64,000 bases of DNA, from positions 1 through 64,000 of the forward strand of contig OY970296.1 of NCBI GenBank assembly GCA_963716175.1. The letters run 5' to 3'. Below are positions 1 through 64,000 of this stretch, piece after piece. Each line of letters opens with the position of its first letter. Within the stretch, counting starts at the first letter, position 1. Both the position numbers and the translations under genes were made by a program. The notes under the pieces were generated by a model. That model did no database searches. It saw only the letters and a list, made by a program, of their open reading frames with translations, and was not told the origin of the DNA. Source of the stretch: an uncultured Armatimonadetes bacterium (lineage in GTDB: Bacteria > Armatimonadota > Hebobacteria > Hebobacterales > Hebobacteraceae).

Positions 1-159
1 CCACCATAGGGATTATCACAGCGCCGAGCGCCAGAGTTGCTTTCGCCAAGAGGACGAAGCGCAGACCGGGCCACCGGCCAGGCGCTGTCGAACCGGCCAC
101 ATGGCAAACCGCCGCAGCCGCTCTGGCTGCGGCGGCTCTATGGAATATCCGCCGAGCGG

Positions 160-1263
160 CTACTTGACTCTCCGCCACGATATCGCGGCGAACTCGGCCG
201 CGCGGCGGCGCTGCCAGGCAAATCCAAGGCATCGGAGGGCTTCTGTAGATCAGTTTGAAGTTGCCGTTCACACTGATGATGTCGGCCGCAATGCCGCCGG
301 TGACGGTAGCGTTACCGTTCCCGGAGAAGCTGTCAGGACTGTCGATGTCGGCGCTGTGCGTGTAGATCCACCCCTCGATGGAGCAGTTCCCATTGATCTT
401 GACACCCCCGCCGGCGATGATGGCGAAAGAGTCATCTCCGTTTGGGTTGACCAGCCCGCGTTCCCGTTGATGGTTACCTTGCCGGTGGCGACGATTAGTC
501 CCTTGCCGCTGAAGTTGCCGTTGATGCTACAATTGCCGTTGACATACACCACGCCGTTGAGCGCAATATTGCCGTTGAAGCTCTTTCCGCTGCTGTAGGT
601 CTGGGTGGCCGCGTTTTGGTAGTGGGCCGTGTCTATCACGGGCATGGAGATCTTGGCCGCGGCTGGCTTCCGCGCACCGCCGATATGTGAGTTACCATTA
701 GTCTTGATAGTGCCCACGCTCCCCACGTCGCCGGAGATCGAGGCGTTGCCGTTCATGGTGGTGTTCCCGTTGGAGAACGTGTCTCCGGTAACGGTGAAGT
801 TTCCATTCATGGACAGATCGGTGTTGGAGAATAGGGCTGAGTTGAAAACCGCGTTTTGCTGAGAGCCGCCGCCGCCTGCGGTCAGGAACGACCCGATGAC
901 CTTGACCTGTGAGGTATAGCCCTGCGAGGTGCCGTCGGAGCTGACCGCGAGGATGGTGGACGAACCGTTGAACTTGTCCGCGGTCACTGAGAAAGTCCCG
1001 GTACCCAGGTTGCCGCGTGTCCAGGTCACAGGCAGCGTTGGGGCCTGAAAGTTGTAGAGCTTCCAGGCGGCATAATCAATGCCGGCTTCCGCCAGGTGGA
1101 AAGCAGCCATGTCCTTCTTGACCCGGCTGCCGGTGGCCACCTCCTGAACCGTCTGATCTAGCATGCTGCACCCTAGAGCCAGGATCAGCACGAGAAATAC
1201 CACGGCCGAGATCAGAGCGAACCCCCGATCCGCACGTGGCCGGCTCCTGTCATTATCACGCAA
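160..1263 (-). CDS. PilX/TadG-like minor pilin-associated protein with NGN-repeat (beta-helix-like) C-terminus; frameshifted near 450, 245 and 200
   Basis: N-terminal RGFALISAVVFLVLIL...AFHLAEAGIDYA is PilX-type. The NGN repeats continue in another frame after ~450 (LVNPNGDDSFAIIAGGGVKINGNCSIEGWIY...), apparently ending ISWRRVK* at 160. Start uncertain. Confidence 0.7.
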
Positions 1264-1294
1264 ATATGTGTTCGCACATCCGCCTCCTTTCCAC

Positions 1295-1930
1295 CTAGAG
1301 ATTCCGCAGGAAGCTCTCCGCATGCGCCGTCTGGGTCTTTGTGCTATTGTGGACAGTTGCGGTAGAGGTCATCCACATCTCTATGCCCCAGAGCCTGGTG
1401 CTATCCGGCCAGTACTTGAATATGGCATAGGGCAGCCCCGTGCTCGGATCGACCGGGTTCAGTTCCGGATGGATGCTATCGGCGATCTTCACCTTGGGGA
1501 CAAAGGTATTGCTGCCCTGCGCCTCAACCGCTTTCCATAGACAGTTCCCGACGGCGTCTGTTGACCCGGAGTCGTCCGAGAGGTAGTAGAGAACTCGATC
1601 TCCCATCGACAGGTGGTACTGCCCGTCCCCGCCGAGGGTCAGGATGTTATCATGGCTGGCGTTCCTCTCGGGCAGAACCACGACCACCCAATCCGTCCCA
1701 TGCGACTCCACCTGCATCGCTTCCCGGATCTCCTTTGACACTCTCTGCACCGCCGCCGTAGCGGCATCGTAAGGCGGGAGCTTCCAGATCTGGTTGTTAT
1801 AGATATTGAGCACCGAGAAGTAAATCATCGAGATGCTATAGAACATCGCCCCCATCACGCTGACGGCGATCATCAGCTCGATGAGCGTCATCCCTCGCTG
1901 GTATGTACTGCCTCTGAGTCGTGCGCGCAT
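1295..1930 (-). CDS. Prepilin-type N-terminal cleavage/methylation protein (PilW/GspJ-like minor pilin)
   Basis: QRG|MTLIELMIAVSVM class III signal peptide with E5. Confidence 0.85.
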   Translation of the reverse strand: MRARLRGSTYQRGMTLIELMIAVSVMGAMFYSISMIYFSVLNIYNNQIWKLPPYDAATAAVQRVSKEIREAMQVESHGTDWVVVVLPERNASHDNILTLGGDGQYHLSMGDRVLYYLSDDSGSTDAVGNCLWKAVEAQGSNTFVPKVKIADSIHPELNPVDPSTGLPYAIFKYWPDSTRLWGIEMWMTSTATVHNSTKTQTAHAESFLRNL

Positions 1931-1941
1931 GGTTCTCAGCC

Positions 1942-2433
1942 TCACTTCGGGCGGTTGGCGATCAGCGTGACCGCCTTGTAGGAGCCCCCCTGGAAATGAC
2001 CGCCGCTCCAGGTGATGGTGACTGTTGCGATTTTCATGTTGCTGTACGGGAGCCCGGTGCCCGGGTTGATGGCTTTCGCTTCCGCGTCCTCATCCAGGGT
2101 GATGAGGCCCGCGCCATTCTTCAGATCGGGCACCGTGAAAGAAGCCTGGGTGCTGTTGAGGATCGTGTAGTCGGGGGCCGGAAAAAGGGCTGTCCCCACC
2201 ACCCCGCCCGTGTAGGTCGCCTCTCTGATGCGTTCGAGTTCCTGCGAGGCGCGGTCCGCCGCCACGGTGTAGTTCACCGATTTCTCGTGCGAGATAACCC
2301 CATAGGTTACCATCGAGCCCACGCCCACCAGCCCGACGCCGAGAATGACGGCGGCGATCAGCACCTCCAGTATCGTTGTTCCTGAATCAGGTCTCAGATG
2401 GTTTGGTCTCATCATCATCTCATCCCCATACAA
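1942..2433 (-). CDS. PilV-like minor pilin
   Basis: SG|TTILEVLIAAVILGVGL...ASQELERIR, C-terminal ATVTITW; first gene of the three-gene pilin operon. Confidence 0.85.
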   Translation of the reverse strand: MYGDEMMMRPNHLRPDSGTTILEVLIAAVILGVGLVGVGSMVTYGVISHEKSVNYTVAADRASQELERIREATYTGGVVGTALFPAPDYTILNSTQASFTVPDLKNGAGLITLDEDAEAKAINPGTGLPYSNMKIATVTITWSGGHFQGGSYKAVTLIANRPK

Positions 2434-2514
2434 GGCTGGAGATCTGCCCCCTCAGCCTCCCTGCCCGGCTCAGACTCTCCCTTCCTCTTCGGTAGCTCCC
2501 TCCGATGCCCGCCC

Positions 2515-2551
2515 AAGAAAGAACGGTCCGGGACCTGCAACACCCCGGACC
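2515..2551 (-). terminator. Intrinsic-terminator-like hairpin upstream of the minor pilin operon
   Basis: GGTCCGGG-11nt-CCCGGACC followed by GTTCTTTCTT on the minus strand. Confidence 0.45.
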
Positions 2552-3081
2552 TTCAGAGGATTGCGACTCACGCCGTCTTCAGTTGCTTCCACCATAGGTC
2601 GTCAGCCTCTACGCTCTCGCTGGCAGTAGAAAGCAGAATCCCCGGAGCATGCGGCCGTCCGGGCATTCGAACATTGCCTTCCTAGGTCGTATTCAACTCG
2701 GGGCGTTCTCCCACCCCAATGAGCCAAGACCTTGATCAGTTGTTTGTTCCACATTTCGGAGCCGAACCGCAGAAATACTGCCCCTGCTCCGTTTGGGTGC
2801 GAACTGACTCCCGAACAACGGGCCTGAGGTAAGGAAAGGTTCGAAGACAGCGGCCGACCCGGCAGATCTCCCCCTTACGCGACGAGCCCCGGACACTAAC
2901 TCCAAGCCGAGGGGGTGGCCGGAGTCGAGGGGTGCCCGGGGCCGTCCAGCCTGGGAGTTCGCCGGAGCGAATGGTTGTCCTGCCGTAACCGCTCTCCTGT
3001 AGGAATCCACTAGCGCCTGGCGAACACAAACCCAGGTCAGTTCCTGGACCTGGCGCGAACTGGCAGCCACCGGAGGAGAGG

Positions 3082-3795
3082 ATGACAAGGGCGTTTCTGG
3101 CAGCGATGGTTATCGGGCTGGCCGCTGTGATGGCGCAGTGAGTGTGGGCGGCCGAGGCAAGACCCCAGGCCGCCACCGTGATGGTGTCCGGGGGGACCAT
3201 CTATCAGGGGCAGGTGAAGTCTCTCGATGAGAATGCCTTGACCGTCGCCATGGCCTCAGGGAAAGCTGTCACGATACCTCGCGGCGAGGTGGTGCTTATC
3301 AACTTCCAGCCCGATTGGCTGGCGGTCAAGGCCTGTGGTACGCAGAACGGCACCTTCTACGATCTCGGGGGTAGCTACGCCCTGCCCCTCCCCGCGGAAG
3401 GCTGGAAGACCTCGCAGGATTCCGAGGGGCACCTATTCCTCCATAAGGGGAAGTTCTCACTGGGGGTTTATGCTTACCTCTCCCGGTATTCCACTCTCAA
3501 CGTCTTCATAAGCGTGCACGCTCACTGGCGGCAGACCCAGAACATGCCCCAAGAATCTTACGTCGGCGGGGTCGAGATGACCGTGGACAGCCTGCCGGCG
3601 CAAGCGTTCACCTTCGAGACCAGGATTCAGGGGCGGCCGGCCCGTGTCTTTGACATAAAGACGGTCGGACCTGCGGGGAACGGATACGTAATCACACTGA
3701 TGGGAACGGACGTGACCAAGGAAGAGTTCGAAGCGGCAAGGCGGGACGCCATGCCCGTCACAAGCGAGTTCCGCTTCCTTCGGGTTCAGTCGTAG
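3082..3795 (+). pseudogene. Exported hypothetical protein with an in-frame TGA in its signal peptide
   Basis: RBS GGAGGAG then ATG at 3082: MTRAFLAAMVIGLAAVMAQ*VWAAEA..., in frame with ORF 3142..3795; TGA at 3139-3141. Confidence 0.65.
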
Positions 3796-3857
3796 AGACG
3801 AGCAGAGACGCCGTCGGTGGCAGATGCTCACCAGGGCCGTGCCCCAAGTGAAGGTCG

Positions 3858-4535
3858 TCAGGTCTCGCCCAACCCACGCCGAATCGCGTAGCGGGCGGCC
3901 TGGACGCGGGTTCTGACGCCCAGCCTGCGCAGCAGTTGGGCGATATGACTCTTCACGGTCTCCTTGCTGATGAATAGCCGGGAGGCGATGTCCGCGTTGC
4001 TCAGGCCGAGAGCGACCAACCGCAGCACTTCTCGCTGGCGCGGGGTCAGGTTGAGCGAGGGTGAGGGATCGGATCGGGCCCCGTCAAGAGCTATACCAGC
4101 TCCGGGGTTGGCGTGCTCTGCAAGCTCCGGCTGGACCCAGTTTGCGCCATTGAGGACCGCGCTGATGGCCGCTGGCAGACACTCGTGGGCGGAGGTCTTC
4201 AGCATGCAGCCGTGAGCACCCGCGTCCATCGCCAGGGCCAGGCCGGCGGCGTCCGGCAGGCTCGCGAGCAGCACGAGCCGGCACTCGGGCAATAGACGCG
4301 ATAGCTGGGCAACCAAGGCGTGGGTCTGGCGGCCCTTGATGAAGGCATCGAGAAGCACCAGGTCGGGCCGCTCCCGACCTGCCATTGCCAGCCCCTCCTT
4401 CGCCGAACTGGCTTCCCCAACCAGATCGAGCTCGGGCATGGTCTCGCTTAGGTAGAGGCGCAGACCGAGCCTGAACACCAACTGGTCGTCTATCAGGATG
4501 GCACGAATCCTCTGGACCTGCTCTCGCCCCTGCAT
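3858..4535 (-). CDS. NarL/LuxR-family response regulator
   Basis: Receiver (LIDDQ...VLLDA) plus LuxR HTH (LTPRQREVLRLVALGLSNADIASRLFISKETVKSH). Confidence 0.93.
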   Translation of the reverse strand: MQGREQVQRIRAILIDDQLVFRLGLRLYLSETMPELDLVGEASSAKEGLAMAGRERPDLVLLDAFIKGRQTHALVAQLSRLLPECRLVLLASLPDAAGLALAMDAGAHGCMLKTSAHECLPAAISAVLNGANWVQPELAEHANPGAGIALDGARSDPSPSLNLTPRQREVLRLVALGLSNADIASRLFISKETVKSHIAQLLRRLGVRTRVQAARYAIRRGLGET

Positions 4536-4564
4536 CTTTCCTCAGCCTTCAGCAAAGTGTGAAC

Positions 4565-4586
4565 TCGGACACCGCTGGATGTCCGA
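4565..4586. promoter_or_regulatory. 7-8-7 inverted repeat, possible operator in the divergent promoter
   Basis: TCGGACA-CCGCTGGA-TGTCCGA, 30 bp upstream of the regulator start. Confidence 0.3.
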
Positions 4587-4739
4587 ACCGTGGCCTGGCC
4601 TCTCTTCAGGGCCCTTTTGCCCATTTCTAGTCCATCCATGTATTATTCTCACTCCTTTGGGTGATTGTGTTGCCCCCAAGGCTATGCTAACCTGCCGTGC
4701 AGGTTATCCCCGGCATGGCGAAGGGCTCAGGACAGACAG

Positions 4740-5099
4740 ATGCTCGGGCAATTGCCGAACGCACCATCGATCTACGAGTTGGGCGTTGGCTGCGTCGCGC
4801 TGGTGGGCATCGCGGCCCTGCTGTTGATGGCGCGGGCACAGAATGCGACCCTCAAGGAGTGCCGGGAGTTGAGAGAGGGGACTCTGGAGTCTGAACGGAG
4901 CCGAGGGCAGCTCAACTGCCTGTTGATTGACCTATTGGCAACCATGAATCTGAGCCTGGCGAGCCGGCTGTCCCAGGAGTCCGACGACGAGTCTCGGACC
5001 ACCCTGGAGCAGATCCGCATGGCGGTGGAGGAGGCCCTGCACGAGCAGCGACAGATGGCGGTCAGCGCCCGGGTCCGTAACCTGCGAAGGTCGGGATAG
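4740..5099 (+). CDS. Small membrane protein with a degenerate HisKA_3-like helical hairpin and no ATPase domain
   Basis: One TM (GVGCVALVGIAALLLM), then ERSR...LLATMNLSL...LEQIRMAVEEALHEQRQM. Confidence 0.6.
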   Translation: MLGQLPNAPSIYELGVGCVALVGIAALLLMARAQNATLKECRELREGTLESERSRGQLNCLLIDLLATMNLSLASRLSQESDDESRTTLEQIRMAVEEALHEQRQMAVSARVRNLRRSG

Positions 5100-5690
5100 G
5101 GGCCGACGCGGCCTGCTGCTCTCAATCGGTCGGTGGAAGTTGTCATCGGGACACAACATTGAGGGTCTCTTGCGTGATATTGGCTAAGATGCTAGACCAA
5201 AATGAGACCTTTTAGCGCATTCTGGGAGGAGGGCGAAGCTGGTAAGCAGGGACCATGGTCGTGAGGGGGGTGTGAGCGGCGGGTAGTTGGATCAAAGATA
5301 ACGCGGAAGCTCACAGGCGCAGGCGGGTAAGAAGAAAAAGGGGGTCGGTGGCTATCTTGGCAGACTGACACCAACCCCCGAAGGCGGAAGGCGGTCGCTC
5401 TTGCGACCACCACCCGTATTATACATATACCACAGCGTTGGAGTTGGATTATGCTTCACGAAGAGACATTGGGGCAGGCAGCGCAGATAGGCGGCTTGAC
5501 GGTCCCCAAGCCGCGGCTCCGGTGAACCAGAACGGAAGTGAGGCCGAGACCCTAACCTAACGGGCCACAACTGACCCGATTTGCGCAGCGGAAAGGAGGC
5601 GGGGAGGCTGGAAGCTGCAGGCGAATCCGGGAGCAGCGTAGGCATAAATGACGCTTGGATCAATCCAAAGCGCTTGAAGGAGAAGAGGAA

Positions 5691-6629
5691 ATGTCGAAGT
5701 GGTTTGCAGTTTTGATGGCACTAGTGCTGGTCGCGATAGTGGCCAGCGCGGCCGTGGCGAAGCCAATCACGCTGACTGACGGGCAGCTCTCGGCGATCGT
5801 CGCGGGAGAGGTCGCTGATATCGAGCACAGCTCGGGCGTGGCAACCGTTGGTGACAACGGAACCGCGATCGGCGAGCTCGAGGTCAAGGACTCGCTCAAC
5901 CAGCAGGAGACCAAGATTGAGGACTCCCTCAACACCGACAACTCGGTCAACACCGAGGACTCCCTCAACACCGACACCGAAGTTAAGGTTGAGGATTCGC
6001 TCAACAAGACCGAGACTGAGGTCAAGGTCGAGGATTCGTTCAACAAGACCGAGGACTCCAACAATACCGACAAGAGCGTGGATAACAGCGTTGACAACAG
6101 CGGTCAGGACAACAGCACCACGACCGTCACCAAGATGGAGGATTCCAACAACACCGACACCGAAGTTAAGGTTGAGGATTCGTTCAACAAGACCGAGACT
6201 GAGGTCAAGGTCGAGGATTCGTTCAACAAGACCGAGGACTCCAACAATACCGACAAGAGCGTGGATAACAGCGTTGACAACAGCGGTCAGGACAACAGCA
6301 CCACGACCGTGACGAAGACCGAGACCGAGACCAAGATTGAGGATTCCTACAATACGAACAATCAGAATCATAGCAAGAACCTGATTCTGATGGACGACGC
6401 CCAGGAGAATGCGCGCGCGATCTCCCTGGTCAACAGCCTCGGCGGGGACGTCGCTGTGGGCAGCAACATCCTGGTAGTGGCCAACCAGGCCAGCGCGGCC
6501 CCGGGTGGTGCCGGCGGCGACGCGCGGACGCAGATCTGCAGCTCCGTGTTGGCCCAGCTGGTAGCCAACTTCTCGAGCGTGAAGATCACCCTTGGCGGCG
6601 GAGGCCGAGACGGCGGAGGCGGAGACTAA
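5691..6629 (+). CDS. Secreted D/N/S/T-rich repeat protein, putative major functional-amyloid subunit (Fap-like system)
   Basis: RBS, Sec signal MSKWFAVLMALVLVAIVASAAVA, LTDGQLSAIVAG motif, many (K/V)xEDS(F/L/N/Y)N repeats; first gene upstream of C39 and FapF-like genes. Confidence 0.75.
   Translation: MSKWFAVLMALVLVAIVASAAVAKPITLTDGQLSAIVAGEVADIEHSSGVATVGDNGTAIGELEVKDSLNQQETKIEDSLNTDNSVNTEDSLNTDTEVKVEDSLNKTETEVKVEDSFNKTEDSNNTDKSVDNSVDNSGQDNSTTTVTKMEDSNNTDTEVKVEDSFNKTETEVKVEDSFNKTEDSNNTDKSVDNSVDNSGQDNSTTTVTKTETETKIEDSYNTNNQNHSKNLILMDDAQENARAISLVNSLGGDVAVGSNILVVANQASAAPGGAGGDARTQICSSVLAQLVANFSSVKITLGGGGRDGGGGD
5967..6310 (+). repeat. 183-bp (61-aa) near-perfect tandem duplication inside the repeat protein
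   Basis: Units start at 5967 and 6150 (aacaccgacaccgaagttaaggttgaggattcg...). Confidence 0.92.
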
Positions 6630-6678
6630 GTGAAGTGACTGGGGAGGCCGTCACCCGGCTTCTCCACGGCAAGGCTCG

Positions 6679-6712
6679 GTCGTTGGGTCGCCCGATGGGG
6701 CGACCCAACGAC
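6679..6712 (+). other. Perfect 15-bp intercistronic stem-loop after the putative major subunit gene
   Basis: GTCGTTGGGTCGCCC-GATG-GGGCGACCCAACGAC, no U-tract. Confidence 0.75.
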
Positions 6713-6745
6713 TCCGGGCCATGCGGGAAGAAAGGCAGGGCTGTT

Positions 6746-7258
6746 ATGGTACGAGCAAAGAGTGGTCTGTATGTGACGCTGATTGGCCTCGCGATGCTGA
6801 TCGCGATCAACCAGGCGTCTATGGGTGCGCCTATTCCCCTCTCCGATCGCGAGCTTGACGGCGTTTATGCCGAAGGTCTGGTTTTCGACTTGGACATGAA
6901 GCTCGACATCCAGGAGGGAAGCACGGTGTCGTTTGAGGGCGGCAACGTTGAAGACCTCAAGGCGTTGCTGGAGAATGGCTTGAGCTGGAAGAGCGCCGGG
7001 GTCGGAGATTCGGGCGGCACCGTAAAGGCCATGCTGGAGCCTGGGGGCGACCTGAATCTCGACGGCCTGTTGGGTTCCATCTACGTGGGCGGAAACGCCC
7101 TCCAGAACACGCAGAACCTATTCAACCTGATCGTCCAAGGCGGGGACGTGGCCGTGGGCATCAACATCTCCGTCATCCTGAACCCGGTGGACAGCAACTT
7201 CTCTCTCTACAACTTCAATTTCAACTTCGGCGACGGGACCGTCACCATAGGGCAGTAG
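6746..7258 (+). CDS. Second secreted subunit of the Fap-like operon (FapB/FapE-like)
   Basis: Signal peptide, then PIPLSDRELDGVYAEG; C-terminal GNALQNTQNLFNLIVQGGDVAVGINI resembles the C-terminus of the upstream repeat protein. Confidence 0.65.
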   Translation: MVRAKSGLYVTLIGLAMLIAINQASMGAPIPLSDRELDGVYAEGLVFDLDMKLDIQEGSTVSFEGGNVEDLKALLENGLSWKSAGVGDSGGTVKAMLEPGGDLNLDGLLGSIYVGGNALQNTQNLFNLIVQGGDVAVGINISVILNPVDSNFSLYNFNFNFGDGTVTIGQ

Positions 7259-7264
7259 GGCTCC

Positions 7265-8005
7265 ATGAGACACACGCTCAATACGTCCGGAAGCAGGGTG
7301 GCAGCGCGGTTGCTATCGGCCGCAGTCCTGTGGCTGATCGCGATGGCGGGTTCCCTCCCGGCAGCGGAGTTGCGGATTCCGGTAGGGACCTTCTCGGGGA
7401 TCAACCTGACAGTGCGGCAGCAGGTGTTGAGTGTGGAGGAGCTGCGGAAACGGGATCTCACCATCCAGGAGCTGGACTATAGCTGCGGCTCGGCCGCTCT
7501 GGCAACTCTGCTCAATGCCTACCTTCAGATTCCGGTGACGGAGCGAGAGATCATTGACCACATCCTGAAGACCGGCGATCTGCGTAAGATCATCGCGCGG
7601 CGCGCCTTCTCGCTGCTCGATCTCAAACGCTTCGCCACCAGTCGCGGCGCCGAGGCGGAAGGCTATAGCCTGACCTTTGACGAACTCATAGATCTTCAGC
7701 AGCCCATGCTGGTTCCCATCGTCATCCGAGGCTACAGGCACTTTGTCATCTTCCGCGGGATGAAGGATGGACGCGTGTACCTGGCCAATCCCTCCTTCGG
7801 AAGATGGACCTTGGCGCGAGCCGAGTTCGAGCGAATGTGGAAGCTGAAGGTGGGTCTCGGCGTCTGGCCAAAGTATGGGCCCACACTGCCAGGGAACGCC
7901 ATGCGGCTAAACAAGGAGGACGAGGTCTATGTATCATCGCCGAGCACGAGCTCACTCTGTCTTGGTTCCGGCCTGCAGTTTGGTCAATCGCCGCACGAGT
8001 TCTAG
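7265..8005 (+). CDS. fapD: Secreted C39-family cysteine peptidase, FapD-like
   Basis: Signal peptide; QELDYSCGSAALATLL, FSLLDLKR, YRHFVIFRG, YLANPSFG. Confidence 0.88.
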   Translation: MRHTLNTSGSRVAARLLSAAVLWLIAMAGSLPAAELRIPVGTFSGINLTVRQQVLSVEELRKRDLTIQELDYSCGSAALATLLNAYLQIPVTEREIIDHILKTGDLRKIIARRAFSLLDLKRFATSRGAEAEGYSLTFDELIDLQQPMLVPIVIRGYRHFVIFRGMKDGRVYLANPSFGRWTLARAEFERMWKLKVGLGVWPKYGPTLPGNAMRLNKEDEVYVSSPSTSSLCLGSGLQFGQSPHEF

Positions 8006-9122
8006 CCGCCCACATATCCTGTCTGGTAGAGCGGCGCCCGTACTTCGGCTGATCTTTCTCTGCTCCATTGTGGCCATCGCCCTATGCTGGCAGGGGAATC
8101 AGCACGCGGGGGCGGCCGCTGAGGCCCCCGCCGCCCCGGGGCAAGCCGCCCCAAGCCAAGAGGAGACGAAGGATACACTCCAGACCCCGACCGAGCCCCA
8201 GCGCCCATCTTCTTCTCAGGTCGAGCGCGGCGGACTGCTGGCTGGCAAAGGCAGGCTGGAGCTGGAGTATCGGCTCTCCTACGCACACTTCTCCCGGAAT
8301 GTGATCTTCATTGATGGCGTCGCTATCCTGCCGGTGCTGGTCGTGGGGGAGATTGCCGTGGAACGCATCCGGCGGGATATCCTGGTCGCATCCGTCACTG
8401 GGCGCTATGGTTTGCGCGACAATCTCCAGCTCGAGTTGACGGTTCCCTATCGCTACCAGGGTGATCGGAGCTCTGTCCCAGAGGCAACCCCTCCCCGGGA
8501 GACGACCCTCAGCGACCGCGGCCTGGGAGATATCCAGGCCGGACTCTTCTACCAGCTTCCCGGTTCCTCCGCCCGCCCGATCAAGTACATCGCCGGGCTG
8601 CGCGTGAAGAGTACAACCGGCAAGGACATATTCGAGATTAATCCCGAGAAAGAGCACGCCATGGGCACCGGCTTCTGGAACACCAAGCTCTCTCTCACCG
8701 CGGTGCGAGTCTCCGACCCAGCCGTGCTCTTCGCGACCGTCGGTTACACTCACAACTTCGACCGACGCAATCTCCTTGTCACTTCGCAGGACCCCGAAAC
8801 CGGGGAGCCGGTGCAGACCCGGGTCAGCTTCTACCCGGGCGGTACGATCGAACTCGGTACCGGCCTGGCCTACGCCCTCAATCCCCGGCTTTCCCTGAAC
8901 ACTCAGTTTGCTGTCAGTTGGACCCGGGCGACTCGGGTGCAGACTCCGACCTCAGGGGGCAGTGTCCCCATCAGTGGGACCACTCTCACGGTGGGCAGCC
9001 TCCGGCTCGGCACCGTGTGGGTTGACGATCCGCGTGCCGCCACCGAGTTGTCGGCGGAAATCGGACTGACAGAGGATGCGCCGGACATGCTCCTCGAGCT
9101 TCGGAGGTCGTATCGGTTCTAA
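7929..9122 (+). CDS. fapF: Outer-membrane beta-barrel transporter, FapF-like
   Basis: GGLL..G..ELEY..SY, RYGL...VPYRY, GLGDI, TTGKD, GTGFW, DPAVLF, PG..ELGTGLAYALN, terminal F. Start uncertain. Confidence 0.8.
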   Translation: MYHRRARAHSVLVPACSLVNRRTSSSRPHILSGRAAPVLRLIFLCSIVAIALCWQGNQHAGAAAEAPAAPGQAAPSQEETKDTLQTPTEPQRPSSSQVERGGLLAGKGRLELEYRLSYAHFSRNVIFIDGVAILPVLVVGEIAVERIRRDILVASVTGRYGLRDNLQLELTVPYRYQGDRSSVPEATPPRETTLSDRGLGDIQAGLFYQLPGSSARPIKYIAGLRVKSTTGKDIFEINPEKEHAMGTGFWNTKLSLTAVRVSDPAVLFATVGYTHNFDRRNLLVTSQDPETGEPVQTRVSFYPGGTIELGTGLAYALNPRLSLNTQFAVSWTRATRVQTPTSGGSVPISGTTLTVGSLRLGTVWVDDPRAATELSAEIGLTEDAPDMLLELRRSYRF

Positions 9123-9123
9123 T

Positions 9124-9219
9124 GGCGTTCGCACAAAGAAGTAATGTGCGAACGCCGCTCTGGGCCCGTCTGAGCAGTTGCCTGAGCTTCGCCCCCCTAC
9201 TTCTTTGAGCGAAGCTCAG
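9124..9219. terminator. Two hairpins after the FapF-like gene
   Basis: GGCGTTCGCACA/TGTGCGAACGCC (9124-9156) and CTGAGCTTCGC/GCGAAGCTCAG (9182-9219). Confidence 0.5.
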
Positions 9220-9309
9220 TAGGGGACAAGGGCGAAGTTTCTGCCCGTGGGCGCTTTCGACCTGGAGCACGGCCTCTGGAGTGCCCGGGTCCCCCATTTC
9301 GGTGGGCGC

Positions 9310-10869
9310 ATGAGGAATCAGGGCATGGTGATGGGATTCAGGAGACGGTGGCTATTGCTGGCGATCGGGCTGCTCACCGCCTCCTCGGCGCGAGCAGCAG
9401 AGGCGGGCATTCGGTTCACGGTCACCGAGATCCCTCTCGGCAAGCTAACTGCGAGCATCCCCCTGGCGACCGTTCTCGTCAGCCCGGACAGCAGGAGACT
9501 CGCCTTCTCGACTGCGCGCGGCGGAAAATGGACGGTCGTGGTGGACGGAGTGGAGGGCAAGCGTTACGACCACATTGCCAAGAACAGTGTGATCTTCAGC
9601 CCGGACGGACGGCAGTTCGCCTATCCCTTCAGGCGAGACGAAAGATGGGCGGTCGCAGTTGGGGGTTCCGAACACCAATCATTCGACAGCATCGGGCAAA
9701 ATACTCTGCTCTTCGGCCCCGACGGCAAGCGCCTCGCCTATGTTGCCAGGAGCGGCGCAAAGTGGGCTGTCGTGGTGGACGGTGTCCCTGGGAAGGAGTA
9801 TGACGGCATCGTAGCGGGAAGCGTCGCCTTCAGCCCCGACGACAGGCGCCTGGCCTATGCCGCCCGGGATGGCACCCGGCGCTTCGCCGTGATTGATGGG
9901 GTCGAGGGCAAGGAGTATGCCGCAGTCTCGGGCCTCGTGTTTAGCCCGGACAGCACCCGCGTCGCTTACCTGGCAAGACGCGGCCAACGCCAGTTGGTGG
10001 TCGCGGATGGAGAGGAGGGGAAGGAGTATGAGGCGGTCAAGTCTCTCCAGTTCAGCCCTGACAGCAAGCGCTTCGCCTTTGTTGCTTTGCACGACGGGCG
10101 CCCGGTGGTCGTCGTGGACGGAGTGGAAGGCAAGGACTACGATGGGATCGCCTTCCTCCATTTCAGCCCCGATGGCGGCCGGGTGGCTTATGTCGCCATG
10201 CGGAATGGCAAAGAACGCGTCGTCGTGGATGGCGTAGAAGGGCCGGAGCGCGACGCGGTCGGTGTCGCAAGCCCGGTCTTCAGCTCGGACGGCAAGCGGA
10301 TGGCCTCGGCCTTCTCCCAGGGCGGAAAGTGGCTTATCACCCTGGATGGACAGCAGAGCAAGGCTTACGACGGAATCGGCAAGGGGAGCCCACTGTTCAG
10401 TCCCGACGGTCAGCATCTCGCCTGCCTCGCGAAACGCAACGGCAAGTGGCTGGTCGTACTAGACAGTATGGAGGGTCCTGAATTCGACGCCATTGGGGAA
10501 CGCGGTCCCGTCTTCAGCCCCGACAGCAAGTTGCTCGCCTATCCTGCCAGGCGGGGGAGCAGGTGGCAAGTAGTGGTGAACGGGGTGGGGACAAAGGAAA
10601 CCTATGATGGTTTCCTACGGGGGAGCAACCTGGTGTTTGACGGTCCGAAATCGCTGCACGCGATTGCCTTACGTGGGAACGACTTCATTCGCCTCGAGCT
10701 GCAAGTCCTGGGAGCTGATCCCGGCGCAACCGCCACGCAGCCGGGCCGCCCGATTTCATCGCCGAACCCCACGAAGCCGGTGGCTACTGGAAACCTCTAT
10801 CACGACTGGGACAGGGCAACAATCTGTCCCGAGGAGGGTGCAGTCCTCTTAGGAGGTGCTTGCGGCTAG
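9310..10869 (+). CDS. Secreted TolB/PD40-like beta-propeller repeat protein
   Basis: Signal peptide plus ~10-11 repeats of FSPDGxRxAYxAxxGxKWxVVVDGxEGKxYD. Confidence 0.85.
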   Translation: MRNQGMVMGFRRRWLLLAIGLLTASSARAAEAGIRFTVTEIPLGKLTASIPLATVLVSPDSRRLAFSTARGGKWTVVVDGVEGKRYDHIAKNSVIFSPDGRQFAYPFRRDERWAVAVGGSEHQSFDSIGQNTLLFGPDGKRLAYVARSGAKWAVVVDGVPGKEYDGIVAGSVAFSPDDRRLAYAARDGTRRFAVIDGVEGKEYAAVSGLVFSPDSTRVAYLARRGQRQLVVADGEEGKEYEAVKSLQFSPDSKRFAFVALHDGRPVVVVDGVEGKDYDGIAFLHFSPDGGRVAYVAMRNGKERVVVDGVEGPERDAVGVASPVFSSDGKRMASAFSQGGKWLITLDGQQSKAYDGIGKGSPLFSPDGQHLACLAKRNGKWLVVLDSMEGPEFDAIGERGPVFSPDSKLLAYPARRGSRWQVVVNGVGTKETYDGFLRGSNLVFDGPKSLHAIALRGNDFIRLELQVLGADPGATATQPGRPISSPNPTKPVATGNLYHDWDRATICPEEGAVLLGGACG

Positions 10870-10920
10870 TCGGGCTTCACGCTGATCGAGCTGTTGGTCG
10901 TGATCGCTCTGCAATAGTAG
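10870..10920 (+). pseudogene. Prepilin N-terminal remnant
   Basis: SGFTLIELLVVIALQ followed by TAG TAG. Confidence 0.7.
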
Positions 10921-11214
10921 AGTGTCTCCGAGGGGGGAGTGCGCGTATTGTGTGGCATTTGCATGAACGGGCTTGCCAACGATGACCTCCAAGCGCGCCC
11001 CGGGGCACTGGGCATCTCGTGGCGGATTCGGGCAGAAGGGACGATAGACACCCCCGAGCAGCAGAGCAGCAGTCCGCAGGCGCGGCGGAAGACAGCCCAT
11101 ACCTTGCCACGACCTGCGACGAACTGCGGGAACAGACCGCGAGCAGGCATTCCCCCGTCTGCCTCAACAGCACATCATGCCAGGACATCGCTTGGGCGCT
11201 CTCCGATCCGGCGC

Positions 11215-11640
11215 TCAACGAAGCCGGATGACGTAGTCCACCTTCACGGTGTAGTTGGTGTCGGCGCCGGGTGCGGTCGGAAACGTCGCCCAGCTCTCCA
11301 CGAGGGAATCCCTGGACAGCGGGCTGATGAACCCCAGACTCCACATGGATTCGTGGCCGTCATCCGTCTGGATCCAGGCGCTGCGCAGGGTCAGGCGCTT
11401 GGTCACTGTCGCGTCCGCGCCGAGAAACAGAGCGTGATTGTGCGATTGGAGGCTATACCCGAGGTGACCATTCGCCTGCCCCCCCACCGGTATCGAAGCT
11501 ACTGCGTACGGAAAGACATCGCCATGCCAATCCCGATCACCCGAGACGTTTGCCACGCCCAGGGCGACTCGGGCGCCCTGCTGCAAGGGAATGCGGTATT
11601 TCGCCTGGAAGACCGGCCCGCCACCCGATTCCGGCCCGCG
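11215..11640 (-). pseudogene. 5'-truncated outer-membrane beta-barrel-like gene
   Basis: Alternating beta-strand pattern (VFQAKYRIPL...VALGVANV...LFLGADA...YTVKVDYVI); no signal peptide or credible start. Confidence 0.5.
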
Positions 11641-12614
11641 AGGCCTTGGCGGAACCGGAGAAGGCGCGGCCGCCGGTGCCGGCCCAGGTGGAGCGTGGGG
11701 GGCTGCTCTTGGCCCCGGGGAAGTCCGAGGTCGAGTACCGGCTCTCCCTGGCGAACTTCTCCAGCAACACCATCTTCATTGACGGAATCGCCATCCTCCC
11801 GGTAATCGTGGTGGGGAACATCGCCCTCTAACGCACCCGCACTCACATCCTGATCGAGTCTTGGGCCTACCGGCTGGGGCTGCCGAACAACACTCAGTTC
11901 GAGCTCATGGTGCCATACCGCTACCAGCACAACCGAAACGCAGTCCCTGAGGCCACTCCGCCCAGAGAGACCCTCCAGGACGACCGCGGCGTAGGCGACA
12001 TCACGGCCGCGATCTATCACCAGCTCTCCGGCCGACACTGGGGCAGCGCCCTGGTGGCCGGCCTACAGCTCAAGTCCACCACAGGACGGGACATCTTTGA
12101 GACCATCCACCTCGTAACCATTGACGACGAGACACAAGTGGTGCAAGATGGCTTGCCGATGGGGACAGGGTTCTGGAGTGCGAAAGCAGTGCTGGCCGGG
12201 GTGCGGATCTCAGACCCGGCTGCGCTCTTCTGGAACCTAGGATACACCCGGAGCTTGCCCCGCGACCACGTGACCGTGTACCGTACCGACCCCACCACCG
12301 AGACGCCGGCGGGAGAGCAGGTGAAGGTCTCGCCGGGCGCCACCTTCGAGTACGGCTTCGGCCTGGGTTATGCCCTGAACCCCGACCTCTCGCTTAACCT
12401 GCAGTTCCAGCAGTCATTCACCCAGTCCACGCGCATCAGCGGAGCTGAAGCAGCCGGCTGGGTTGCCGGCTCCACGGTGAATGCGGCTATCTTGCGGTTG
12501 GGAGCGGTCTGGAGCACAAGCGCGCACTCGAGCACGGAGCTGTCGGTGAGCAATGGGCTTACCGCGGACTCGCCCGACTTCGTCGTGGAACTGCGTAAGG
12601 TCTACAGCTACTAG
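11638..12614 (+). pseudogene. Second FapF-like barrel, 5'-truncated, with an internal TAA
   Basis: QVERGGLLLAPGKSEVEY...GNIAL*RTRTHIL...VPYRYQ is collinear with 7929..9122; TAA at 11829-11831 where the paralogue has E. Confidence 0.85.
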
Positions 12615-12814
12615 CCTGCGTCGATCCCCGGGGCGCGAGTCGCCCCCGGCTGGCTGGTCCACGCGGTGGAGGACGAAAGTTGCGGAGGTTGCGGCTGCTG
12701 CTGGGAGTGGTTCTGGCCCTGTTGTCGGGCCTGGTCATGGGCCGGGCCTGGTCGGGTCACGCTGCCTCCTGGCCGTTCGGGATACTGCTGCTCGCATCTG
12801 TCCTTGTCAGGCAC
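12611..12814 (-). CDS. Possible small Q/P-rich hypothetical protein
   Basis: 67-aa ORF only, no motif. Confidence 0.2.
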   Translation of the reverse strand: MPDKDRCEQQYPERPGGSVTRPGPAHDQARQQGQNHSQQQPQPPQLSSSTAWTSQPGATRAPGIDAG

Positions 12815-12840
12815 CCGTGAAGCCGGCCTGACATCACGCC

Positions 12841-12861
12841 CGTAGTGTACCAGGATTCATC
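12841..12861 (+). mobile_element. Solo IS terminal-repeat copy (CGT-end family)
   Basis: CGTAGTGTACCAGGATTCATC resembles the ends at 35801, 46522 and 48781. Confidence 0.5.
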
Positions 12862-13088
12862 CAGCCCCCCCTCTTGTCCCACTTTCGCTGACACTTTACA
12901 CGCTTCCTGTTCACGGCTCTACTCCTCCTTCCCATCGCCCGCCGTGCCGTGATGCCCCGGCCGGTCCATCTCCACGCTAACTTCCGCCCCGGAGCACTTC
13001 CTTACCGGAACCTATTGCCCTGTTTCGCCTCATTCACCAAATGCCGGCGCCGAGTGGCAAGCACCCGCCCTGGAGTGCGCATCGGTCA

Positions 13089-14207
13089 CTACTGCACGAG
13101 CCGGACCGGCATCTGGTTGGCGATCGTCACGAGTATGGCGGTCAGGTCCTTGGAGTTTGGAGTGGAGTAGGCACGACCGAAGCCACGGACCAGGCCGGCG
13201 TTGAACTTAGCGTCGGCCCCCGAGAGGCCGTAGTTGCTCTGCGCGTCACGGTCCAGCGTCACAGTGAAGATGCTTATCCCGTCTTGCCAGCACCGGTTCG
13301 CCGCGTCGATTGCGGGCTGGCGGCGAGAGGAAGGTTCCGGCATCCCGTCGGAGACTAACACGATCACTTTCACAGCGTCGTCCGATCCCGTGTCATGGAA
13401 GATGGCGCGAGCGGTGTCAAACCCTGGCGCCATGTGGGTCCCGAGCCCAACGACTTTGGTGGCCGCGAACTTCCCAATGGTATCATGAATCAGCTGCATC
13501 GAATCAGGGATCCGGCTCAAGTCGAGCCAGCGCTTTGCTGTATCCACAAAGGTGACAAGCCCGACCCGATCTCCCGCCAGGTTCTGTTGGGCCATAGTCT
13601 GTACCAGCGCCCAATCGGCATCCTTCGCGTCCCCTATCTCCTCCGTGAACGAACGGCTGCAATCTTGAAGGATGACGATCTCCCTCTTGCCGACCATCGC
13701 GACGCCACTTGCGGATACGTCGGCCGCTTTGCGGCCGAAGACGTTGGCGAAGAACAGAGGCACCGGGCCGGCAGGTGAGCCATCGGTCCTGCGAGCAATG
13801 ACCATGGCGGCCGTCGCGTCGGCGAAGTACCCTCCTGGCTCGAACCGCTGCTGCGCCGAGTCATAGCTGCCGAAGATGATGTCGGCACTGGGATCGAGCC
13901 TCACGTTCGCTCCCGCCGCTCCGTTGGCCTGGGCCGCTGTTAGGGCCTCGACCTCGGCCTCAGTCCTGCTCTCTCCATCGCGGATAGCCGCTATGGCTGC
14001 CAACGCGCCCGCGTCCGCCGCGTTCTGCAGCTGCGCCCGTGTGACGTAAAGGTATCCGACGTCGACGGCGAGCGCCACGCAGCTAAGCAACACGACCATA
14101 AGGATGGCAGTCCAGACCAACACCGCGCCGCGCTGACGGTCTCTACAACCGCATCGCGCGCACACTCCGAATGCACTGACGTCACCAGTTCGCCTACCGT
14201 TCAGCAT
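13089..14207 (-). CDS. tadG: TadG-like pseudopilin with vWA domain
   Basis: RG|AVLVWTAILM...AVDVG...QLQNAADAGALA; vWA MIDAS DCSRS, GTH, VLVSDG. Confidence 0.88.
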   Translation of the reverse strand: MLNGRRTGDVSAFGVCARCGCRDRQRGAVLVWTAILMVVLLSCVALAVDVGYLYVTRAQLQNAADAGALAAIAAIRDGESRTEAEVEALTAAQANGAAGANVRLDPSADIIFGSYDSAQQRFEPGGYFADATAAMVIARRTDGSPAGPVPLFFANVFGRKAADVSASGVAMVGKREIVILQDCSRSFTEEIGDAKDADWALVQTMAQQNLAGDRVGLVTFVDTAKRWLDLSRIPDSMQLIHDTIGKFAATKVVGLGTHMAPGFDTARAIFHDTGSDDAVKVIVLVSDGMPEPSSRRQPAIDAANRCWQDGISIFTVTLDRDAQSNYGLSGADAKFNAGLVRGFGRAYSTPNSKDLTAILVTIANQMPVRLVQ

Positions 14208-14799
14208 CTGCCTGACACCTCCCACCCAGCATTAAGCGTAGCCAGTTACATTGTTCGACGCCATCGGGAAATCGTATGAACCGCGTCACCGATGGTACTA
14301 CTACCCGAGTATCAGGGAGGGATTCTCAGGGACGCTTGTAGCGCTAGCCGGCATCACACACTCGCTACCAGAGAATCCGTTTTCCGAGCCGTGAGTTCCA
14401 GTCCCGGAGGCCCAGGGTTCCAGGAGCGACGCAATCAGCATATGTGGAATCGTATGGCACCATTTCCTGGACACCACAGCCAGGCCTGGCATTCTGACGC
14501 TTTCCGGCATCTGACGTGACACGCAAGCTGTCAGATATGGAACAATCCATTCACCTGGCTGTGACGGCGTCCTGTACTTCCGCCCGTCACGAGCGGCAAC
14601 AACAGGTGTGGCGACTACACGGGGCGATGGCATGGGCCGACCCATGTACCGCAGAGCCAGACGCTCCAGCAAGCCGCAGCCGGACATCGCCCATGGCAGC
14701 CGAACTGGAGATACAAATCGGGGACTACTTGCCTCACTCATATCGTCTCGGCGCTCCTTCTCCGGTACACGGTGAGCGTCGCGTGATGATCCCTGCCCG

Positions 14800-15231
14800 T
14801 CAGAGCCTCGGCGAGCGCGGCCGAGAGCGGTCGGCCGCGCAGGCCAATCGCGAGAGGAAGCGAACCGGCCGTGCAGCCCGGTTGATGAAGGCACAGATGC
14901 CGTCTCTCATCTCCTCTACCTCCCCGATCAGAGCGTCGGGCTCCGAATCGCGATGCCGCTCACAGAAGTCGATGCTGAGTTTCAGCGCCGCGCAGAGATG
15001 GAACAACTCGCGCCGGAACTCACTTGACTCGTCGTTGGACCTAGGCGGGAGCAGGATTGGGGGAAGGCTGTGGACCCTCGGCATCGTGATGACCACCATC
15101 ACCGCGCACAGCGCGGTACTAGCGACGGCGCTGACCAGCGCCGCCAGCGTGAAGCCCAGGCCAAGCGCTGACAACCATGCTACTGCGATGAGCATTGACG
15201 CCAGAAACCGATACTGCGAGTTCGCCTTCAT
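14800..15231 (-). CDS. Small membrane protein with a HisKA_3-like hairpin and no ATPase domain
   Basis: Two TM helices, then EFRRELFHLCAALKLSID...EPDALIGEVEEMRDGI; divergent from a NarL regulator. Confidence 0.55.
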   Translation of the reverse strand: MKANSQYRFLASMLIAVAWLSALGLGFTLAALVSAVASTALCAVMVVITMPRVHSLPPILLPPRSNDESSEFRRELFHLCAALKLSIDFCERHRDSEPDALIGEVEEMRDGICAFINRAARPVRFLSRLACAADRSRPRSPRL

Positions 15232-15359
15232 CGAGCTACCTTTCTTGAGAACTCGTTCGTATGGCGCAGGGCTGTCAGCCCGCGTTCCGCCCAGCCACGT
15301 GGGTCTCAAGGGTCAGCGCATCGCCTTGCCCGAGGCCCTCTGAGCGGGGAAGCAGCGTC

Positions 15360-16034
15360 ATGGGGAAGCCGAACCATAAGCCGAAGGCCGTTGTCCGCAT
15401 CCTCATCGCCGATGCCTACCCATTCTTCCGGCGCGGTCTTCGTACGTTCCTGGAGGATATGCCAGAGTTCACCGTCACAGGAGAGACCGGCGACGCGGAG
15501 GAACTGCTTCGTCTCTGCCAAGCGCACCAACCTGGCGTCGTTCTGCTGGCTCTTGATCTACCCGGGTTCGACGGTAGTGTTCCCGTGGGCCTTCTGCGCG
15601 ATCGCGCGCCAAAGGCCAAGTACGTAGCTCTGGCCACTCCGGATAACGAAGAAGTCCTGGCCGCCTGTGTGGACGGCGGCCTCGACGGCTGCGTCATGAA
15701 GAATGCCGACCCTCCCACCATTCTGAGCGCCATCCGAGCTGTCAGCACTGGCGCGACCTGGTTCCAGCGCGAGTTGAGTGGTGAACTCTTCCAGGAACTC
15801 CGCAAGACGCGCAGTTCCGCACGCCAACGCGTCACTGCCGCCCTCAGCGAGCGAGAGAGCGAGGTGCTCTCCCTGCTGGCTGAAGGGCTTCGCAACGCCC
15901 AGATTGCCAAGCGTCTCTTCATCAGCGAGCGCACCGTGAAGGTGCATGTCTCCAAGATCTTCAGCAAACTGCAACTGCGGGATCGCGTGCAGGCAACCCG
16001 CTACGCGATTCGCACAGGCATGGTGCGTCCCTGA
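15360..16034 (+). CDS. NarL/LuxR-family response regulator with an atypical receiver
   Basis: LIADAY...VVLLALDLPG (phosphoacceptor D appears to be A); LuxR HTH LSERESEVLSLLAEGLRNAQIAKRLFISERTVKVH. Confidence 0.92.
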   Translation: MGKPNHKPKAVVRILIADAYPFFRRGLRTFLEDMPEFTVTGETGDAEELLRLCQAHQPGVVLLALDLPGFDGSVPVGLLRDRAPKAKYVALATPDNEEVLAACVDGGLDGCVMKNADPPTILSAIRAVSTGATWFQRELSGELFQELRKTRSSARQRVTAALSERESEVLSLLAEGLRNAQIAKRLFISERTVKVHVSKIFSKLQLRDRVQATRYAIRTGMVRP

Positions 16035-16131
16035 TCAGCGTGATCCGGCCAGCTTCGCCGACGCAGCCTTCCGCTCGACCGGCCCACGCCCGCCCGTCCA
16101 CGGTGAAGGCGCTGTTGCTTTCCTGCCTGCT

Positions 16132-16563
16132 CTACCAGGGCAGCCCAGCCAAGGGGTAGTAGCGCAGGAAGTTCGACCAGTCCTCGCCTGCACTCACCAC
16201 GTGGAGATTGTGGATGCATGCCCAGCTCAGATAGATGTTCACAGCCAGCAGCGGCGCAAGGCCAGAGAAGTGCCTGCGGGCTTCGATCCGCTCGACTAGT
16301 TTCAACATGACGAAGGCGAGTGACATCTTGATCGAGACTGCCAACACCGGCCATCGCATTACCCCTGACATGAAGCGATTGGCTTCATACGCTGCGCCTG
16401 CAGCCAGTCCGTCGTAAGTGATGAGCAGATCGAAGGCGTTCAGCCACAGCCATACCGCCATCGCCACGACCATGGTCCAGCTCCTCAGATCGAAGTCTGG
16501 CCGGTAGTAGCTGCATACCCTTCGCCATGCTTCCCGCGCCAAGGAGCGCTCATCCGCCCCCAT
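16132..16563 (-). CDS. DUF5658-like small membrane protein
   Basis: LNAFDLLIT..GL..G.YEAN..M motif; last gene of the tad operon. Confidence 0.7.
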   Translation of the reverse strand: MGADERSLAREAWRRVCSYYRPDFDLRSWTMVVAMAVWLWLNAFDLLITYDGLAAGAAYEANRFMSGVMRWPVLAVSIKMSLAFVMLKLVERIEARRHFSGLAPLLAVNIYLSWACIHNLHVVSAGEDWSNFLRYYPLAGLPW

Positions 16564-16569
16564 CTCCGG

Positions 16570-17493
16570 CTACTTGCCGAGGACCCTGAACAGATCGGCG
16601 AATCGGATCGCGGCCGGCCCCAGTATCACCACGAACAGCGCCGGGAAGATGAAGAAGACCAGTGGGAACAGCAGCTTCACCGGTAGCTTGGCCGCGGCCT
16701 CGCGTGCGCGCTCGGCTCGCCGCCTTCGCACCGCTTCCGCCTGAGTGCGCAGCACCTTGGCGATGCTCACGCCCATCGTCTCGGCCTGCTGAATCGCCGC
16801 CACAAACGACATCAGCTCCTGCACCTGTGTCCGTTGTCCCATATCTCGCAGGGCGTCTGCCCGCGATCGGCCCAGACGGACCTGCTCCAACACTCGCCGG
16901 AGCTCGTCTGGCAGGGGGCCCCTGCTCCGTTGCACCACTCGCTGGATCGCGCCTTCCAGTCCAATCCCTGCCTCAACGCTGACCACGAGGAAATCGAGCG
17001 CGTCCGCGAGGGCCCGGCGAATGGCGGCTTGCCGGCCTTCGATGATGCGCTGGAGCACGATGTCCGGCAGCCAGATGCCGATCCCTATGACTATCGCGAG
17101 CGCTGTCCCCCGCACTCCCCATGCCAGGTCCAGGTAAGCCAGCCCTATGATGCCGAGGGGGATCACCGCGGCGGCGGACAGCAGCTTGAGGCCGAGGTAC
17201 TCGATGAGGTTCGGGAAGCGAGGATTGCCCGCCATGTCGAGCTTCGCGCGGACTTTGTCGGCCACACCCGCAGGCGTGAGCTTCCTCGCCGCCCTGCCGA
17301 GCGCAGCCAGAGCCGGGCTCGCGACTCGCTCCATGAACCCAGGCCTCAGGTCGGCGCGTACGGAGTCGGCTGCCTCCGGCGGCAGCAGGTAGTCCTCAAT
17401 CCGCCCGGGCCTGGGCGCGACGCGGGCAGGGAGAATGCTTGCCACCAACAGCGATGCCGCCACAAACGCCAGCGCGCTGATAAGAAGTATCAT
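16570..17493 (-). CDS. tadC: Tad pilus assembly protein TadC (T2SSF)
   Basis: ALDFLVVSVEAG, RAREAAAKLPVKLLFPLVFFIFP. Confidence 0.95.
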   Translation of the reverse strand: MILLISALAFVAASLLVASILPARVAPRPGRIEDYLLPPEAADSVRADLRPGFMERVASPALAALGRAARKLTPAGVADKVRAKLDMAGNPRFPNLIEYLGLKLLSAAAVIPLGIIGLAYLDLAWGVRGTALAIVIGIGIWLPDIVLQRIIEGRQAAIRRALADALDFLVVSVEAGIGLEGAIQRVVQRSRGPLPDELRRVLEQVRLGRSRADALRDMGQRTQVQELMSFVAAIQQAETMGVSIAKVLRTQAEAVRRRRAERAREAAAKLPVKLLFPLVFFIFPALFVVILGPAAIRFADLFRVLGK

Positions 17494-17511
17494 GCTCGTT
17501 CTCCTCTTCGC

Positions 17512-18465
17512 CTAGAAGTCAAACCGGAGCATCCGCCGAATCACGAGCCCTCCCATGATCTGCAATGCCGCGGCGCCGGCGATGAGCAGATGCCCGAGAG
17601 TTGTCTGAAGGAGCGTAGCCATATAGGCCCGATTCAACGTAACCAGAATCACTGCCGCGCCCACCGGCACGAGGAACAGGACCACGCCAGACAGCCGAGC
17701 TTCGGCTGTGAGAGTGTCCATCTCGCCGCGCAGGCGATGACGCTCCCGGACCGTGGCGGCAACGGTCTCCATCAGCTCGGCCAGGTTCCCTCCGACGTCC
17801 ATCTGGATGAGAATGGCGGTTACCGCGATCTCCAGATCGGGCAGTGGCACTCGCTCCAGCAGGCGGCTGAGCGCACCCCCGACGGGGACACCGACCCTGC
17901 TTTCGTCAAGCACCTCCTTGAACTCCGACGAAATGGGTGGGACCATTCCGTCGGCCACTGCCTGGATCGCGCGCAGGACGCCATAGCCAGAGCGGAGCGA
18001 GGTTGCGATCAGCATCAGCGCATCTGGAAGCTGGTGCTCGAACCTGCGGAGTCGTCGCGCCTCCAGTGCCTTGAGCGCGGCTGTGGGGAGCGCTACGCCC
18101 ACAGCGATCGCCACCGCCGCCCCGAGCGCCTTGAAGACCAACCAGCCAGCGAGGGCGAGCGCCGCCACCAGCGCCAGACATGCGGCCGCGAACTCGCTGG
18201 GCCGCCAGTTCAGACCGGCGCGCTTCAGCTGTCGTTCAACAGAGCTGTACCGGCCGGCACGTTCCAGAAGGGAGGCTAGTTGGGGCAAGTGCTCTGCTCG
18301 CCCGTCCTGCTCTTCACGAAGCCGCTCTCCGTCGCCATCACGTTCGATCCTGCGAAGTCGGCGTCCGACGCGTCGCTCATCCGTGAACAGCACTCGAAGG
18401 ATGATGCCCGTGAGCAGGGCAACAACGGCAGCTGCCAGGGCAGGAATGACCCAGAGGTTCATCAT
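17512..18465 (-). CDS. tadB: Tad pilus assembly protein TadB (T2SSF)
   Basis: QLPDAL..LRSG, QMDVGGNLAE, TAEARLS. Confidence 0.95.
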   Translation of the reverse strand: MMNLWVIPALAAAVVALLTGIILRVLFTDERRVGRRLRRIERDGDGERLREEQDGRAEHLPQLASLLERAGRYSSVERQLKRAGLNWRPSEFAAACLALVAALALAGWLVFKALGAAVAIAVGVALPTAALKALEARRLRRFEHQLPDALMLIATSLRSGYGVLRAIQAVADGMVPPISSEFKEVLDESRVGVPVGGALSRLLERVPLPDLEIAVTAILIQMDVGGNLAELMETVAATVRERHRLRGEMDTLTAEARLSGVVLFLVPVGAAVILVTLNRAYMATLLQTTLGHLLIAGAAALQIMGGLVIRRMLRFDF

Positions 18466-19817
18466 TTATCCCTCCGTGGGGCGAATGTGTCCGGCGAAAG
18501 ATGCAATCCCTTGCTCTCCAGCAATCCAAGGAGCTTCGGACGCAGCCCGGTCGCCACGTGCTCACCCACTACCCTGCCTTCGGCGTCGACGCCGTGCTGC
18601 CGGTAGACGAAGATGTCTTGGAGCACGATCACATCGCCCTCCATTCCCTGGATCTCCGAGACATGTGTGACCTTGCGCGTGCCATCGCTGAACCGGTGCT
18701 GATGGACGATGAGGTGCATCGCAGATGCAATCTGCTCTCGGATTGCCCGCGCCGGCAGGTCCATGCCAGCCATCAGCACCATCGTTTCCAATCGTGCCAG
18801 AGTGTCCCGCGGGCCGTTGGTGTGAGCGGTGCTCAGCGAGCCGTCGTGGCCCGTGTTCATCGCCTGCAGCATGTCCAGCGCCTCGCCGCCGCGCACTTCA
18901 CCGACGATGATGCGATCGGGCCGCATGCGCAGAGAGTTGCGCACCAGCATGCGGATGGTGATCTCACCTTCACCCTCGAGGTTCTGCGGCCGGCTCTCCA
19001 GAGTCACCACGTGCTCCTGCTGCAGCTGCAGCTCCGCCGCGTCCTCGATGGTGACGATGCGCTCGCTGTTCGGAATGAAGGAAGACAGGACGTTGAGCGT
19101 GGTCGTCTTGCCGCTGCCCGTGCCGCCCGAGATGATGAGGTTCAGCCGTCCCGTTACGCATGCCCTGAGGAAGGCCATCGTCGCCGGGGTCATCGTGCCG
19201 AAGCTCAACAGGTCGTCGGCCGTGAACGGCACGCGAGAGAACTTGCGGATGTTGATGCAGGGCCCCACCAGAGACAGCGGCGGGATGATCGCATTCACGC
19301 GCGACCCGTCGGGCAAACGGGCGTCGACCATCGGGCTCGCCTCGTCGATGCGCCTGCCAATGGGGCTGACGATGCGGTCGATGACGTGGAGTACGTGGGC
19401 GTCGTCGCGGAACTGGACATCTGTCAAGAACAGCTTGCCGTCGCGCTCGACATAGACCTGATGCGGGCCGTTGACCATGATCTCGGTCAGGGTGGCGTCT
19501 TCGACGAGCGGCTGGATCGGGCCGTAGCCTGTCACTTCGTCATAGACTTCTCGCAGCACGCGGATGCGCGCACTGGTCGGCAATGCGGGTGTCTCTTGCC
19601 GGCTGACCTTGTCAAACGCCGCCCGGATCGCCTCCATCATCTGGTCCCGCGGGAGCGCCGCCAGTTTCCTCAGCTCCACGTCTTCCAGGAGCGAGGCGTG
19701 GACGCGGGCGACCAGCTCGAGGCGCTGCTCCTGCGCAGGCCATCCGCCCGCTGCTGTTTCAGACGCCGCCTCCGAAGGGCGGGTCCCTTGATGCTCTCTG
19801 GTCAATGCGCACATCAT
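18462..19817 (-). CDS. cpaF: Tad/Flp assembly ATPase CpaF/TadA
   Basis: Walker A GGTGSGKTT, LRMRPDRIIVGEVRG, AMNTGH; start overlaps the cpaE stop (TAATG). Confidence 0.97.
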   Translation of the reverse strand: MMCALTREHQGTRPSEAASETAAGGWPAQEQRLELVARVHASLLEDVELRKLAALPRDQMMEAIRAAFDKVSRQETPALPTSARIRVLREVYDEVTGYGPIQPLVEDATLTEIMVNGPHQVYVERDGKLFLTDVQFRDDAHVLHVIDRIVSPIGRRIDEASPMVDARLPDGSRVNAIIPPLSLVGPCINIRKFSRVPFTADDLLSFGTMTPATMAFLRACVTGRLNLIISGGTGSGKTTTLNVLSSFIPNSERIVTIEDAAELQLQQEHVVTLESRPQNLEGEGEITIRMLVRNSLRMRPDRIIVGEVRGGEALDMLQAMNTGHDGSLSTAHTNGPRDTLARLETMVLMAGMDLPARAIREQIASAMHLIVHQHRFSDGTRKVTHVSEIQGMEGDVIVLQDIFVYRQHGVDAEGRVVGEHVATGLRPKLLGLLESKGLHLSPDTFAPRRDK

Positions 19818-21076
19818 TAGCCTCCTGGCCGGGTCGCTTGAGACAACACCGGATCGGCCGGCCGTGTCTGGGGGAACAGCTCTCGCGCCAACGCGCCAGT
19901 TCCCTCCTGTCCGATCCGAGTCAGCTTGTCCGCCAGCGTCTCGATGCTGCGGGAGATGGCTGCCTCCGGGTGGCTGGTAACAAAGGGCAGACCTCCATTG
20001 ATCGAGTTCACTGCCAGCCCGGTGGCGTTCGGAATGGTGGCCGCCGCCGCTCGCCCGACGGCGGTCTCGATCTCCTCTGCCCGTAGACGATTGCTGCGGG
20101 CCATCCGATTCAGCACCAAATGAACTCGCTCTCCGGGTACGTAGTCCCGGATGAGGAGATGGTAGAGCCGGCGGGTGTCGTTGAGTGTCGTCAGGTCGTA
20201 GAGGTTCGCTACGAGGGCCACCGCCGTCGCATGCCTCAGCGCACATGTGGTGGTCTCATACAGCATCGGTGGCACATCCAGAACGATGAAGCGGTAGTTG
20301 CGCTTCAGAATGCGAAGCACGGCCCGCAGGAATGCCGAGCTGATCATACTCAGGTCGGTGGGGGTGTTAGCGCCCACCAGCACCTTGAGCCCCGATCCGT
20401 GGGGCGTCAGGTGCGCCTCCACTAGGTCGTGATCGATCTCGTCCTCCATGGGGACCATGTCCACCAGTGCTCGTTGCGGGTGTAGGTTCAGCATGAGGGC
20501 GACATCGCCAAACTGGCAGTAGAGGTCCACCAGCACGGTCTGCCCTGGGTGCCGGCGGGCCAGCACGACGCTCAGGTTCACTGCCAGCGTCGTCTTGCCG
20601 ACCCCGCCCTTTGCTCCCGCAATCGCGATGACGCGAGGAACCAGATCCGGATCCATCAGCGCCTGGAACTCACGCGTATCGCGCTTCTCTCGGGCGCGTC
20701 GGACCACCTGGAGCGCCTCCAGCAGCTCTGCTGGTTCGACCGGCTTGCTCAGGATGTCGTTCACCCCCGCCCGGATAGCCCGTCGCCACAAGAGATCCGG
20801 GTCTTGGGCGGTCAGCAGCACCGTGGCCACCTGGGGCGCCGCGAGCGAGATTGCCGCAGCCGCCGAAAGGCCGTCCATCTCTGCCAAGTGCTCGTCCAGC
20901 AGGACCAGATCCGGGAGCAGCTGGGTCGCCATGCGTGCGGCCTCGAACCCGTCCTGGGCCAGACCGACAACCTCTACGTCTTCTTTCTGGCCCAGGGTGT
21001 CGAGTATCCGCTCGCCGTCCAGCCCATCGCCAGCGGCCACGACAATGCGGACGCTCTGGTTACCGCCATCGGCCAT
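19817..21076 (-). CDS. cpaE: CpaE/TadZ receiver plus MinD-like ATPase
   Basis: N-terminal receiver; KGGVGKTT, LVDLYCQFGD. Confidence 0.93.
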   Translation of the reverse strand: MADGGNQSVRIVVAAGDGLDGERILDTLGQKEDVEVVGLAQDGFEAARMATQLLPDLVLLDEHLAEMDGLSAAAAISLAAPQVATVLLTAQDPDLLWRRAIRAGVNDILSKPVEPAELLEALQVVRRAREKRDTREFQALMDPDLVPRVIAIAGAKGGVGKTTLAVNLSVVLARRHPGQTVLVDLYCQFGDVALMLNLHPQRALVDMVPMEDEIDHDLVEAHLTPHGSGLKVLVGANTPTDLSMISSAFLRAVLRILKRNYRFIVLDVPPMLYETTTCALRHATAVALVANLYDLTTLNDTRRLYHLLIRDYVPGERVHLVLNRMARSNRLRAEEIETAVGRAAAATIPNATGLAVNSINGGLPFVTSHPEAAISRSIETLADKLTRIGQEGTGALARELFPQTRPADPVLSQATRPGG

Positions 21077-22653
21077 TACGGGTTCTCCCCAGCCGTCTTC
21101 AGGGCAGCATCCGTGTGGGCCGCCGCAGACGCCTCGGTCAGGATCTCGGGTGTCACCAGGATCACGAGCTCGGTGTCCCGCCGCTGCCTGTCCGTGCGCT
21201 TGAACAGCTCGCCCAGGATGGGCAGCTGGCCCAGAAGAGGGATCGCGTGCACATTCTTCGTCAACTCGGTCTGGTAGAGCCCGCCGATCACCAGCGTCTG
21301 TCTGTCATTCATATGCAGTGTAGTCTGGGCCCTTCGGACGCGCAGCGCCGGCAGCACGATGTTGCTCACGACGATCGCGTTGCCGAAGTCAAGGCTGCTC
21401 ACCTCTGGGGAGACATTCAGGTCAATGCTCTTGCCATCTCGGCTCACGATGCCCTGGATTGCCAGCCTGACGCCGAACTCTTTCCACTCAACTGTGATGG
21501 CCCCCGCAGCGCCGGCGGCCGCTCCCGTCGCTGTCTGCACGACCGGTATGGGAATCTCGCCGCCCACCAGGATGCTGGCCATCTTGCCTTCCGTGACCAG
21601 CAGGTTAGGCTCGGCGAGAATACGGGCTCTGTTCGTGGTTTCGAGGAGCTTCAACTGGGCGCTCAGTCCCTCCAGGCGCTGGATGGGACCGCCCTGGTTC
21701 ACGCCCACCGGCCCGGTGAACGCTTCCCCGAACAGGATGGGCTGATCGTGGGCCGTCCGGGTGACCTGACCGGCTTCCGTTTCCCCGGAAGTGAGACCGC
21801 CCCAGGTCACGCCGATCTCGCCCAGGGCGGACCGGTTGATGTCAACCACCTTGACGTGAACCAGGATCTGACGCGGCTCGTAGCTGGGCGCCAAGACGGT
21901 GTCGACTACCCCAATCTGGCTTCCCAGCCCGCGGATGATCTGATCGAGGCGTGCCTTTTGCTCCGGCGATGCCGTGCCCTCAAAGAGCAGTACTCGGTCA
22001 CTGAGGGCACTTACCTTGATCCCCGGGCCCACCGCTGCCTGGATGGCGGCGACATCCAGCGTCGGCCCCTGTGCAGCGGAGCGCGCCCTGATGAGATTGC
22101 TGACGCGGGGTGCATAGGCCGCGGCAATCGCTCCTGCCCGGTCGGCCTCGACCGTCGTATCTACGTCCCCCTCAAGCAGGATGATGCCGTTGTGCTCGCT
22201 CACCCGGATTCCGGTACGACCAATGGCATCCCTGATCTTGCTGACGGTGTCGGCCATCACCGAGGGCGTGGCAGTGACCACTACCCGGAACTGGTGCTGG
22301 CCCTTGTCGTCCCAGACGTAGAAGTCCGTGGCGCCAGGCGCCTTACCGGTCAGCATGATCTGCCTGACCGTCAGCACGACGTAGTCCGCCACGCTTGGGT
22401 CGGACACCGCCGCGCGCTTGATGTTCTGGAAGTCCATGATCCTCGAGCCTCCGACCGACACCGACGTGGCAGCCCCAGCCTGCTCGGCCCCGGCGCTGCC
22501 TATCATGGCTACCAGCAGAGCCGCCACTATCGTCGCCAGCGCGGCATATCGTCTCGCCTTCTCTCCGACAGAGAACTTGGTCTTCATCTCACTCATGTCG
22601 GCAATCCCTGTGGGGTTTGCCTTCCTCCTGTTCAGGTTGTGCGTGGTGTCCAC
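21076..22653 (-). CDS. cpaC: Tad secretin CpaC/RcpA with BON domain
   Basis: T2SS/T3SS pilus N-domain, BON, LAEPNL..ASILVGGEIPIP, IPLLGQLPILGELFK. Confidence 0.95.
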   Translation of the reverse strand: MDTTHNLNRRKANPTGIADMSEMKTKFSVGEKARRYAALATIVAALLVAMIGSAGAEQAGAATSVSVGGSRIMDFQNIKRAAVSDPSVADYVVLTVRQIMLTGKAPGATDFYVWDDKGQHQFRVVVTATPSVMADTVSKIRDAIGRTGIRVSEHNGIILLEGDVDTTVEADRAGAIAAAYAPRVSNLIRARSAAQGPTLDVAAIQAAVGPGIKVSALSDRVLLFEGTASPEQKARLDQIIRGLGSQIGVVDTVLAPSYEPRQILVHVKVVDINRSALGEIGVTWGGLTSGETEAGQVTRTAHDQPILFGEAFTGPVGVNQGGPIQRLEGLSAQLKLLETTNRARILAEPNLLVTEGKMASILVGGEIPIPVVQTATGAAAGAAGAITVEWKEFGVRLAIQGIVSRDGKSIDLNVSPEVSSLDFGNAIVVSNIVLPALRVRRAQTTLHMNDRQTLVIGGLYQTELTKNVHAIPLLGQLPILGELFKRTDRQRRDTELVILVTPEILTEASAAAHTDAALKTAGENP

Positions 22654-22677
22654 TTCGCCCCGCGGCTCGCGGGGTGC

Positions 22678-23556
22678 CTACTCAGGGCTAACCGAGACCG
22701 TGGACTTCGCAGTCCCGCGAATCGTCTCGACGCTGTCCACCCTCGGCCGGACATTGGGAGTTGGAGACGAGCGGCGAGTGTCGGATGCGCGGCGAATCAC
22801 GTCGTTCCTCGGTGCCGCCCTTGTACCGGCCAACGTGCCACTGGAGACACCGTTCAACCACAGCTTCGCGCTGTCCCCGGAGCGTCGCAGGGCCAGCCGC
22901 AGCTTCCCCTTGGACTCCGCCAGGGTCAGCCTCTCGGCGTCCTCGGGCCTCACCGCCAGGGTGGCGTTGGGCTGCTCCTTCGGACGCGCCGCCCGCTCCC
23001 CCAAGGGCTTGCCCACCTCCTCCGGCACAACCTCAGGCCCGATCGCGAGCAGCTCAACATCCTGAAGCACGGTCCTCGTCACCGCGGTGCCGCTCATCCC
23101 GTCCAGGTCGAATGTGGCCAGCACATCAACGTGGTCGCCGGCCTTCAGGAATCCGGCGACGCCGATGACGGAGTCCAGTGCCACCGTGACCGCCCGCATA
23201 CCATCGGGCACCACATAGGCAAGCCCCAGCGAGGCCGTCTGCGGCGCGATCGCCGCCCGGCGCACCGGCTCATCTGTCGCCAGTGGGACGAGGGTCACCC
23301 GGCCCACCACCTCTTGCACCGAGCCGGCGCAGTTCGCGGGCACAGCAGCCGCTGGCCTGGTGGTCTCACTCACCATCCCCGGCTCGATCACTGTCCGTGC
23401 AGGCAGCTCCCGCGTCGCCACCACCACCGACACTGGCATCGTCATCGCGGCGGCCTGCGACTGCTCCCTATTCAGGAACAGGTAGGACAGCAGAGCAGCC
23501 AGCGCCCCAGCGCAGAGGGCTGCGAGTGCCATTGCTCGTCCTGTAAGTCGGAACAT
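22678..23556 (-). CDS. cpaB: Flp pilus assembly protein CpaB/RcpC
   Basis: SAF domain VVVATREL, GMRAVTV..GVAGFLKAGDHVDV. Confidence 0.95.
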   Translation of the reverse strand: MFRLTGRAMALAALCAGALAALLSYLFLNREQSQAAAMTMPVSVVVATRELPARTVIEPGMVSETTRPAAAVPANCAGSVQEVVGRVTLVPLATDEPVRRAAIAPQTASLGLAYVVPDGMRAVTVALDSVIGVAGFLKAGDHVDVLATFDLDGMSGTAVTRTVLQDVELLAIGPEVVPEEVGKPLGERAARPKEQPNATLAVRPEDAERLTLAESKGKLRLALRRSGDSAKLWLNGVSSGTLAGTRAAPRNDVIRRASDTRRSSPTPNVRPRVDSVETIRGTAKSTVSVSPE

Positions 23557-23801
23557 AAGGTACCTCCTTCCAAATCTGTTCGCCCAACCGCCTACTCGAC
23601 AAGGCGGAACATCACGACCCCGGGATTGGACCTGAACCGTCCGACGCCTGGGGACGGTGCAATCAATGAACAGTCTTTGGCCGCTAGGACCGCCGACATT
23701 GACTCAGCTCTCGGGGACCGAGCGGGAGCGTGATGCACGATCTCGCGACGGTCCGGGCGACTCCCAATCACGCGCTTAGAGGTCATTACCTGCGCCCTCG
23801 T

Positions 23802-24314
23802 CTACTCTCTCCGCATTACGGCGTCGGCTCTTTGGGGAAGCCGGTCTCCCTGCGCTCCAGTGAGCCAAGAGAAGAAACTCCCGGTGATCAGGTGGTGCGG
23901 CCAGTTCACGGTGACCTTGATAAGGCTGCCCACAGGAGCGTTGTTCGCCTTGCCGCCGCCCGCGTCACCGAGGGAATAGGGATAGGTCTGTCCCTGATCC
24001 GTTGAGTACTTCAGGGTCGTCGCAAGCTCATTGTGGTTGGGCAGAGACCCACCGACGTTCAGAACGCGCTGCTTGATTTCCGCCACCGGCCTGCCCACAG
24101 ATGCTTGGCGCGACCCCTCGCGCGCCATCTGTAGCAGAGTCAGCTGGTGCAGCATCACCACGCCGGACTCAAGGATCCCGAGGAGAAGTAGGAGCAGTAG
24201 GGGCATCACCAGCGCCATCTCCACCAGCGCCGCGCCCCGCGCTACCCCACGCCGGCACCTCGTCTGCCCGAAACTCACACTCTGCTTCCTGTAACTCGCG
24301 CGGCGGTTCTTCAT
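23802..24314 (-). CDS. tadE: TadE pseudopilin
   Basis: RG|AALVEMALVMPLLLLLLLGILE...AREGSR. Confidence 0.92.
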   Translation of the reverse strand: MKNRRASYRKQSVSFGQTRCRRGVARGAALVEMALVMPLLLLLLLGILESGVVMLHQLTLLQMAREGSRQASVGRPVAEIKQRVLNVGGSLPNHNELATTLKYSTDQGQTYPYSLGDAGGGKANNAPVGSLIKVTVNWPHHLITGSFFSWLTGAQGDRLPQRADAVMRRE

Positions 24315-24332
24315 CTCTTCCTCACCACCCCG

Positions 24333-24857
24333 TCACATCCCCAATGACACAGCTAAGACAGAACCCAAAGCAATCGCAATCGAGTAGGGGATCTTGCCGG
24401 CTACTGACCCCGCCGGGATGGCCGTTGAGGTCCCGCCGGCACTCGAGAGCATGGTGGCGACCATCATGTTGACCGCCGTTTCCTTGATCGCCCTGCGCCG
24501 AAGCATGCCGACCACTGCCACCGCACCGCCGAACACCCCTGTCAACAGCATCGCCCAGACGGCAAAGTGGAATCCCTTGAGCGCGCCCACTGCGATCAGG
24601 AGCTTGATGTCTCCGCCACCAAGGCTCGCAACTCTCGATAGCAGAAGCACTACGGCCAGCACTAATGCCATCCCAGACAGCCGATCCGCCATACCCAGCA
24701 GGCCGCCCCCAGCCGCTCCCAGCGCAACACCTGCCGCGGCGACCGGCGCGGTAAGCCAGTTGCGGATCTTGCCCGTACGCAGATCGGTGACAACTGCCAC
24801 TGCCAGCATCGCAAGCATGACACTCGTCGCTACGATCTCTATCACTTGTCCATGCAT
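24333..24857 (-). CDS. cpaA: A24 prepilin peptidase CpaA/TadV
   Basis: TDLRTGKIRN, LGGGDIKL, IPYSIAI. Confidence 0.93.
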   Translation of the reverse strand: MHGQVIEIVATSVMLAMLAVAVVTDLRTGKIRNWLTAPVAAAGVALGAAGGGLLGMADRLSGMALVLAVVLLLSRVASLGGGDIKLLIAVGALKGFHFAVWAMLLTGVFGGAVAVVGMLRRRAIKETAVNMMVATMLSSAGGTSTAIPAGSVAGKIPYSIAIALGSVLAVSLGM

Positions 24858-24984
24858 CTAGCCGATATCCTTGCTCTCAGTAGATCCAGAAGGCGGGGCC
24901 CCGTTGGCAATCCTCTGCTCACATCAACAGTCGCAAGACGCCCCAGCCCGAACGAAGCCCCGCCTCCTTGACGATTTCCCGCGT

Positions 24985-25179
24985 TCACTGGGTGGGCTGG
25001 ACCTGCCCGGCTCCCGAAGGAAGCTGCTTCTGCGCGTCGTCAAAAGTCCTGGCGACCTTCTGTCCCAGCGCGGTCACCACCAGGATAGCGACGATGGCGA
25101 TCAGCGCCAGCATCAGCGCATACTCGACCATAGTCGCTCCCTCTTCGTCGCACCACAGCATCTTGATCCTCTGCAGCAT
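24985..25179 (-). CDS. flp: Flp major pilin
   Basis: DEEG|ATMVEYALMLALIAIV; RBS AAAGGAG. Confidence 0.95.
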   Translation of the reverse strand: MLQRIKMLWCDEEGATMVEYALMLALIAIVAILVVTALGQKVARTFDDAQKQLPSGAGQVQPTQ

Positions 25180-25491
25180 CTCTGTCTCGCTCCTTTCGCT
25201 ATCTTGGTCGATCGTCGTCGGCGGCGGCGACCCGCGGACTGGCCAAATGGGGGCCTCATCCGTCGAAGGACTGGGGAAGCTGCTGCGAGGGAGACTGCGG
25301 TCCGTGGTTGGTGCTTTGCCGACAACGTCAACTACTATCCTAGCCGTGAAGCGTGACAGAGGCAATCGAACCAAAGGCGCGAATTGGGTGGCCGCGAGGC
25401 CTAGTACTAAGGATGTATGGGCAGAGCAAGATGCGCTGGCCGACTCGCCGCGGAGCCGCTCAGTCATGCTGTTGGCGGAGCCGTGGTAACC

Positions 25492-25667
25492 GGCGGGCCG
25501 GCATCACCCACATATAGGCGAAATCGGCGTCGAGACTTGACCCACTGGACATGAGAGCCGGAGAATCCAGACGAGGAATTCAGGGACCAGACTGAACTGA
25601 TTTCGCTAATCCAGGGTGGGTCAGCATTGGGCGCCGATGGTGGGTCAATTCTCGGTGCCGACTGACA
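25492..25667 (-). mobile_element. IS21-family-like terminal fragment
   Basis: Reverse complement begins TGTCAGTCGGC..TGACCCACC with an internal repeat; homologous to 51497-51648. Confidence 0.7.
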
Positions 25668-26600
25668 AGAGCGATCCCGGAGGCCTCCGCGGCTGGCGTG
25701 CTTTTCCTCTGTGACACCCGGGTCGAGCGCATCGTGGTGAGCAATGGCAGGGCAGTCGGGGTGAGCGGGCGGGTGCTCGACCGCGCGACGGGCCGGCCCC
25801 GGTTCCGCGCCGAGATCCGGGCGAAGACCGTGGTCGCTGCCGCTGGGGCGCTGCACACGCCCGCGCTCCTCAGGGCGAGCGGAATCGCGCGTGGCAACCC
25901 CGCACTGGGCAGACACCTGAAACTCCACCTCTGTGCGAGAGCCACTGGTGTGTTTGACGAGCCGGTTGATGCTTTTCGGGGAGCCTGTCAGGGTGTGTAC
26001 GTTGATGACTACCTGGGCGAGGGGGTGATGTTGGAGGGGACTTTCAGCGGGCCCTGCTCGCAACTGCCCGGCCTGTTTGGCTTCGGTCCCGGTTTTGCCG
26101 CAAAGGCGGCCAGCTACCGCCACATGGCCTGTATCGGGATCCTCACCAGTGAGACGGCGGAAGGCCGAGTCGTGACGGGCATCCGTGGGAAGCCCCTGGT
26201 GCTGTACCAGGCATCGCAGCGCGATGCGCAGACAATGCACTGGGCAATGCTGAGGGCCGACCGGATCCTCTTTGCCGCGGGCGCCCGGCAGGTCATCAAC
26301 GGCAGCTACGCGTTCCCCGAAGCCAACGCTCCGAGCGATCTGGATCGCGCAGGCGCTCTGAGGGTGCGCCCACAAGACCTGCTGATGATGGCCTTCCATC
26401 CCCAGGGCACGTGCCGGATGGGAGTGGACCGGCGGCGCAGTGTCGTCCGCGAGAGCGGCGAGTGCCATGACGTGGCATGCCTCTACATCGCGGACGCGAG
26501 CGTGTTCGCCAGCTCCATCGGGGTCAACCCGCAGGAGACCGTCTGGGCAGTGGCACACACGGTCGCGCGTCATATCGCTCGAGACGCATTCGACTTGTGA
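25668..26600 (+). pseudogene. GMC oxidoreductase, C-terminal part only
   Basis: VVAAAGALHTPALL, FHPQGTCRMG, LYIADASVF..GVNPQ; the N-terminal FAD motif is missing, cut at the IS end. Confidence 0.85.
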
Positions 26601-27064
26601 GCACGCCATGCCCACTGCCGCATGATGCAGACAGGTGAGCGTGTGACAGAGCACTGCCCATACCATCGCGCGCCGGCCGGTTGGGAGCCGCCTCGTCCGG
26701 ACTCCTTCACCGCGGATGGGACCTACGGTGGGTGTCGAGCGCCCGCGAAGCCGGGCCTGGGAGGTCTCTAGCACGGCGGAGGTTAGCTGAGCAACTAGCC
26801 ACACGCGGGCGGCACCCCGACGGTACGCCTAGCTAAGCATATGTGGGATCTCGGGCCCGCCAGTTTGCTGCCCGTCCGCTCTCCACCGGAGTTCTCAGAG
26901 CCGAAGGGCCTCGCTCAGGCGGTTCCATCGCCGCTCGACACCCACAGAGGGGTTCACTCCACAGCATGGTATACCAGAGCATGGCCGGAAGGATGCCGCA
27001 GTGACGGCGAGAACTCAACGCCGAGGATGCCCAGGAACCGAGGCCCCTGGCTTCCTGGATGCCC

Positions 27065-27087
27065 CAGACTGGTTTTGGTACACTTCG
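27065..27087 (-). mobile_element. Solo IS terminal-repeat copy
   Basis: Reverse complement CGAAGTGTACCAAAACCAGTCTG. Confidence 0.45.
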
Positions 27088-27112
27088 CGAAGCGGTGAGC
27101 CGGAGGGCGGAG

Positions 27113-29395
27113 ATGAGCGGAACTCGGTGTGGGCAGCTTCTTGTCTTGTCCTGCATGACGATGCTGGTCCTGGGCCTGTGCGGCACATCGCAGGCCGGCC
27201 TGCAGGCGATCTGGGCGGTGGATGATGGGGAGAAGGTCTTTCAAGACGATCTTGATCATCCGCTCAAGTCAGGCGGGGCCGGCAACACAGTCTGGGACGG
27301 CACGAAGGTCCGGCTGTTTGCGGCGCGCAACGAGATCGTGGCCTTCCAGTTGATCCTCGAGGCTGACGCGGCCGGCACCTCGCAGGTGGATGTGCACGTT
27401 TCCGACCTCGTGAATGGAGCTGCCTCCATCCGCGGCAGCCATCCCTTGCCCCCGCCCAACGACTATATGGGAGTGGGGGTGGAGCTGTTCACCGAGCACT
27501 ACCTCAACATCACCGCTCCCTCCTGGAACAGCCCGTGCGGCGGGTTCTACTGGACCGGGGAGGCGAACCCCTATATCACTGGCAAGATTCCGGACGCGCT
27601 GGTACCCTTCTCGGCCCTCTCCGGCAAGGGCGGCGCGCCCTTCGACATCGGGGCGAGCCTGAACCAGGGGGTGTGGGCTGATATCTACGTGCCCCGGGAC
27701 GGAACGCCGGGCATCTACTCCGGCACCATCAGCGTGTCGGTGCAGGGCAGCCCTGTGGCAACGATCCCGCTCGAGGTGGAGGTGCTCGACCTCACGCTCT
27801 CGGATGAGAACCACTACAAGTCCATGGTGTTCTACAGCCGCGAGAGCATCCTCGAGCGACACGATACCGGCTACTGCACACCGGAGATGTGGGACATGGT
27901 GCTGGACTACCACCGCATGGCTCACCGCCATCGGCTCGAGCTGATCGGGTGCGGCGACTGGACAGAGACGGAGCCGCTGACGGGAACGCTCACCGGCGAA
28001 GCATTCACCTCCGCCCACAACTACGACGGACCCGGTGAAGGGGTTGGCAACTCGCTCTTCTGCGTCAACACCTACGGCGTCCAGTTCCCAGATGATGAAG
28101 CCAGCTACCGGAGCGAGTCCGACAACTGGGTGAACTGGTTCACCACCAATGCCCCGGAGGACATCGAGTACTTCTTGTATCTGTGCGACGAACCGGGCCC
28201 TGATATGTACCCGTGGATCGAGGAGCGAGCAAGCTGGATCCACAACAACCCCGGGCCCGGGCACCACCTCCCGGTGTTCATGACCCGGGCGCCGATTGAC
28301 TCCCTCATCGGCTCCATTGACATCTGGTGCTGCCAGGCGCCATCCTACTACCCCGACGACGTCGCCGCCGCCCAGGCGAGAGGCGAACGCGTCTGGCTCT
28401 ACGCCGGGAACCGCCCTCAGACGCCGGCCGACGCCACAGATGAGTACGGCATCGCCTTCCGCCTCAAGCCCTGGATCGCCCACAAGTGCGATGTCCCGCG
28501 CTGGTTCACCTGGGAGAGCACCCACTACTACAACAACCAGAACGAGATAGACCCTGGCGGACGCAAGAACGTGTGGGTGAACCCCATCACCTTCTCGGAG
28601 GACATGGGAGGCGGCACCCCTTGCCCGGCTGGCACGGGCAACGGCGATGGCGTGCTCTTCTACCCCGGACAGGACGCGCTCTTCCCGGAGGAGGATCGCA
28701 ACTATCCTGGGCCGGTCAGCTCCATCCGGATGAAGATGTACCGGCGCGGCATCCAGGATGTGGAGTACATGTGGCTGGCGGAGCAATCCGGTCATGCTGG
28801 AGAGGTCCAGACCCTCCTCGCCGGCCTGCTGCCCAATATCATGTGGGAGGCGCAGGCGGTTCCCACCTGGTCCAATGCCAACGCTGACTACGAAGCTGCT
28901 CGGCGCCAGTTGGCAGACCTGATACTGCAGCCGGCGGCGCCGGTGGTGCTGGAGGCGCACCCCAACGAGCGGGCACAGGGGCGCGCGGCGGGAGCGGGCG
29001 GCGCTTCCCTGGGCGGACCGTATTGGGTGGATCCCATAAACAAGCTCGTCGCAGTCTACTGGTGGAAGGAGTATCGCTTCGCCGCCAGCGGGGTGCTGTG
29101 GGTGCAGGTGTGCGCACAGAACTGGGCCGGCACCCAGAATGGCGACGGGGACGACGACAACACGAAAGTGGCGGTGAACGGGGTGGCGCTGGCGGACTAC
29201 GATGGCATTCAGAACGGGGCTCCCGGGGGGTGGCAGTGGATCGGGGCCACCGAGGCGGGCCAGCGCTGGACGCTGCGGTTCCTGGCCGTGGGGGCCCCTG
29301 GGATGCAGAGCGTGAAGATCGCCGCGGACCAGGCGCCGGTGCTGTGGTGGGTGAAGGTGACGGACCTGGAGCCATATGAGATCATCCCCCCGTAG
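27113..29395 (+). CDS. Secreted DUF4091/GH123-like glycoside hydrolase with an extra C-terminal module
   Basis: Signal peptide; AARNE..AFQ, YLCDEP, GDGVLFYPG, SSIRMK..RRGIQDVEY. Confidence 0.8.
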   Translation: MSGTRCGQLLVLSCMTMLVLGLCGTSQAGLQAIWAVDDGEKVFQDDLDHPLKSGGAGNTVWDGTKVRLFAARNEIVAFQLILEADAAGTSQVDVHVSDLVNGAASIRGSHPLPPPNDYMGVGVELFTEHYLNITAPSWNSPCGGFYWTGEANPYITGKIPDALVPFSALSGKGGAPFDIGASLNQGVWADIYVPRDGTPGIYSGTISVSVQGSPVATIPLEVEVLDLTLSDENHYKSMVFYSRESILERHDTGYCTPEMWDMVLDYHRMAHRHRLELIGCGDWTETEPLTGTLTGEAFTSAHNYDGPGEGVGNSLFCVNTYGVQFPDDEASYRSESDNWVNWFTTNAPEDIEYFLYLCDEPGPDMYPWIEERASWIHNNPGPGHHLPVFMTRAPIDSLIGSIDIWCCQAPSYYPDDVAAAQARGERVWLYAGNRPQTPADATDEYGIAFRLKPWIAHKCDVPRWFTWESTHYYNNQNEIDPGGRKNVWVNPITFSEDMGGGTPCPAGTGNGDGVLFYPGQDALFPEEDRNYPGPVSSIRMKMYRRGIQDVEYMWLAEQSGHAGEVQTLLAGLLPNIMWEAQAVPTWSNANADYEAARRQLADLILQPAAPVVLEAHPNERAQGRAAGAGGASLGGPYWVDPINKLVAVYWWKEYRFAASGVLWVQVCAQNWAGTQNGDGDDDNTKVAVNGVALADYDGIQNGAPGGWQWIGATEAGQRWTLRFLAVGAPGMQSVKIAADQAPVLWWVKVTDLEPYEIIPP

Positions 29396-29626
29396 CAGCA
29401 CGCGCGGCGTGTCTGGGTGACGGGTACGCTGCCGAAGCACCGGAAGGTCAGGCCGCGGCCGCGAGTGGAGAGCGGGTTGCCTGCAGCAAAGGCCGGGGCC
29501 TGGGCTGCCGGGGCCGGCCTGTGGTTGCGGCCTCGTGTGGGTGCCGGGCGCTGGTAGGACCACTGCCGTAAACCTCGTGCGTCCCTAGGCTGTCTCCTCT
29601 GGCTGGTCAGGCGGCGAATTCATAGA

Positions 29627-29845
29627 TGTGGGTGTCAAGCGCCGATGGAACCGCTCAGCAGAGCTTCTTCTGCTCTCGGCGCGTGACTGGAAATCGGATG
29701 GGCGCGCCAATGCTGGTGCAGCAATCCCACATATGTTTAGCTGGGATTGTGGTGGCGGTGCCGCCCCTTTGTGGCCCGCTGTTGCCCAGCCCTTTGCCTT
29801 ACCGCCGGTGTTCCAAACCGGTTCCATCGTCGCCTGACACCCACA
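29627..29845. mobile_element. 219-bp MITE-like element with TGT...ACA ends
   Basis: 27-bp inverted repeats TGTGGGTGTCA(A/G)GCG(C/A)CGATGGAACCG with 2 mismatches; no TSD seen. Confidence 0.75.
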
Positions 29846-29929
29846 ACCGGTCTCAGATCATAACTGAAGGGAGTCAGCCTGAGCCATCCCAGCACCCGCC
29901 TGGAACGGTCCTACGGGCCCTCGACACAC

Positions 29930-30394
29930 GCAGAGTGCCGCGGGATTGCGCCGACCAGATGTCGGATGGGGATCTCGTGGTGGAGTGCGAGCAGTTCCTC
30001 GGCGGGCTGCTGAACTCGTACTCTCGCAAAGCCGCGTAACCGACGCGAACATCGCAGTGTTCGATCAGGGGGAAGTGGACGGCGTTGGCGCGGCCGCGGA
30101 CTCGTCATCCCAAGGCTGGCCTGCGCCGTGATCATGTCTTAGGCTGCCATCGTTGCACAGCCGTCCGCTCCCTCTGCATCGCGCCGATGGATTATTGGAT
30201 AGCACGCGCGCGGGCAGGGCCTCTGAAAGTCACCCCAGCCCCTGCTTCCAAAGCCGGATGCTGCCACCCCATTGGCCATCACCCTGTCATCGAATCGGTC
30301 CGCATGCCTCCCGGGCAGCACCGATGAGTTATTGGACATGACGCCCCCCACGCATCTGCCGAATCCATCCCCAAATGGGTTTCGGAATACTACG
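29930..30394 (+). mobile_element. 3' remnant of an integrase-core (rve, IS481/IS3-like) transposase plus three tandem right-end copies
   Basis: VVECEQFLGGLLNSYSRKAA* (ends 30039) nearly matches 36002-36110; end motifs at 30184-30206, 30321-30343 and 30371-30394. Confidence 0.8.
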
Positions 30395-30466
30395 GGTTGA
30401 CATAAGCATCTTGTATCGGACTAAGGCTGCCATCGTCGCCAAGGCAGCGTAGAGCCCGCCGGGCCA

Positions 30467-30509
30467 GGAGTCTCTTGCATCAGGGCGTTGCCCTGATGCA
30501 AGAGACTCC
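30467..30509. terminator. Perfect 20-bp hairpin downstream of the oxidoreductase/sulfatase operon
   Basis: GGAGTCTCTTGCATCAGGGC-GTT-GCCCTGATGCAAGAGACTCC. Confidence 0.65.
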
Positions 30510-30553
30510 GTAGACCTCTCGGCCCGCCCGGGCAGCCGACACCCGCACCGACC

Positions 30554-31549
30554 TCAGTCTACGGTCACCACACGTCTGGTGTTCAACGACTCTATCCCGG
30601 CTGCGATGACCTTCTGCGCCGCCAGCCCGTCGGCCCCGGAGCCATCGATCTCCTCTGGAGCCACGCCAGCCGTTACCTGCGTCAGGAAGCAGTGTATGCG
30701 CTCGCGGAAAGTATCCTGGAAGTCGCGGTACCCCCCGAACACCGGATTCGTGTAGACCGACTTGACTAGATCGCCGGCCGGGTAGAAGGTGGCCTGGCGC
30801 CACATATCCTCAGCCACGAACCTACCCTTGAGGCCGGCCACTTCGCAGCGTTCCATCGGATGTCCGCGAGCGATGTCGTAGCTGCTCGTGAGATGGCCCA
30901 CCATGCCGTTCTTCAGCTCGAGGTTGAACGATGCGGTTGACCAGATGTTTCGCCCTGGCGCTTTCATCGCGAAGCATTGCACCGCCGCGATGTCGCCGCA
31001 GAAGTACCGGATCATGTCAACCGAGTGCGGGTTCAATGCCTTCATGTGAAAGTATGGCGACTCGAAGCTCTCCGGCCGGCCGATCCAGAGCGCCATATTC
31101 ACGAAGAGGAGGCTGCCAACCCGACCCTCATCGAGCCACTGCTTGGCCAGCCGCGCCGCGGGTGTGAACCGGTGGTTGAAGTCAATCCCGAAGCAGCGGC
31201 CCTTCTCGCGCGCTACCCGCACCATCTCTGCCGCTGTGTCTACCTCGTTGCAGATCGGCTTCTCGCACAGCACGTGACAGCCGGCCTGCAAGGCCTCGAT
31301 GGTGGGTTCATAGTGGTCGCTGGCATACTCGTAGCCACCGGTGGTCACGCTGCAGAGGTCGGGGGCGAGCCGGGAGAGCATCTCCTCTGCACGAGTGAAC
31401 CATGGCACGCCTAGTCTCTGCCCGGCGCGCTTCGCCCTCTCGGGGATGATGTCGCAGACGCCGACCAACTCCGCCAGTTCATCGGCCTGGTAGATATCCG
31501 AGTGCAGGTTACCGATCGGACCCATCCCTATCACGCAGACGCGCAGCAT
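30554..31549 (-). CDS. Gfo/Idh/MocA oxidoreductase
   Basis: VIGMGPIG, HVLCEKP, NHRF. Confidence 0.93.
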   Translation of the reverse strand: MLRVCVIGMGPIGNLHSDIYQADELAELVGVCDIIPERAKRAGQRLGVPWFTRAEEMLSRLAPDLCSVTTGGYEYASDHYEPTIEALQAGCHVLCEKPICNEVDTAAEMVRVAREKGRCFGIDFNHRFTPAARLAKQWLDEGRVGSLLFVNMALWIGRPESFESPYFHMKALNPHSVDMIRYFCGDIAAVQCFAMKAPGRNIWSTASFNLELKNGMVGHLTSSYDIARGHPMERCEVAGLKGRFVAEDMWRQATFYPAGDLVKSVYTNPVFGGYRDFQDTFRERIHCFLTQVTAGVAPEEIDGSGADGLAAQKVIAAGIESLNTRRVVTVD

Positions 31550-31551
31550 TG

Positions 31552-32298
31552 CTATCCTCTGGCGCGGCTCCTCTGGCGCGGCACTGGCCTATAGCCGAGC
31601 TCACGCATGTCCTCGACCAGGAAGTCGAAATCATGCATCCCTTGGTCGGTCTTCCAGCGCCCGATGGGATCACGATTCACGACGATCTTTGCGAGCGGGA
31701 TCCCCAGGAACTCCCCCAAGCTGCGCAGGGTTGTGTTCTGCCTCAGGACGAAGTCCTCGAACCGCACCTGAATCGCGTGCCGGGGGGTCGGGGTCGCCTT
31801 GACGATTTCACGCTGATACTTCCAGCTAATCGCTCGCATCAGCCTGATGCTTTCCGGCTTGTCGTAGGGAACGCCGAAGTCAGAAAGGTCGTCCGTCAGG
31901 TGAGAGCCGATCACGGAATCGCGGGGATCGCGGACCCAGTGGATGTAGCGCGCCTCCGGGAACATCCGCACGATCCACGGGTAAACCAGCGTCGTTTCCG
32001 GCAGCTTCCATCCCTTGTTCTCGGCCCTGCTGCCTAACACGGACGCCAGGTACGATTCCACCAATCGCGTGAAGGCGGGGTCAATGGGTGCCGTGTGAAG
32101 CCCAGAGAAATCCCACGCCGCCCCCCCTTTGTGGACGACCGAGCGCGCCATCACCCGGCACGCTGCGTAGAAATCGTCGGCCGGCACCAGGTCGCCGGAG
32201 GGGTTGAGACGCGAGCCCATATACACGCCGCTGGCATATAGCGTGTGCGACATGACGCGGGTCCCTGAGTGACCTCTTCCGATCACGGTGACCATCAT
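31552..32298 (-). CDS. Sulfotransferase-family protein
   Basis: GRGHSGT 5'-PSB-like loop, GWKLP, FPEARYIHWVRDPRDS, RFEDFV. Confidence 0.85.
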   Translation of the reverse strand: MMVTVIGRGHSGTRVMSHTLYASGVYMGSRLNPSGDLVPADDFYAACRVMARSVVHKGGAAWDFSGLHTAPIDPAFTRLVESYLASVLGSRAENKGWKLPETTLVYPWIVRMFPEARYIHWVRDPRDSVIGSHLTDDLSDFGVPYDKPESIRLMRAISWKYQREIVKATPTPRHAIQVRFEDFVLRQNTTLRSLGEFLGIPLAKIVVNRDPIGRWKTDQGMHDFDFLVEDMRELGYRPVPRQRSRARG

Positions 32299-32307
32299 GG
32301 TGGCGCC

Positions 32308-33720
32308 CTACAGCTCCTTCGCCCCGCGCTGTCTGCGCAGTTCGGCGGCTGTGGCCTGCAGCTTCTCCGCCATCTGGGGTGATCCGATGTGGAGCGTGTC
32401 GTAGGCTTGCTGCGAGGTGGTGAAGGGCTCTCCATGGCCATGCCAATTCAGATTGGTGAAGATCGGATTGCGTCTGCCCGTCTCCTTCTCCCGCCGCGCG
32501 ATGTGCGCGTTCATGCGACTCAACAAAGTCTTCACGATCTCGGGCTCGTGCTTCGCTAGGTTGTGATCCTCGCCAAGATCGATGACGAGATTGTAGAGTT
32601 CGATCTTCGGCATGAAGTGGAAATCCGGCTCCAGCGCCTGGATCAGCTTCCACTCCGGGGTGTGCCACCCGTGCTTGCGCATCCAGGTGGCCTCGGTGAG
32701 GTAGAACTCCGGCTCCTGGCGGCGCGGCCTGCCCCTCATCAACGGCACCAGGCTGCGCCCATCGAAGCGGATCTTGGTCTTTATGCCCAGCAGCTCCAGA
32801 ATAGTCGGCATGATATCCTTCATCTGGACGTAGTCCCGGAACCGCTGACCGGCAGGCACCTTGCCGGGGCAGACGAAGGCGAGCGGGACGCGGATGGTGC
32901 ACTCGTAGAGCCCATGGTGATCGAACCAGCACTCATGATCGTAATGCGTTTCGCCGTGGTCCGAGTCAATCACAATAAGCGTCTTGTCCGCGATCTCGAG
33001 CGAGTCCAGGGCGGCGAGGAGGTTGGCGATGCACGAGTCCATGTAAGCGACTGCCCCGTCGTATTGGGCGACGATGTAACCTTTGTCGGTGCAACCCGGG
33101 GGAAACCAGCTTGCGAAGAAGTCACAGAAGGGCCTGAACGCCATCACCGGATCTAGCGAATGGTTCTCCGGATCCAACTCGTCGCCGCCGTAGAACATCC
33201 GGTCGAACGGCCGGGGCGGCAGATAAGGCGCATGTGGGTCCATGTGGCGGAGGAACAGGAAGAAGGGCTGGTCCTCTCCCGCCAGCCGCCCCAGTTCAGG
33301 GATGGCGACTTGGTTGAGGTTCTCAGCCTTGTGGCTCCGGCCTTCCTCCCATGATCCCCAGCCGCTGAAATCGAGGTACTCGTGGAAGCCGCGTGAGGCT
33401 TGGTTGCCGCTGAACCCGACGCAGGTGGTGTGGTAGCCGTTCTCGCCCAGCACTTCTGCGAGTGTGGTCAGGTGCTCGCCGAGCGGCCCCTGGTGTCGCA
33501 GCGCCACCACATCCGTTCCGAAACAGTCCATGCCCGTGAACATGGACCCATAGCCCGGAGTAGTGGGGATCGAAGGGCTGAACGCGTTCTCAAATACACA
33601 GCCGGCGCCTGCAAGCCTGTCAATGTGGGGCGTCGTCAGCCGATGGTACCCGTACAGGCTCATGTGATCGGCACGCAGGCTGTCGATGCCAAGAAGCAGC
33701 AGGTTCGGTCTCTTCCGCAC
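32308..33720 (-). CDS. Sulfatase-like hydrolase (alkaline phosphatase superfamily) with a non-canonical Thr motif
   Basis: IDSLRADH, PTTPGYGSMFTG, DPHAPY, SDHGE; GTG start after GAGGAG. Confidence 0.88.
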   Translation of the reverse strand: MRKRPNLLLLGIDSLRADHMSLYGYHRLTTPHIDRLAGAGCVFENAFSPSIPTTPGYGSMFTGMDCFGTDVVALRHQGPLGEHLTTLAEVLGENGYHTTCVGFSGNQASRGFHEYLDFSGWGSWEEGRSHKAENLNQVAIPELGRLAGEDQPFFLFLRHMDPHAPYLPPRPFDRMFYGGDELDPENHSLDPVMAFRPFCDFFASWFPPGCTDKGYIVAQYDGAVAYMDSCIANLLAALDSLEIADKTLIVIDSDHGETHYDHECWFDHHGLYECTIRVPLAFVCPGKVPAGQRFRDYVQMKDIMPTILELLGIKTKIRFDGRSLVPLMRGRPRRQEPEFYLTEATWMRKHGWHTPEWKLIQALEPDFHFMPKIELYNLVIDLGEDHNLAKHEPEIVKTLLSRMNAHIARREKETGRRNPIFTNLNWHGHGEPFTTSQQAYDTLHIGSPQMAEKLQATAAELRRQRGAKEL

Positions 33721-33762
33721 AGAGATCCGTCTCCTCATGGTGGGCGCCAAATCTACCCCCGA

Positions 33763-34563
33763 TCAGCGCGCGCCGAGCGCCTTCAGGCACGCGTTGATGT
33801 AGCCGTAGCTCTCGGCCGCAATGGCCGCGACCTCGGCCAACTCCAGTTCGCCGGCACCGATCACCTCCAGGCAGACCGGCCCGTTATACCCGCCCTCCAC
33901 CATCACCTTGCAGTAGGCGAAGAGGTCAATATCCCCGCGCCCGCAGGCCTGATCTTGCGCCCTCCCCGGCCCTGGGCCCTTGCCGAGGCAATCGCGGATG
34001 TGAATGTGCTTGGTTCGGCTCAGCACCGATCGCAGCGCCTCCGCGGGGTCCTCGCCTGCCCGCCAGATGTGACTTGGATCCATGTCAATGCCGAAGGCTG
34101 GAGATGCGATCTTCTTCATCGCTGCCAGCGTGGTCGGCGTGTTGTCTATGCAGGCGCCGACGTGCGCCTTCACGCACAGCGTCACTCCCCACTGCTCCGC
34201 TTTCTCCGACATACGCGCGATCAGGTCAGTCTGGCGATCGAAGTCCGCCTGCGACCCGCTCTTGCCACCCGGCCCGATGTTCACCACAGGGATCCCAATC
34301 GCGGCCGCCGCCTCGAAGGCCTTCGTCAGTCGGTCCTCGTCCAGCGCCGCCTCCTCCATGGACAGGAACTCGAGTCCGTTGCCGGCGGCGATCTGCTTGA
34401 GCCCCGCGGCCTGCTCGCGCCACCGATCCAACTCCAGATGCTCACACATCCCCTTGATGGCCGACACCTCTACCCCGTCGTAGCCGGCCAGCTTGATGTA
34501 CTTGGCGGCCGTGGCGAAGTCACTGTTGCCAAAGAGGACGGAGTTGACGCCGAGCCTGAGCAT
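33763..34563 (-). CDS. Sugar phosphate isomerase/epimerase (xylose isomerase-like TIM barrel)
   Basis: GYDGVE, DPSH, HIHIRD, GYNGPVCLE. Confidence 0.88.
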   Translation of the reverse strand: MLRLGVNSVLFGNSDFATAAKYIKLAGYDGVEVSAIKGMCEHLELDRWREQAAGLKQIAAGNGLEFLSMEEAALDEDRLTKAFEAAAAIGIPVVNIGPGGKSGSQADFDRQTDLIARMSEKAEQWGVTLCVKAHVGACIDNTPTTLAAMKKIASPAFGIDMDPSHIWRAGEDPAEALRSVLSRTKHIHIRDCLGKGPGPGRAQDQACGRGDIDLFAYCKVMVEGGYNGPVCLEVIGAGELELAEVAAIAAESYGYINACLKALGAR

Positions 34564-34619
34564 CGCGCGCTCCCTTCCTACCTGCGGAGTCGCAGCCGTT
34601 CCCTGATACACGACCCTCA

Positions 34620-35609
34620 TTAGAGGTCAACAACGGCGTGCGTCTCCCAGGACTTGATCGCTGCCTCGATGATGCGCTGCGCCTTCAGCCCGTCTTCGCC
34701 GGAGCCGTCAATCCGGTCGTACGGGGTCTTGGCTTCGATCTGGTCAATCCAAGCCCCGATCCGGCTCCTGAAGGTCTCGCCGAACGCGCGCATACCCCCT
34801 AGGTACTTGTGGCTCTCAGATTCGATGCTATCGCGCGGGTAGAACTGCAGGTCCTCACAGGCGTCCTCAATCACGAATCGGCCTTTCGAGCCGATGACTT
34901 CGCAGTGCTCGAGGCCGTACGAGCCGCCGGCATCGTAGCTGCCCGTCAGAGTGCCCACCACGCCGTTTTCGAAGTGCAGCAGCGCCTGGCAGTTCGAATA
35001 GGTAATGCGACCGTCGCCCTTCTTCAGGAAGCACGCCACACTCTTCACGTCGCCGCAGAAGTATCGCATCACGTCGAAGGAGTGTGGATGGAGCGCTCGC
35101 ATATGGAACCACGGCGAGGTCTCGACGGGGTTGTTGATCCACATCCGCATGTTGATCATGTATAGCGTCCCTAGGCGGCCCCCCGTGACCCACTCCTTCG
35201 CGCGCACGGCGGCGGGAGTGAACCGGTGGTTGAGGTTGATGGCATAGGGGACTCTCTTGTCCCTGGCCAGGGCGACCATCTTCTCGCCCTCGTCAATGCG
35301 ATTAGAGATGGGCTTCTCGCCGAGCACGGGGACGCCCGCCTCGAGTAACTCGATGGTCGGGGTGAAGTGATCGCCGCCATTCTCTTCACCTCTCGTGCAC
35401 ATGCTGCACGCGTCGAGCTTGATCCCATCCGACAACAGCTCCCTGACGCTATAGAAGGCCTTTCCACCGAACTTCGCCGCCGCGGCGTCGGTCTTCTCGT
35501 GGACGATGTCGCAAACCGCTACGACCTCGGTCTTCGGATTACCTTGATAGACTCCGGCGTGAATGCTGCCGATGTTGCCAACTCCCACGATCCCGATCTT
35601 CAGGGGCAT
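34620..35609 (-). CDS. Gfo/Idh/MocA oxidoreductase, paralogue of 30554..31549
   Basis: IVGVGNIG, VLGEKP, NHRFTPAA. Confidence 0.93.
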   Translation of the reverse strand: MPLKIGIVGVGNIGSIHAGVYQGNPKTEVVAVCDIVHEKTDAAAAKFGGKAFYSVRELLSDGIKLDACSMCTRGEENGGDHFTPTIELLEAGVPVLGEKPISNRIDEGEKMVALARDKRVPYAINLNHRFTPAAVRAKEWVTGGRLGTLYMINMRMWINNPVETSPWFHMRALHPHSFDVMRYFCGDVKSVACFLKKGDGRITYSNCQALLHFENGVVGTLTGSYDAGGSYGLEHCEVIGSKGRFVIEDACEDLQFYPRDSIESESHKYLGGMRAFGETFRSRIGAWIDQIEAKTPYDRIDGSGEDGLKAQRIIEAAIKSWETHAVVDL

Positions 35610-35631
35610 CTTTGCGCTCCCTCTTCCACGC

Positions 35632-35655
35632 CGCGGTGTCCAGAAACTCATCTGG
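35632..35655 (+). mobile_element. Solo IS terminal-repeat copy
   Basis: CGCGGTGTCCAGAAACTCATCTGG; shares AACTCATCTGGCTCC with 38681 and 48745. Confidence 0.65.
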
Positions 35656-35800
35656 CTCCAGCGCGGTACTGGAGCCGCGCTCGTCGTATTCTCTGCGATC
35701 ACTGACGCTCCTCTTCTGGAGAGGCCGAGAGGGTGAGCACGAGTTGTGTGTCCTCCGCTAGAATGGGACAGGAATGGGGGCAAGGCCTTGCGCATATGGA

Positions 35801-36520
35801 CGTCATGTCCGACAACTCATCGGCGCCGCCCGGAAGGGATGCGGGCCGGTTCATCGACGGGATGATGGACTGCAGAAGGGCGCCATCCGGCTTCGGATGC
35901 AGGGGCTGAGGTGACGGTCAGAACATCTGACCGCGCGACTGAGGGCGCCGGTGGCGTTGCATGCCCCAGCGTTCCCGGGTGAGCAGCACACGCGGTACGG
36001 ACTACGCGGCCTTGCGGTAGTAGGAGTTCAGCAACCCTCCCAGCAACTGCTCGCACTCCACCACGAGATCCCCATCCGACATCTGGTCGGCGCAATCCCG
36101 CGGCACTCCTCCTGCCGCTCGGCGCTCCGGTATTCGGTTGGCGATCCCCTGATGCGGACGATGGCCATTGAAGAAGCCGACATAGGCCCTGAGGGCGCGC
36201 CGCAGGCTGCTCACGCCGAAGAGAATGAGCTGCTCCAGGCACTCCCCGGTGACACTGCCCACCCACCATTCCGCATGGGCGTTGGCATCAGGGGCGCGAA
36301 ACGGGGTCTTCACCACGTTCGTATGGGCCGTGGTGAGGACCGCATCGAAGTCCCAGGCCAACAGCTTGTCCCGATCATGCAGCACATAGCGGGGCGCGAT
36401 CCCCAGATCCTCGCACGCCATCAGCAGGTTGCGGGCCATCTGCCCCATCCACAGGCCGTTGGGAGAGAAGGTGGCTTCCGCCAGCAGGATCGGGCGCGTG
36501 CTCAGGTGCAGCACGAACCG
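35801..36520 (-). mobile_element. Truncated integrase-core transposase (C-terminal half) with right end
   Basis: LHDRDK, TPFRAPDANAHAE, EC, RPHQGI, GGLLNSYYRKAA* (36002); terminal GATGAGTTGTCGGACATGACG at 35801. Confidence 0.85.
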
Positions 36521-36569
36521 TGACCGAGCCTGACAAGGCCGACGGTTTTCAGGTTTCCTTTGCCTCGCC

Positions 36570-38618
36570 CTAGCTCTCGGACCCCACGGGAGGCATGCCT
36601 GGAACATCAGGTCCGGTTGCTGGCTTCTCGGCAGTCTCCTGACCAGGTTTCGCTTCAGTCCCGCTCTCTTTCAGACCCGAGGCTTTCGGCAGGAAGTGCT
36701 GGGTGAGTGTGCCCGCGAGGGCATTGAAGATCCCTCCCTCGCCCGGAGCAAATACCTGAGGAACGATCGGATTCTTGCTGTCGCTCAGCGCAAGGATGGC
36801 ATTGACTACCGCGGTCGGACCTTGCCCGAGGGCTTCCACCTGCGCTTTATAAGCTTCAGCGCGCGCCATGCCGACTGCTCGGACTTCCGCACCCTTCGCG
36901 GTTCCGGTTTCGCGAATGAATGTAGCTTCACCGTCCGCTTCGGCCCTACGCGCGTTTGCCCGGTTGATGTTGATATCGACGCCGACCTTGGACTTGGCCA
37001 ATTCCGCCTGCATATCAGCGGTTCCCCGTGCGTTCTCGGTCTGGATCCGCTCGTCCTGAGCCGATTTCTGCATCTGGAAAGTCTCGATTTCCTGCTTGGC
37101 AACAGCGCGGTTGGTTAGGACAGTTACCAGTTGAGCGGGGAAGATGACGTCTTGGATGAAGACCCCGGGGATTTCAACATCGTATCTGCCCAACTGCTCT
37201 TTGATATAGGAGAAAGCCATTTCTTGGACTTGCTGGCGTTCTTCGATGAATTGGATGGCTGGCATCCCCTGGAGCTTCTCCCTGAAGTAATTGCCAACGG
37301 CCGCTTGAAGAACCTCACTGACGAGGTTCATCATGGTCTTTACTTTGGAGATGACAAACGGCGCCTTGACGTCAGGCACATGAATCTGGACTTGGAGATC
37401 GATCTTGAAGACAAAACCTTCGTTGCTCTTGGCTTCGATTGACTGGAGTCTTTGGTCCAGATCATGAGCCATGGAACTGGCTTCGGCCCAATTGAGGGTC
37501 AGAATTGCCGTCGGGACGATCTCGGCCTGGTAACAATGGGGATTGATGGGGTACTTCCCGGTTCTCAACGGCTCTTCCCAGACGCCCCGGTGTCCGGGCT
37601 TGACGATGCTGCCATGCTTGAAGGTTTCGCCGGAGACATCGACCGTGGGCAAGCCAACATAGGCCTTGATAACCGCGACCTCACCTTGCTCGACGACGAG
37701 CATGGGGACGATCTCGACGCGGACAAGGAAGGGATTGAGGTTGTAAGCACCGTAGAGGAGAACATCGTGCTGAAGGCCGATCTTGCCTCCATGGTCAAGG
37801 AAGGCCTGGAGGTCTTGATAGTTGTTGTGCTGGTCGTTTTTGCTGGCTAAGACGGCTTCGACAAGCTTCTGACCAGTCGCGCCACCCCCTTCGAGTTCGG
37901 CAATGTCCGCGAATCCGCCCAGACGACCGGCAATATCGTTTTGGGTCAATGGCTGTCCTTCGAGCGTTGTCACGACGCCGATGACATCCCTCATGCGTTC
38001 GCCTTCTCCTCTTTGTGTGGGGGTGATGACGGTGACATTGAGGTTCTCCGGCGCCAGGCCGAATGCTTCGCAGGTCAGACCTCGATGCGCCACGCGCTGC
38101 AGTTCGGGGTCAACCGGGATTCCGTACACCTTTCGTTTGGTGATCACCAGGAAGGCGATGGGATGGATCGGCAATAGGGATCCGGGTGGAAGGACGGGCC
38201 GTTGCACCCCTTTCTCGCCCTCGCTGCCGATGAAGCTCCGGAGATCGGTGAAGTTGCCGAATGCGGGTTGGAACCGGGCCGATTTCGCTCCGATTGGCAA
38301 GGGCTTGCCAACCTGGGCGATCACCACCCCAATCTCGCCCGCAGGCACTTGAACCCAAGGACGTTTCTCGACGGCATAGATGATCCAAAAGGCCAAACGC
38401 CAGCCTGGCATCAGCAGATCCGCCTGATAGCCCGCCTCACCCTGAAGAGCGATGGGGTTATCTTCCGTCAGCTTCCGCAATCCAAACCGCTTGATAACTA
38501 AACCGACTTCGTTTGGACCGATGCGTCGGATGGAGGGGATCGCCAAGAGCAGAAGGACAATCACGCCCAGGACTGTCCAAAGAAGCGGGGCCGCGACCGG
38601 AGCCGTTTCCATTTCCAT
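36570..38618 (-). CDS. SPFH/flotillin-like membrane protein
   Basis: N-terminal TM, repeated GxKGVQ/L.PG units, SNEGFVFKIDL band-7 region, coiled-coil tail; visibly lower GC. Confidence 0.85.
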   Translation of the reverse strand: MEMETAPVAAPLLWTVLGVIVLLLLAIPSIRRIGPNEVGLVIKRFGLRKLTEDNPIALQGEAGYQADLLMPGWRLAFWIIYAVEKRPWVQVPAGEIGVVIAQVGKPLPIGAKSARFQPAFGNFTDLRSFIGSEGEKGVQRPVLPPGSLLPIHPIAFLVITKRKVYGIPVDPELQRVAHRGLTCEAFGLAPENLNVTVITPTQRGEGERMRDVIGVVTTLEGQPLTQNDIAGRLGGFADIAELEGGGATGQKLVEAVLASKNDQHNNYQDLQAFLDHGGKIGLQHDVLLYGAYNLNPFLVRVEIVPMLVVEQGEVAVIKAYVGLPTVDVSGETFKHGSIVKPGHRGVWEEPLRTGKYPINPHCYQAEIVPTAILTLNWAEASSMAHDLDQRLQSIEAKSNEGFVFKIDLQVQIHVPDVKAPFVISKVKTMMNLVSEVLQAAVGNYFREKLQGMPAIQFIEERQQVQEMAFSYIKEQLGRYDVEIPGVFIQDVIFPAQLVTVLTNRAVAKQEIETFQMQKSAQDERIQTENARGTADMQAELAKSKVGVDININRANARRAEADGEATFIRETGTAKGAEVRAVGMARAEAYKAQVEALGQGPTAVVNAILALSDSKNPIVPQVFAPGEGGIFNALAGTLTQHFLPKASGLKESGTEAKPGQETAEKPATGPDVPGMPPVGSES

Positions 38619-38680
38619 CTCCCTTTGGCCAGGATTTCCTAGCCCGACAGGCTTTCGGCTTCTTTGTACTCCGCAAAAAC

Positions 38681-38704
38681 CGTCTTGTCCAGGAACTCAT
38701 CTGG
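38681..38704 (+). mobile_element. Solo IS terminal-repeat copy
   Basis: CGTCTTGTCCAGGAACTCATCTGG. Confidence 0.65.
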
Positions 38705-38765
38705 CTCCCAGGATCCTCATGGAGCCTCTCTAGTGGTATTCTCTCGCGCTTCGCGCGAGACCTGG

Positions 38766-41700
38766 TCACGGCGTGATGGTGAACTCGGGCTGAAGGTCGA
38801 GTTCCTGGAAGACACCGGGTTCGTGCTCCACGCTTACCACGAGGGTGTAGAGGCCCGCCGGCAGTTCGCCGGGTATATCCCACCAGACTGCGTAGTAGGG
38901 GACGCCTGACGACCAAGCCGTATCCCTCGCCGCGTTGAGGTCGTGCTCTGTAAGTGAGGCCACTCCGGCGCGAGCCACAGGCCCGCGCAGATCAAAGCGC
39001 ACATCGAACGAACCGTCACCGGCCGCCAAGTTTGGGCCCAGGCGCGCCGCGTCGAAGACGACGTAAGCATAGCCGGGCTCCGATGCTGGCCCGCCGCTGC
39101 GTGAAGACCACCCGTTGTAGGTGGCGGTCCCCGGGTTGACCGCGGTCACGGCCGGACCTCCCAGCACTACAGGATTGCCGGTAGGCATCACAAAGGCCCG
39201 CCACATGTAAACCGCCATCTGGCCTCGGCTCACCGGATCGCCAGGCCGATAGGTCCTGGTATCAAAGCCTTGGACGATGCCGTGGGCCACGCAGCACTCG
39301 ATCTCGTTATAGGCCCAGTGGTCGGTGAGCACGTCCTTGAAGCTGGGTTCGGGCGGGCCGTCGGGAACCTTGGTGCCTCCCACCAGCGCGCGGGATATGT
39401 AAGCCGCCATCGCATCTCGGTTCACAATCATAGCGGGCCGGTACGTTCCGTCATTGAAGCCTTGCACCACTCCTGCCCGGGCCAGTCCTTCGATCTCGGC
39501 CCAGGCCCAGGAGTCGGCCTGGGTGACGTCCCTGAACCGCCCTTGGTACGGCGCGGTAGGCAGCTTCAGGGCGCGCAGGATGTAGACCGCCATTGCATCC
39601 CGCGCCACCAGGATAGCTGGACGGTAGGTTCCGTCGTCATAACCTCTAACCACGCCGGGCACCCGTCCTGCGAGTTCCTCTATATGGAAGCGTGCCCAGG
39701 AGGCATCATGGCCCAGGCCAGGCTGGATGTCAGAGAAGCGGCTGATCACAACGTCCTCAGAGACCAGACCTCCCTTCCACGGAACCTCCCCACGCGAGAG
39801 CTGCCACCCGCAACCCAGTCCGTCCGGTACACCTGGCGATGTCGTCGTTACTGGTAGATCATAACTCAGCGTCGTCAGCGGCGGGGCTACCGTTGAGAAG
39901 TCGAACGTGCATGTCGCCCCAGGCAGGACCTCTGCTTCCAGGGGGACGGAGGCGACGCCCCAGCGGTCCATACTGCCCCGGGCCTCAAGGTGGTATCCTT
40001 CCCCCGGCCGCCATGTGAAAGCATCAAGGTTCTGGTAGGTGATGGAGGTATTCGCAGCCTCCCCCCAGCTAAGGCTAAGGGGCAGAGACCTTGCTGTCAC
40101 CTCACTCGATCCGGGTGGCACGGACTGAACGGCGAGCGTGACCGCGCCACTGTCGCTGGCTGGGTTCGGTCCGTCGCAGGTGGCGGTGACTGTGAGCGTG
40201 ATGCTCTCCTCGCTGTCTGTGGTGTTGGCTGGAGCAGTATAGGTCGGATTCTGGAGGCTCGGGGAAAGCGAGAAGCTTCCTCCCGCGCCTCCATCAGACC
40301 AGGACCAGGACGCGATAGTATGCCCGGAGCGGGTGTCCGCAGCTGTGGCGGAGAGGGTGGCGGTCCCGCCAGAGGCAACAGCAGCAGGGACAGCAGACGC
40401 GCTGACCACCAGAGAGTGCGCCACCGGCTGCACGACCAAGAGGGTGGAGTTGCTGGCGCTGAGCGGCTCAGGTCCGTCGCAGGTGGCGGTGACTGTGAGC
40501 GTGATGCTCTCCTCGCTGTCCGCGGTGTTGGCTGGAGCAGTATAGGTCGGATTCTGGAGGCTCGGGGAAAGCGAGAAGCTTCCTCCCGCGCCTCCATCAG
40601 ACCAGGACCAGGACGCGATAGTATGCCCGGAGCGGGTGTCCGCAGCTGTGGCGGAGAGGGTGGCGGTCCCGCCAGAGGCAACAGCAGCAGGGACAGCAGA
40701 CGCGCTGACCACCAGAGAGTGCGCCACCGGCTGCACGACCAAGAGGGTGGAGTTGCTGGCGCTGAGCGGCTCAGGTCCGTCGCAGGTGGCGGTGACTGTG
40801 AGCGTGATGCTCTCCTCGCTGTCCGCGGTGTTGGCTGGAGCAGTATAGGTCGGATTCTGGAGGCTCGGGGAAAGCGAGAAGCTTCCTCCCGCGCCTCCAT
40901 CAGACCAGGACCAGGACGCGATAGTATGCCCGGAGCGGGTGTCCGCAGCTGTGGCGGAGAGGGTGGCGGTCCCGCCAGAGGCAACAGCAGCAGGGACAGC
41001 AGACGCACTGACCACCAGAGAGTGCGCCACCGGCTGCACGACCAAGAGGGTGGAGTTGCTGGCGCTGAGCGGCTCAGGTCCGTCGCAGGTTCCCGTGACC
41101 GTGAGACAGATCGTGATGTCAGAACCCGTTAGGTTCTCGGGTGCGCGATACTGCGGGTCCGAAACCGCGGCGGAGGGCGAGAAGCTTCCTCCCGCGCCTC
41201 CATCAGACCAGGACCAGGACGCGATAGTATGCCCGGAGCGGGTGTCCGCAGCTGTGGCGGAGAGGGTGGCGGTCCCGCCAGAGGCAACAGCAGCAGGGAC
41301 AGCAGACGCGCTGACCACCAGAGAGTGCGCCGCCGGCTGCACGACCAAGAGGGTGGAGTTGCTGGCGCTGAGCGGCTCAGGTCCGTCGCAGGTGGCGGTG
41401 ACTGTGAGCGTGATGCTCTCCTCGCTGTCTGTGGTGTTGGCTGGAGCGCTATAGGTCGGATTCTGGAGGCTCGGGGAGGGCGAGAAGCTCCCTCCCGCGC
41501 CTCCATCAGACCAGGACCAGGACGCGATAGTATGCCCGGAGCGGGTGTCCGCAGCTGTGGCGGAGAGGGTGGCGGTCCCGCCAGAGGCAACAGCAGCAGG
41601 GACAGCAGACGCACTGACCACCAGAGAGTGCGCCACCGGCTGCACGACCAAGAGGGTGGAGTTGCTGGCGCTGAGCGGCTCAGGTCCGTCGCAGGTGGCG

Positions 41701-44303
41701 GTGACTGTGAGCGTGATGCTCTCCTCGCTGTCCGCGGTGTTGGCTGGAGCAGTATAGGTCGGATTCTGGAGGCTCGGGGAAAGCGAGAAGCTTCCTCCCG
41801 CGCCTCCATCAGACCAGGACCAGGACGCGATAGTATGCCCGGAGCGGGTGTCCGCAGCTGTGGCGGAGAGGGTGGCGGTCCCGCCAGAGGCAACAGCAGC
41901 AGGGACAGCAGACGCGCTGACCACCAGAGAGTGCGCCGCCGGCTGCACGACCAAGAGGGTGGAGTTGCTGGCGCTGAGCGGCTCAGGTCCGTCGCAGGTG
42001 GCGGTGACTGTGAGCGTGATGCTCTCCTCGCTGTCTGTGGTGTTGGCTGGAGCGCTATAGGTCGGATTCTGGAGGCTCGGGGAGGGCGAGAAGCTTCCTC
42101 CCGCGCCTCCATCAGACCAGGACCAGGACGCGATCTCGTGCGGTCCGCTATCACTCGCGCTTGCGCTCAGCACGGCGCTCCCAGCGGACGCCACACTCCC
42201 CGGCGAGACCGAGGCCGTGACGGATAAGGTGTGTGGGACCACCGTGACTGTGACGGTGTCGCTGGCGGCCTGAGTCCCACTATCCGTAACGGTCAACGTA
42301 TACGTGGTGGTGGCACTCGGAGACGCTACCGGTTGCACGACATGAGGGGCATCAATCCCGGTACTCGGTGACCACGAATAGGAGTAGGGAGGCTGTCCAC
42401 CGGAGGCAGATCCGCCCAACACAGTGGAGTCGCCCGGTGTTATGATCCTGCCGGGCCCCGCTTCGGCAAACAGCCGTGGGATGACGAGTACCCCTACAGT
42501 ATCGCGGTCCGTTCCCCCGGAGCTGTCGGTCACGGTGAGCGTGTAGAGGGTCGTGCTGTCCGGCGATGCCGCAGGATGGGCGACGGCCGGATTGCTCAGG
42601 CCCGCCGTTGGTGACCACGAGTAGTGGTAGGGAGTTACCCCGTTGGATGCGGACCCCTCGAGTGTAGTGGACTCCCCGGCGATGATGGTCTCGTCGGGGC
42701 CCGCTTCAGCCATCACGGTTGATGCCGCCGTGTACGTGTAGCCGAGCGCCTTGACGCCCGACACTACCTGCTTCAGGTAATCGATGTCGTAGTCGGGGTG
42801 GAAGTACGCGCTCGCCCAGCCGTCCCGTACCACCAGGCTCTTCTGGGCGGCCCTGACGATGTCTTCCGGAAACCGCGCGGGACAGTCGTAGAAAGGAACC
42901 GGCTCGACATTGCCCAAGTTCTCGGGCAGGATCCTCTGGTTATACACGTCGCGCTCAATCACATAGGGGTAGAACTGCCCGGCGTAATCCGCGCCATCCG
43001 AAGTGAAGTAGAGCACGCGACCCGCGATGAGGTTGAACCGATGACCAAGCTCAACCGAGTCCAGGCTCGAGGCCAGGTAGTGCGGCGTTTCCCAGGCGAT
43101 GGGAGCGAACCCGCACGCCGCTAGCTCTGCGAGTGCCTGGTCGATACGTCCATTCACCCAAGCGACCGAGTCTTCGGGCAGCGGGCCAATAAGCTCGGTG
43201 TCGCCTGCCGCCTCGTTCCATACTGACCGGAGGAATTCGCAGTCATCCCCTGTCATGCCATCGTAGGGGTTGGGAGTACTGTCGTACTGATGGGTGTAGC
43301 CATGGTCAATGATCTGGCCTCCTCGGGAGACCATATACTTGAGCGCATTCACAACTGTGTGTGACTGAGAGAGGCGCACCGTCTGGGGAGTGCCGTTCAC
43401 AACCCCCAGAGGGTCATTGAAGACCGGGATGGTGGCGACTTCAAACGGTGCTCGCTGCGAAGCAAGATAATCGGCCACTGACTTCAGATCGGAACTGTGG
43501 GCGATGGGATCCACATCTTCGATTCGAATCAGAGCGCGGTGGCTCGGCGCGTGGTCTATGCCCACGATGTCGTGGATGAGATCGCAAAACACGAGGTAGC
43601 GGTCCTCTTCGGATACATAGCTGAACGGCGAATCGGCGAAGTACCAAAGGTTCCCCGAGTGGACCACATATGGCCACGAGGCCCCCGGCTGAGCATCTGT
43701 AGCCGGACGGTAGGCGATGGCCTTCACCTCGGCAAGGTTGGGATCCAGGATCATAGTCGCGCCCACATCCGGGTCCGCGAGGTCCTTCACAAGGGACTCT
43801 TCCTTGTACTGGACCTCGGGGAAGCCACTGCTGTCCACCCCGGCGAACTGGAATCCATAGCGCCCACTGAAAGCAGGATCCCAGTACCCGGCGTCATTCC
43901 AGGCGATCTGCCAGAGGTTGTAACTGAACCAGCAGACCGTCCGCTCTGTCGCCATCACGTCGGACAAGAACGCGCTGGGCAACGGATTATCGAACGCAAC
44001 TCCCAGGTAGAACGTGACCGCGTAGTTCTCCACCTCGCCAGCGGTGTAGCTCTCCACCGGTTCCAGCGTCCACGCCATGGGGAAATGCCCTAGCAGATTT
44101 GCGACCTGCAAGGCATGAAGCTCGCCTAGCCAGGCGCAGGGGGGTGCCGAGTCGTACAGAATGAGGGCCGAAACCGGGTGCTGTGGCGGAGGTCCTGCCG
44201 CTCTGGCCGCCGAGTGACCTAGGGCCAAACAGCTGAGCAGGATGAGGCCCAGCCATCGCGCTCGTCCCGTTGTCGTTCCCAAAGCACTCAGGTTAGAGCG
44301 CAT
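38766..44303 (-). CDS. Large cell-surface protein: DUF2334-like polysaccharide deacetylase, PKD/Ig-like repeats, SLH domains
   Basis: Signal peptide; IRIEDVDP, HGYTHQ, ETPHY, YFHP; three SLH-like units (GYDDGTYRP, GFNDGTYRP, GFDTRTYRP). Confidence 0.88.
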   Translation of the reverse strand: MRSNLSALGTTTGRARWLGLILLSCLALGHSAARAAGPPPQHPVSALILYDSAPPCAWLGELHALQVANLLGHFPMAWTLEPVESYTAGEVENYAVTFYLGVAFDNPLPSAFLSDVMATERTVCWFSYNLWQIAWNDAGYWDPAFSGRYGFQFAGVDSSGFPEVQYKEESLVKDLADPDVGATMILDPNLAEVKAIAYRPATDAQPGASWPYVVHSGNLWYFADSPFSYVSEEDRYLVFCDLIHDIVGIDHAPSHRALIRIEDVDPIAHSSDLKSVADYLASQRAPFEVATIPVFNDPLGVVNGTPQTVRLSQSHTVVNALKYMVSRGGQIIDHGYTHQYDSTPNPYDGMTGDDCEFLRSVWNEAAGDTELIGPLPEDSVAWVNGRIDQALAELAACGFAPIAWETPHYLASSLDSVELGHRFNLIAGRVLYFTSDGADYAGQFYPYVIERDVYNQRILPENLGNVEPVPFYDCPARFPEDIVRAAQKSLVVRDGWASAYFHPDYDIDYLKQVVSGVKALGYTYTAASTVMAEAGPDETIIAGESTTLEGSASNGVTPYHYSWSPTAGLSNPAVAHPAASPDSTTLYTLTVTDSSGGTDRDTVGVLVIPRLFAEAGPGRIITPGDSTVLGGSASGGQPPYSYSWSPSTGIDAPHVVQPVASPSATTTYTLTVTDSGTQAASDTVTVTVVPHTLSVTASVSPGSVASAGSAVLSASASDSGPHEIASWSWSDGGAGGSFSPSPSLQNPTYSAPANTTDSEESITLTVTATCDGPEPLSASNSTLLVVQPAAHSLVVSASAVPAAVASGGTATLSATAADTRSGHTIASWSWSDGGAGGSFSLSPSLQNPTYTAPANTADSEESITLTVTATCDGPEPLSASNSTLLVVQPVAHSLVVSASAVPAAVASGGTATLSATAADTRSGHTIASWSWSDGGAGGSFSPSPSLQNPTYSAPANTTDSEESITLTVTATCDGPEPLSASNSTLLVVQPAAHSLVVSASAVPAAVASGGTATLSATAADTRSGHTIASWSWSDGGAGGSFSPSAAVSDPQYRAPENLTGSDITICLTVTGTCDGPEPLSASNSTLLVVQPVAHSLVVSASAVPAAVASGGTATLSATAADTRSGHTIASWSWSDGGAGGSFSLSPSLQNPTYTAPANTADSEESITLTVTATCDGPEPLSASNSTLLVVQPVAHSLVVSASAVPAAVASGGTATLSATAADTRSGHTIASWSWSDGGAGGSFSLSPSLQNPTYTAPANTADSEESITLTVTATCDGPEPLSASNSTLLVVQPVAHSLVVSASAVPAAVASGGTATLSATAADTRSGHTIASWSWSDGGAGGSFSLSPSLQNPTYTAPANTTDSEESITLTVTATCDGPNPASDSGAVTLAVQSVPPGSSEVTARSLPLSLSWGEAANTSITYQNLDAFTWRPGEGYHLEARGSMDRWGVASVPLEAEVLPGATCTFDFSTVAPPLTTLSYDLPVTTTSPGVPDGLGCGWQLSRGEVPWKGGLVSEDVVISRFSDIQPGLGHDASWARFHIEELAGRVPGVVRGYDDGTYRPAILVARDAMAVYILRALKLPTAPYQGRFRDVTQADSWAWAEIEGLARAGVVQGFNDGTYRPAMIVNRDAMAAYISRALVGGTKVPDGPPEPSFKDVLTDHWAYNEIECCVAHGIVQGFDTRTYRPGDPVSRGQMAVYMWRAFVMPTGNPVVLGGPAVTAVNPGTATYNGWSSRSGGPASEPGYAYVVFDAARLGPNLAAGDGSFDVRFDLRGPVARAGVASLTEHDLNAARDTAWSSGVPYYAVWWDIPGELPAGLYTLVVSVEHEPGVFQELDLQPEFTITP
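40130..42240 (-). repeat. Seven tandem 303-bp (101-aa) Ig-like repeats
   Basis: SWSWSDGGAGGSFS...TVTATCDGP occurs 7 times with 303-bp period. Confidence 0.93.
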
Positions 44304-44379
44304 TTCATAACCTACCGGCTGGCTGGCCGCACCACGCCCTCGCATGAAATGCGCCTGCCACTGCCTGACGTCGTGCAGT

Positions 44380-44418
44380 GCTGTTTCATAGCCTCCCATG
44401 GGAAGGTTATGAAACAGC
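44380..44418. repeat. 39-bp palindrome resembling joined IS ends
   Basis: GCTGTTTCATAGCCT-9nt-AGGTTATGAAACAGC, with CTAG just downstream. Confidence 0.55.
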
Positions 44419-44710
44419 TTCTAGTCAACTTCCGCCCAGCGACCCTCTCGGACCTGCCCTAAGCCCCGAAGCGGCTCGCCTTCTTGGTTCAGCGGGAATC
44501 AGCTCTGTTCTTTATCGCCCAAGCCATCCCGCTCCTGCCGCCTGCCCAGGAAACCCCACAGGCCCCCGGTGCATGGCGACCTGGCACCACGTGCGGGCCA
44601 CCCCGGGAGCAACGGCAACGAACCGCGCAGAAAGCCGGGCATCTGCATTATACCAAGAGCGGGCCTCGAACATGCGCGCTCCGACGAACCCTGGGCGCAT
44701 TAGCTTCCGC

Positions 44711-44938
44711 CATCCCACTCCTAAGCCGGTGCCGCTGCTGGAGGAGCTCATCCGCGCATCAGCACCCAGTCAGGGCCTGATCCTCGACCCCTTCGCCGGA
44801 TCGGGGCCGACCTTGATCGCGGCGGAACGAACAGGACGTGCCTGCTATGCGGCCGAACCTGAGCCCAGGTACTGCGGTATTGTCCTCGCCAGATGGGAGG
44901 CGCTCAGCGGATGCAAGGCAACTTGTAGCACTGGATGA
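44711..44938 (+). pseudogene. N4/N6 DNA methyltransferase C-terminal fragment
   Basis: HPTPKPV.LLEELI, ILDPFAGSG, RYC.I...RWE; catalytic N-terminal part absent. Confidence 0.8.
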
Positions 44939-45018
44939 ATGGGGCGGGGAGATTACGCCAGCGCTGACAGCCCCAACGAAACGGACGTTTGCGCCACGAG
45001 AAGATGCTATGGCATTTG

Positions 45019-46218
45019 TCAAGCGGCCTGAGGCGCCAAACTGCGTATCATGAGACGGTTGGTTTCGTAGTCCGGATCAAAGGGCCGGCCCGTCTTGAGG
45101 ACGGCGAAGATGATACGAAGCAGCTTGCTCATGCAGGCGATGATTGCTGCCTTGGGACGCTTGCCCTCGGCCAGTTTCCGGAGGTAGTACTGCCGCAGGA
45201 CGGGGTTGTGATTGCGTACCGAGAGGGCGGCCAGGTAGAGGGCATGGCGCAGGGCGGCGGGACCGCACTTGGATAGCTTGACCTTCCCGGCGAAGCGCCC
45301 TGACTGCCGGAACCGGGGATTGAGGCCAGCGAAAGCGATCGCTTGGGTGTCCGTGTCCAGCTGCTCGACGGGGAGCTCCGCCAGGATCACCGGGACGGTG
45401 GCGGCGCCCAGGCCCTCGATGGTGAAGAGCAGATTCCCCTGCACCTGCTCCGCGATGGTCGTCTCCAGCGCCGCGAGACTGCGCTGCAGTTGGCGGATCG
45501 CCGCCACCAGCTGCCGCACCACCACGGCGTCGGTTGTGGTACCTTGCTCTCCTGGGATGGATCTGGCTGACGCCACCAGACGGTCGGCCCGCAGCCTGCC
45601 CACCCGACGCGTGTTGGCTTTCAGTTGTGCCACTCTGTCCGGCCGGGCCTGTGCCAGCATTCCTCCGAGGGGGTATCGATCGAGCACCGCCAACGCGCCG
45701 TAGCAATCAAGGCGGTAGAACCCGCGCTCCACACTGGGGTTGACGCGCTCCAGCAAGCTGCGGAGCAGGTTCACCTGAGCCACCAGACTCGTCAGCAACG
45801 TGTGGCGGCTGCGAGTGAGCCGGGCCAAAGCTGCTTGCTCTGCAGCCACCGTTGCGCGAGGTCGGAGGGCTCGGCAGTAGCGAGCCAGGATGACGGCATC
45901 GACCCGATCGGTCTTCGTGCGCGCCATCAACACCTTGGCAAAGTGATGGCTGGAGCGAGCATTGACCACGCTAACCGTAAAGCCGGGCTGGGCGCGCAGG
46001 AACGCTGCCAGCCGGTGACCGTAGTTGCCGGTGGCCTCCAGGCAGACATGCAGGCTGCTGACCTCAGGCAGCCGCGCCAGCGCATCCAGCAGCCGCGCGT
46101 ACCCAGCGGCATCATCGGTGAATTCGAAATCCTTCGTCCGCAGCTCGCCGTCTCCGTCCACCACCGCCGCGATAGGGCGGCCTTTGCTCACGTCGATTCC
46201 CACGAAGTACTGGCGCAT
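45019..46218 (-). CDS. IS110 DEDD recombinase/transposase
   Basis: GIDVSK, CLEATG, KTDRVDA, AGLNP..RQSG, LRHALY. Confidence 0.96.
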   Translation of the reverse strand: MRQYFVGIDVSKGRPIAAVVDGDGELRTKDFEFTDDAAGYARLLDALARLPEVSSLHVCLEATGNYGHRLAAFLRAQPGFTVSVVNARSSHHFAKVLMARTKTDRVDAVILARYCRALRPRATVAAEQAALARLTRSRHTLLTSLVAQVNLLRSLLERVNPSVERGFYRLDCYGALAVLDRYPLGGMLAQARPDRVAQLKANTRRVGRLRADRLVASARSIPGEQGTTTDAVVVRQLVAAIRQLQRSLAALETTIAEQVQGNLLFTIEGLGAATVPVILAELPVEQLDTDTQAIAFAGLNPRFRQSGRFAGKVKLSKCGPAALRHALYLAALSVRNHNPVLRQYYLRKLAEGKRPKAAIIACMSKLLRIIFAVLKTGRPFDPDYETNRLMIRSLAPQAA

Positions 46219-46234
46219 TCTCCTTGCCTCCGCT

Positions 46235-46465
46235 ATCATGGACGTGCGGTGGCCGGGGCCTCCTGGCTGCTCAGTCCTAACCCTCACTCGGCTCAATGTG
46301 TGGTCGTCTGCCACAAGATGCTCGATCTGGGCTTGAGGCTGGGCCGGGAGCGACGTTCTTCTCGGTTGGGTCAAGGCCCGAGTCGGATTAGTGTCGTCTC
46401 CCGGCTCACCGCCTCTCCCCAGTTGCCTAACGGCCACTGCCCGATCCTGCATGAGGCCACCACCA
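46235..46465 (-). ncRNA. IS110 bridge RNA with target-binding and donor-binding loops
   Basis: Loop segments ATCCGACT and CGAGAAG match the flanking target; AGCATCT and CGAG match the donor junction. Exact ends approximate. Confidence 0.82.
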
Positions 46466-46521
46466 TCCATGATACGAGTCGGATACTGTCGCCACAGGGC
46501 TTCTGGCCCATCCTGACGCCG

Positions 46522-46544
46522 CAGATGAGTTTCGGAACACTACG
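46522..46544 (-). mobile_element. Solo IS terminal-repeat copy
   Basis: Reverse complement CGTAGTGTTCCGAAACTCATCTG. Confidence 0.65.
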
Positions 46545-46643
46545 GTGTACCGACCCGACTTGACGCGCGCAGGGAGCTCTGTTCTCGGGCTCTCTCTTCA
46601 CCACTCTCCTCTCGCCTCGCTCGCCGCGGACGCCGTTCCTGCC

Positions 46644-48611
46644 CTAGCTCCAGGGCGCGAGCTGCGTGTTCATCCCGAACAGCGGGTCGATCAGGCTGCG
46701 CAGGCCGAAGATGAGGAAGTGGCCTAGCACCATGCCGAGGAAGAGCGGGCGGCAGGTCTTGTACAGCCGCAGGCCGCCGATGCGGCGTAGCGTGACCACG
46801 ACGATCCAGGCGATGAGCGCGTTCGTCCAGATGCGCGCGTTCATGCCCCAGGTGTCGGCCATCACGAAGCCGATCGGGCTGATCCCCCACCACAGGAAGC
46901 TGGTGTGCAGCCAGTGCAGCAGCAGCATGATCGCACCGCCGCTGATGAGGCCGAAGGGGAGGTAGCAATCCGACGCGCGTGGGTTGCGCAGGTCATCCAT
47001 CAACTGCCCGAACTGGCTCAGACCCATGTCCCGGAACCCCCAGGTGTCGAACTTGAAGGCCCCGTGTGTATACGCGCAGTAGAGGACGACCCACGGCGAG
47101 ATGGCGAGCATCAGCACCACGGACACCAGCAGCCCAATAGTCACCAGTCGCCCCGGCAGCCGCGCCGAGTGCGCCACCTTCAGGTCGTTCATCGCGTAGT
47201 GCATGAAGTTGACCTTGTACTCCAGCATGAAGGTGGCCTGAAGGTAGGTCATCATGGTGAGCGTGGGGCCGGAGTAGGCCCCGGCGCCAGTGAGGTTGAC
47301 CAGCATATCCTTGGCCGGCAGTCCCGGGTCCGGGACATACACGCCGCTGGCCGAGACGAGGCGGGCCATGGACAGCGAGAAGGCGTAGTAGACGGTGATC
47401 AGCGCTGCGAAGGCCCATAGGCTCATGCCGGTGCGCGAGGCCCACAGCGCGATCAGGAAGCTGCTCGTCCCGAGCCCCAGCAGCGCCGCGCGGGGAGAGC
47501 GGCGCGAGCGGATCCTGCGGGACGGGCCGGCCGACCAGATGCCCGAACGCGTTGGCGATCGACTTGCGCGACTGCCAGAGGAGCAGCCCGGCCAGCATCA
47601 GCGAGCCGCCGACCTGTTGGTAGGTCAGAAAGGCCCAGGGGCTAAAGACCCGGGCGCTCAGCCCTTCCTGACCGAACCCAAGGACGGAGAGGGTGACGAG
47701 CGCGACGCGGTTGACGATGAAGAAGAACCACAAGCTGAGCGCCACCTCTGCCGGCAGGAGGGCGATGATACCGATGGTTTCGAAGCCGATGTAGACCGTC
47801 GTGCCGGAGATGGCGTCCCAGTGACCGTTTCCCCTGAGCCAGGGGCTCAGCTCGAAATAGAGCGGAGTGTAGGGCACAGCCGGCGCGAAGGTGTGCGCCA
47901 TCTGCACCAGCGACTGCACGACAGGCAGTGCGATCCCGGCCCACAGGTACCGGTTGCGGAAGAGCGGCGCGCGCAGGGAGGGCACGCCGTCGCCGACGAT
48001 CTCCGTGGGGATGGCGGCGAAGGGGAAGCTCAGACGCTGCCCCTCGATCCAGTCCTTCCGCAGCAGACAGCCCAACGAGAACAAACCGGTGTAGAGGGCC
48101 AGCGCGAAGCCCGCCCAGGCGGCCATGGGAGTGAGCCACGGGCTCCAGGGGATGGCCGCGCCGGCCGGTGCGCCTTCGAAGTACCAGTGCACGGCCTCGG
48201 GCAGCTGCACCTGGAGCCAGGTCGGTACCATCGGGAGAAACACCTCCGCCCACTGATTCCCCGGCGACGCGAAGTAGCGGGGATGCACGGAGTTGCCAGT
48301 GGAGTACATGTTCAGGCCCTCGCTCGCAAGGGCGCCTGAGATCGCCATCATGGCGTACATCAGCAGCAGTTCCGGGGCGGTGAAGGCCCACTGCGGCCGC
48401 CGGCGCGCCAACAGTGTGTTCACTGGGAAGACCAGCAGGAACAGCACGAAGATCGGCCCCAGCGCCAGCGGCCGGAAGGCCCAGTCGTACTTGTTCAGCG
48501 AGAGGTTGATCCAGGGTATCAGAAAGGCAAGCGCGACTACCAGTAGCGCGCCGACGAACAGCGCACGCAGCCGTGGCAGCCGGACCGTCGGCTCGGCGGG
48601 TGCCGTCTCAC
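46644..48611 (-). pseudogene. DUF6785/DUF6784-like multi-TM putative transporter, frameshifted
   Basis: Paralogous to 61525..63456 (ELL..Y.M, R..W....RL.FP, GGLRLY...PLFLG); frame change at ~47490 and probably near the start. Confidence 0.8.
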
Positions 48612-48742
48612 TTGTCCTGGATGATGTCTCGATAGAGAACAGGGCGACGCTCTTTGGGCCAAAGATAGCGGAACTCAGCCGCGCCGTTCACGGACAGCCA
48701 GGCCTCATAGTGCTCCTGGTCCAGATCGATATCGGCCAACAC
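48608..48742 (-). pseudogene. Carbon-nitrogen hydrolase-like C-terminal fragment
   Basis: VLADIDLD...ERRPVLYRDIIQDK*, cut at the IS-end motif at 48745. Confidence 0.55.
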
Positions 48743-48744
48743 CC

Positions 48745-48990
48745 CGTCCTGTTCAGAAACTCATCTGGCTCCCAGAGCCCCGTAGGGTCCCAAAACTTAT
48801 CTGAACTCCGGTACCAGCACTGCTGGAGACCGGCAGTTGACTTCCAATCCGAGCAGCAGGCATCCTGTCAGCATGTTCTACTACCTGGTCTTGCTGTCCC
48901 TCTCTCCACTGTACGCCCTCATCGGCCGTCTCCTCCTGGACGACCGCGGCCGAGAGGTCGTCACTCTCCGCCAACAGGTTTCCATCCTCC
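48745..48990 (+). mobile_element. Two tandem IS ends plus transposase N-terminal remnant
   Basis: Ends at 48745 and 48781, TTGACT promoter, then MFYYLVLL...GREVVTLRQQVSIL. Confidence 0.72.
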
Positions 48991-49032
48991 ACGGTGATAT
49001 GCTTTCCCAGCCCAAGGTGGGAGGGGCGAGGA

Positions 49033-49200
49033 ATGCCTTCACGGCCTGAACCCTTGCTAGGGGAGTTGCTGCTCCGGCACAGGCTGGTCAGCCCACCTCA
49101 GTTAGAGGAGGCGCTGCAGAAGCAGCGCGGCACCCCCAAACACCTCGGCGAGATCCTGGTGGAGATGGGCGCGATCAGCGAAGCCGACCTGGCGAGTCAG
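49033..49200 (+). pseudogene. PilB/GspE N-terminal MshEN-like fragment
   Basis: LLGELLL....VSPPQLEEALQKQ.....HLGEILVEMG.ISE. Confidence 0.7.
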
Positions 49201-49271
49201 CCCACGTTGAGTCGGTGGGAGAGGGAGCTCGCGTGGAACTTCATCGTTGGTGATTGGAATGGGCAGCCTCC

Positions 49272-49415
49272 AGCGTCAGCTTCTTCGCCGATTACATCGA
49301 CTCGCTCAAGACCGGCCGCGAGCCACACATCCCGTTCGCCGACTGCGTGCGCGTCACCGAGATCGCCCTCCGCGCCCGTCAATCCGCCAGAACAGGGAAA
49401 CCGTACACGCTGTGA
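49272..49415 (+). pseudogene. Gfo/Idh/MocA-like C-terminal fragment
   Basis: FFADYIDSLKTGREP....DCVRVTEIALRARQSARTGKPYTL*. Confidence 0.6.
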
Positions 49416-49526
49416 GAAACGAGGATAGTCGTCAGGAGCTTCGATCACCTCTGGCGACTCGCTCCTGACCGGCGGGATCCGCGCCGACCTGCGTCATTTG
49501 CGGACAACGTCAAAGGAGACAACCCG

Positions 49527-51233
49527 ATGCGCCTGCTCTCACCGTGCCTCGTGCTCTTGCTGGTCTGCGCCGCGATCCTTCTCGCCTCCGCCTCCGCCCT
49601 CGCGGCCGACCCGGTCCTCACTCAACGCTGGCTCTTCGTCATGCGCGGCATGCGGACGGCCGAGGACGTTGATCGCACCGTCGCCCTCTTCCCACGCGCC
49701 AAAGCCGATGGCTACAATGCCGTCGTCCTCTCCGATGGCGCGTTCTATGGCCTGGACAGGGTTGACCAGTCCTACCGCGACAACCTCAAGCGCCTCCAGA
49801 AGGCCGCCTTCGACAATGGCCTTGACCTCATTCCCACCGTCATGCCCATCGGCTATGCGGGGAGCATTCTCGATTATGACCCGAATCTCGCCGAAGGTAT
49901 GCCCGTGAAGGACGCGCTCTTCGTCGTGAAGGACAAAGAGGCGCGCCTGGTCTCCGACCATCCCGTCGCCCTCGCGGGCGGCGACTTCGAGACGGCCGAT
50001 GGCAATCGCTTCTCCGGTTGGGAAATGCAGGACAATGTCGGCACCAGCACCTTCGCCGATCGCCAGGTCACCCACAGTGGCGGCCAGTCTCTGCGCATGG
50101 AGAACATCCCGCAGGCCGAACCCAAGTGGGGCCACTCCCGCCTGATGCAGACCATCAAGGTCACGCCCTTCCGCCAGTACCACTTCAGCGTCTGGGTGAA
50201 GACCCAGGACTTCGAGGCCCCCGAGACTGCGCGCGCCGTCGTCCTCGCGCCGACCGAACATGAGCAGTACATCGGCAACCTTTCCATTCACCTCAAGCGC
50301 ACCCAGGACTGGACTCGCTTCGATATGCTGTTCAACAGCCTCAGCTTCTCCGAGGTCCGCATCTACATGGGATGCTGGGGAGGCAAGAACGGCAAGATCT
50401 GGTGGGATGACGCGACCCTCGAGGAAGCCGGCCTCATCAATCCCCTTCGCCGCGACGGCTGTCCGCTCACCGTTCGCGGCAAGGACGGCACGGTGTACGA
50501 AGAGGGGAAGGATTTCGAGGCGGTCAAAGACTCGGAGCTCGCGCCCTACGCCTACTACCACGATCCCCTCGCCATCCGCCTCACCGCCCACAGCCGCATA
50601 CGCGACAGTGCCCGCCTGCGGGTGAGCTACTATCACCCGCTCATGAATCCCGCCGAGCAGCCGAACTGCTGCCTCAGCGCCCCGAGGCTCTACGGCCTCC
50701 TCCGCGACGAAGTGAAACGGGTCAACGACCTGCTGCACCCCAAGGTTTTCTTCATGCAGCACGACGAAATCCGCATCGGCAACTGGGACGCGTCGTGCCA
50801 GGACCGTCACCTCACCGCCGGCCAGATCCTCGCCGACAACGTGCGCAAGTGCATCCGCATCATCCGCGACATCCGGCCCGACGCCGATATCTGGGTCTGG
50901 TCAGACATGTTCGACCCCATGCACAACGCCGTCGGTAGCTACTACTCCGTGAACGGCAGTTGGGCCGGCTCCTGGGAGGGCCTCGACTCGAAGATCGGCA
51001 TCGTGAACTGGTACGGCGAACTCCAAGGGAAAAACGCCAAGTTCTTCGCCGATCGGGGGATGCGCCAGATCTTCGCCGGCTACTACGACGGTAACGAACA
51101 TGGCGAGGACGTCGCCCCCTGGTTCAAGGGCGTCGCCGGCCTCCCCGGCATCGTCGGCGCCATGTACACCACGTGGCAGGACAAGTATGCCGCCATGGAC
51201 GAATGGGCCCGTGCCGCCTGGGGCAAGCCCTGA
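49527..51233 (+). CDS. Secreted putative glycoside hydrolase (GH20-like HDE motif) with inserted CBM4/9-like domain
   Basis: Signal peptide; GGDFE...SGGQSLR...YHFSVWVKT...IWWDD; FFMQHDEIR, WSDMFDP, MYTTW. Confidence 0.65.
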   Translation: MRLLSPCLVLLLVCAAILLASASALAADPVLTQRWLFVMRGMRTAEDVDRTVALFPRAKADGYNAVVLSDGAFYGLDRVDQSYRDNLKRLQKAAFDNGLDLIPTVMPIGYAGSILDYDPNLAEGMPVKDALFVVKDKEARLVSDHPVALAGGDFETADGNRFSGWEMQDNVGTSTFADRQVTHSGGQSLRMENIPQAEPKWGHSRLMQTIKVTPFRQYHFSVWVKTQDFEAPETARAVVLAPTEHEQYIGNLSIHLKRTQDWTRFDMLFNSLSFSEVRIYMGCWGGKNGKIWWDDATLEEAGLINPLRRDGCPLTVRGKDGTVYEEGKDFEAVKDSELAPYAYYHDPLAIRLTAHSRIRDSARLRVSYYHPLMNPAEQPNCCLSAPRLYGLLRDEVKRVNDLLHPKVFFMQHDEIRIGNWDASCQDRHLTAGQILADNVRKCIRIIRDIRPDADIWVWSDMFDPMHNAVGSYYSVNGSWAGSWEGLDSKIGIVNWYGELQGKNAKFFADRGMRQIFAGYYDGNEHGEDVAPWFKGVAGLPGIVGAMYTTWQDKYAAMDEWARAAWGKP

Positions 51234-51496
51234 TGATCGGAGACGGACGGTGCTCCCTGGAGGTGTCGGGCGCCCGTGAGACCGCAATTGCGGAGGTTCC
51301 CGGTCACCCACGCTGCTCACGCGGCGAGCCCCTAGACAGTGATCCGCGGCTCTGCGACCTTCCGGACCCGTGCCTGACCCCGGATCTGCTTCGCTGATCG
51401 ATCGGGCTTCTGCCAGTGGTGGCCCTGGTAGACCACCGACGGGGTCGCTCCGTCGAGCCCTCCATGGCAGCGGTGGCGGTTGTAGTAGACTTCGGA

Positions 51497-51648
51497 TGTC
51501 AATCGGCTTCGAAAACTGACCCACCCTGGATTGGTGAGATCAGTTCAGCGTGGCCTCTGGATTCCTCGTGTTGGTCCTCCAGCTTCCGTTTCCACTGGGT
51601 CAGGTCTCCACGCCGATTTCGCCTCTAGCTGGGTCATGCCGGCACGCC
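51497..51648 (+). mobile_element. IS21-family-like terminal fragment
   Basis: TGTCAATCGGCTTCGAAAACTGACCCACC; homologous to 25492-25667. Confidence 0.7.
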
Positions 51649-51727
51649 GCCTAACAACACCAACGATCGCGAGAGTGACCAGCAGCTCAATGAACGTGAA
51701 CCCAGTGCCTTTCCCAGGCTTGGCCAT
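51649..51727 (-). pseudogene. Prepilin N-terminal remnant fused to the IS fragment
   Basis: MAKPGKGTG|FTFIELLVTLAIVGV. Confidence 0.7.
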
Positions 51728-51941
51728 CTCTATTCCCCCTTGCTCCGAGGCGTGACGCGAGCGTACCAAGCCGCACCTCAGCCGTCAACGTGCAGAAGGC
51801 ACCCTGTCCACCCCGAAAGCCACACCTGGAGCAGATCAGCGGTACTCAGCAGCCTTGTCTCACGAGGAATGCCCGCCTTGTCGGGCAGTGGCTTCGTAAC
51901 ATTGGTTCCCGCGCCATTCGGGCCCGGGCTTCATCCACCGA

Positions 51942-54213
51942 TCACTGCCAAGCTGTCACCCGTGAGAGCTCAGATTGAAGCTTGCACAGACGGCCGTAGA
52001 GGCCGTCTCCGTCGAGCAACTCGTCATGAGTGCCGATCTCGACGACCCGCCCACGCTCCAGGACAATGATCTTGGAGGCTTTGCGCAGAGTGGAGAGCCG
52101 GTGGGCGATGGCGAACGTGGTTCGGTTCTCCACCAGGCGCTCGAGGGCTTGCTGAATCAGCATCTCGGTCTCGGTGTCAACTGACGACGTTGCCTCATCC
52201 AGGATGAGGATAGGCGGGTTCCTGAGGATGGCGCGAGCGATCGAGACCCGCTGGCGCTCGCCTCCGGACATGAGCTGACCCCGCTCACCTGTCAGGGTGT
52301 CATACCCATGTGGTAGATTCACGATGAAGTCGTGCGCGTTCGCCATCTTGGCGGCCGCGACGATTTCCTCTGCCCCAGCGTCGGGTCTGCCATAGGCGAT
52401 GTTCTCGGCTACCGTGCCGTGGAACAGGAACGGCTCCTGGAGTACGACTCCGATCTGCTGCCGGAGAGGGCGCAGGGCAAGCTGCCGCACGTCGATCCCG
52501 TCAATCAGGATCTGGCCGGACTCGGCATCGTAGAATCTGCTCAGCAATTGCACGAGTGTGCTCTTGCCTGCGCCGCTCGGGCCCACAAGTCCAATCACCT
52601 CGCCCGGCTCAGCCGCAAAGCTGATGTCAGTCAGAACGGGCCTTCCGGGCTCGTAGCCGAAGCTGACGCGCCTGAACTCGATGTGGCCGGTGATGCGCGG
52701 CAGTGTGATTGAGCCGGGGGCATCGGCGAGCTCGGGCGACGTGTCGAGCACCTCGAAGACCCGCTCCGCCGCGGTCAGCGCGTGCTGCACCTGGTGGTTC
52801 ATCTCGCCAAGATTCTCCACCGGATAGTAGAAGGACCAGAGCAACTGCGTGAACATCACCAGGGTGCCCGCGCTGGTCAGTTTCTGCAGCACCTGCATTC
52901 CCCCGACTCCCTGCACCACCAGGAAGCCGACCGCGGTCATGAGTCCGAGCGCAGGGAAGAATGTCGTCCACAGTCTGGCGGCGTTCAGCTCCTGGATGAA
53001 GAGAGAGGCGCTATGCTCGCGGAAACGTTTCGACTCCCGGCTCTCCTGGACGAAAGACTTCACGACCCGGATCCCGGGGATGGCGTCAGTCAGGGCGGCA
53101 TTCATCCCCGACCAGCGTCGCCACAGCTTGTGGTAGACGACATGGATGAGCTTGCCGAACCAGACGGTGCCCAGGACGATGAAAGGGGTCGGCAGCAGGG
53201 CGAGCGCGGCCAGCGTCGCGTTCGCCTGGAAGAGCATAATGCAGATGATGGGGATGGTGAGGAGATTGATCAGAATCTGCTGCAGCCCATCGGAGATGAA
53301 GTACTGCAGTTGCATGATGTCGTTGGTCACCCGAGACATGATCTGGCCCGTCTGCCGGCGACTGAAGAAACCCAGCGAGAGTAGTTGCAGGTGATCGAAG
53401 AGCTGGGTGCGCATGTCGAAGACGACGCGGGAGCCCAGCCACTGCATCATGTAGCCGCGGACCATGCTGATGCCCGCGTACACGACCTCGATCACCAGCA
53501 TCCAGATCACCACGATGGCAAGACCTGGCAGCCATCTCCGGTGCCAGAACCTGGTCAAACAGATACCGGGTCACGTAGGCCGGCAGCAGGCCGACCACTG
53601 TCAGCACGGTGCTGAGCGCGAAGCCCGTGATCGCGACCGCCTTGTGCGGGCCCAGGTAGCCGATCAGACGAAACAGCAGCTGCCTGCGCTGTATGCAGAA
53701 AGGGCACACCTCGGACCCGGCAGGGACTGCCCGTCCGCAGGTCTCGCACCGTCCCGCTTTCGAGGCAGACGCGGTGGAACGTTCCTGACCCTCGTCCTCG
53801 CTGCCAGTCAGTTGCCTCAGCAGATGGTAGACGCGGCTCGCCTCTGCCGCCACCGAACGGGAGAATCGGACCAGCTCAAAGGCCGCGTCGTCTGTGGCGA
53901 CCTCGAGAGCACCTCCTCCGATGAAATCCCTTAGCCGCACTCGGCGGACATCCGCTAGTGGGAGGTCCAGCTCCAGCCATGCGGAGCCCTCCTCCTGGGC
54001 GAGTGTGACTAGTCTCTGGTCAGTCACCACGAGCCAGCGGTTGCCGTAATGACCTGATAGTGTCATGTCCGAGTAGACAGTGGCCAGACGGGTCTCATCA
54101 GGGGCCAAGCAGGCGAACAGCTCCGCCGCCTGCTCGGGAAGATCCGCTTGCAGGGCCGCGTCGTTCAAGAACGGCTGCAGCTCTTTCGTCTCCATGCTGG
54201 TCATCGTCTTCAT
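51942..54213 (-). CDS. ABC exporter (N-terminal extension, permease, ATPase), frameshifted at ~53540
   Basis: GPSGAGKST, SGGERQR, ILDEATS; the N-terminal ORF has CxxC..CPFC then the first TM. Confidence 0.88.
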
Positions 54214-54980
54214 GCAATCGAGCCGCTCACCGGTGCCCGGAATCCCCTACCAGGCTTCGTGGGCCGGAAACTCGCCCGCCGCCAAGACGAAAAGCGGCAA
54301 TCCCTGCCTCACCCTTCGGCAGAGACGCGAGTGACCAAGGTGGGATCATCGGCTGGGAGTGAGAAGGGCCTTGTCAGTACGAGTCCGGGGAGAGGAAGCT
54401 TCAGTGAGTCCGGACTACTGCACAGGAAGGCTACCGCGTACGCGGCCGCTTGTCAATCGTCTGAACGGCTGGAACCAAACAGAAAAGTGCCAACAGGGAC
54501 GCTGTGCCGATGTCATCGGTCCCGGGCTCCCCACGTCTGCTCGGCTAGCGGCGGCCCTAGCTGCAGGCCGCCGACGAGCCTGCTAGCGGTGGCTCAGGCC
54601 TAACCTCGGAGATAAGTCCGGATGGAACGGTCGCTTGGATCGGGGGCACGGGAGATCGTGAAGAAGGCACCCCAGTACGGGCAGCTAAGCCCTTCTCCGT
54701 ATGCCAACGCGCGTTTGTGGCTCCAAAACGGAAGTTGTGCCTATCCGGTTGGCTCACCAGCATACAACATATTGTAGGTAGTTGTCCCCCCAGAAAATCC
54801 TATCTAGGGTTTCCAAGAGTTTTGTCTCGCTGGGGCTCGCCTGATATCCTCGGGGCATGACTGGCCCGACTCATCATGCAAGCTCGGAAGCCGTCTGGAC
54901 GTGTCCCATCGCCATTTGACATGCGCAGAGTGTCTGGAGTACCCCGCCTGGGCGCAAGAGGTGAAGGCGCCCCTCCGACG

Positions 54981-56078
54981 CTACACGTAGTCCAGCCCCG
55001 GCAGTGGCACCGGGATGGGGAAAAGGCACGCGAGCACCGCTCCGAGTTCGCCCTTCACCTTCGGCGCGCCCGGCCCACCCAGCACCAACCTGCCCGTCTG
55101 CGACAGGTCCATCTCCTGGCCTTCATCGCCGTACGCGAACCGGCACGCCGCCTCCGTCTGCTCGAACCGGAGCCCGCGCACCTCCGCGGGCGACAGCCGC
55201 GCCAGCGCGTACGGCCGCAGGGCCCGCATTAGGCCCGGCAGGTTGAGCAGGCGGATGGTGTGGTCCGGGATGGTGCCGGGCCGGAATGCCAACCCGCGAG
55301 TGCGACACAGATACGTGAACTCCTCATCGTGCTGGGGGAATGCCACCCGAAGCTCCGTCACACTCCCGGTCGCGAACAGCGGCTCCAGGCTGTCGAGCAG
55401 CGCCGCTCGCGATCCCGCGTACTCGCCCAGCGCGCGCACCGTGCGCGGCACACCGCCCCACACGTGCGTAAGGCAAAAGTAGGCCACCGGCCGGCTATCA
55501 TGCTCTACCAGCCACACTCGGTGGTAGCCCTGGTGCAGATGGCCCGCGTAGTTCTGCGCGGTTCGCACGAAGCGCACCGGCTCGGCCTGGTGCAGCCGCG
55601 CCACCGCGCTCCAGTCCTCCGGCCCGGCGCGGCGTACTGTCACCGCGCCCGGTTCGGTGGGAACGTCGCCCGGCCGCACCGTCGCCCGCCACACCGGGCC
55701 ACTGGGCACGGCATGCGCGCGCCGGTAGAGGCCCTGGTCACCGGAGATGATCAGTAGCGTCGCCTTCGCCGCTGCCGCCTCGTCTATGCATGCCCGCAGC
55801 AGTCGCGAGGCAATGCCGCGCCCGCGGTAATCGGGATGCGTGCACACCCCGCCAAAGCTCACCACCTTCACCTTCGCCCCCTCCAGCGAGAGGCGGTTGT
55901 AGCTCATGTGGATGATGCTCACGGGCTGGCCGTCGAGGGCGATGATGCGCGTCCCCGCAGGCACCCTCGGGAGCTGCTTGCTGGTGCGCGGGGTCGGCGG
56001 ATCGAAGCCGAAGCAGAGCGCACTCAGCCGGTGCAGCTCGTCCATCTCCTCGGGGCGGGGTGGGCGCGAGGTATCCAT
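54981..56078 (-). CDS. GNAT acetyltransferase, Eis-like
   Basis: GGVCTHPDYRGRGIAS; tandem GNAT folds plus C-terminal domain. Confidence 0.88.
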   Translation of the reverse strand: MDTSRPPRPEEMDELHRLSALCFGFDPPTPRTSKQLPRVPAGTRIIALDGQPVSIIHMSYNRLSLEGAKVKVVSFGGVCTHPDYRGRGIASRLLRACIDEAAAAKATLLIISGDQGLYRRAHAVPSGPVWRATVRPGDVPTEPGAVTVRRAGPEDWSAVARLHQAEPVRFVRTAQNYAGHLHQGYHRVWLVEHDSRPVAYFCLTHVWGGVPRTVRALGEYAGSRAALLDSLEPLFATGSVTELRVAFPQHDEEFTYLCRTRGLAFRPGTIPDHTIRLLNLPGLMRALRPYALARLSPAEVRGLRFEQTEAACRFAYGDEGQEMDLSQTGRLVLGGPGAPKVKGELGAVLACLFPIPVPLPGLDYV

Positions 56079-56492
56079 GGTCACTGCTTCCTCTGTGGGT
56101 GTGCACTTCAAGAACCCTATCATGGCACTCCTGGGCGACTTGCGTCACCTTTGACGGCCTGCTATCCCTCCCTCATGAGTACCGCTTCGTCCTTCTTCTT
56201 CACTGCTGGAGGCATCCTTCGCGCCCTCTGTGAACTCGCCTGTCCTTGTTACGCGGCGATGGAACCGCCCAGATCAACGTTTCCCGACGATCCGGGCTGG
56301 TCTGCCGACAACTACAGCCCTAGCCAGCGGGGCAGCGATCTCGCACAGGCATCGCTGCGCCGGCAGCGCGCATACCGCGCCGGGGCCCATCTGCTGCCGC
56401 GGTGCTTTGCCCGCCCTGAGCTCAAGCAGCCGGTTCCATCGCCGCGTAACAAGGACATCTGGCTCCATGCGGGAGGCAGGGAAGGAGTCGGC

Positions 56493-57422
56493 ATGCTCAA
56501 GAGAAGACGCCCGAGGGAAGACCCAGCCCCGCCCCTTCCCGATCGGCGGGCGCTGGAGAAGGAGATGGCCAACCTGCACCGGTTGTTGGGCACGCGCCGC
56601 TTCGGCAGCGTGAAGGAGATGAAGGCTTTCCTGGAGCAGACGCTGGCCCAGACCGGGGGCCGAGTCCCAGAACAAGCTGCCGGTTCCCCTGTGGAGCAGG
56701 CGCAGAGCGTGATGTACGAGGCCTGGGATGCCCAGGGCAGCGTGCGGGTGGCGCTGGCAAGAAGGGCGCTGGAGATCTCGGCCGACTGCGCGGATGCTTA
56801 TGTGCTGCTGGCGGAGGAGACCGCGCACACCGCCGAAGAAGCACGTGAGCTGTACGCGCAGGGGGTCGCGGCCGGCGAACGCGCCTTGGGTGAGCGGGCC
56901 TTCAGGAAAGAACTTGGCCACTTCTGGGAGGTGCTGGAAGCCCGTCCCTACATGCGGGCGCGGGCCGGCCTCGCCCACTGCCTATGGGAACTTGGTCAGC
57001 GGGAGGCGGCGTTGGATCACTGGGTGGACATGCTGCGGCTCAATCCCGGCGATAGCCTGGGGGTACGCTATCGACTTATCAACGGGCTGCTGCAGTCGGG
57101 GCGGGACCGAGAGGCCGGCAAGCTCCTGCGAGTCTACCAAGGAGACGGCGGGGCCGACTGGCTTTACAGCTGGGCCTTGTGGGCGTTCCGCACCGAAGGC
57201 GACAGCCGCCGCTCCCGACGCCGTCTGACGGAGGCGATGGTGCACAACCCCCACGTGCCCGCGTATCTGCGCGGACTGCGGCCGCTGCCCCGACGCCCCC
57301 CAGAGTTGGTTGGGCTTGGAGACAAGGACGAGGCGGTCAGCTACGCGGCGGCGGCCAAGGTGATCTGGCAGGAGACGCCGGGCGCATTGGACTGGCTCGC
57401 CCACATTCAGCAGGCACTCTAG
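56493..57422 (+). CDS. TPR/ST7-like hypothetical protein
   Basis: AQ...YEAW, ALEISADCADAY, FW..LEARPYMRAR, LRLNPGD..GVRY. Confidence 0.8.
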   Translation: MLKRRRPREDPAPPLPDRRALEKEMANLHRLLGTRRFGSVKEMKAFLEQTLAQTGGRVPEQAAGSPVEQAQSVMYEAWDAQGSVRVALARRALEISADCADAYVLLAEETAHTAEEARELYAQGVAAGERALGERAFRKELGHFWEVLEARPYMRARAGLAHCLWELGQREAALDHWVDMLRLNPGDSLGVRYRLINGLLQSGRDREAGKLLRVYQGDGGADWLYSWALWAFRTEGDSRRSRRRLTEAMVHNPHVPAYLRGLRPLPRRPPELVGLGDKDEAVSYAAAAKVIWQETPGALDWLAHIQQAL

Positions 57423-57631
57423 CAAGCGGCGGGCCATGTCGCCCCCTGTTGGTCAGGAGCTGACCACGCGTCCGGACAACGTTTCTGGGGAGGACAGGCC
57501 CCCGAGACCGACGACAGAATGCGCGACGTCAGCGCCGATGGAGACATGTCTCTACAGAGACCACTGAGCGATCGTCGGAACACAACACAGGGGATGGGCT
57601 TGACACGCCCGTCTTATGGAGACAAGGACAG

Positions 57632-57794
57632 CATGCATCGCCTCGGGCGCTCTCAGTCGCGCGGGCAGGGCCTCTGAAAGGCACCCCAGCCCCTGCCTCC
57701 GAAGCCCGATGCTGCCACTCCATTGGCCATCACCCTGTCATCGAATCGGTCCGCATGCCTTCCGGGCAGCGCCGATGGGTTATTGGATAGCACG
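57632..57794 (+). mobile_element. Solo right end (~160 bp) of the integrase-core element
   Basis: Homologous to 30205-30343 and to the reverse complement of 35801-35964. Confidence 0.8.
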
Positions 57795-57814
57795 CCCTCG
57801 ACACCTACAGTACG

Positions 57815-58888
57815 CTACGGCCGTTCTGCTGTTGCGCCGAATCCTGCAAACAGCGGCGCCGGGCCGGTTGACTGCCTGACCACGAGCCGAGCCGTCACCC
57901 GTGGACTCGGAAGCCGGTCTACGCCGTCTCGCATCAGCCACTCGAGGGCGAGGCTCCCCGCCTCGGCCCGCGGCAGAGCGAGCGTTGTGAGCGGCGGATC
58001 CGTGAAACGCGCAGTGAAGATATCGTCTACGCCGACGATCGAGAGGCGCTCGGGCACCCGGAACCCGGACTGCCTCGCGGCCTGAAGCGCCCCTAGGGCA
58101 AGCAGGTCGTTGTGGCAGACGATGGCGGTGACCTCGCCCGCGCCACGCAGGAGATCGAGCACTGCGGCCTGACCGGTCTCCGGGCGCTGGCCGCCCCTTG
58201 CGGTCGCGATCCATTCGTCGGGGAGCTGAAGGCCGTGGTCGGACAGCGCTTCCCGGAAGCAGAAGAAGCGACTCTCGCGGCTGGCGGGACGGTCGGTCGG
58301 ATCCCACAGATAGCCGATGTTGTGGTGACCGAGAGAGGCCAGGTGGGCAACGATGTCGCGCATGCCGGTGCGGAAGTCGATCGAGAGACTCCGGGCTCCC
58401 TCCGGCAGATGGGGCTGTAGCTCCAATCCAAGCACGCGGATGTGAGCGGAGAGCAGGCGCTCGACGTGGCGAGAGTCGAGGCACCAACCCCACATGATGA
58501 CGCCGTCCACGCGCCTGCTGAGCAGCATCTGGACCTGGCGCCAGGCGGCATCCTCCTCGGTTGGCGCGGTGCATACCATCACACTGAGCCGGGAACCTTG
58601 AGCTGCCAGTTCAACACCTTTGATGAAGTCGGCGTAGAATGGGTTTCCCAGGTCACCAACGAGCACCGCCACGGTGTGCGTGTTGCCCTGCCGCAGGCTC
58701 TTCGCGACGTAGTTGATCTCGTAGCCAAGAGTCTCTATGGCAGCTCGGACCCGCGCGGCGGTGGTTTCGCTGACCGATGTGGTCGCGTTGATGACGCGCG
58801 ACACTGTCGCGACAGAAACGCCCGCGCGCCGGGCGACGTCCTGCATACGCACTCTGGCCTGGCGATGCATCACTCGAATGGCTTTCAC
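57815..58888 (-). CDS. LacI-family transcriptional regulator
   Basis: MQDVARRAGVSVATVSRVIN, NPFY, CHNDLLALG, VGVDD, PPLTT. Confidence 0.96.
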   Translation of the reverse strand: MKAIRVMHRQARVRMQDVARRAGVSVATVSRVINATTSVSETTAARVRAAIETLGYEINYVAKSLRQGNTHTVAVLVGDLGNPFYADFIKGVELAAQGSRLSVMVCTAPTEEDAAWRQVQMLLSRRVDGVIMWGWCLDSRHVERLLSAHIRVLGLELQPHLPEGARSLSIDFRTGMRDIVAHLASLGHHNIGYLWDPTDRPASRESRFFCFREALSDHGLQLPDEWIATARGGQRPETGQAAVLDLLRGAGEVTAIVCHNDLLALGALQAARQSGFRVPERLSIVGVDDIFTARFTDPPLTTLALPRAEAGSLALEWLMRDGVDRLPSPRVTARLVVRQSTGPAPLFAGFGATAERP

Positions 58889-58931
58889 TCAGAACGCGGC
58901 AAGAGGCGAGGTCCGCCGCGGGAGTATGCGC

Positions 58932-59923
58932 CTACCGGACGATGAGCACCTTGCCCGACTCGCCCGAGGCGAAGGTGGCAAATGCCTGGTCTGCCTCGCG
59001 CAGCGGGAATCGGTGCGTGACGAGGTCATCAACCTTGAGCCCCCGCCAATGGAGGTCGAGGATCTCGTAATAGTCACTGGGGTTGTAGTACCACGAACCG
59101 ACGGCCGTGATCTCCTTGCGGATGAAGTGATTGCTCGGATGGATGACGGAATCGCCCTTCTCGCCGACGAAGCCGACCTTTCCGAACTCGCGCACGCACT
59201 CGAGCGCGGCAGTGAGGGTCTCCTGTGTGGGACTGCAGTCGAGGGCGATATCAACGCCAGCGCCGTGCGTAAGGTCAATGATGGCCTTGGCGGGATCCTC
59301 GGCGCCCGGGTCAATGACGGAGTCTGCGCCGAGCTGCTTGGCGAGGTTCCGACGATACGGCGAGAGGTCGGCCGCGATGGCGCGGGCGCCCATGAAGTGG
59401 AGGAGGGCGAGCATGCCAAGACCGATGGGTCCGCAGCCCAGCACCGCAGCCGTATGGAACCCGGTGGCGCCGAGACGCTTCAGGGTTCGGTAGGTGGTTC
59501 CGATAGTGTCGCCTCCGAGCAGGACGCCGCGCTCCCAACTCACGTCATCGGGCAACGGCAGGCAGCACATTCGGGCGCGGCGATGAGCTCGGCATGGCCG
59601 CCGATGAGATAGCCCATCTCCGGGCAATGCTCGTAGTCGCCCCGCCTGCAATGGTGGCAGTGGCCACAACCGATCATTATCTGGAGCGCGACCCGGTCAC
59701 CCGACTTCACATGCCGGGTCTGGTTGGCCCAGACCACCTCGCCCACCATTCCGTGGCCGACGATCACCCCGTTCGACCCCTTGGCGCTGTGGTAGGAATG
59801 CAACTCGCTGCCGCAGATCGCCGAAGCGGTCAGCCTGACCAGAGCTTCCCCAGCCTTCGGCTCCGGGTCCGCAAACTCCCTGACCTCTGCCTTGCCACCC
59901 CCAACGAAGACGACGCCAAGCAT
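58932..59923 (-). CDS. Zn-dependent medium-chain dehydrogenase, frameshifted at ~59570
   Basis: ICGSELH, CGHCHHC..C, GCGPIG, VTHRFPL; GHE motif reads GHG. Confidence 0.85.
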
Positions 59924-60094
59924 TCTACCTCCTAATGATGCTCGCACAAAGAAGCAACAGCGGCAGGACCATGCGCCCGTCTGCGGCGTAGTCTGTCCGC
60001 GTTTCGCCGTTACCTCCCTTGGCGAAATGAGGTGGCCATTGGCGCGAGTCGCTGCTGCGGATGTTCGCCTGCTCGGCCAATGCTCCCTCCTTGC

Positions 60095-61351
60095 TCATCT
60101 CGGGATGATCTCCACGGATGTGTCCTTGTCCATCACCCGCCCAATCCAGATGAGAGCATCATCGCCGACGGCCTGGGCTCTGAACTCAGACTCTGGCAAC
60201 TCCTTGCCGTTCCAGACTACCGTCACCGGCGGCCTCCCGAGATACAGCCTGAGCACCGGGTTGACGATGGGACGAGTGGGTGAGAACTGGATACGAACTG
60301 GACCTGCGGCCGACCCCCGGAAGCAGTAGGCCCGCTGGCTGTACGAGTACCCCTCGAAGAGGTGGGAACTCTCCACCTTGGCGCGTCCCAACCAGGAGCC
60401 GGCCAGCGATCTCGCCTCGTCCACCCCGCCGGTGACGGCGCCCGTCAGGAAGAGCCAGGAGCTCGGACGCGGCGGGGTCACGCCCCCGTAGCTGTAGCCG
60501 CAGTTCACGAAGGAGGTGTGTGTTGCACGAGTTTGTACCTCCTCATCCGTCGCGCGGACCCACCCGACGAACTCGCGGGAGTCGTTCGCCGGCCAGTGCG
60601 AGTAGTTAGAAGCACCAGGGAATGCATTCATCTGCGGATGTGGTCTGCCACACGCCTGGCAGTTCGCGTGCGGGAAGAGCAGCCGGTTGCGCGGGAAAGC
60701 GACGAAGGGGTTGGGATGATCGCGCAGGTGGACGACGCCGATGTACTCCGACCACTCCGCGATCTCCGGCTTCAGCTGGCAAAGCGCTTTGCCTTGATCG
60801 AACGGATGGGGCCACCTGATGTCGAGTCTCTCGCCCGCCAGGTTGGTCAGTGTGAAGCCCACTGGCTCAACGCAGTCCTCGGGTCGAACCCCTGGGCCGT
60901 TGATGAGGATGAACTCTTCGACCTCCCAGATTCCGGGGTTAAGGCCGTCAGACAGCTCATCACCCGGCCACCCGACTAGCTGGCGGACGGCGATCCCGTC
61001 CGGGAACACTCGATAGTACTCCTCGGAACGGGTGTTCCCATGGAAGACTCGATAGAGACTGTTGCAGAGAGCGTTCTTCCAGTGCACGGTGACGCGGGCC
61101 GGGCCGGACTCCGTGATGTGCGCTTCGCTGAAGCGGCAGTCCTTGTCCATGATGGCTTCGTAGCAGTGCGGGTCCTCCGGCGAACTCGTCTCGAACCATT
61201 CCGGCGTGAACCAGACATCGCCCCCCAGGTCGAAGCACGGCACAAACTGGGCCTTCTCCCAGAGGATGAGCCGCCAGGGATGGCCGGTCTCGACGATCAG
61301 TGCGTCACCCTCTGTGCCCCACAGCGCGAGCTTCTTGCGAAAGGCCTTCAT
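60095..61351 (-). CDS. Hypothetical protein in the LacI-linked operon
   Basis: 418-aa ORF with RBS and coding-like composition. Confidence 0.8.
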   Translation of the reverse strand: MKAFRKKLALWGTEGDALIVETGHPWRLILWEKAQFVPCFDLGGDVWFTPEWFETSSPEDPHCYEAIMDKDCRFSEAHITESGPARVTVHWKNALCNSLYRVFHGNTRSEEYYRVFPDGIAVRQLVGWPGDELSDGLNPGIWEVEEFILINGPGVRPEDCVEPVGFTLTNLAGERLDIRWPHPFDQGKALCQLKPEIAEWSEYIGVVHLRDHPNPFVAFPRNRLLFPHANCQACGRPHPQMNAFPGASNYSHWPANDSREFVGWVRATDEEVQTRATHTSFVNCGYSYGGVTPPRPSSWLFLTGAVTGGVDEARSLAGSWLGRAKVESSHLFEGYSYSQRAYCFRGSAAGPVRIQFSPTRPIVNPVLRLYLGRPPVTVVWNGKELPESEFRAQAVGDDALIWIGRVMDKDTSVEIIPR

Positions 61352-61463
61352 CTCGGAGTCCCTCCAGAGTAGTTGGCCAGATCATATCACGGCGCCACGG
61401 CACTGCCGCCGCCCCCGCGTGCCCACGGAAACCGGTTCTCCTGCAAGGCCTATGGCCCTTTTC

Positions 61464-61477
61464 AGAAAACGATTACA
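61464..61477. promoter_or_regulatory. LacI-type operator
   Basis: AGAAAACGATTACA (reverse complement TGTAATCGTTTTCT). Confidence 0.55.
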
Positions 61478-61524
61478 TCCAAGGATAACACGGCCGCTGC
61501 CCTATGTCAACCAATCGGGGTCGG

Positions 61525-63456
61525 TCACAAGAAGGGCATGTCAATGTTGAGAATCGCCCCGATCGTCATGCGCACGAACCCGATAAGCGACGAGCTCACT
61601 ATCATGCCAAGGAAGAACGGCAGCGCTCTGCGATACAGGCGGAGGCCGCCGTACCGCATGATGACTGCCTTCGCAAGCCAGGCGATGAAGATACCTGGCA
61701 GGTAGCAGTCCATCACCCAGGCTGAAGCGATCGGGAAGGCGACGGGATGCAACGGCCAGGCGTAGAAGCGCAGCTTCAGCGCCATGAGAACGCCGGTGCT
61801 CACAAGGCCTACAGCGACGGCGCCCAGGAGTGACGGGTTGGCGCCGCTGGTGGGATTCTCAAGCATGCTCGCCAACTGCACCGGCACCTGCCGCGCGTGG
61901 CCGCTTGCGAACGGGTCGGCGCCGGCCCGTGCCCCGATGTGGTAGAGCACATGCAATGAGGCCCAGAACAGAGAGGGCACGACGACCGCGGTCACGCCGA
62001 CCAGCACCCAGGGGAGCCGCCTCAACTCCATCCTCTGGGAATCGGCCAGCTTGTAGCTCTCGAGAGTCCAGGGCTGAGGGTTCTGAGCGAAGTGCATTGT
62101 GAACGGATATGACAGCCACAGCATCCCCTGGCCTCTAGGCGTGATGGCGGCGCTGCCGAAGAGCGCCGGCAAGAACTGGTTGGGTCCCATGCTCACCTGC
62201 TCGAACCCGGGTGGGCCGAGCTGAGCTCGGACCCGGGTGAGCACCAGTCCGATCAGCAACAGAGTCGCAACCCAGGCCACGCTGACCCAAGTGGCCATGC
62301 CGGCCCGCCCAAACGTGTAGCAGAGGAACCCGACTGCCACCGCCAGTGCCAGCATCGCGCCACGATAGCTCATCGCCTCCCGGCTATCATCAACGGGGGA
62401 CCTCAGCCCCAGGACCCTCCGACAGACCTGGACGATGTAGCGGCGGTCGAGCCACACCGCCACCACCAGCAGGGCGGCGAGTCCGCCCAGTGACTGCATG
62501 TCAATATAGGGGAATCCCGACGCAGTGTTCGTGGACCACGCGAACTGCGACGACACGATCAGCTCGGCCTTCCAGAAGAGGTTGAAGAACCACAGCGAAA
62601 ACGACAGGTCCAGCGGCATGAGATAGCTAAGGCCGATCAGGATCGGCCACACACCGACGCCTTTCCATCGGTACGCGTTCCAGGGGGGATGCTGGTCAAT
62701 CCATGGTCCCAGATCGAAGTAGAACGGGATGACCGGGACTGCAGGGAAAAACCCGTGGAGAGTCGCCATGGTTTCAAAGATCGCAACCAGGGCGAAGCCC
62801 GCCCACATTACCTTGTTGCGCGAGAGCTCATGGCGCTCTTCAGCGATCTGAAGCGGCACTGTCGTGATGGGGAACAAGAGCCTCTCGTCGTCCACCCAGC
62901 GCCTTCGGAAGAGCGAGCTGAGAGAGACGAAGCACAGCATCAAAGCTGTCGCAACCCCGGTCCACCACACGGCAGGGACGGCCCATGCGAGGAGGACGCT
63001 CGCCGCATACGGATTGGCCTCCCCCTCGTAGAAGCCTTGGAGAACGTCCAGGTTCGATACCGTGAGCCAGCTTGGCAAGTTGGGCCAGAGGAGGTCGGCC
63101 CAGCGATTGCCCGGATTGGCAAACCAGAACGAGCCCGATATGGCCTCCGGCAAGGGGATCAGCAGGTCCACCCCGCACCAGGCGGTGGACACCGACAGCA
63201 TGACGTATATGGTGAGCAGCTCTCCCAGGGAGAAGGCGAGCTTGGGCCGCCTACGGCGGAGAAGGGCATTGATGCCGGCGAGCGCGAAGAGGTAGAAGAC
63301 GCAGTTGTAGTAGATCGGATACGGCGTGCCGGCGTCGTTGCCGAACCGCCAGTAAGTCAGGACCATCCAGTACGTGTTGAGCGGGATCCCCACGAGCCCG
63401 ATCATCACCGCCCGGAAGCTCACGGCCGGCCTTCTGCGGATGCCCTCTCCGGCCAA
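61525..63456 (-). CDS. DUF6785/DUF6784-like multi-TM putative transporter
   Basis: SFRAV..G, GELLTIYVM, RRRWVDDERLLFP, WPLHPV, RYGGLRLYRRALPFFLG. Confidence 0.85.
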   Translation of the reverse strand: MAGEGIRRRPAVSFRAVMIGLVGIPLNTYWMVLTYWRFGNDAGTPYPIYYNCVFYLFALAGINALLRRRRPKLAFSLGELLTIYVMLSVSTAWCGVDLLIPLPEAISGSFWFANPGNRWADLLWPNLPSWLTVSNLDVLQGFYEGEANPYAASVLLAWAVPAVWWTGVATALMLCFVSLSSLFRRRWVDDERLLFPITTVPLQIAEERHELSRNKVMWAGFALVAIFETMATLHGFFPAVPVIPFYFDLGPWIDQHPPWNAYRWKGVGVWPILIGLSYLMPLDLSFSLWFFNLFWKAELIVSSQFAWSTNTASGFPYIDMQSLGGLAALLVVAVWLDRRYIVQVCRRVLGLRSPVDDSREAMSYRGAMLALAVAVGFLCYTFGRAGMATWVSVAWVATLLLIGLVLTRVRAQLGPPGFEQVSMGPNQFLPALFGSAAITPRGQGMLWLSYPFTMHFAQNPQPWTLESYKLADSQRMELRRLPWVLVGVTAVVVPSLFWASLHVLYHIGARAGADPFASGHARQVPVQLASMLENPTSGANPSLLGAVAVGLVSTGVLMALKLRFYAWPLHPVAFPIASAWVMDCYLPGIFIAWLAKAVIMRYGGLRLYRRALPFFLGMIVSSSLIGFVRMTIGAILNIDMPFL

Positions 63457-63509
63457 TTCCCAGCCTCCCGTGCACGCTCCCAGCGACTCGCTGGCGCAGT
63501 ACCGACTCA

Positions 63510-63625
63510 GGAAATCGTTATCATGGGTTCGGCTGCTATCCCAATAGTCCTCCTCTCGCGTTGCATGAGCGGTGGAAGGAGTCTATCTTCCCGCGTCCAA
63601 CAGAGAGGGGATGAAATCGTTGTCA
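63510..63625. promoter_or_regulatory. Two LacI-type operators in the divergent promoter
   Basis: GGAAATCGTTATCA (63510-63523) and TGAAATCGTTGTCA (63612-63625). Confidence 0.55.
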
Positions 63626-63706
63626 TGGGCGCGAGGGCTGGCGGGCGTGCCGCTCACCGTCGCGGGGCCGCGCGAGGGTCGAACACCGACGGGGAGGCTG
63701 TTATCG

Positions 63707-64000
63707 ATGGAGTGGTACAGAGATGTGCAGTTTATAGCTGCCGTGCCGATGCCTGTGGAGTGGGCGAAAGAATTCGGGACGACAGTCAACGGGATGTGGG
63801 ATGACCCGGCTCGCTGGAACCGGTCGGCGGTGGAGCAGGCGCATAGAGAAGGGCGTCGCGTGCTCGTGTCCGTCCCGCTCATCGCGCTGACCAGTCGCTA
63901 CTATGAGCGCGACGATGAGCGGTATCTCCTGGATGAAGCCTGCCGGGACATCCTCGGGAATCCGGCCGAGGTCAAATGGTACTACTGGGATCCGAAGCCG
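63707..64000 (+). CDS. Hypothetical protein, possibly glycoside hydrolase-like; runs off the window
   Basis: RBS GGGGAGG; open frame MEWYRDVQF...AHREGRRVLVSV...ACRDILG. Confidence 0.65.
   Translation, partial: MEWYRDVQFIAAVPMPVEWAKEFGTTVNGMWDDPARWNRSAVEQAHREGRRVLVSVPLIALTSRYYERDDERYLLDEACRDILGNPAEVKWYYWDPKP

What the first reader, a model, noticed from the sequence alone, without database searches (positions are those of the whole stretch)
5691..9122. Fap-like functional amyloid export operon with an unusual acidic DSxN-repeat subunit, in an apparently non-proteobacterial host
Seen: four co-oriented genes encoding a secreted repeat protein, a second secreted protein, a signal-peptide-bearing C39 peptidase and a beta-barrel. 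Known: C39 FapD plus barrel FapF is the export core of Pseudomonas Fap amyloid, described mainly in Proteobacteria. The cargo lacks the classical FapC GNxGVNxAAGxGNQQxN repeats. Instead it has about 10 (K/V)xEDS(F/L/N/Y)N units and SVDN runs, a highly acidic beta-arch-like pattern. Inference: a new class of amyloid or beta-solenoid fibre exported by Fap-type machinery, placed between pilus loci in a biofilm island of a probable Armatimonadota-like organism.
Basis: partly seen in the sequence, partly recalled or inferred. Interest (0 to 1): 0.85.

Follow-up and report, generated by a model that had tools for sequence, protein, structure and literature searches.

The report
Fap-type exporter with leader-tagged cargo
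An uncultured Armatimonadota bacterium carries a four-gene relative of the Pseudomonas amyloid-export machinery, and both of its secreted cargo proteins bear a bacteriocin-style protease tag, which points to what this poorly understood periplasmic protease cuts; that the cargo forms an amyloid fibre is plausible but not shown.

Summary
A (11 DSxN units), B, a secreted C39 peptidase and a FapF-type barrel (PDB 5o67, E 9e-31) form a cluster whose order is kept in 6 of 6 class-mates with context. The host is Armatimonadota-like and diderm. Classical Fap repeats are not detectable.

The interpretation needs correcting. The DSxN array is a recent local expansion: 42 of 45 family members have 0-3 units. 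What is conserved is (1) a double-glycine-type leader after the signal peptide (L-12, L-7, V/I-4, A-G; 40 of 43 A-family proteins), (2) a C-terminal Asn-rich beta module shared by A and B, in register with the Fap repeat but not significantly, and (3) a hairpin after A.

Best model: Sec export, C39 recognition and clipping of the leader, passage through the barrel, stacking via the C-terminal module with an acidic passenger. Folding gave no confident fibre model. FapD/FapF pairs outside Proteobacteria are already in print; I found no paper on this cargo. This scan reported the same kind of system before on other DNA, including another Armatimonadota genome. Verdict: new variant of a known kind.

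The parts
5691..6629 (+). Gene A, predicted major cargo (312 aa): signal peptide + leader + acidic DSxN passenger + conserved C-terminal beta module
   Evidence: family of 39 real hits among 40 (one ankyrin false positive); no Pfam or NCBIfam family reached
5691..5759 (+). Predicted Sec signal peptide of A (23 aa, ends A-V-A)
   Evidence: sequence, judged by eye
5760..5807 (+). Double-glycine-type leader of A (L-12, L-7, I-4, A-2, G-1); predicted C39 site after Gly39
   Evidence: 40 of 43 A-family proteins; A-G in 39 of 39 with a jump in variability right after; helix in the AF2 model; consensus from PMC6363468
5889..6353 (+). DSxN/SVDN repeat array (11 DSxN), acidic variable passenger
5948..6313 (+). 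183-nt (61-aa) tandem duplication, 96% identical; an otherwise identical protein with one copy exists (P0002, 251 aa)
6375..6590 (+). Conserved C-terminal module of A: three predicted strands with conserved Gln/Asn/Gly; candidate stacking unit
   Evidence: alignments; three long strands per module in a low-confidence model of the two-module G106 homologue
6679..6712 (+). Perfect 15-bp GC-rich hairpin between A and B, no U-tract; candidate mRNA stabiliser giving A >> B, D, F
   Evidence: (z -5.8, 0 of 200 shuffles); hairpins after the last A in 6 of 6 relatives, z -1.9 to -3.8 against mononucleotide shuffles
6746..7258 (+). Gene B, conserved minor cargo (170 aa): signal peptide + leader ending A-E/A-A then G + one C-terminal module
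   Evidence: Atlas look-alikes are DUF6160-bearing clusters (score 0.94; family on 38-44% of members)
7265..8005 (+). Gene D, signal-peptide-bearing C39 cysteine peptidase (Q68, C74, H159; N175 where 59 of 59 homologues have Asp)
   Evidence: one contig of run X2 reads G at 7787, giving Asp
7929..9122 (+). Gene F, FapF-type outer-membrane barrel without the N-terminal coiled coil; start codon uncertain
11550..12614 (+). Second FapF-like copy, degraded: no signal peptide in frame, in-frame TAA at 11829-11831; closer to the G106 barrel (64%) than window F is (53%)
3858..4535 (-). LuxR/NarL-type response regulator upstream, syntenic in G106; candidate regulator

Best explanation
A four-gene, Fap-related secretion unit that exports two leader-tagged subunits for a surface polymer. 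(1) A, B, D and F cross the inner membrane by Sec (inferred from signal peptides). (2) Removing the signal exposes a short amphipathic leader on A and B. The periplasmic C39 peptidase D binds it as C39 domains bind double-glycine leaders and clips A after Ala-Gly; B's leader ends A-E or A-A and may be cut more slowly or kept (inferred). (3) The unfolded chains pass through the plugged barrel F (inferred from FapF). (4) Outside, the conserved C-terminal module, one per chain, stacks strand-on-strand into a cross-beta fibre. A is the major and B the minor or nucleating subunit, a ratio set by the hairpin after A (inferred, least certain step). (5) The middle of A is a freely variable acidic passenger, here an expansion of a DSFN unit that most relatives carry 0-3 times; it may extend the beta core or decorate the fibre. 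Shown: gene content, order, co-occurrence, motif conservation, homology of D and F. Not shown: cleavage, secretion, polymerisation.
For: Order A(1-3 copies)-B-D-F in 6 of 6 class-mates with contiguous context, and in metagenome locus L113. B and a close F homologue occur in the same 8 of 31 class genomes. F matches solved FapF (E 9e-31) and keeps E111 and R157. D's best solved match is the double-glycine protease LahT (6mpz, E 5e-10); C74 and H159 are invariant in 59 of 59 homologues. The leader pattern is in 40 of 43 A-family and correctly placed in 10 of 11 B-family proteins, against 61 of 1837 background ORFs. A(-2)G(-1) holds in 39 of 39, and entropy jumps to about 3 bits at +1. The spacing equals the LahT determinants V-4, L-7, L-12 (PMC6363468 passages). 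In the genome only A and B carry the leader at E < 0.01. The A and B modules resemble each other beyond column shuffles (0 of 60). The host has Omp85 and LpxC.
Against: No significant similarity of the module to Fap repeats: HMM 47 of 200 shuffles as good, hhalign 34 of 60. An ungapped profile picks the module in register in window A and B, but 38 and 21 of 100 shuffles score as well, and only 7 of 39 A-family members are in register. AF2 models are low-confidence (pLDDT 47.9 and 43.3). FapC ranks first in Foldseek only at E 2.1, TM 0.12. The site is A-G, not the canonical G-G/G-A/G-S, and the leader families of Pfam and NCBIfam were not matched. F lacks the coiled coil described as critical for FapC secretion. 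As assembled, D has Asn for the third triad residue. A net charge of -34 disfavours in-register stacking of the whole mature chain without cations.
Confidence: 0.6

Rival explanations
1. One reading: the DSxN units are themselves the fibre core, a new acidic beta-arch amyloid or solenoid that replaces Fap repeats.
For: The 12-13-residue units have alternating small or hydrophobic and charged residues followed by D-S-(F/L/Y)-N. An S[FY]N sits just before the module in 34 of 40 aligned members (the profile was built with it, so biased), so two units may belong to the core.
Against: 0-3 units in 42 of 45 members, none in 14. The G106 protein has two modules and no DSxN. Copy number differs between near-identical proteins (A vs P0002). 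AF2 gives no strands and pLDDT < 50 there. Similar arrays occur in IniB-domain actinobacterial proteins of another architecture.
Confidence: 0.15
2. Same export route, but the product is not amyloid: a surface-attached adhesin, beta-helix or acidic cation-binding coat whose C-terminal module is only a secretion or anchoring signal.
For: Passengers vary from about 20 to 1300 residues and are all acidic. There is only one module per chain in most members. The related Acinetobacter Fil system is annotated as a putative pilus, and D scores higher on FilB (147 bits) than on FapD (110).
Against: The module recurs in tandem (2 copies in G106-type proteins, 14 in P0050), as solenoid rungs do. It has conserved Asn/Gln ladders and alternating hydrophobic strands. 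A major/minor pair with a hairpin between fits a polymer.
Confidence: 0.2
3. The leader is a binding tag only; D acts as a chaperone on A and B and cuts something else, or nothing.
For: A-G and A-E ends depart from the canonical site; some C39-like domains are non-catalytic chaperones (PMC5135000 passage); window D has N175 as assembled.
Against: Catalytic Cys and His are invariant and Asp is present in 59 of 59 homologues. G(-1) is invariant in A with an abrupt loss of conservation after it. FapD C38A abolishes secretion (PMC5557850 passage).
Confidence: 0.15
4. F is a hydrophobic-molecule uptake channel (COG4313/MetA type) lying next to unrelated secreted proteins.
For: Weak Pfam PF13557 hits (E 0.05 and 1e-4); FapF is structurally related to such channels (PMC6173800 passage).
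Against: Strict co-occurrence and order with A, B and D; full-length FapF match; the same paper says C39 genes are not reported beside COG4313 channels.
Confidence: 0.03

Closest known systems
Pseudomonas Fap functional-amyloid system (fapABCDEF; FapF PDB 5o65/5o67/5o68; FapC fibrils 9nqd, 9u4u)
   Same: Sec-exported C39 peptidase plus 12-stranded plugged barrel in one operon with secreted Asn-rich cargo; E111 and R157 kept; FapC also has a variable low-complexity linker; FapE begins with a similar L-x4-L-x2-L-x-G motif (by eye).
   Different: Four genes, no FapA-like gene seen; no detectable three-repeat FapB/FapC; one module per chain; leader on both cargoes rather than on FapE alone; no coiled coil on F; plug E98 replaced by Arg with an acidic residue at the S399 position in 8 of 8 aligned clade members; separate well-supported clade in the barrel tree; both NCBIfam Fap models far below cut-off (110/330, 124/700).
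Acinetobacter Fil putative pilus system (FilA/DUF6160, FilB C39, FilC barrel)
   Same: D scores best on FilB (147 bits); B's look-alikes are DUF6160-bearing clusters; weak DUF6160 hits on the leader region of relatives.
   Different: All below cut-off; F is closer to FapF (124 bits) than to FilC (64); no FilD-F-type genes seen; Fil itself is barely characterised (4 papers listed, none read).
Double-glycine leader / C39 domain of PCAT bacteriocin exporters (LahT, ComA)
   Same: Leader spacing L-12, L-7, V/I-4 with a small-residue pair at the end; D's best solved match is LahT150.
   Different: Peptidase is free and periplasmic, not fused to an ABC transporter; leader is hidden behind a Sec signal; site is A-G instead of G-G/G-A/G-S.

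Membership tests
Fap system | FapF-type barrel | tested here: met
   PDB 5o67 E 9e-31 over the whole barrel; E111, R157 kept; below the equivalog cut-off
Fap system | Secreted catalytic C39 peptidase (FapD) beside it | tested here: met
   PF03412 E 4e-15; Q68, C74, H159; third residue Asn as assembled, Asp in one public contig
Fap system | FapB/FapC subunits with recognisable Fap repeats (typically three) | tested here: not met
   HMM, hhalign and ungapped profile all within the shuffle range
Fap system | fapABCDEF gene set with FapE (FapA often lost) | tested here: not met
   Four genes A-B-D-F; no Fap cargo family hit in NCBIfam or Pfam; B resembles FapE only by its leader, by eye
Fap system | N-terminal periplasmic coiled coil on the barrel | tested here: not met
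   About 40 Pro/Ala/Ser/Thr-rich residues between signal and plug, against a heptad-like stretch in Pseudomonas FapF (by inspection; no coiled-coil predictor run)
Fap system | Cross-beta solenoid fold of the subunit | tested here: inconclusive
   pLDDT 47.9 and 43.3; FapC top Foldseek row at E 2.1
Functional amyloid | Forms ThT-positive, SDS/formic-acid-resistant fibres | not testable with these tools
   bench test
C39 double-glycine leader | Hydrophobic residues at -12, -7, -4 on a short helix | tested here: met
   helix at mature residues 7-14; PMC6363468 passages
C39 double-glycine leader | G-G, G-A or G-S at -2/-1 | tested here: not met
   A-G in 39 of 39 A-family leaders; A-E or A-A in B
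C39 double-glycine leader | Cleavage by the cognate peptidase | not testable with these tools
Acinetobacter Fil system | FilA/FilB/FilC models above cut-off | tested here: not met
   FilB 147/475, FilC 64/630, FilA one member at E 0.33

The most novel reading that the evidence does not exclude
Fap is one branch of a much wider two-step secretion pathway (Sec, then a periplasmic C39 checkpoint, then a FapF barrel), in which a hidden double-glycine-type leader licenses export and a single C-terminal beta rung polymerises chains carrying arbitrary passengers of 20-1300 residues. This Armatimonadota branch would be a natural amyloid display platform, and here the passenger is a polyanionic DSxN solenoid whose assembly is switched by cations.
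Probability: 0.35. Interest if true: 0.8.

Novelty: new variant of a known kind. Interest (0 to 1): 0.55.

Why it matters
The substrate of FapD is stated to be unknown (PMC6173800 and PMC5557850 passages), although its activity is essential for amyloid secretion. This minimal four-gene version names a precise candidate site (A, after Gly39) and can be tested in laboratory E. coli. It also defines an undescribed cargo family in which a constant tag and a constant C-terminal module flank interchangeable passengers. That would widen functional-amyloid export well beyond Proteobacteria and offer a way to display large passengers on fibres.

Tried and rejected
Complex prediction of four copies of A's C-terminal part: no verdict (scores 0.07 and 0.02, mark 0.42); not used as evidence either way. 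AF2 of mature A: pLDDT 47.9, and Foldseek on it found nothing. AF2 of the two-module G106 homologue: pLDDT 43.3; Foldseek rows not significant. The VIA-align comparisons never ran, so the fold question stays open. PDB sequence searches with the A-module and B profiles: nothing under E 0.07. Atlas for A: best 0.84, a lead only. The leader HMM picks the cargo as top ORF in Planctomycetia, Omnitrophota, Verrucomicrobiota, Acidobacteriota, Limnochordia and gammaproteobacterial loci (10-22 bits), but Pseudomonas FapE only at 2.6-2.7 bits in 2 loci, so the FapE link is by eye only. No sigma-70 promoter or intrinsic terminator was found for the cluster on the + strand upstream of A. Sequencing runs: no RNA holder listed. 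No listed contig piece spans the stop in the second barrel copy (32 pieces shown, 172 not), and the duplication in A was outside the stretch laid, so repeat-number variation versus assembly collapse is unresolved. A regex count of the third triad residue failed and was redone by alignment. The barrel tree is the quick tree, since the careful search did not finish; 33 of 80 near-redundant Pseudomonas, Erythrobacter and Vibrio rows were left out. Five weak barrel hits in another family of the phylum (E 1e-7 to 1e-8) were not followed up. Rejected: a conserved 'biofilm island'; recent transfer from Pseudomonas (separate clade); DSxN as the family signature. PMC3684753 and PMC6173800 hold no 'hairpin' passage, so I claim no published parallel for the A-B hairpin.
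Full report
OBSERVATION. The four co-oriented ORFs are real. A (5691-6629) has a signal peptide (by eye), 11 DSxN and 4 SVDN matches and a strongly acidic core (net -28 over 165 aa); no other ORF among 42,228 in the genome has more than 3 DSxN. The array includes a 183-nt duplication at 96% identity. P0002 is the same protein with one copy (251 aa), which is either a repeat-number allele or an assembly collapse. D is a C39 peptidase that scores 147 bits on FilB and 110 on FapD, both far under cut-off. F scores 124 on FapF and 64 on FilC, and matches solved FapF over its barrel at E 9e-31. A second, degraded barrel copy lies at 11550-12614.

HOST AND DISTRIBUTION. Four of the seven closest titled relatives of F are Armatimonadota and three are 'uncultured bacterium'. 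The window barrel falls in that clade with support 100 in a quick tree of 49 rows, apart from the Pseudomonas/Halomonas/Erythrobacter clade. The genome has Omp85 and LpxC, so an outer membrane is expected. In 401 genomes of the phylum, 13 match F: 8 strongly, all in the own class, and 5 weakly. B is found in the same 8 of 31 class genomes. The order A(1-3 copies)-B-D-F holds in 6 of 6 relatives with contiguous context; G204 is split over two contigs; metagenome loci L113 (A-B-D-F) and L112 (A-B-D, contig end) agree. Two upstream genes, including the response regulator, are syntenic in G106, but no pilus genes were matched in 5 of 5 relative loci. Of 468 FapF-type loci found, the best 80 include Planctomycetota, Omnitrophota, Verrucomicrobiota, Acidobacteriota, Myxococcota, Thermodesulfobacteriota and Bacillota.

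WHAT IS CONSERVED IN THE CARGO. A profile of A's C-terminus found 40 proteins among 1.84 billion representatives, 39 real. They share three parts.

First, straight after the signal peptide comes a motif with L/M at -12 and -7, V/I at -4 and a small residue at -2. It is present in 40 of 43 A-family proteins, correctly placed in 10 of 11 B-family proteins (the eleventh match was spurious in an over-long ORF), and in 61 of 1837 background ORFs. Among 39 leaders selected by that pattern, -2 is Ala in all and the unconstrained -1 is Gly in all, after which entropy rises to 2.8-3.6 bits. These are the positions LahT reads (PMC6363468 passages), and LahT is the best solved match of the D profile. The A-G end departs from the canonical G-G/G-A/G-S.

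Second, there is a variable acidic middle of about 20 to 1300 residues. DSxN counts over 45 sequences are 0 in 14, 1 in 11, 2 in 16, 3 in 1, and 4, 7 and 11 in P0003, P0002 and window A. The same-family G106 protein has none and carries two C-terminal modules instead. DSFN arrays also occur in IniB-domain actinobacterial proteins and in P0007/P0010, which have another C-terminus.

Third, there is a C-terminal module with near-invariant Gln, Asn, Gly, Gly, Gln, Asn, which B shares (hhalign 20.9, above 60 of 60 shuffles).

IS THE MODULE A FAP REPEAT? By eye its N-x3-G-x6-N spacing is in register with FapB/FapC repeats taken from the fetched loci. Tests do not confirm homology: HMM scores are within shuffles and hhalign gives 8.1 with 34 of 60 shuffles as good. 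An ungapped profile selects the module in register in window A, window B and 9 of 11 B-family proteins, but in only 7 of 39 A-family proteins, and 38 and 21 of 100 shuffles match the window scores. AF2 gave pLDDT 47.9 for A, with a helix on the leader, 59-72 over the module and under 50 over the array. It gave 43.3 for the two-module homologue, with three long strands per module. Foldseek ranked the two FapC fibrils first among 350,542 chains, but at E 2.1 and 2.9, which is a hint only.

MACHINERY DETAILS. E111 and R157 of FapF are kept. The plug E98 is Arg, with an acidic residue at the S399 position in 8 of 8 aligned clade members, a possible charge swap (inference). F has no coiled coil, a part that PMC5557850 calls critical (passages). 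D keeps Q68, C74 and H159 but has Asn175 where 59 of 59 homologues have Asp. One contig of run X2 (depth 3.8) reads the Asp codon, and three runs differ from the window at 7274, so an assembly error or rare allele is likely. A 15-bp hairpin without U-tract follows A (z -5.8), and hairpins follow the last A in 6 of 6 relatives, consistent with A being made in excess.

MECHANISM. Most likely (0.6): Sec export, recognition and clipping of the leader by D, passage through F, and stacking by the C-terminal module, with A major and B minor and the DSxN array as passenger. The export part alone I put near 0.85, cleavage of A's leader near 0.7, and a cross-beta polymer near 0.55. Rivals: a non-amyloid surface protein (0.2), DSxN as the core (0.15), the leader as a binding tag only (0.15), an unrelated uptake channel (0.03).

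LITERATURE. PMC3792158 (parts 1-2 of 5 read) restricts Fap to Proteobacteria and notes that FapD and FapF belong to larger families. PMC6173800 (passages, plus two supplement passages) reports co-localised fapD/fapF in five additional phyla and says the FapD substrate is undetermined; its Fig. S1 is a picture I could not see, so Armatimonadota may be among those phyla. PMC5557850 (passages) finds FapE's mature N-terminus missing and says Fap proteins lack canonical C39 sequences. PMC12459412, bioRxiv 10.64898/2026.10.01.755530 (supplements closed), PMC3684753 and PMC5135000 were seen as passages. Searches for this cargo, its leader or Fap in Armatimonadota (listings only) turned up no description; subscription journals are mostly not covered. 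The scan's own notes hold 12 similar findings in at least 11 genomes, 8 shown, including another Armatimonadota locus with the same leader reading. I had reached that reading before the look-up, and those notes are not independent support.

VERDICT. It works like Fap export but is not a member of Fap proper (no Fap-repeat subunits, no fapABCDEF set, no coiled coil). It is a new variant of a known kind, interest 0.55.

Noticed in passing
window 9119-9222: A 104-nt element with 25-nt inverted arms starts CTAA, ends TAG and supplies F's stop codon. It has 54 blastn matches in the genome (about 21 near-full at over 91% identity) and appears in other contexts in all four runs laid. It looks like a REP/MITE-type dispersed repeat.
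   Followed up: partly
window 10869-12614: A patch of gene remnants: a short fragment of a prepilin-type N-terminus near 10872-10907, a minus-strand fragment 11218-11586 that is 73% identical to a gene at G000:C1:1127260-1127625, and the degraded second barrel.
   Followed up: partly
window 9310-10869: Secreted PD40/TolB-like beta-propeller (TmcD-family score 135/440) directly after F; a 33% homologue lies about 2.7 kb upstream of the cargo genes, on the opposite strand, in L028 only, of 5 loci tested.
   Followed up: partly
L030:3920-8389 and L113:99-4043: A-family members with 1300-1450-residue passengers of another repeat type; the L030 one lacks the leader pattern.
   Followed up: partly
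P0050: A 1159-aa protein with signal, leader and 14 tandem copies of the module: the best natural target for solving the module's fold.
   Followed up: no
P0004, P0006, P0008, P0009, P0011, P0012: IniB N-terminal-domain proteins (PF27122; one named from Georgenia) end in long DSFN arrays like A's, with no signal peptide: the same repeat in a different setting.
   Followed up: no
L042:3421-6278 and L048:3464-5759: Bacillota (Limnochordia) loci carry C39 + barrel; the L042 cargo scores above all 100 shuffles on the Fap-repeat profile and its partner has the leader, so they are possible intermediates between this variant and Fap.
   Followed up: partly
window 14803-16034: A second pair of small membrane protein plus LuxR-type response regulator, divergent like 3858-5099, sits beside the Tad locus; shared regulation is possible.
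   Followed up: no
window 38769-44399: A 1877-aa protein with DUF2334, PKD-like and S-layer homology domains in a genome that also has Omp85 and LpxC.
   Followed up: no
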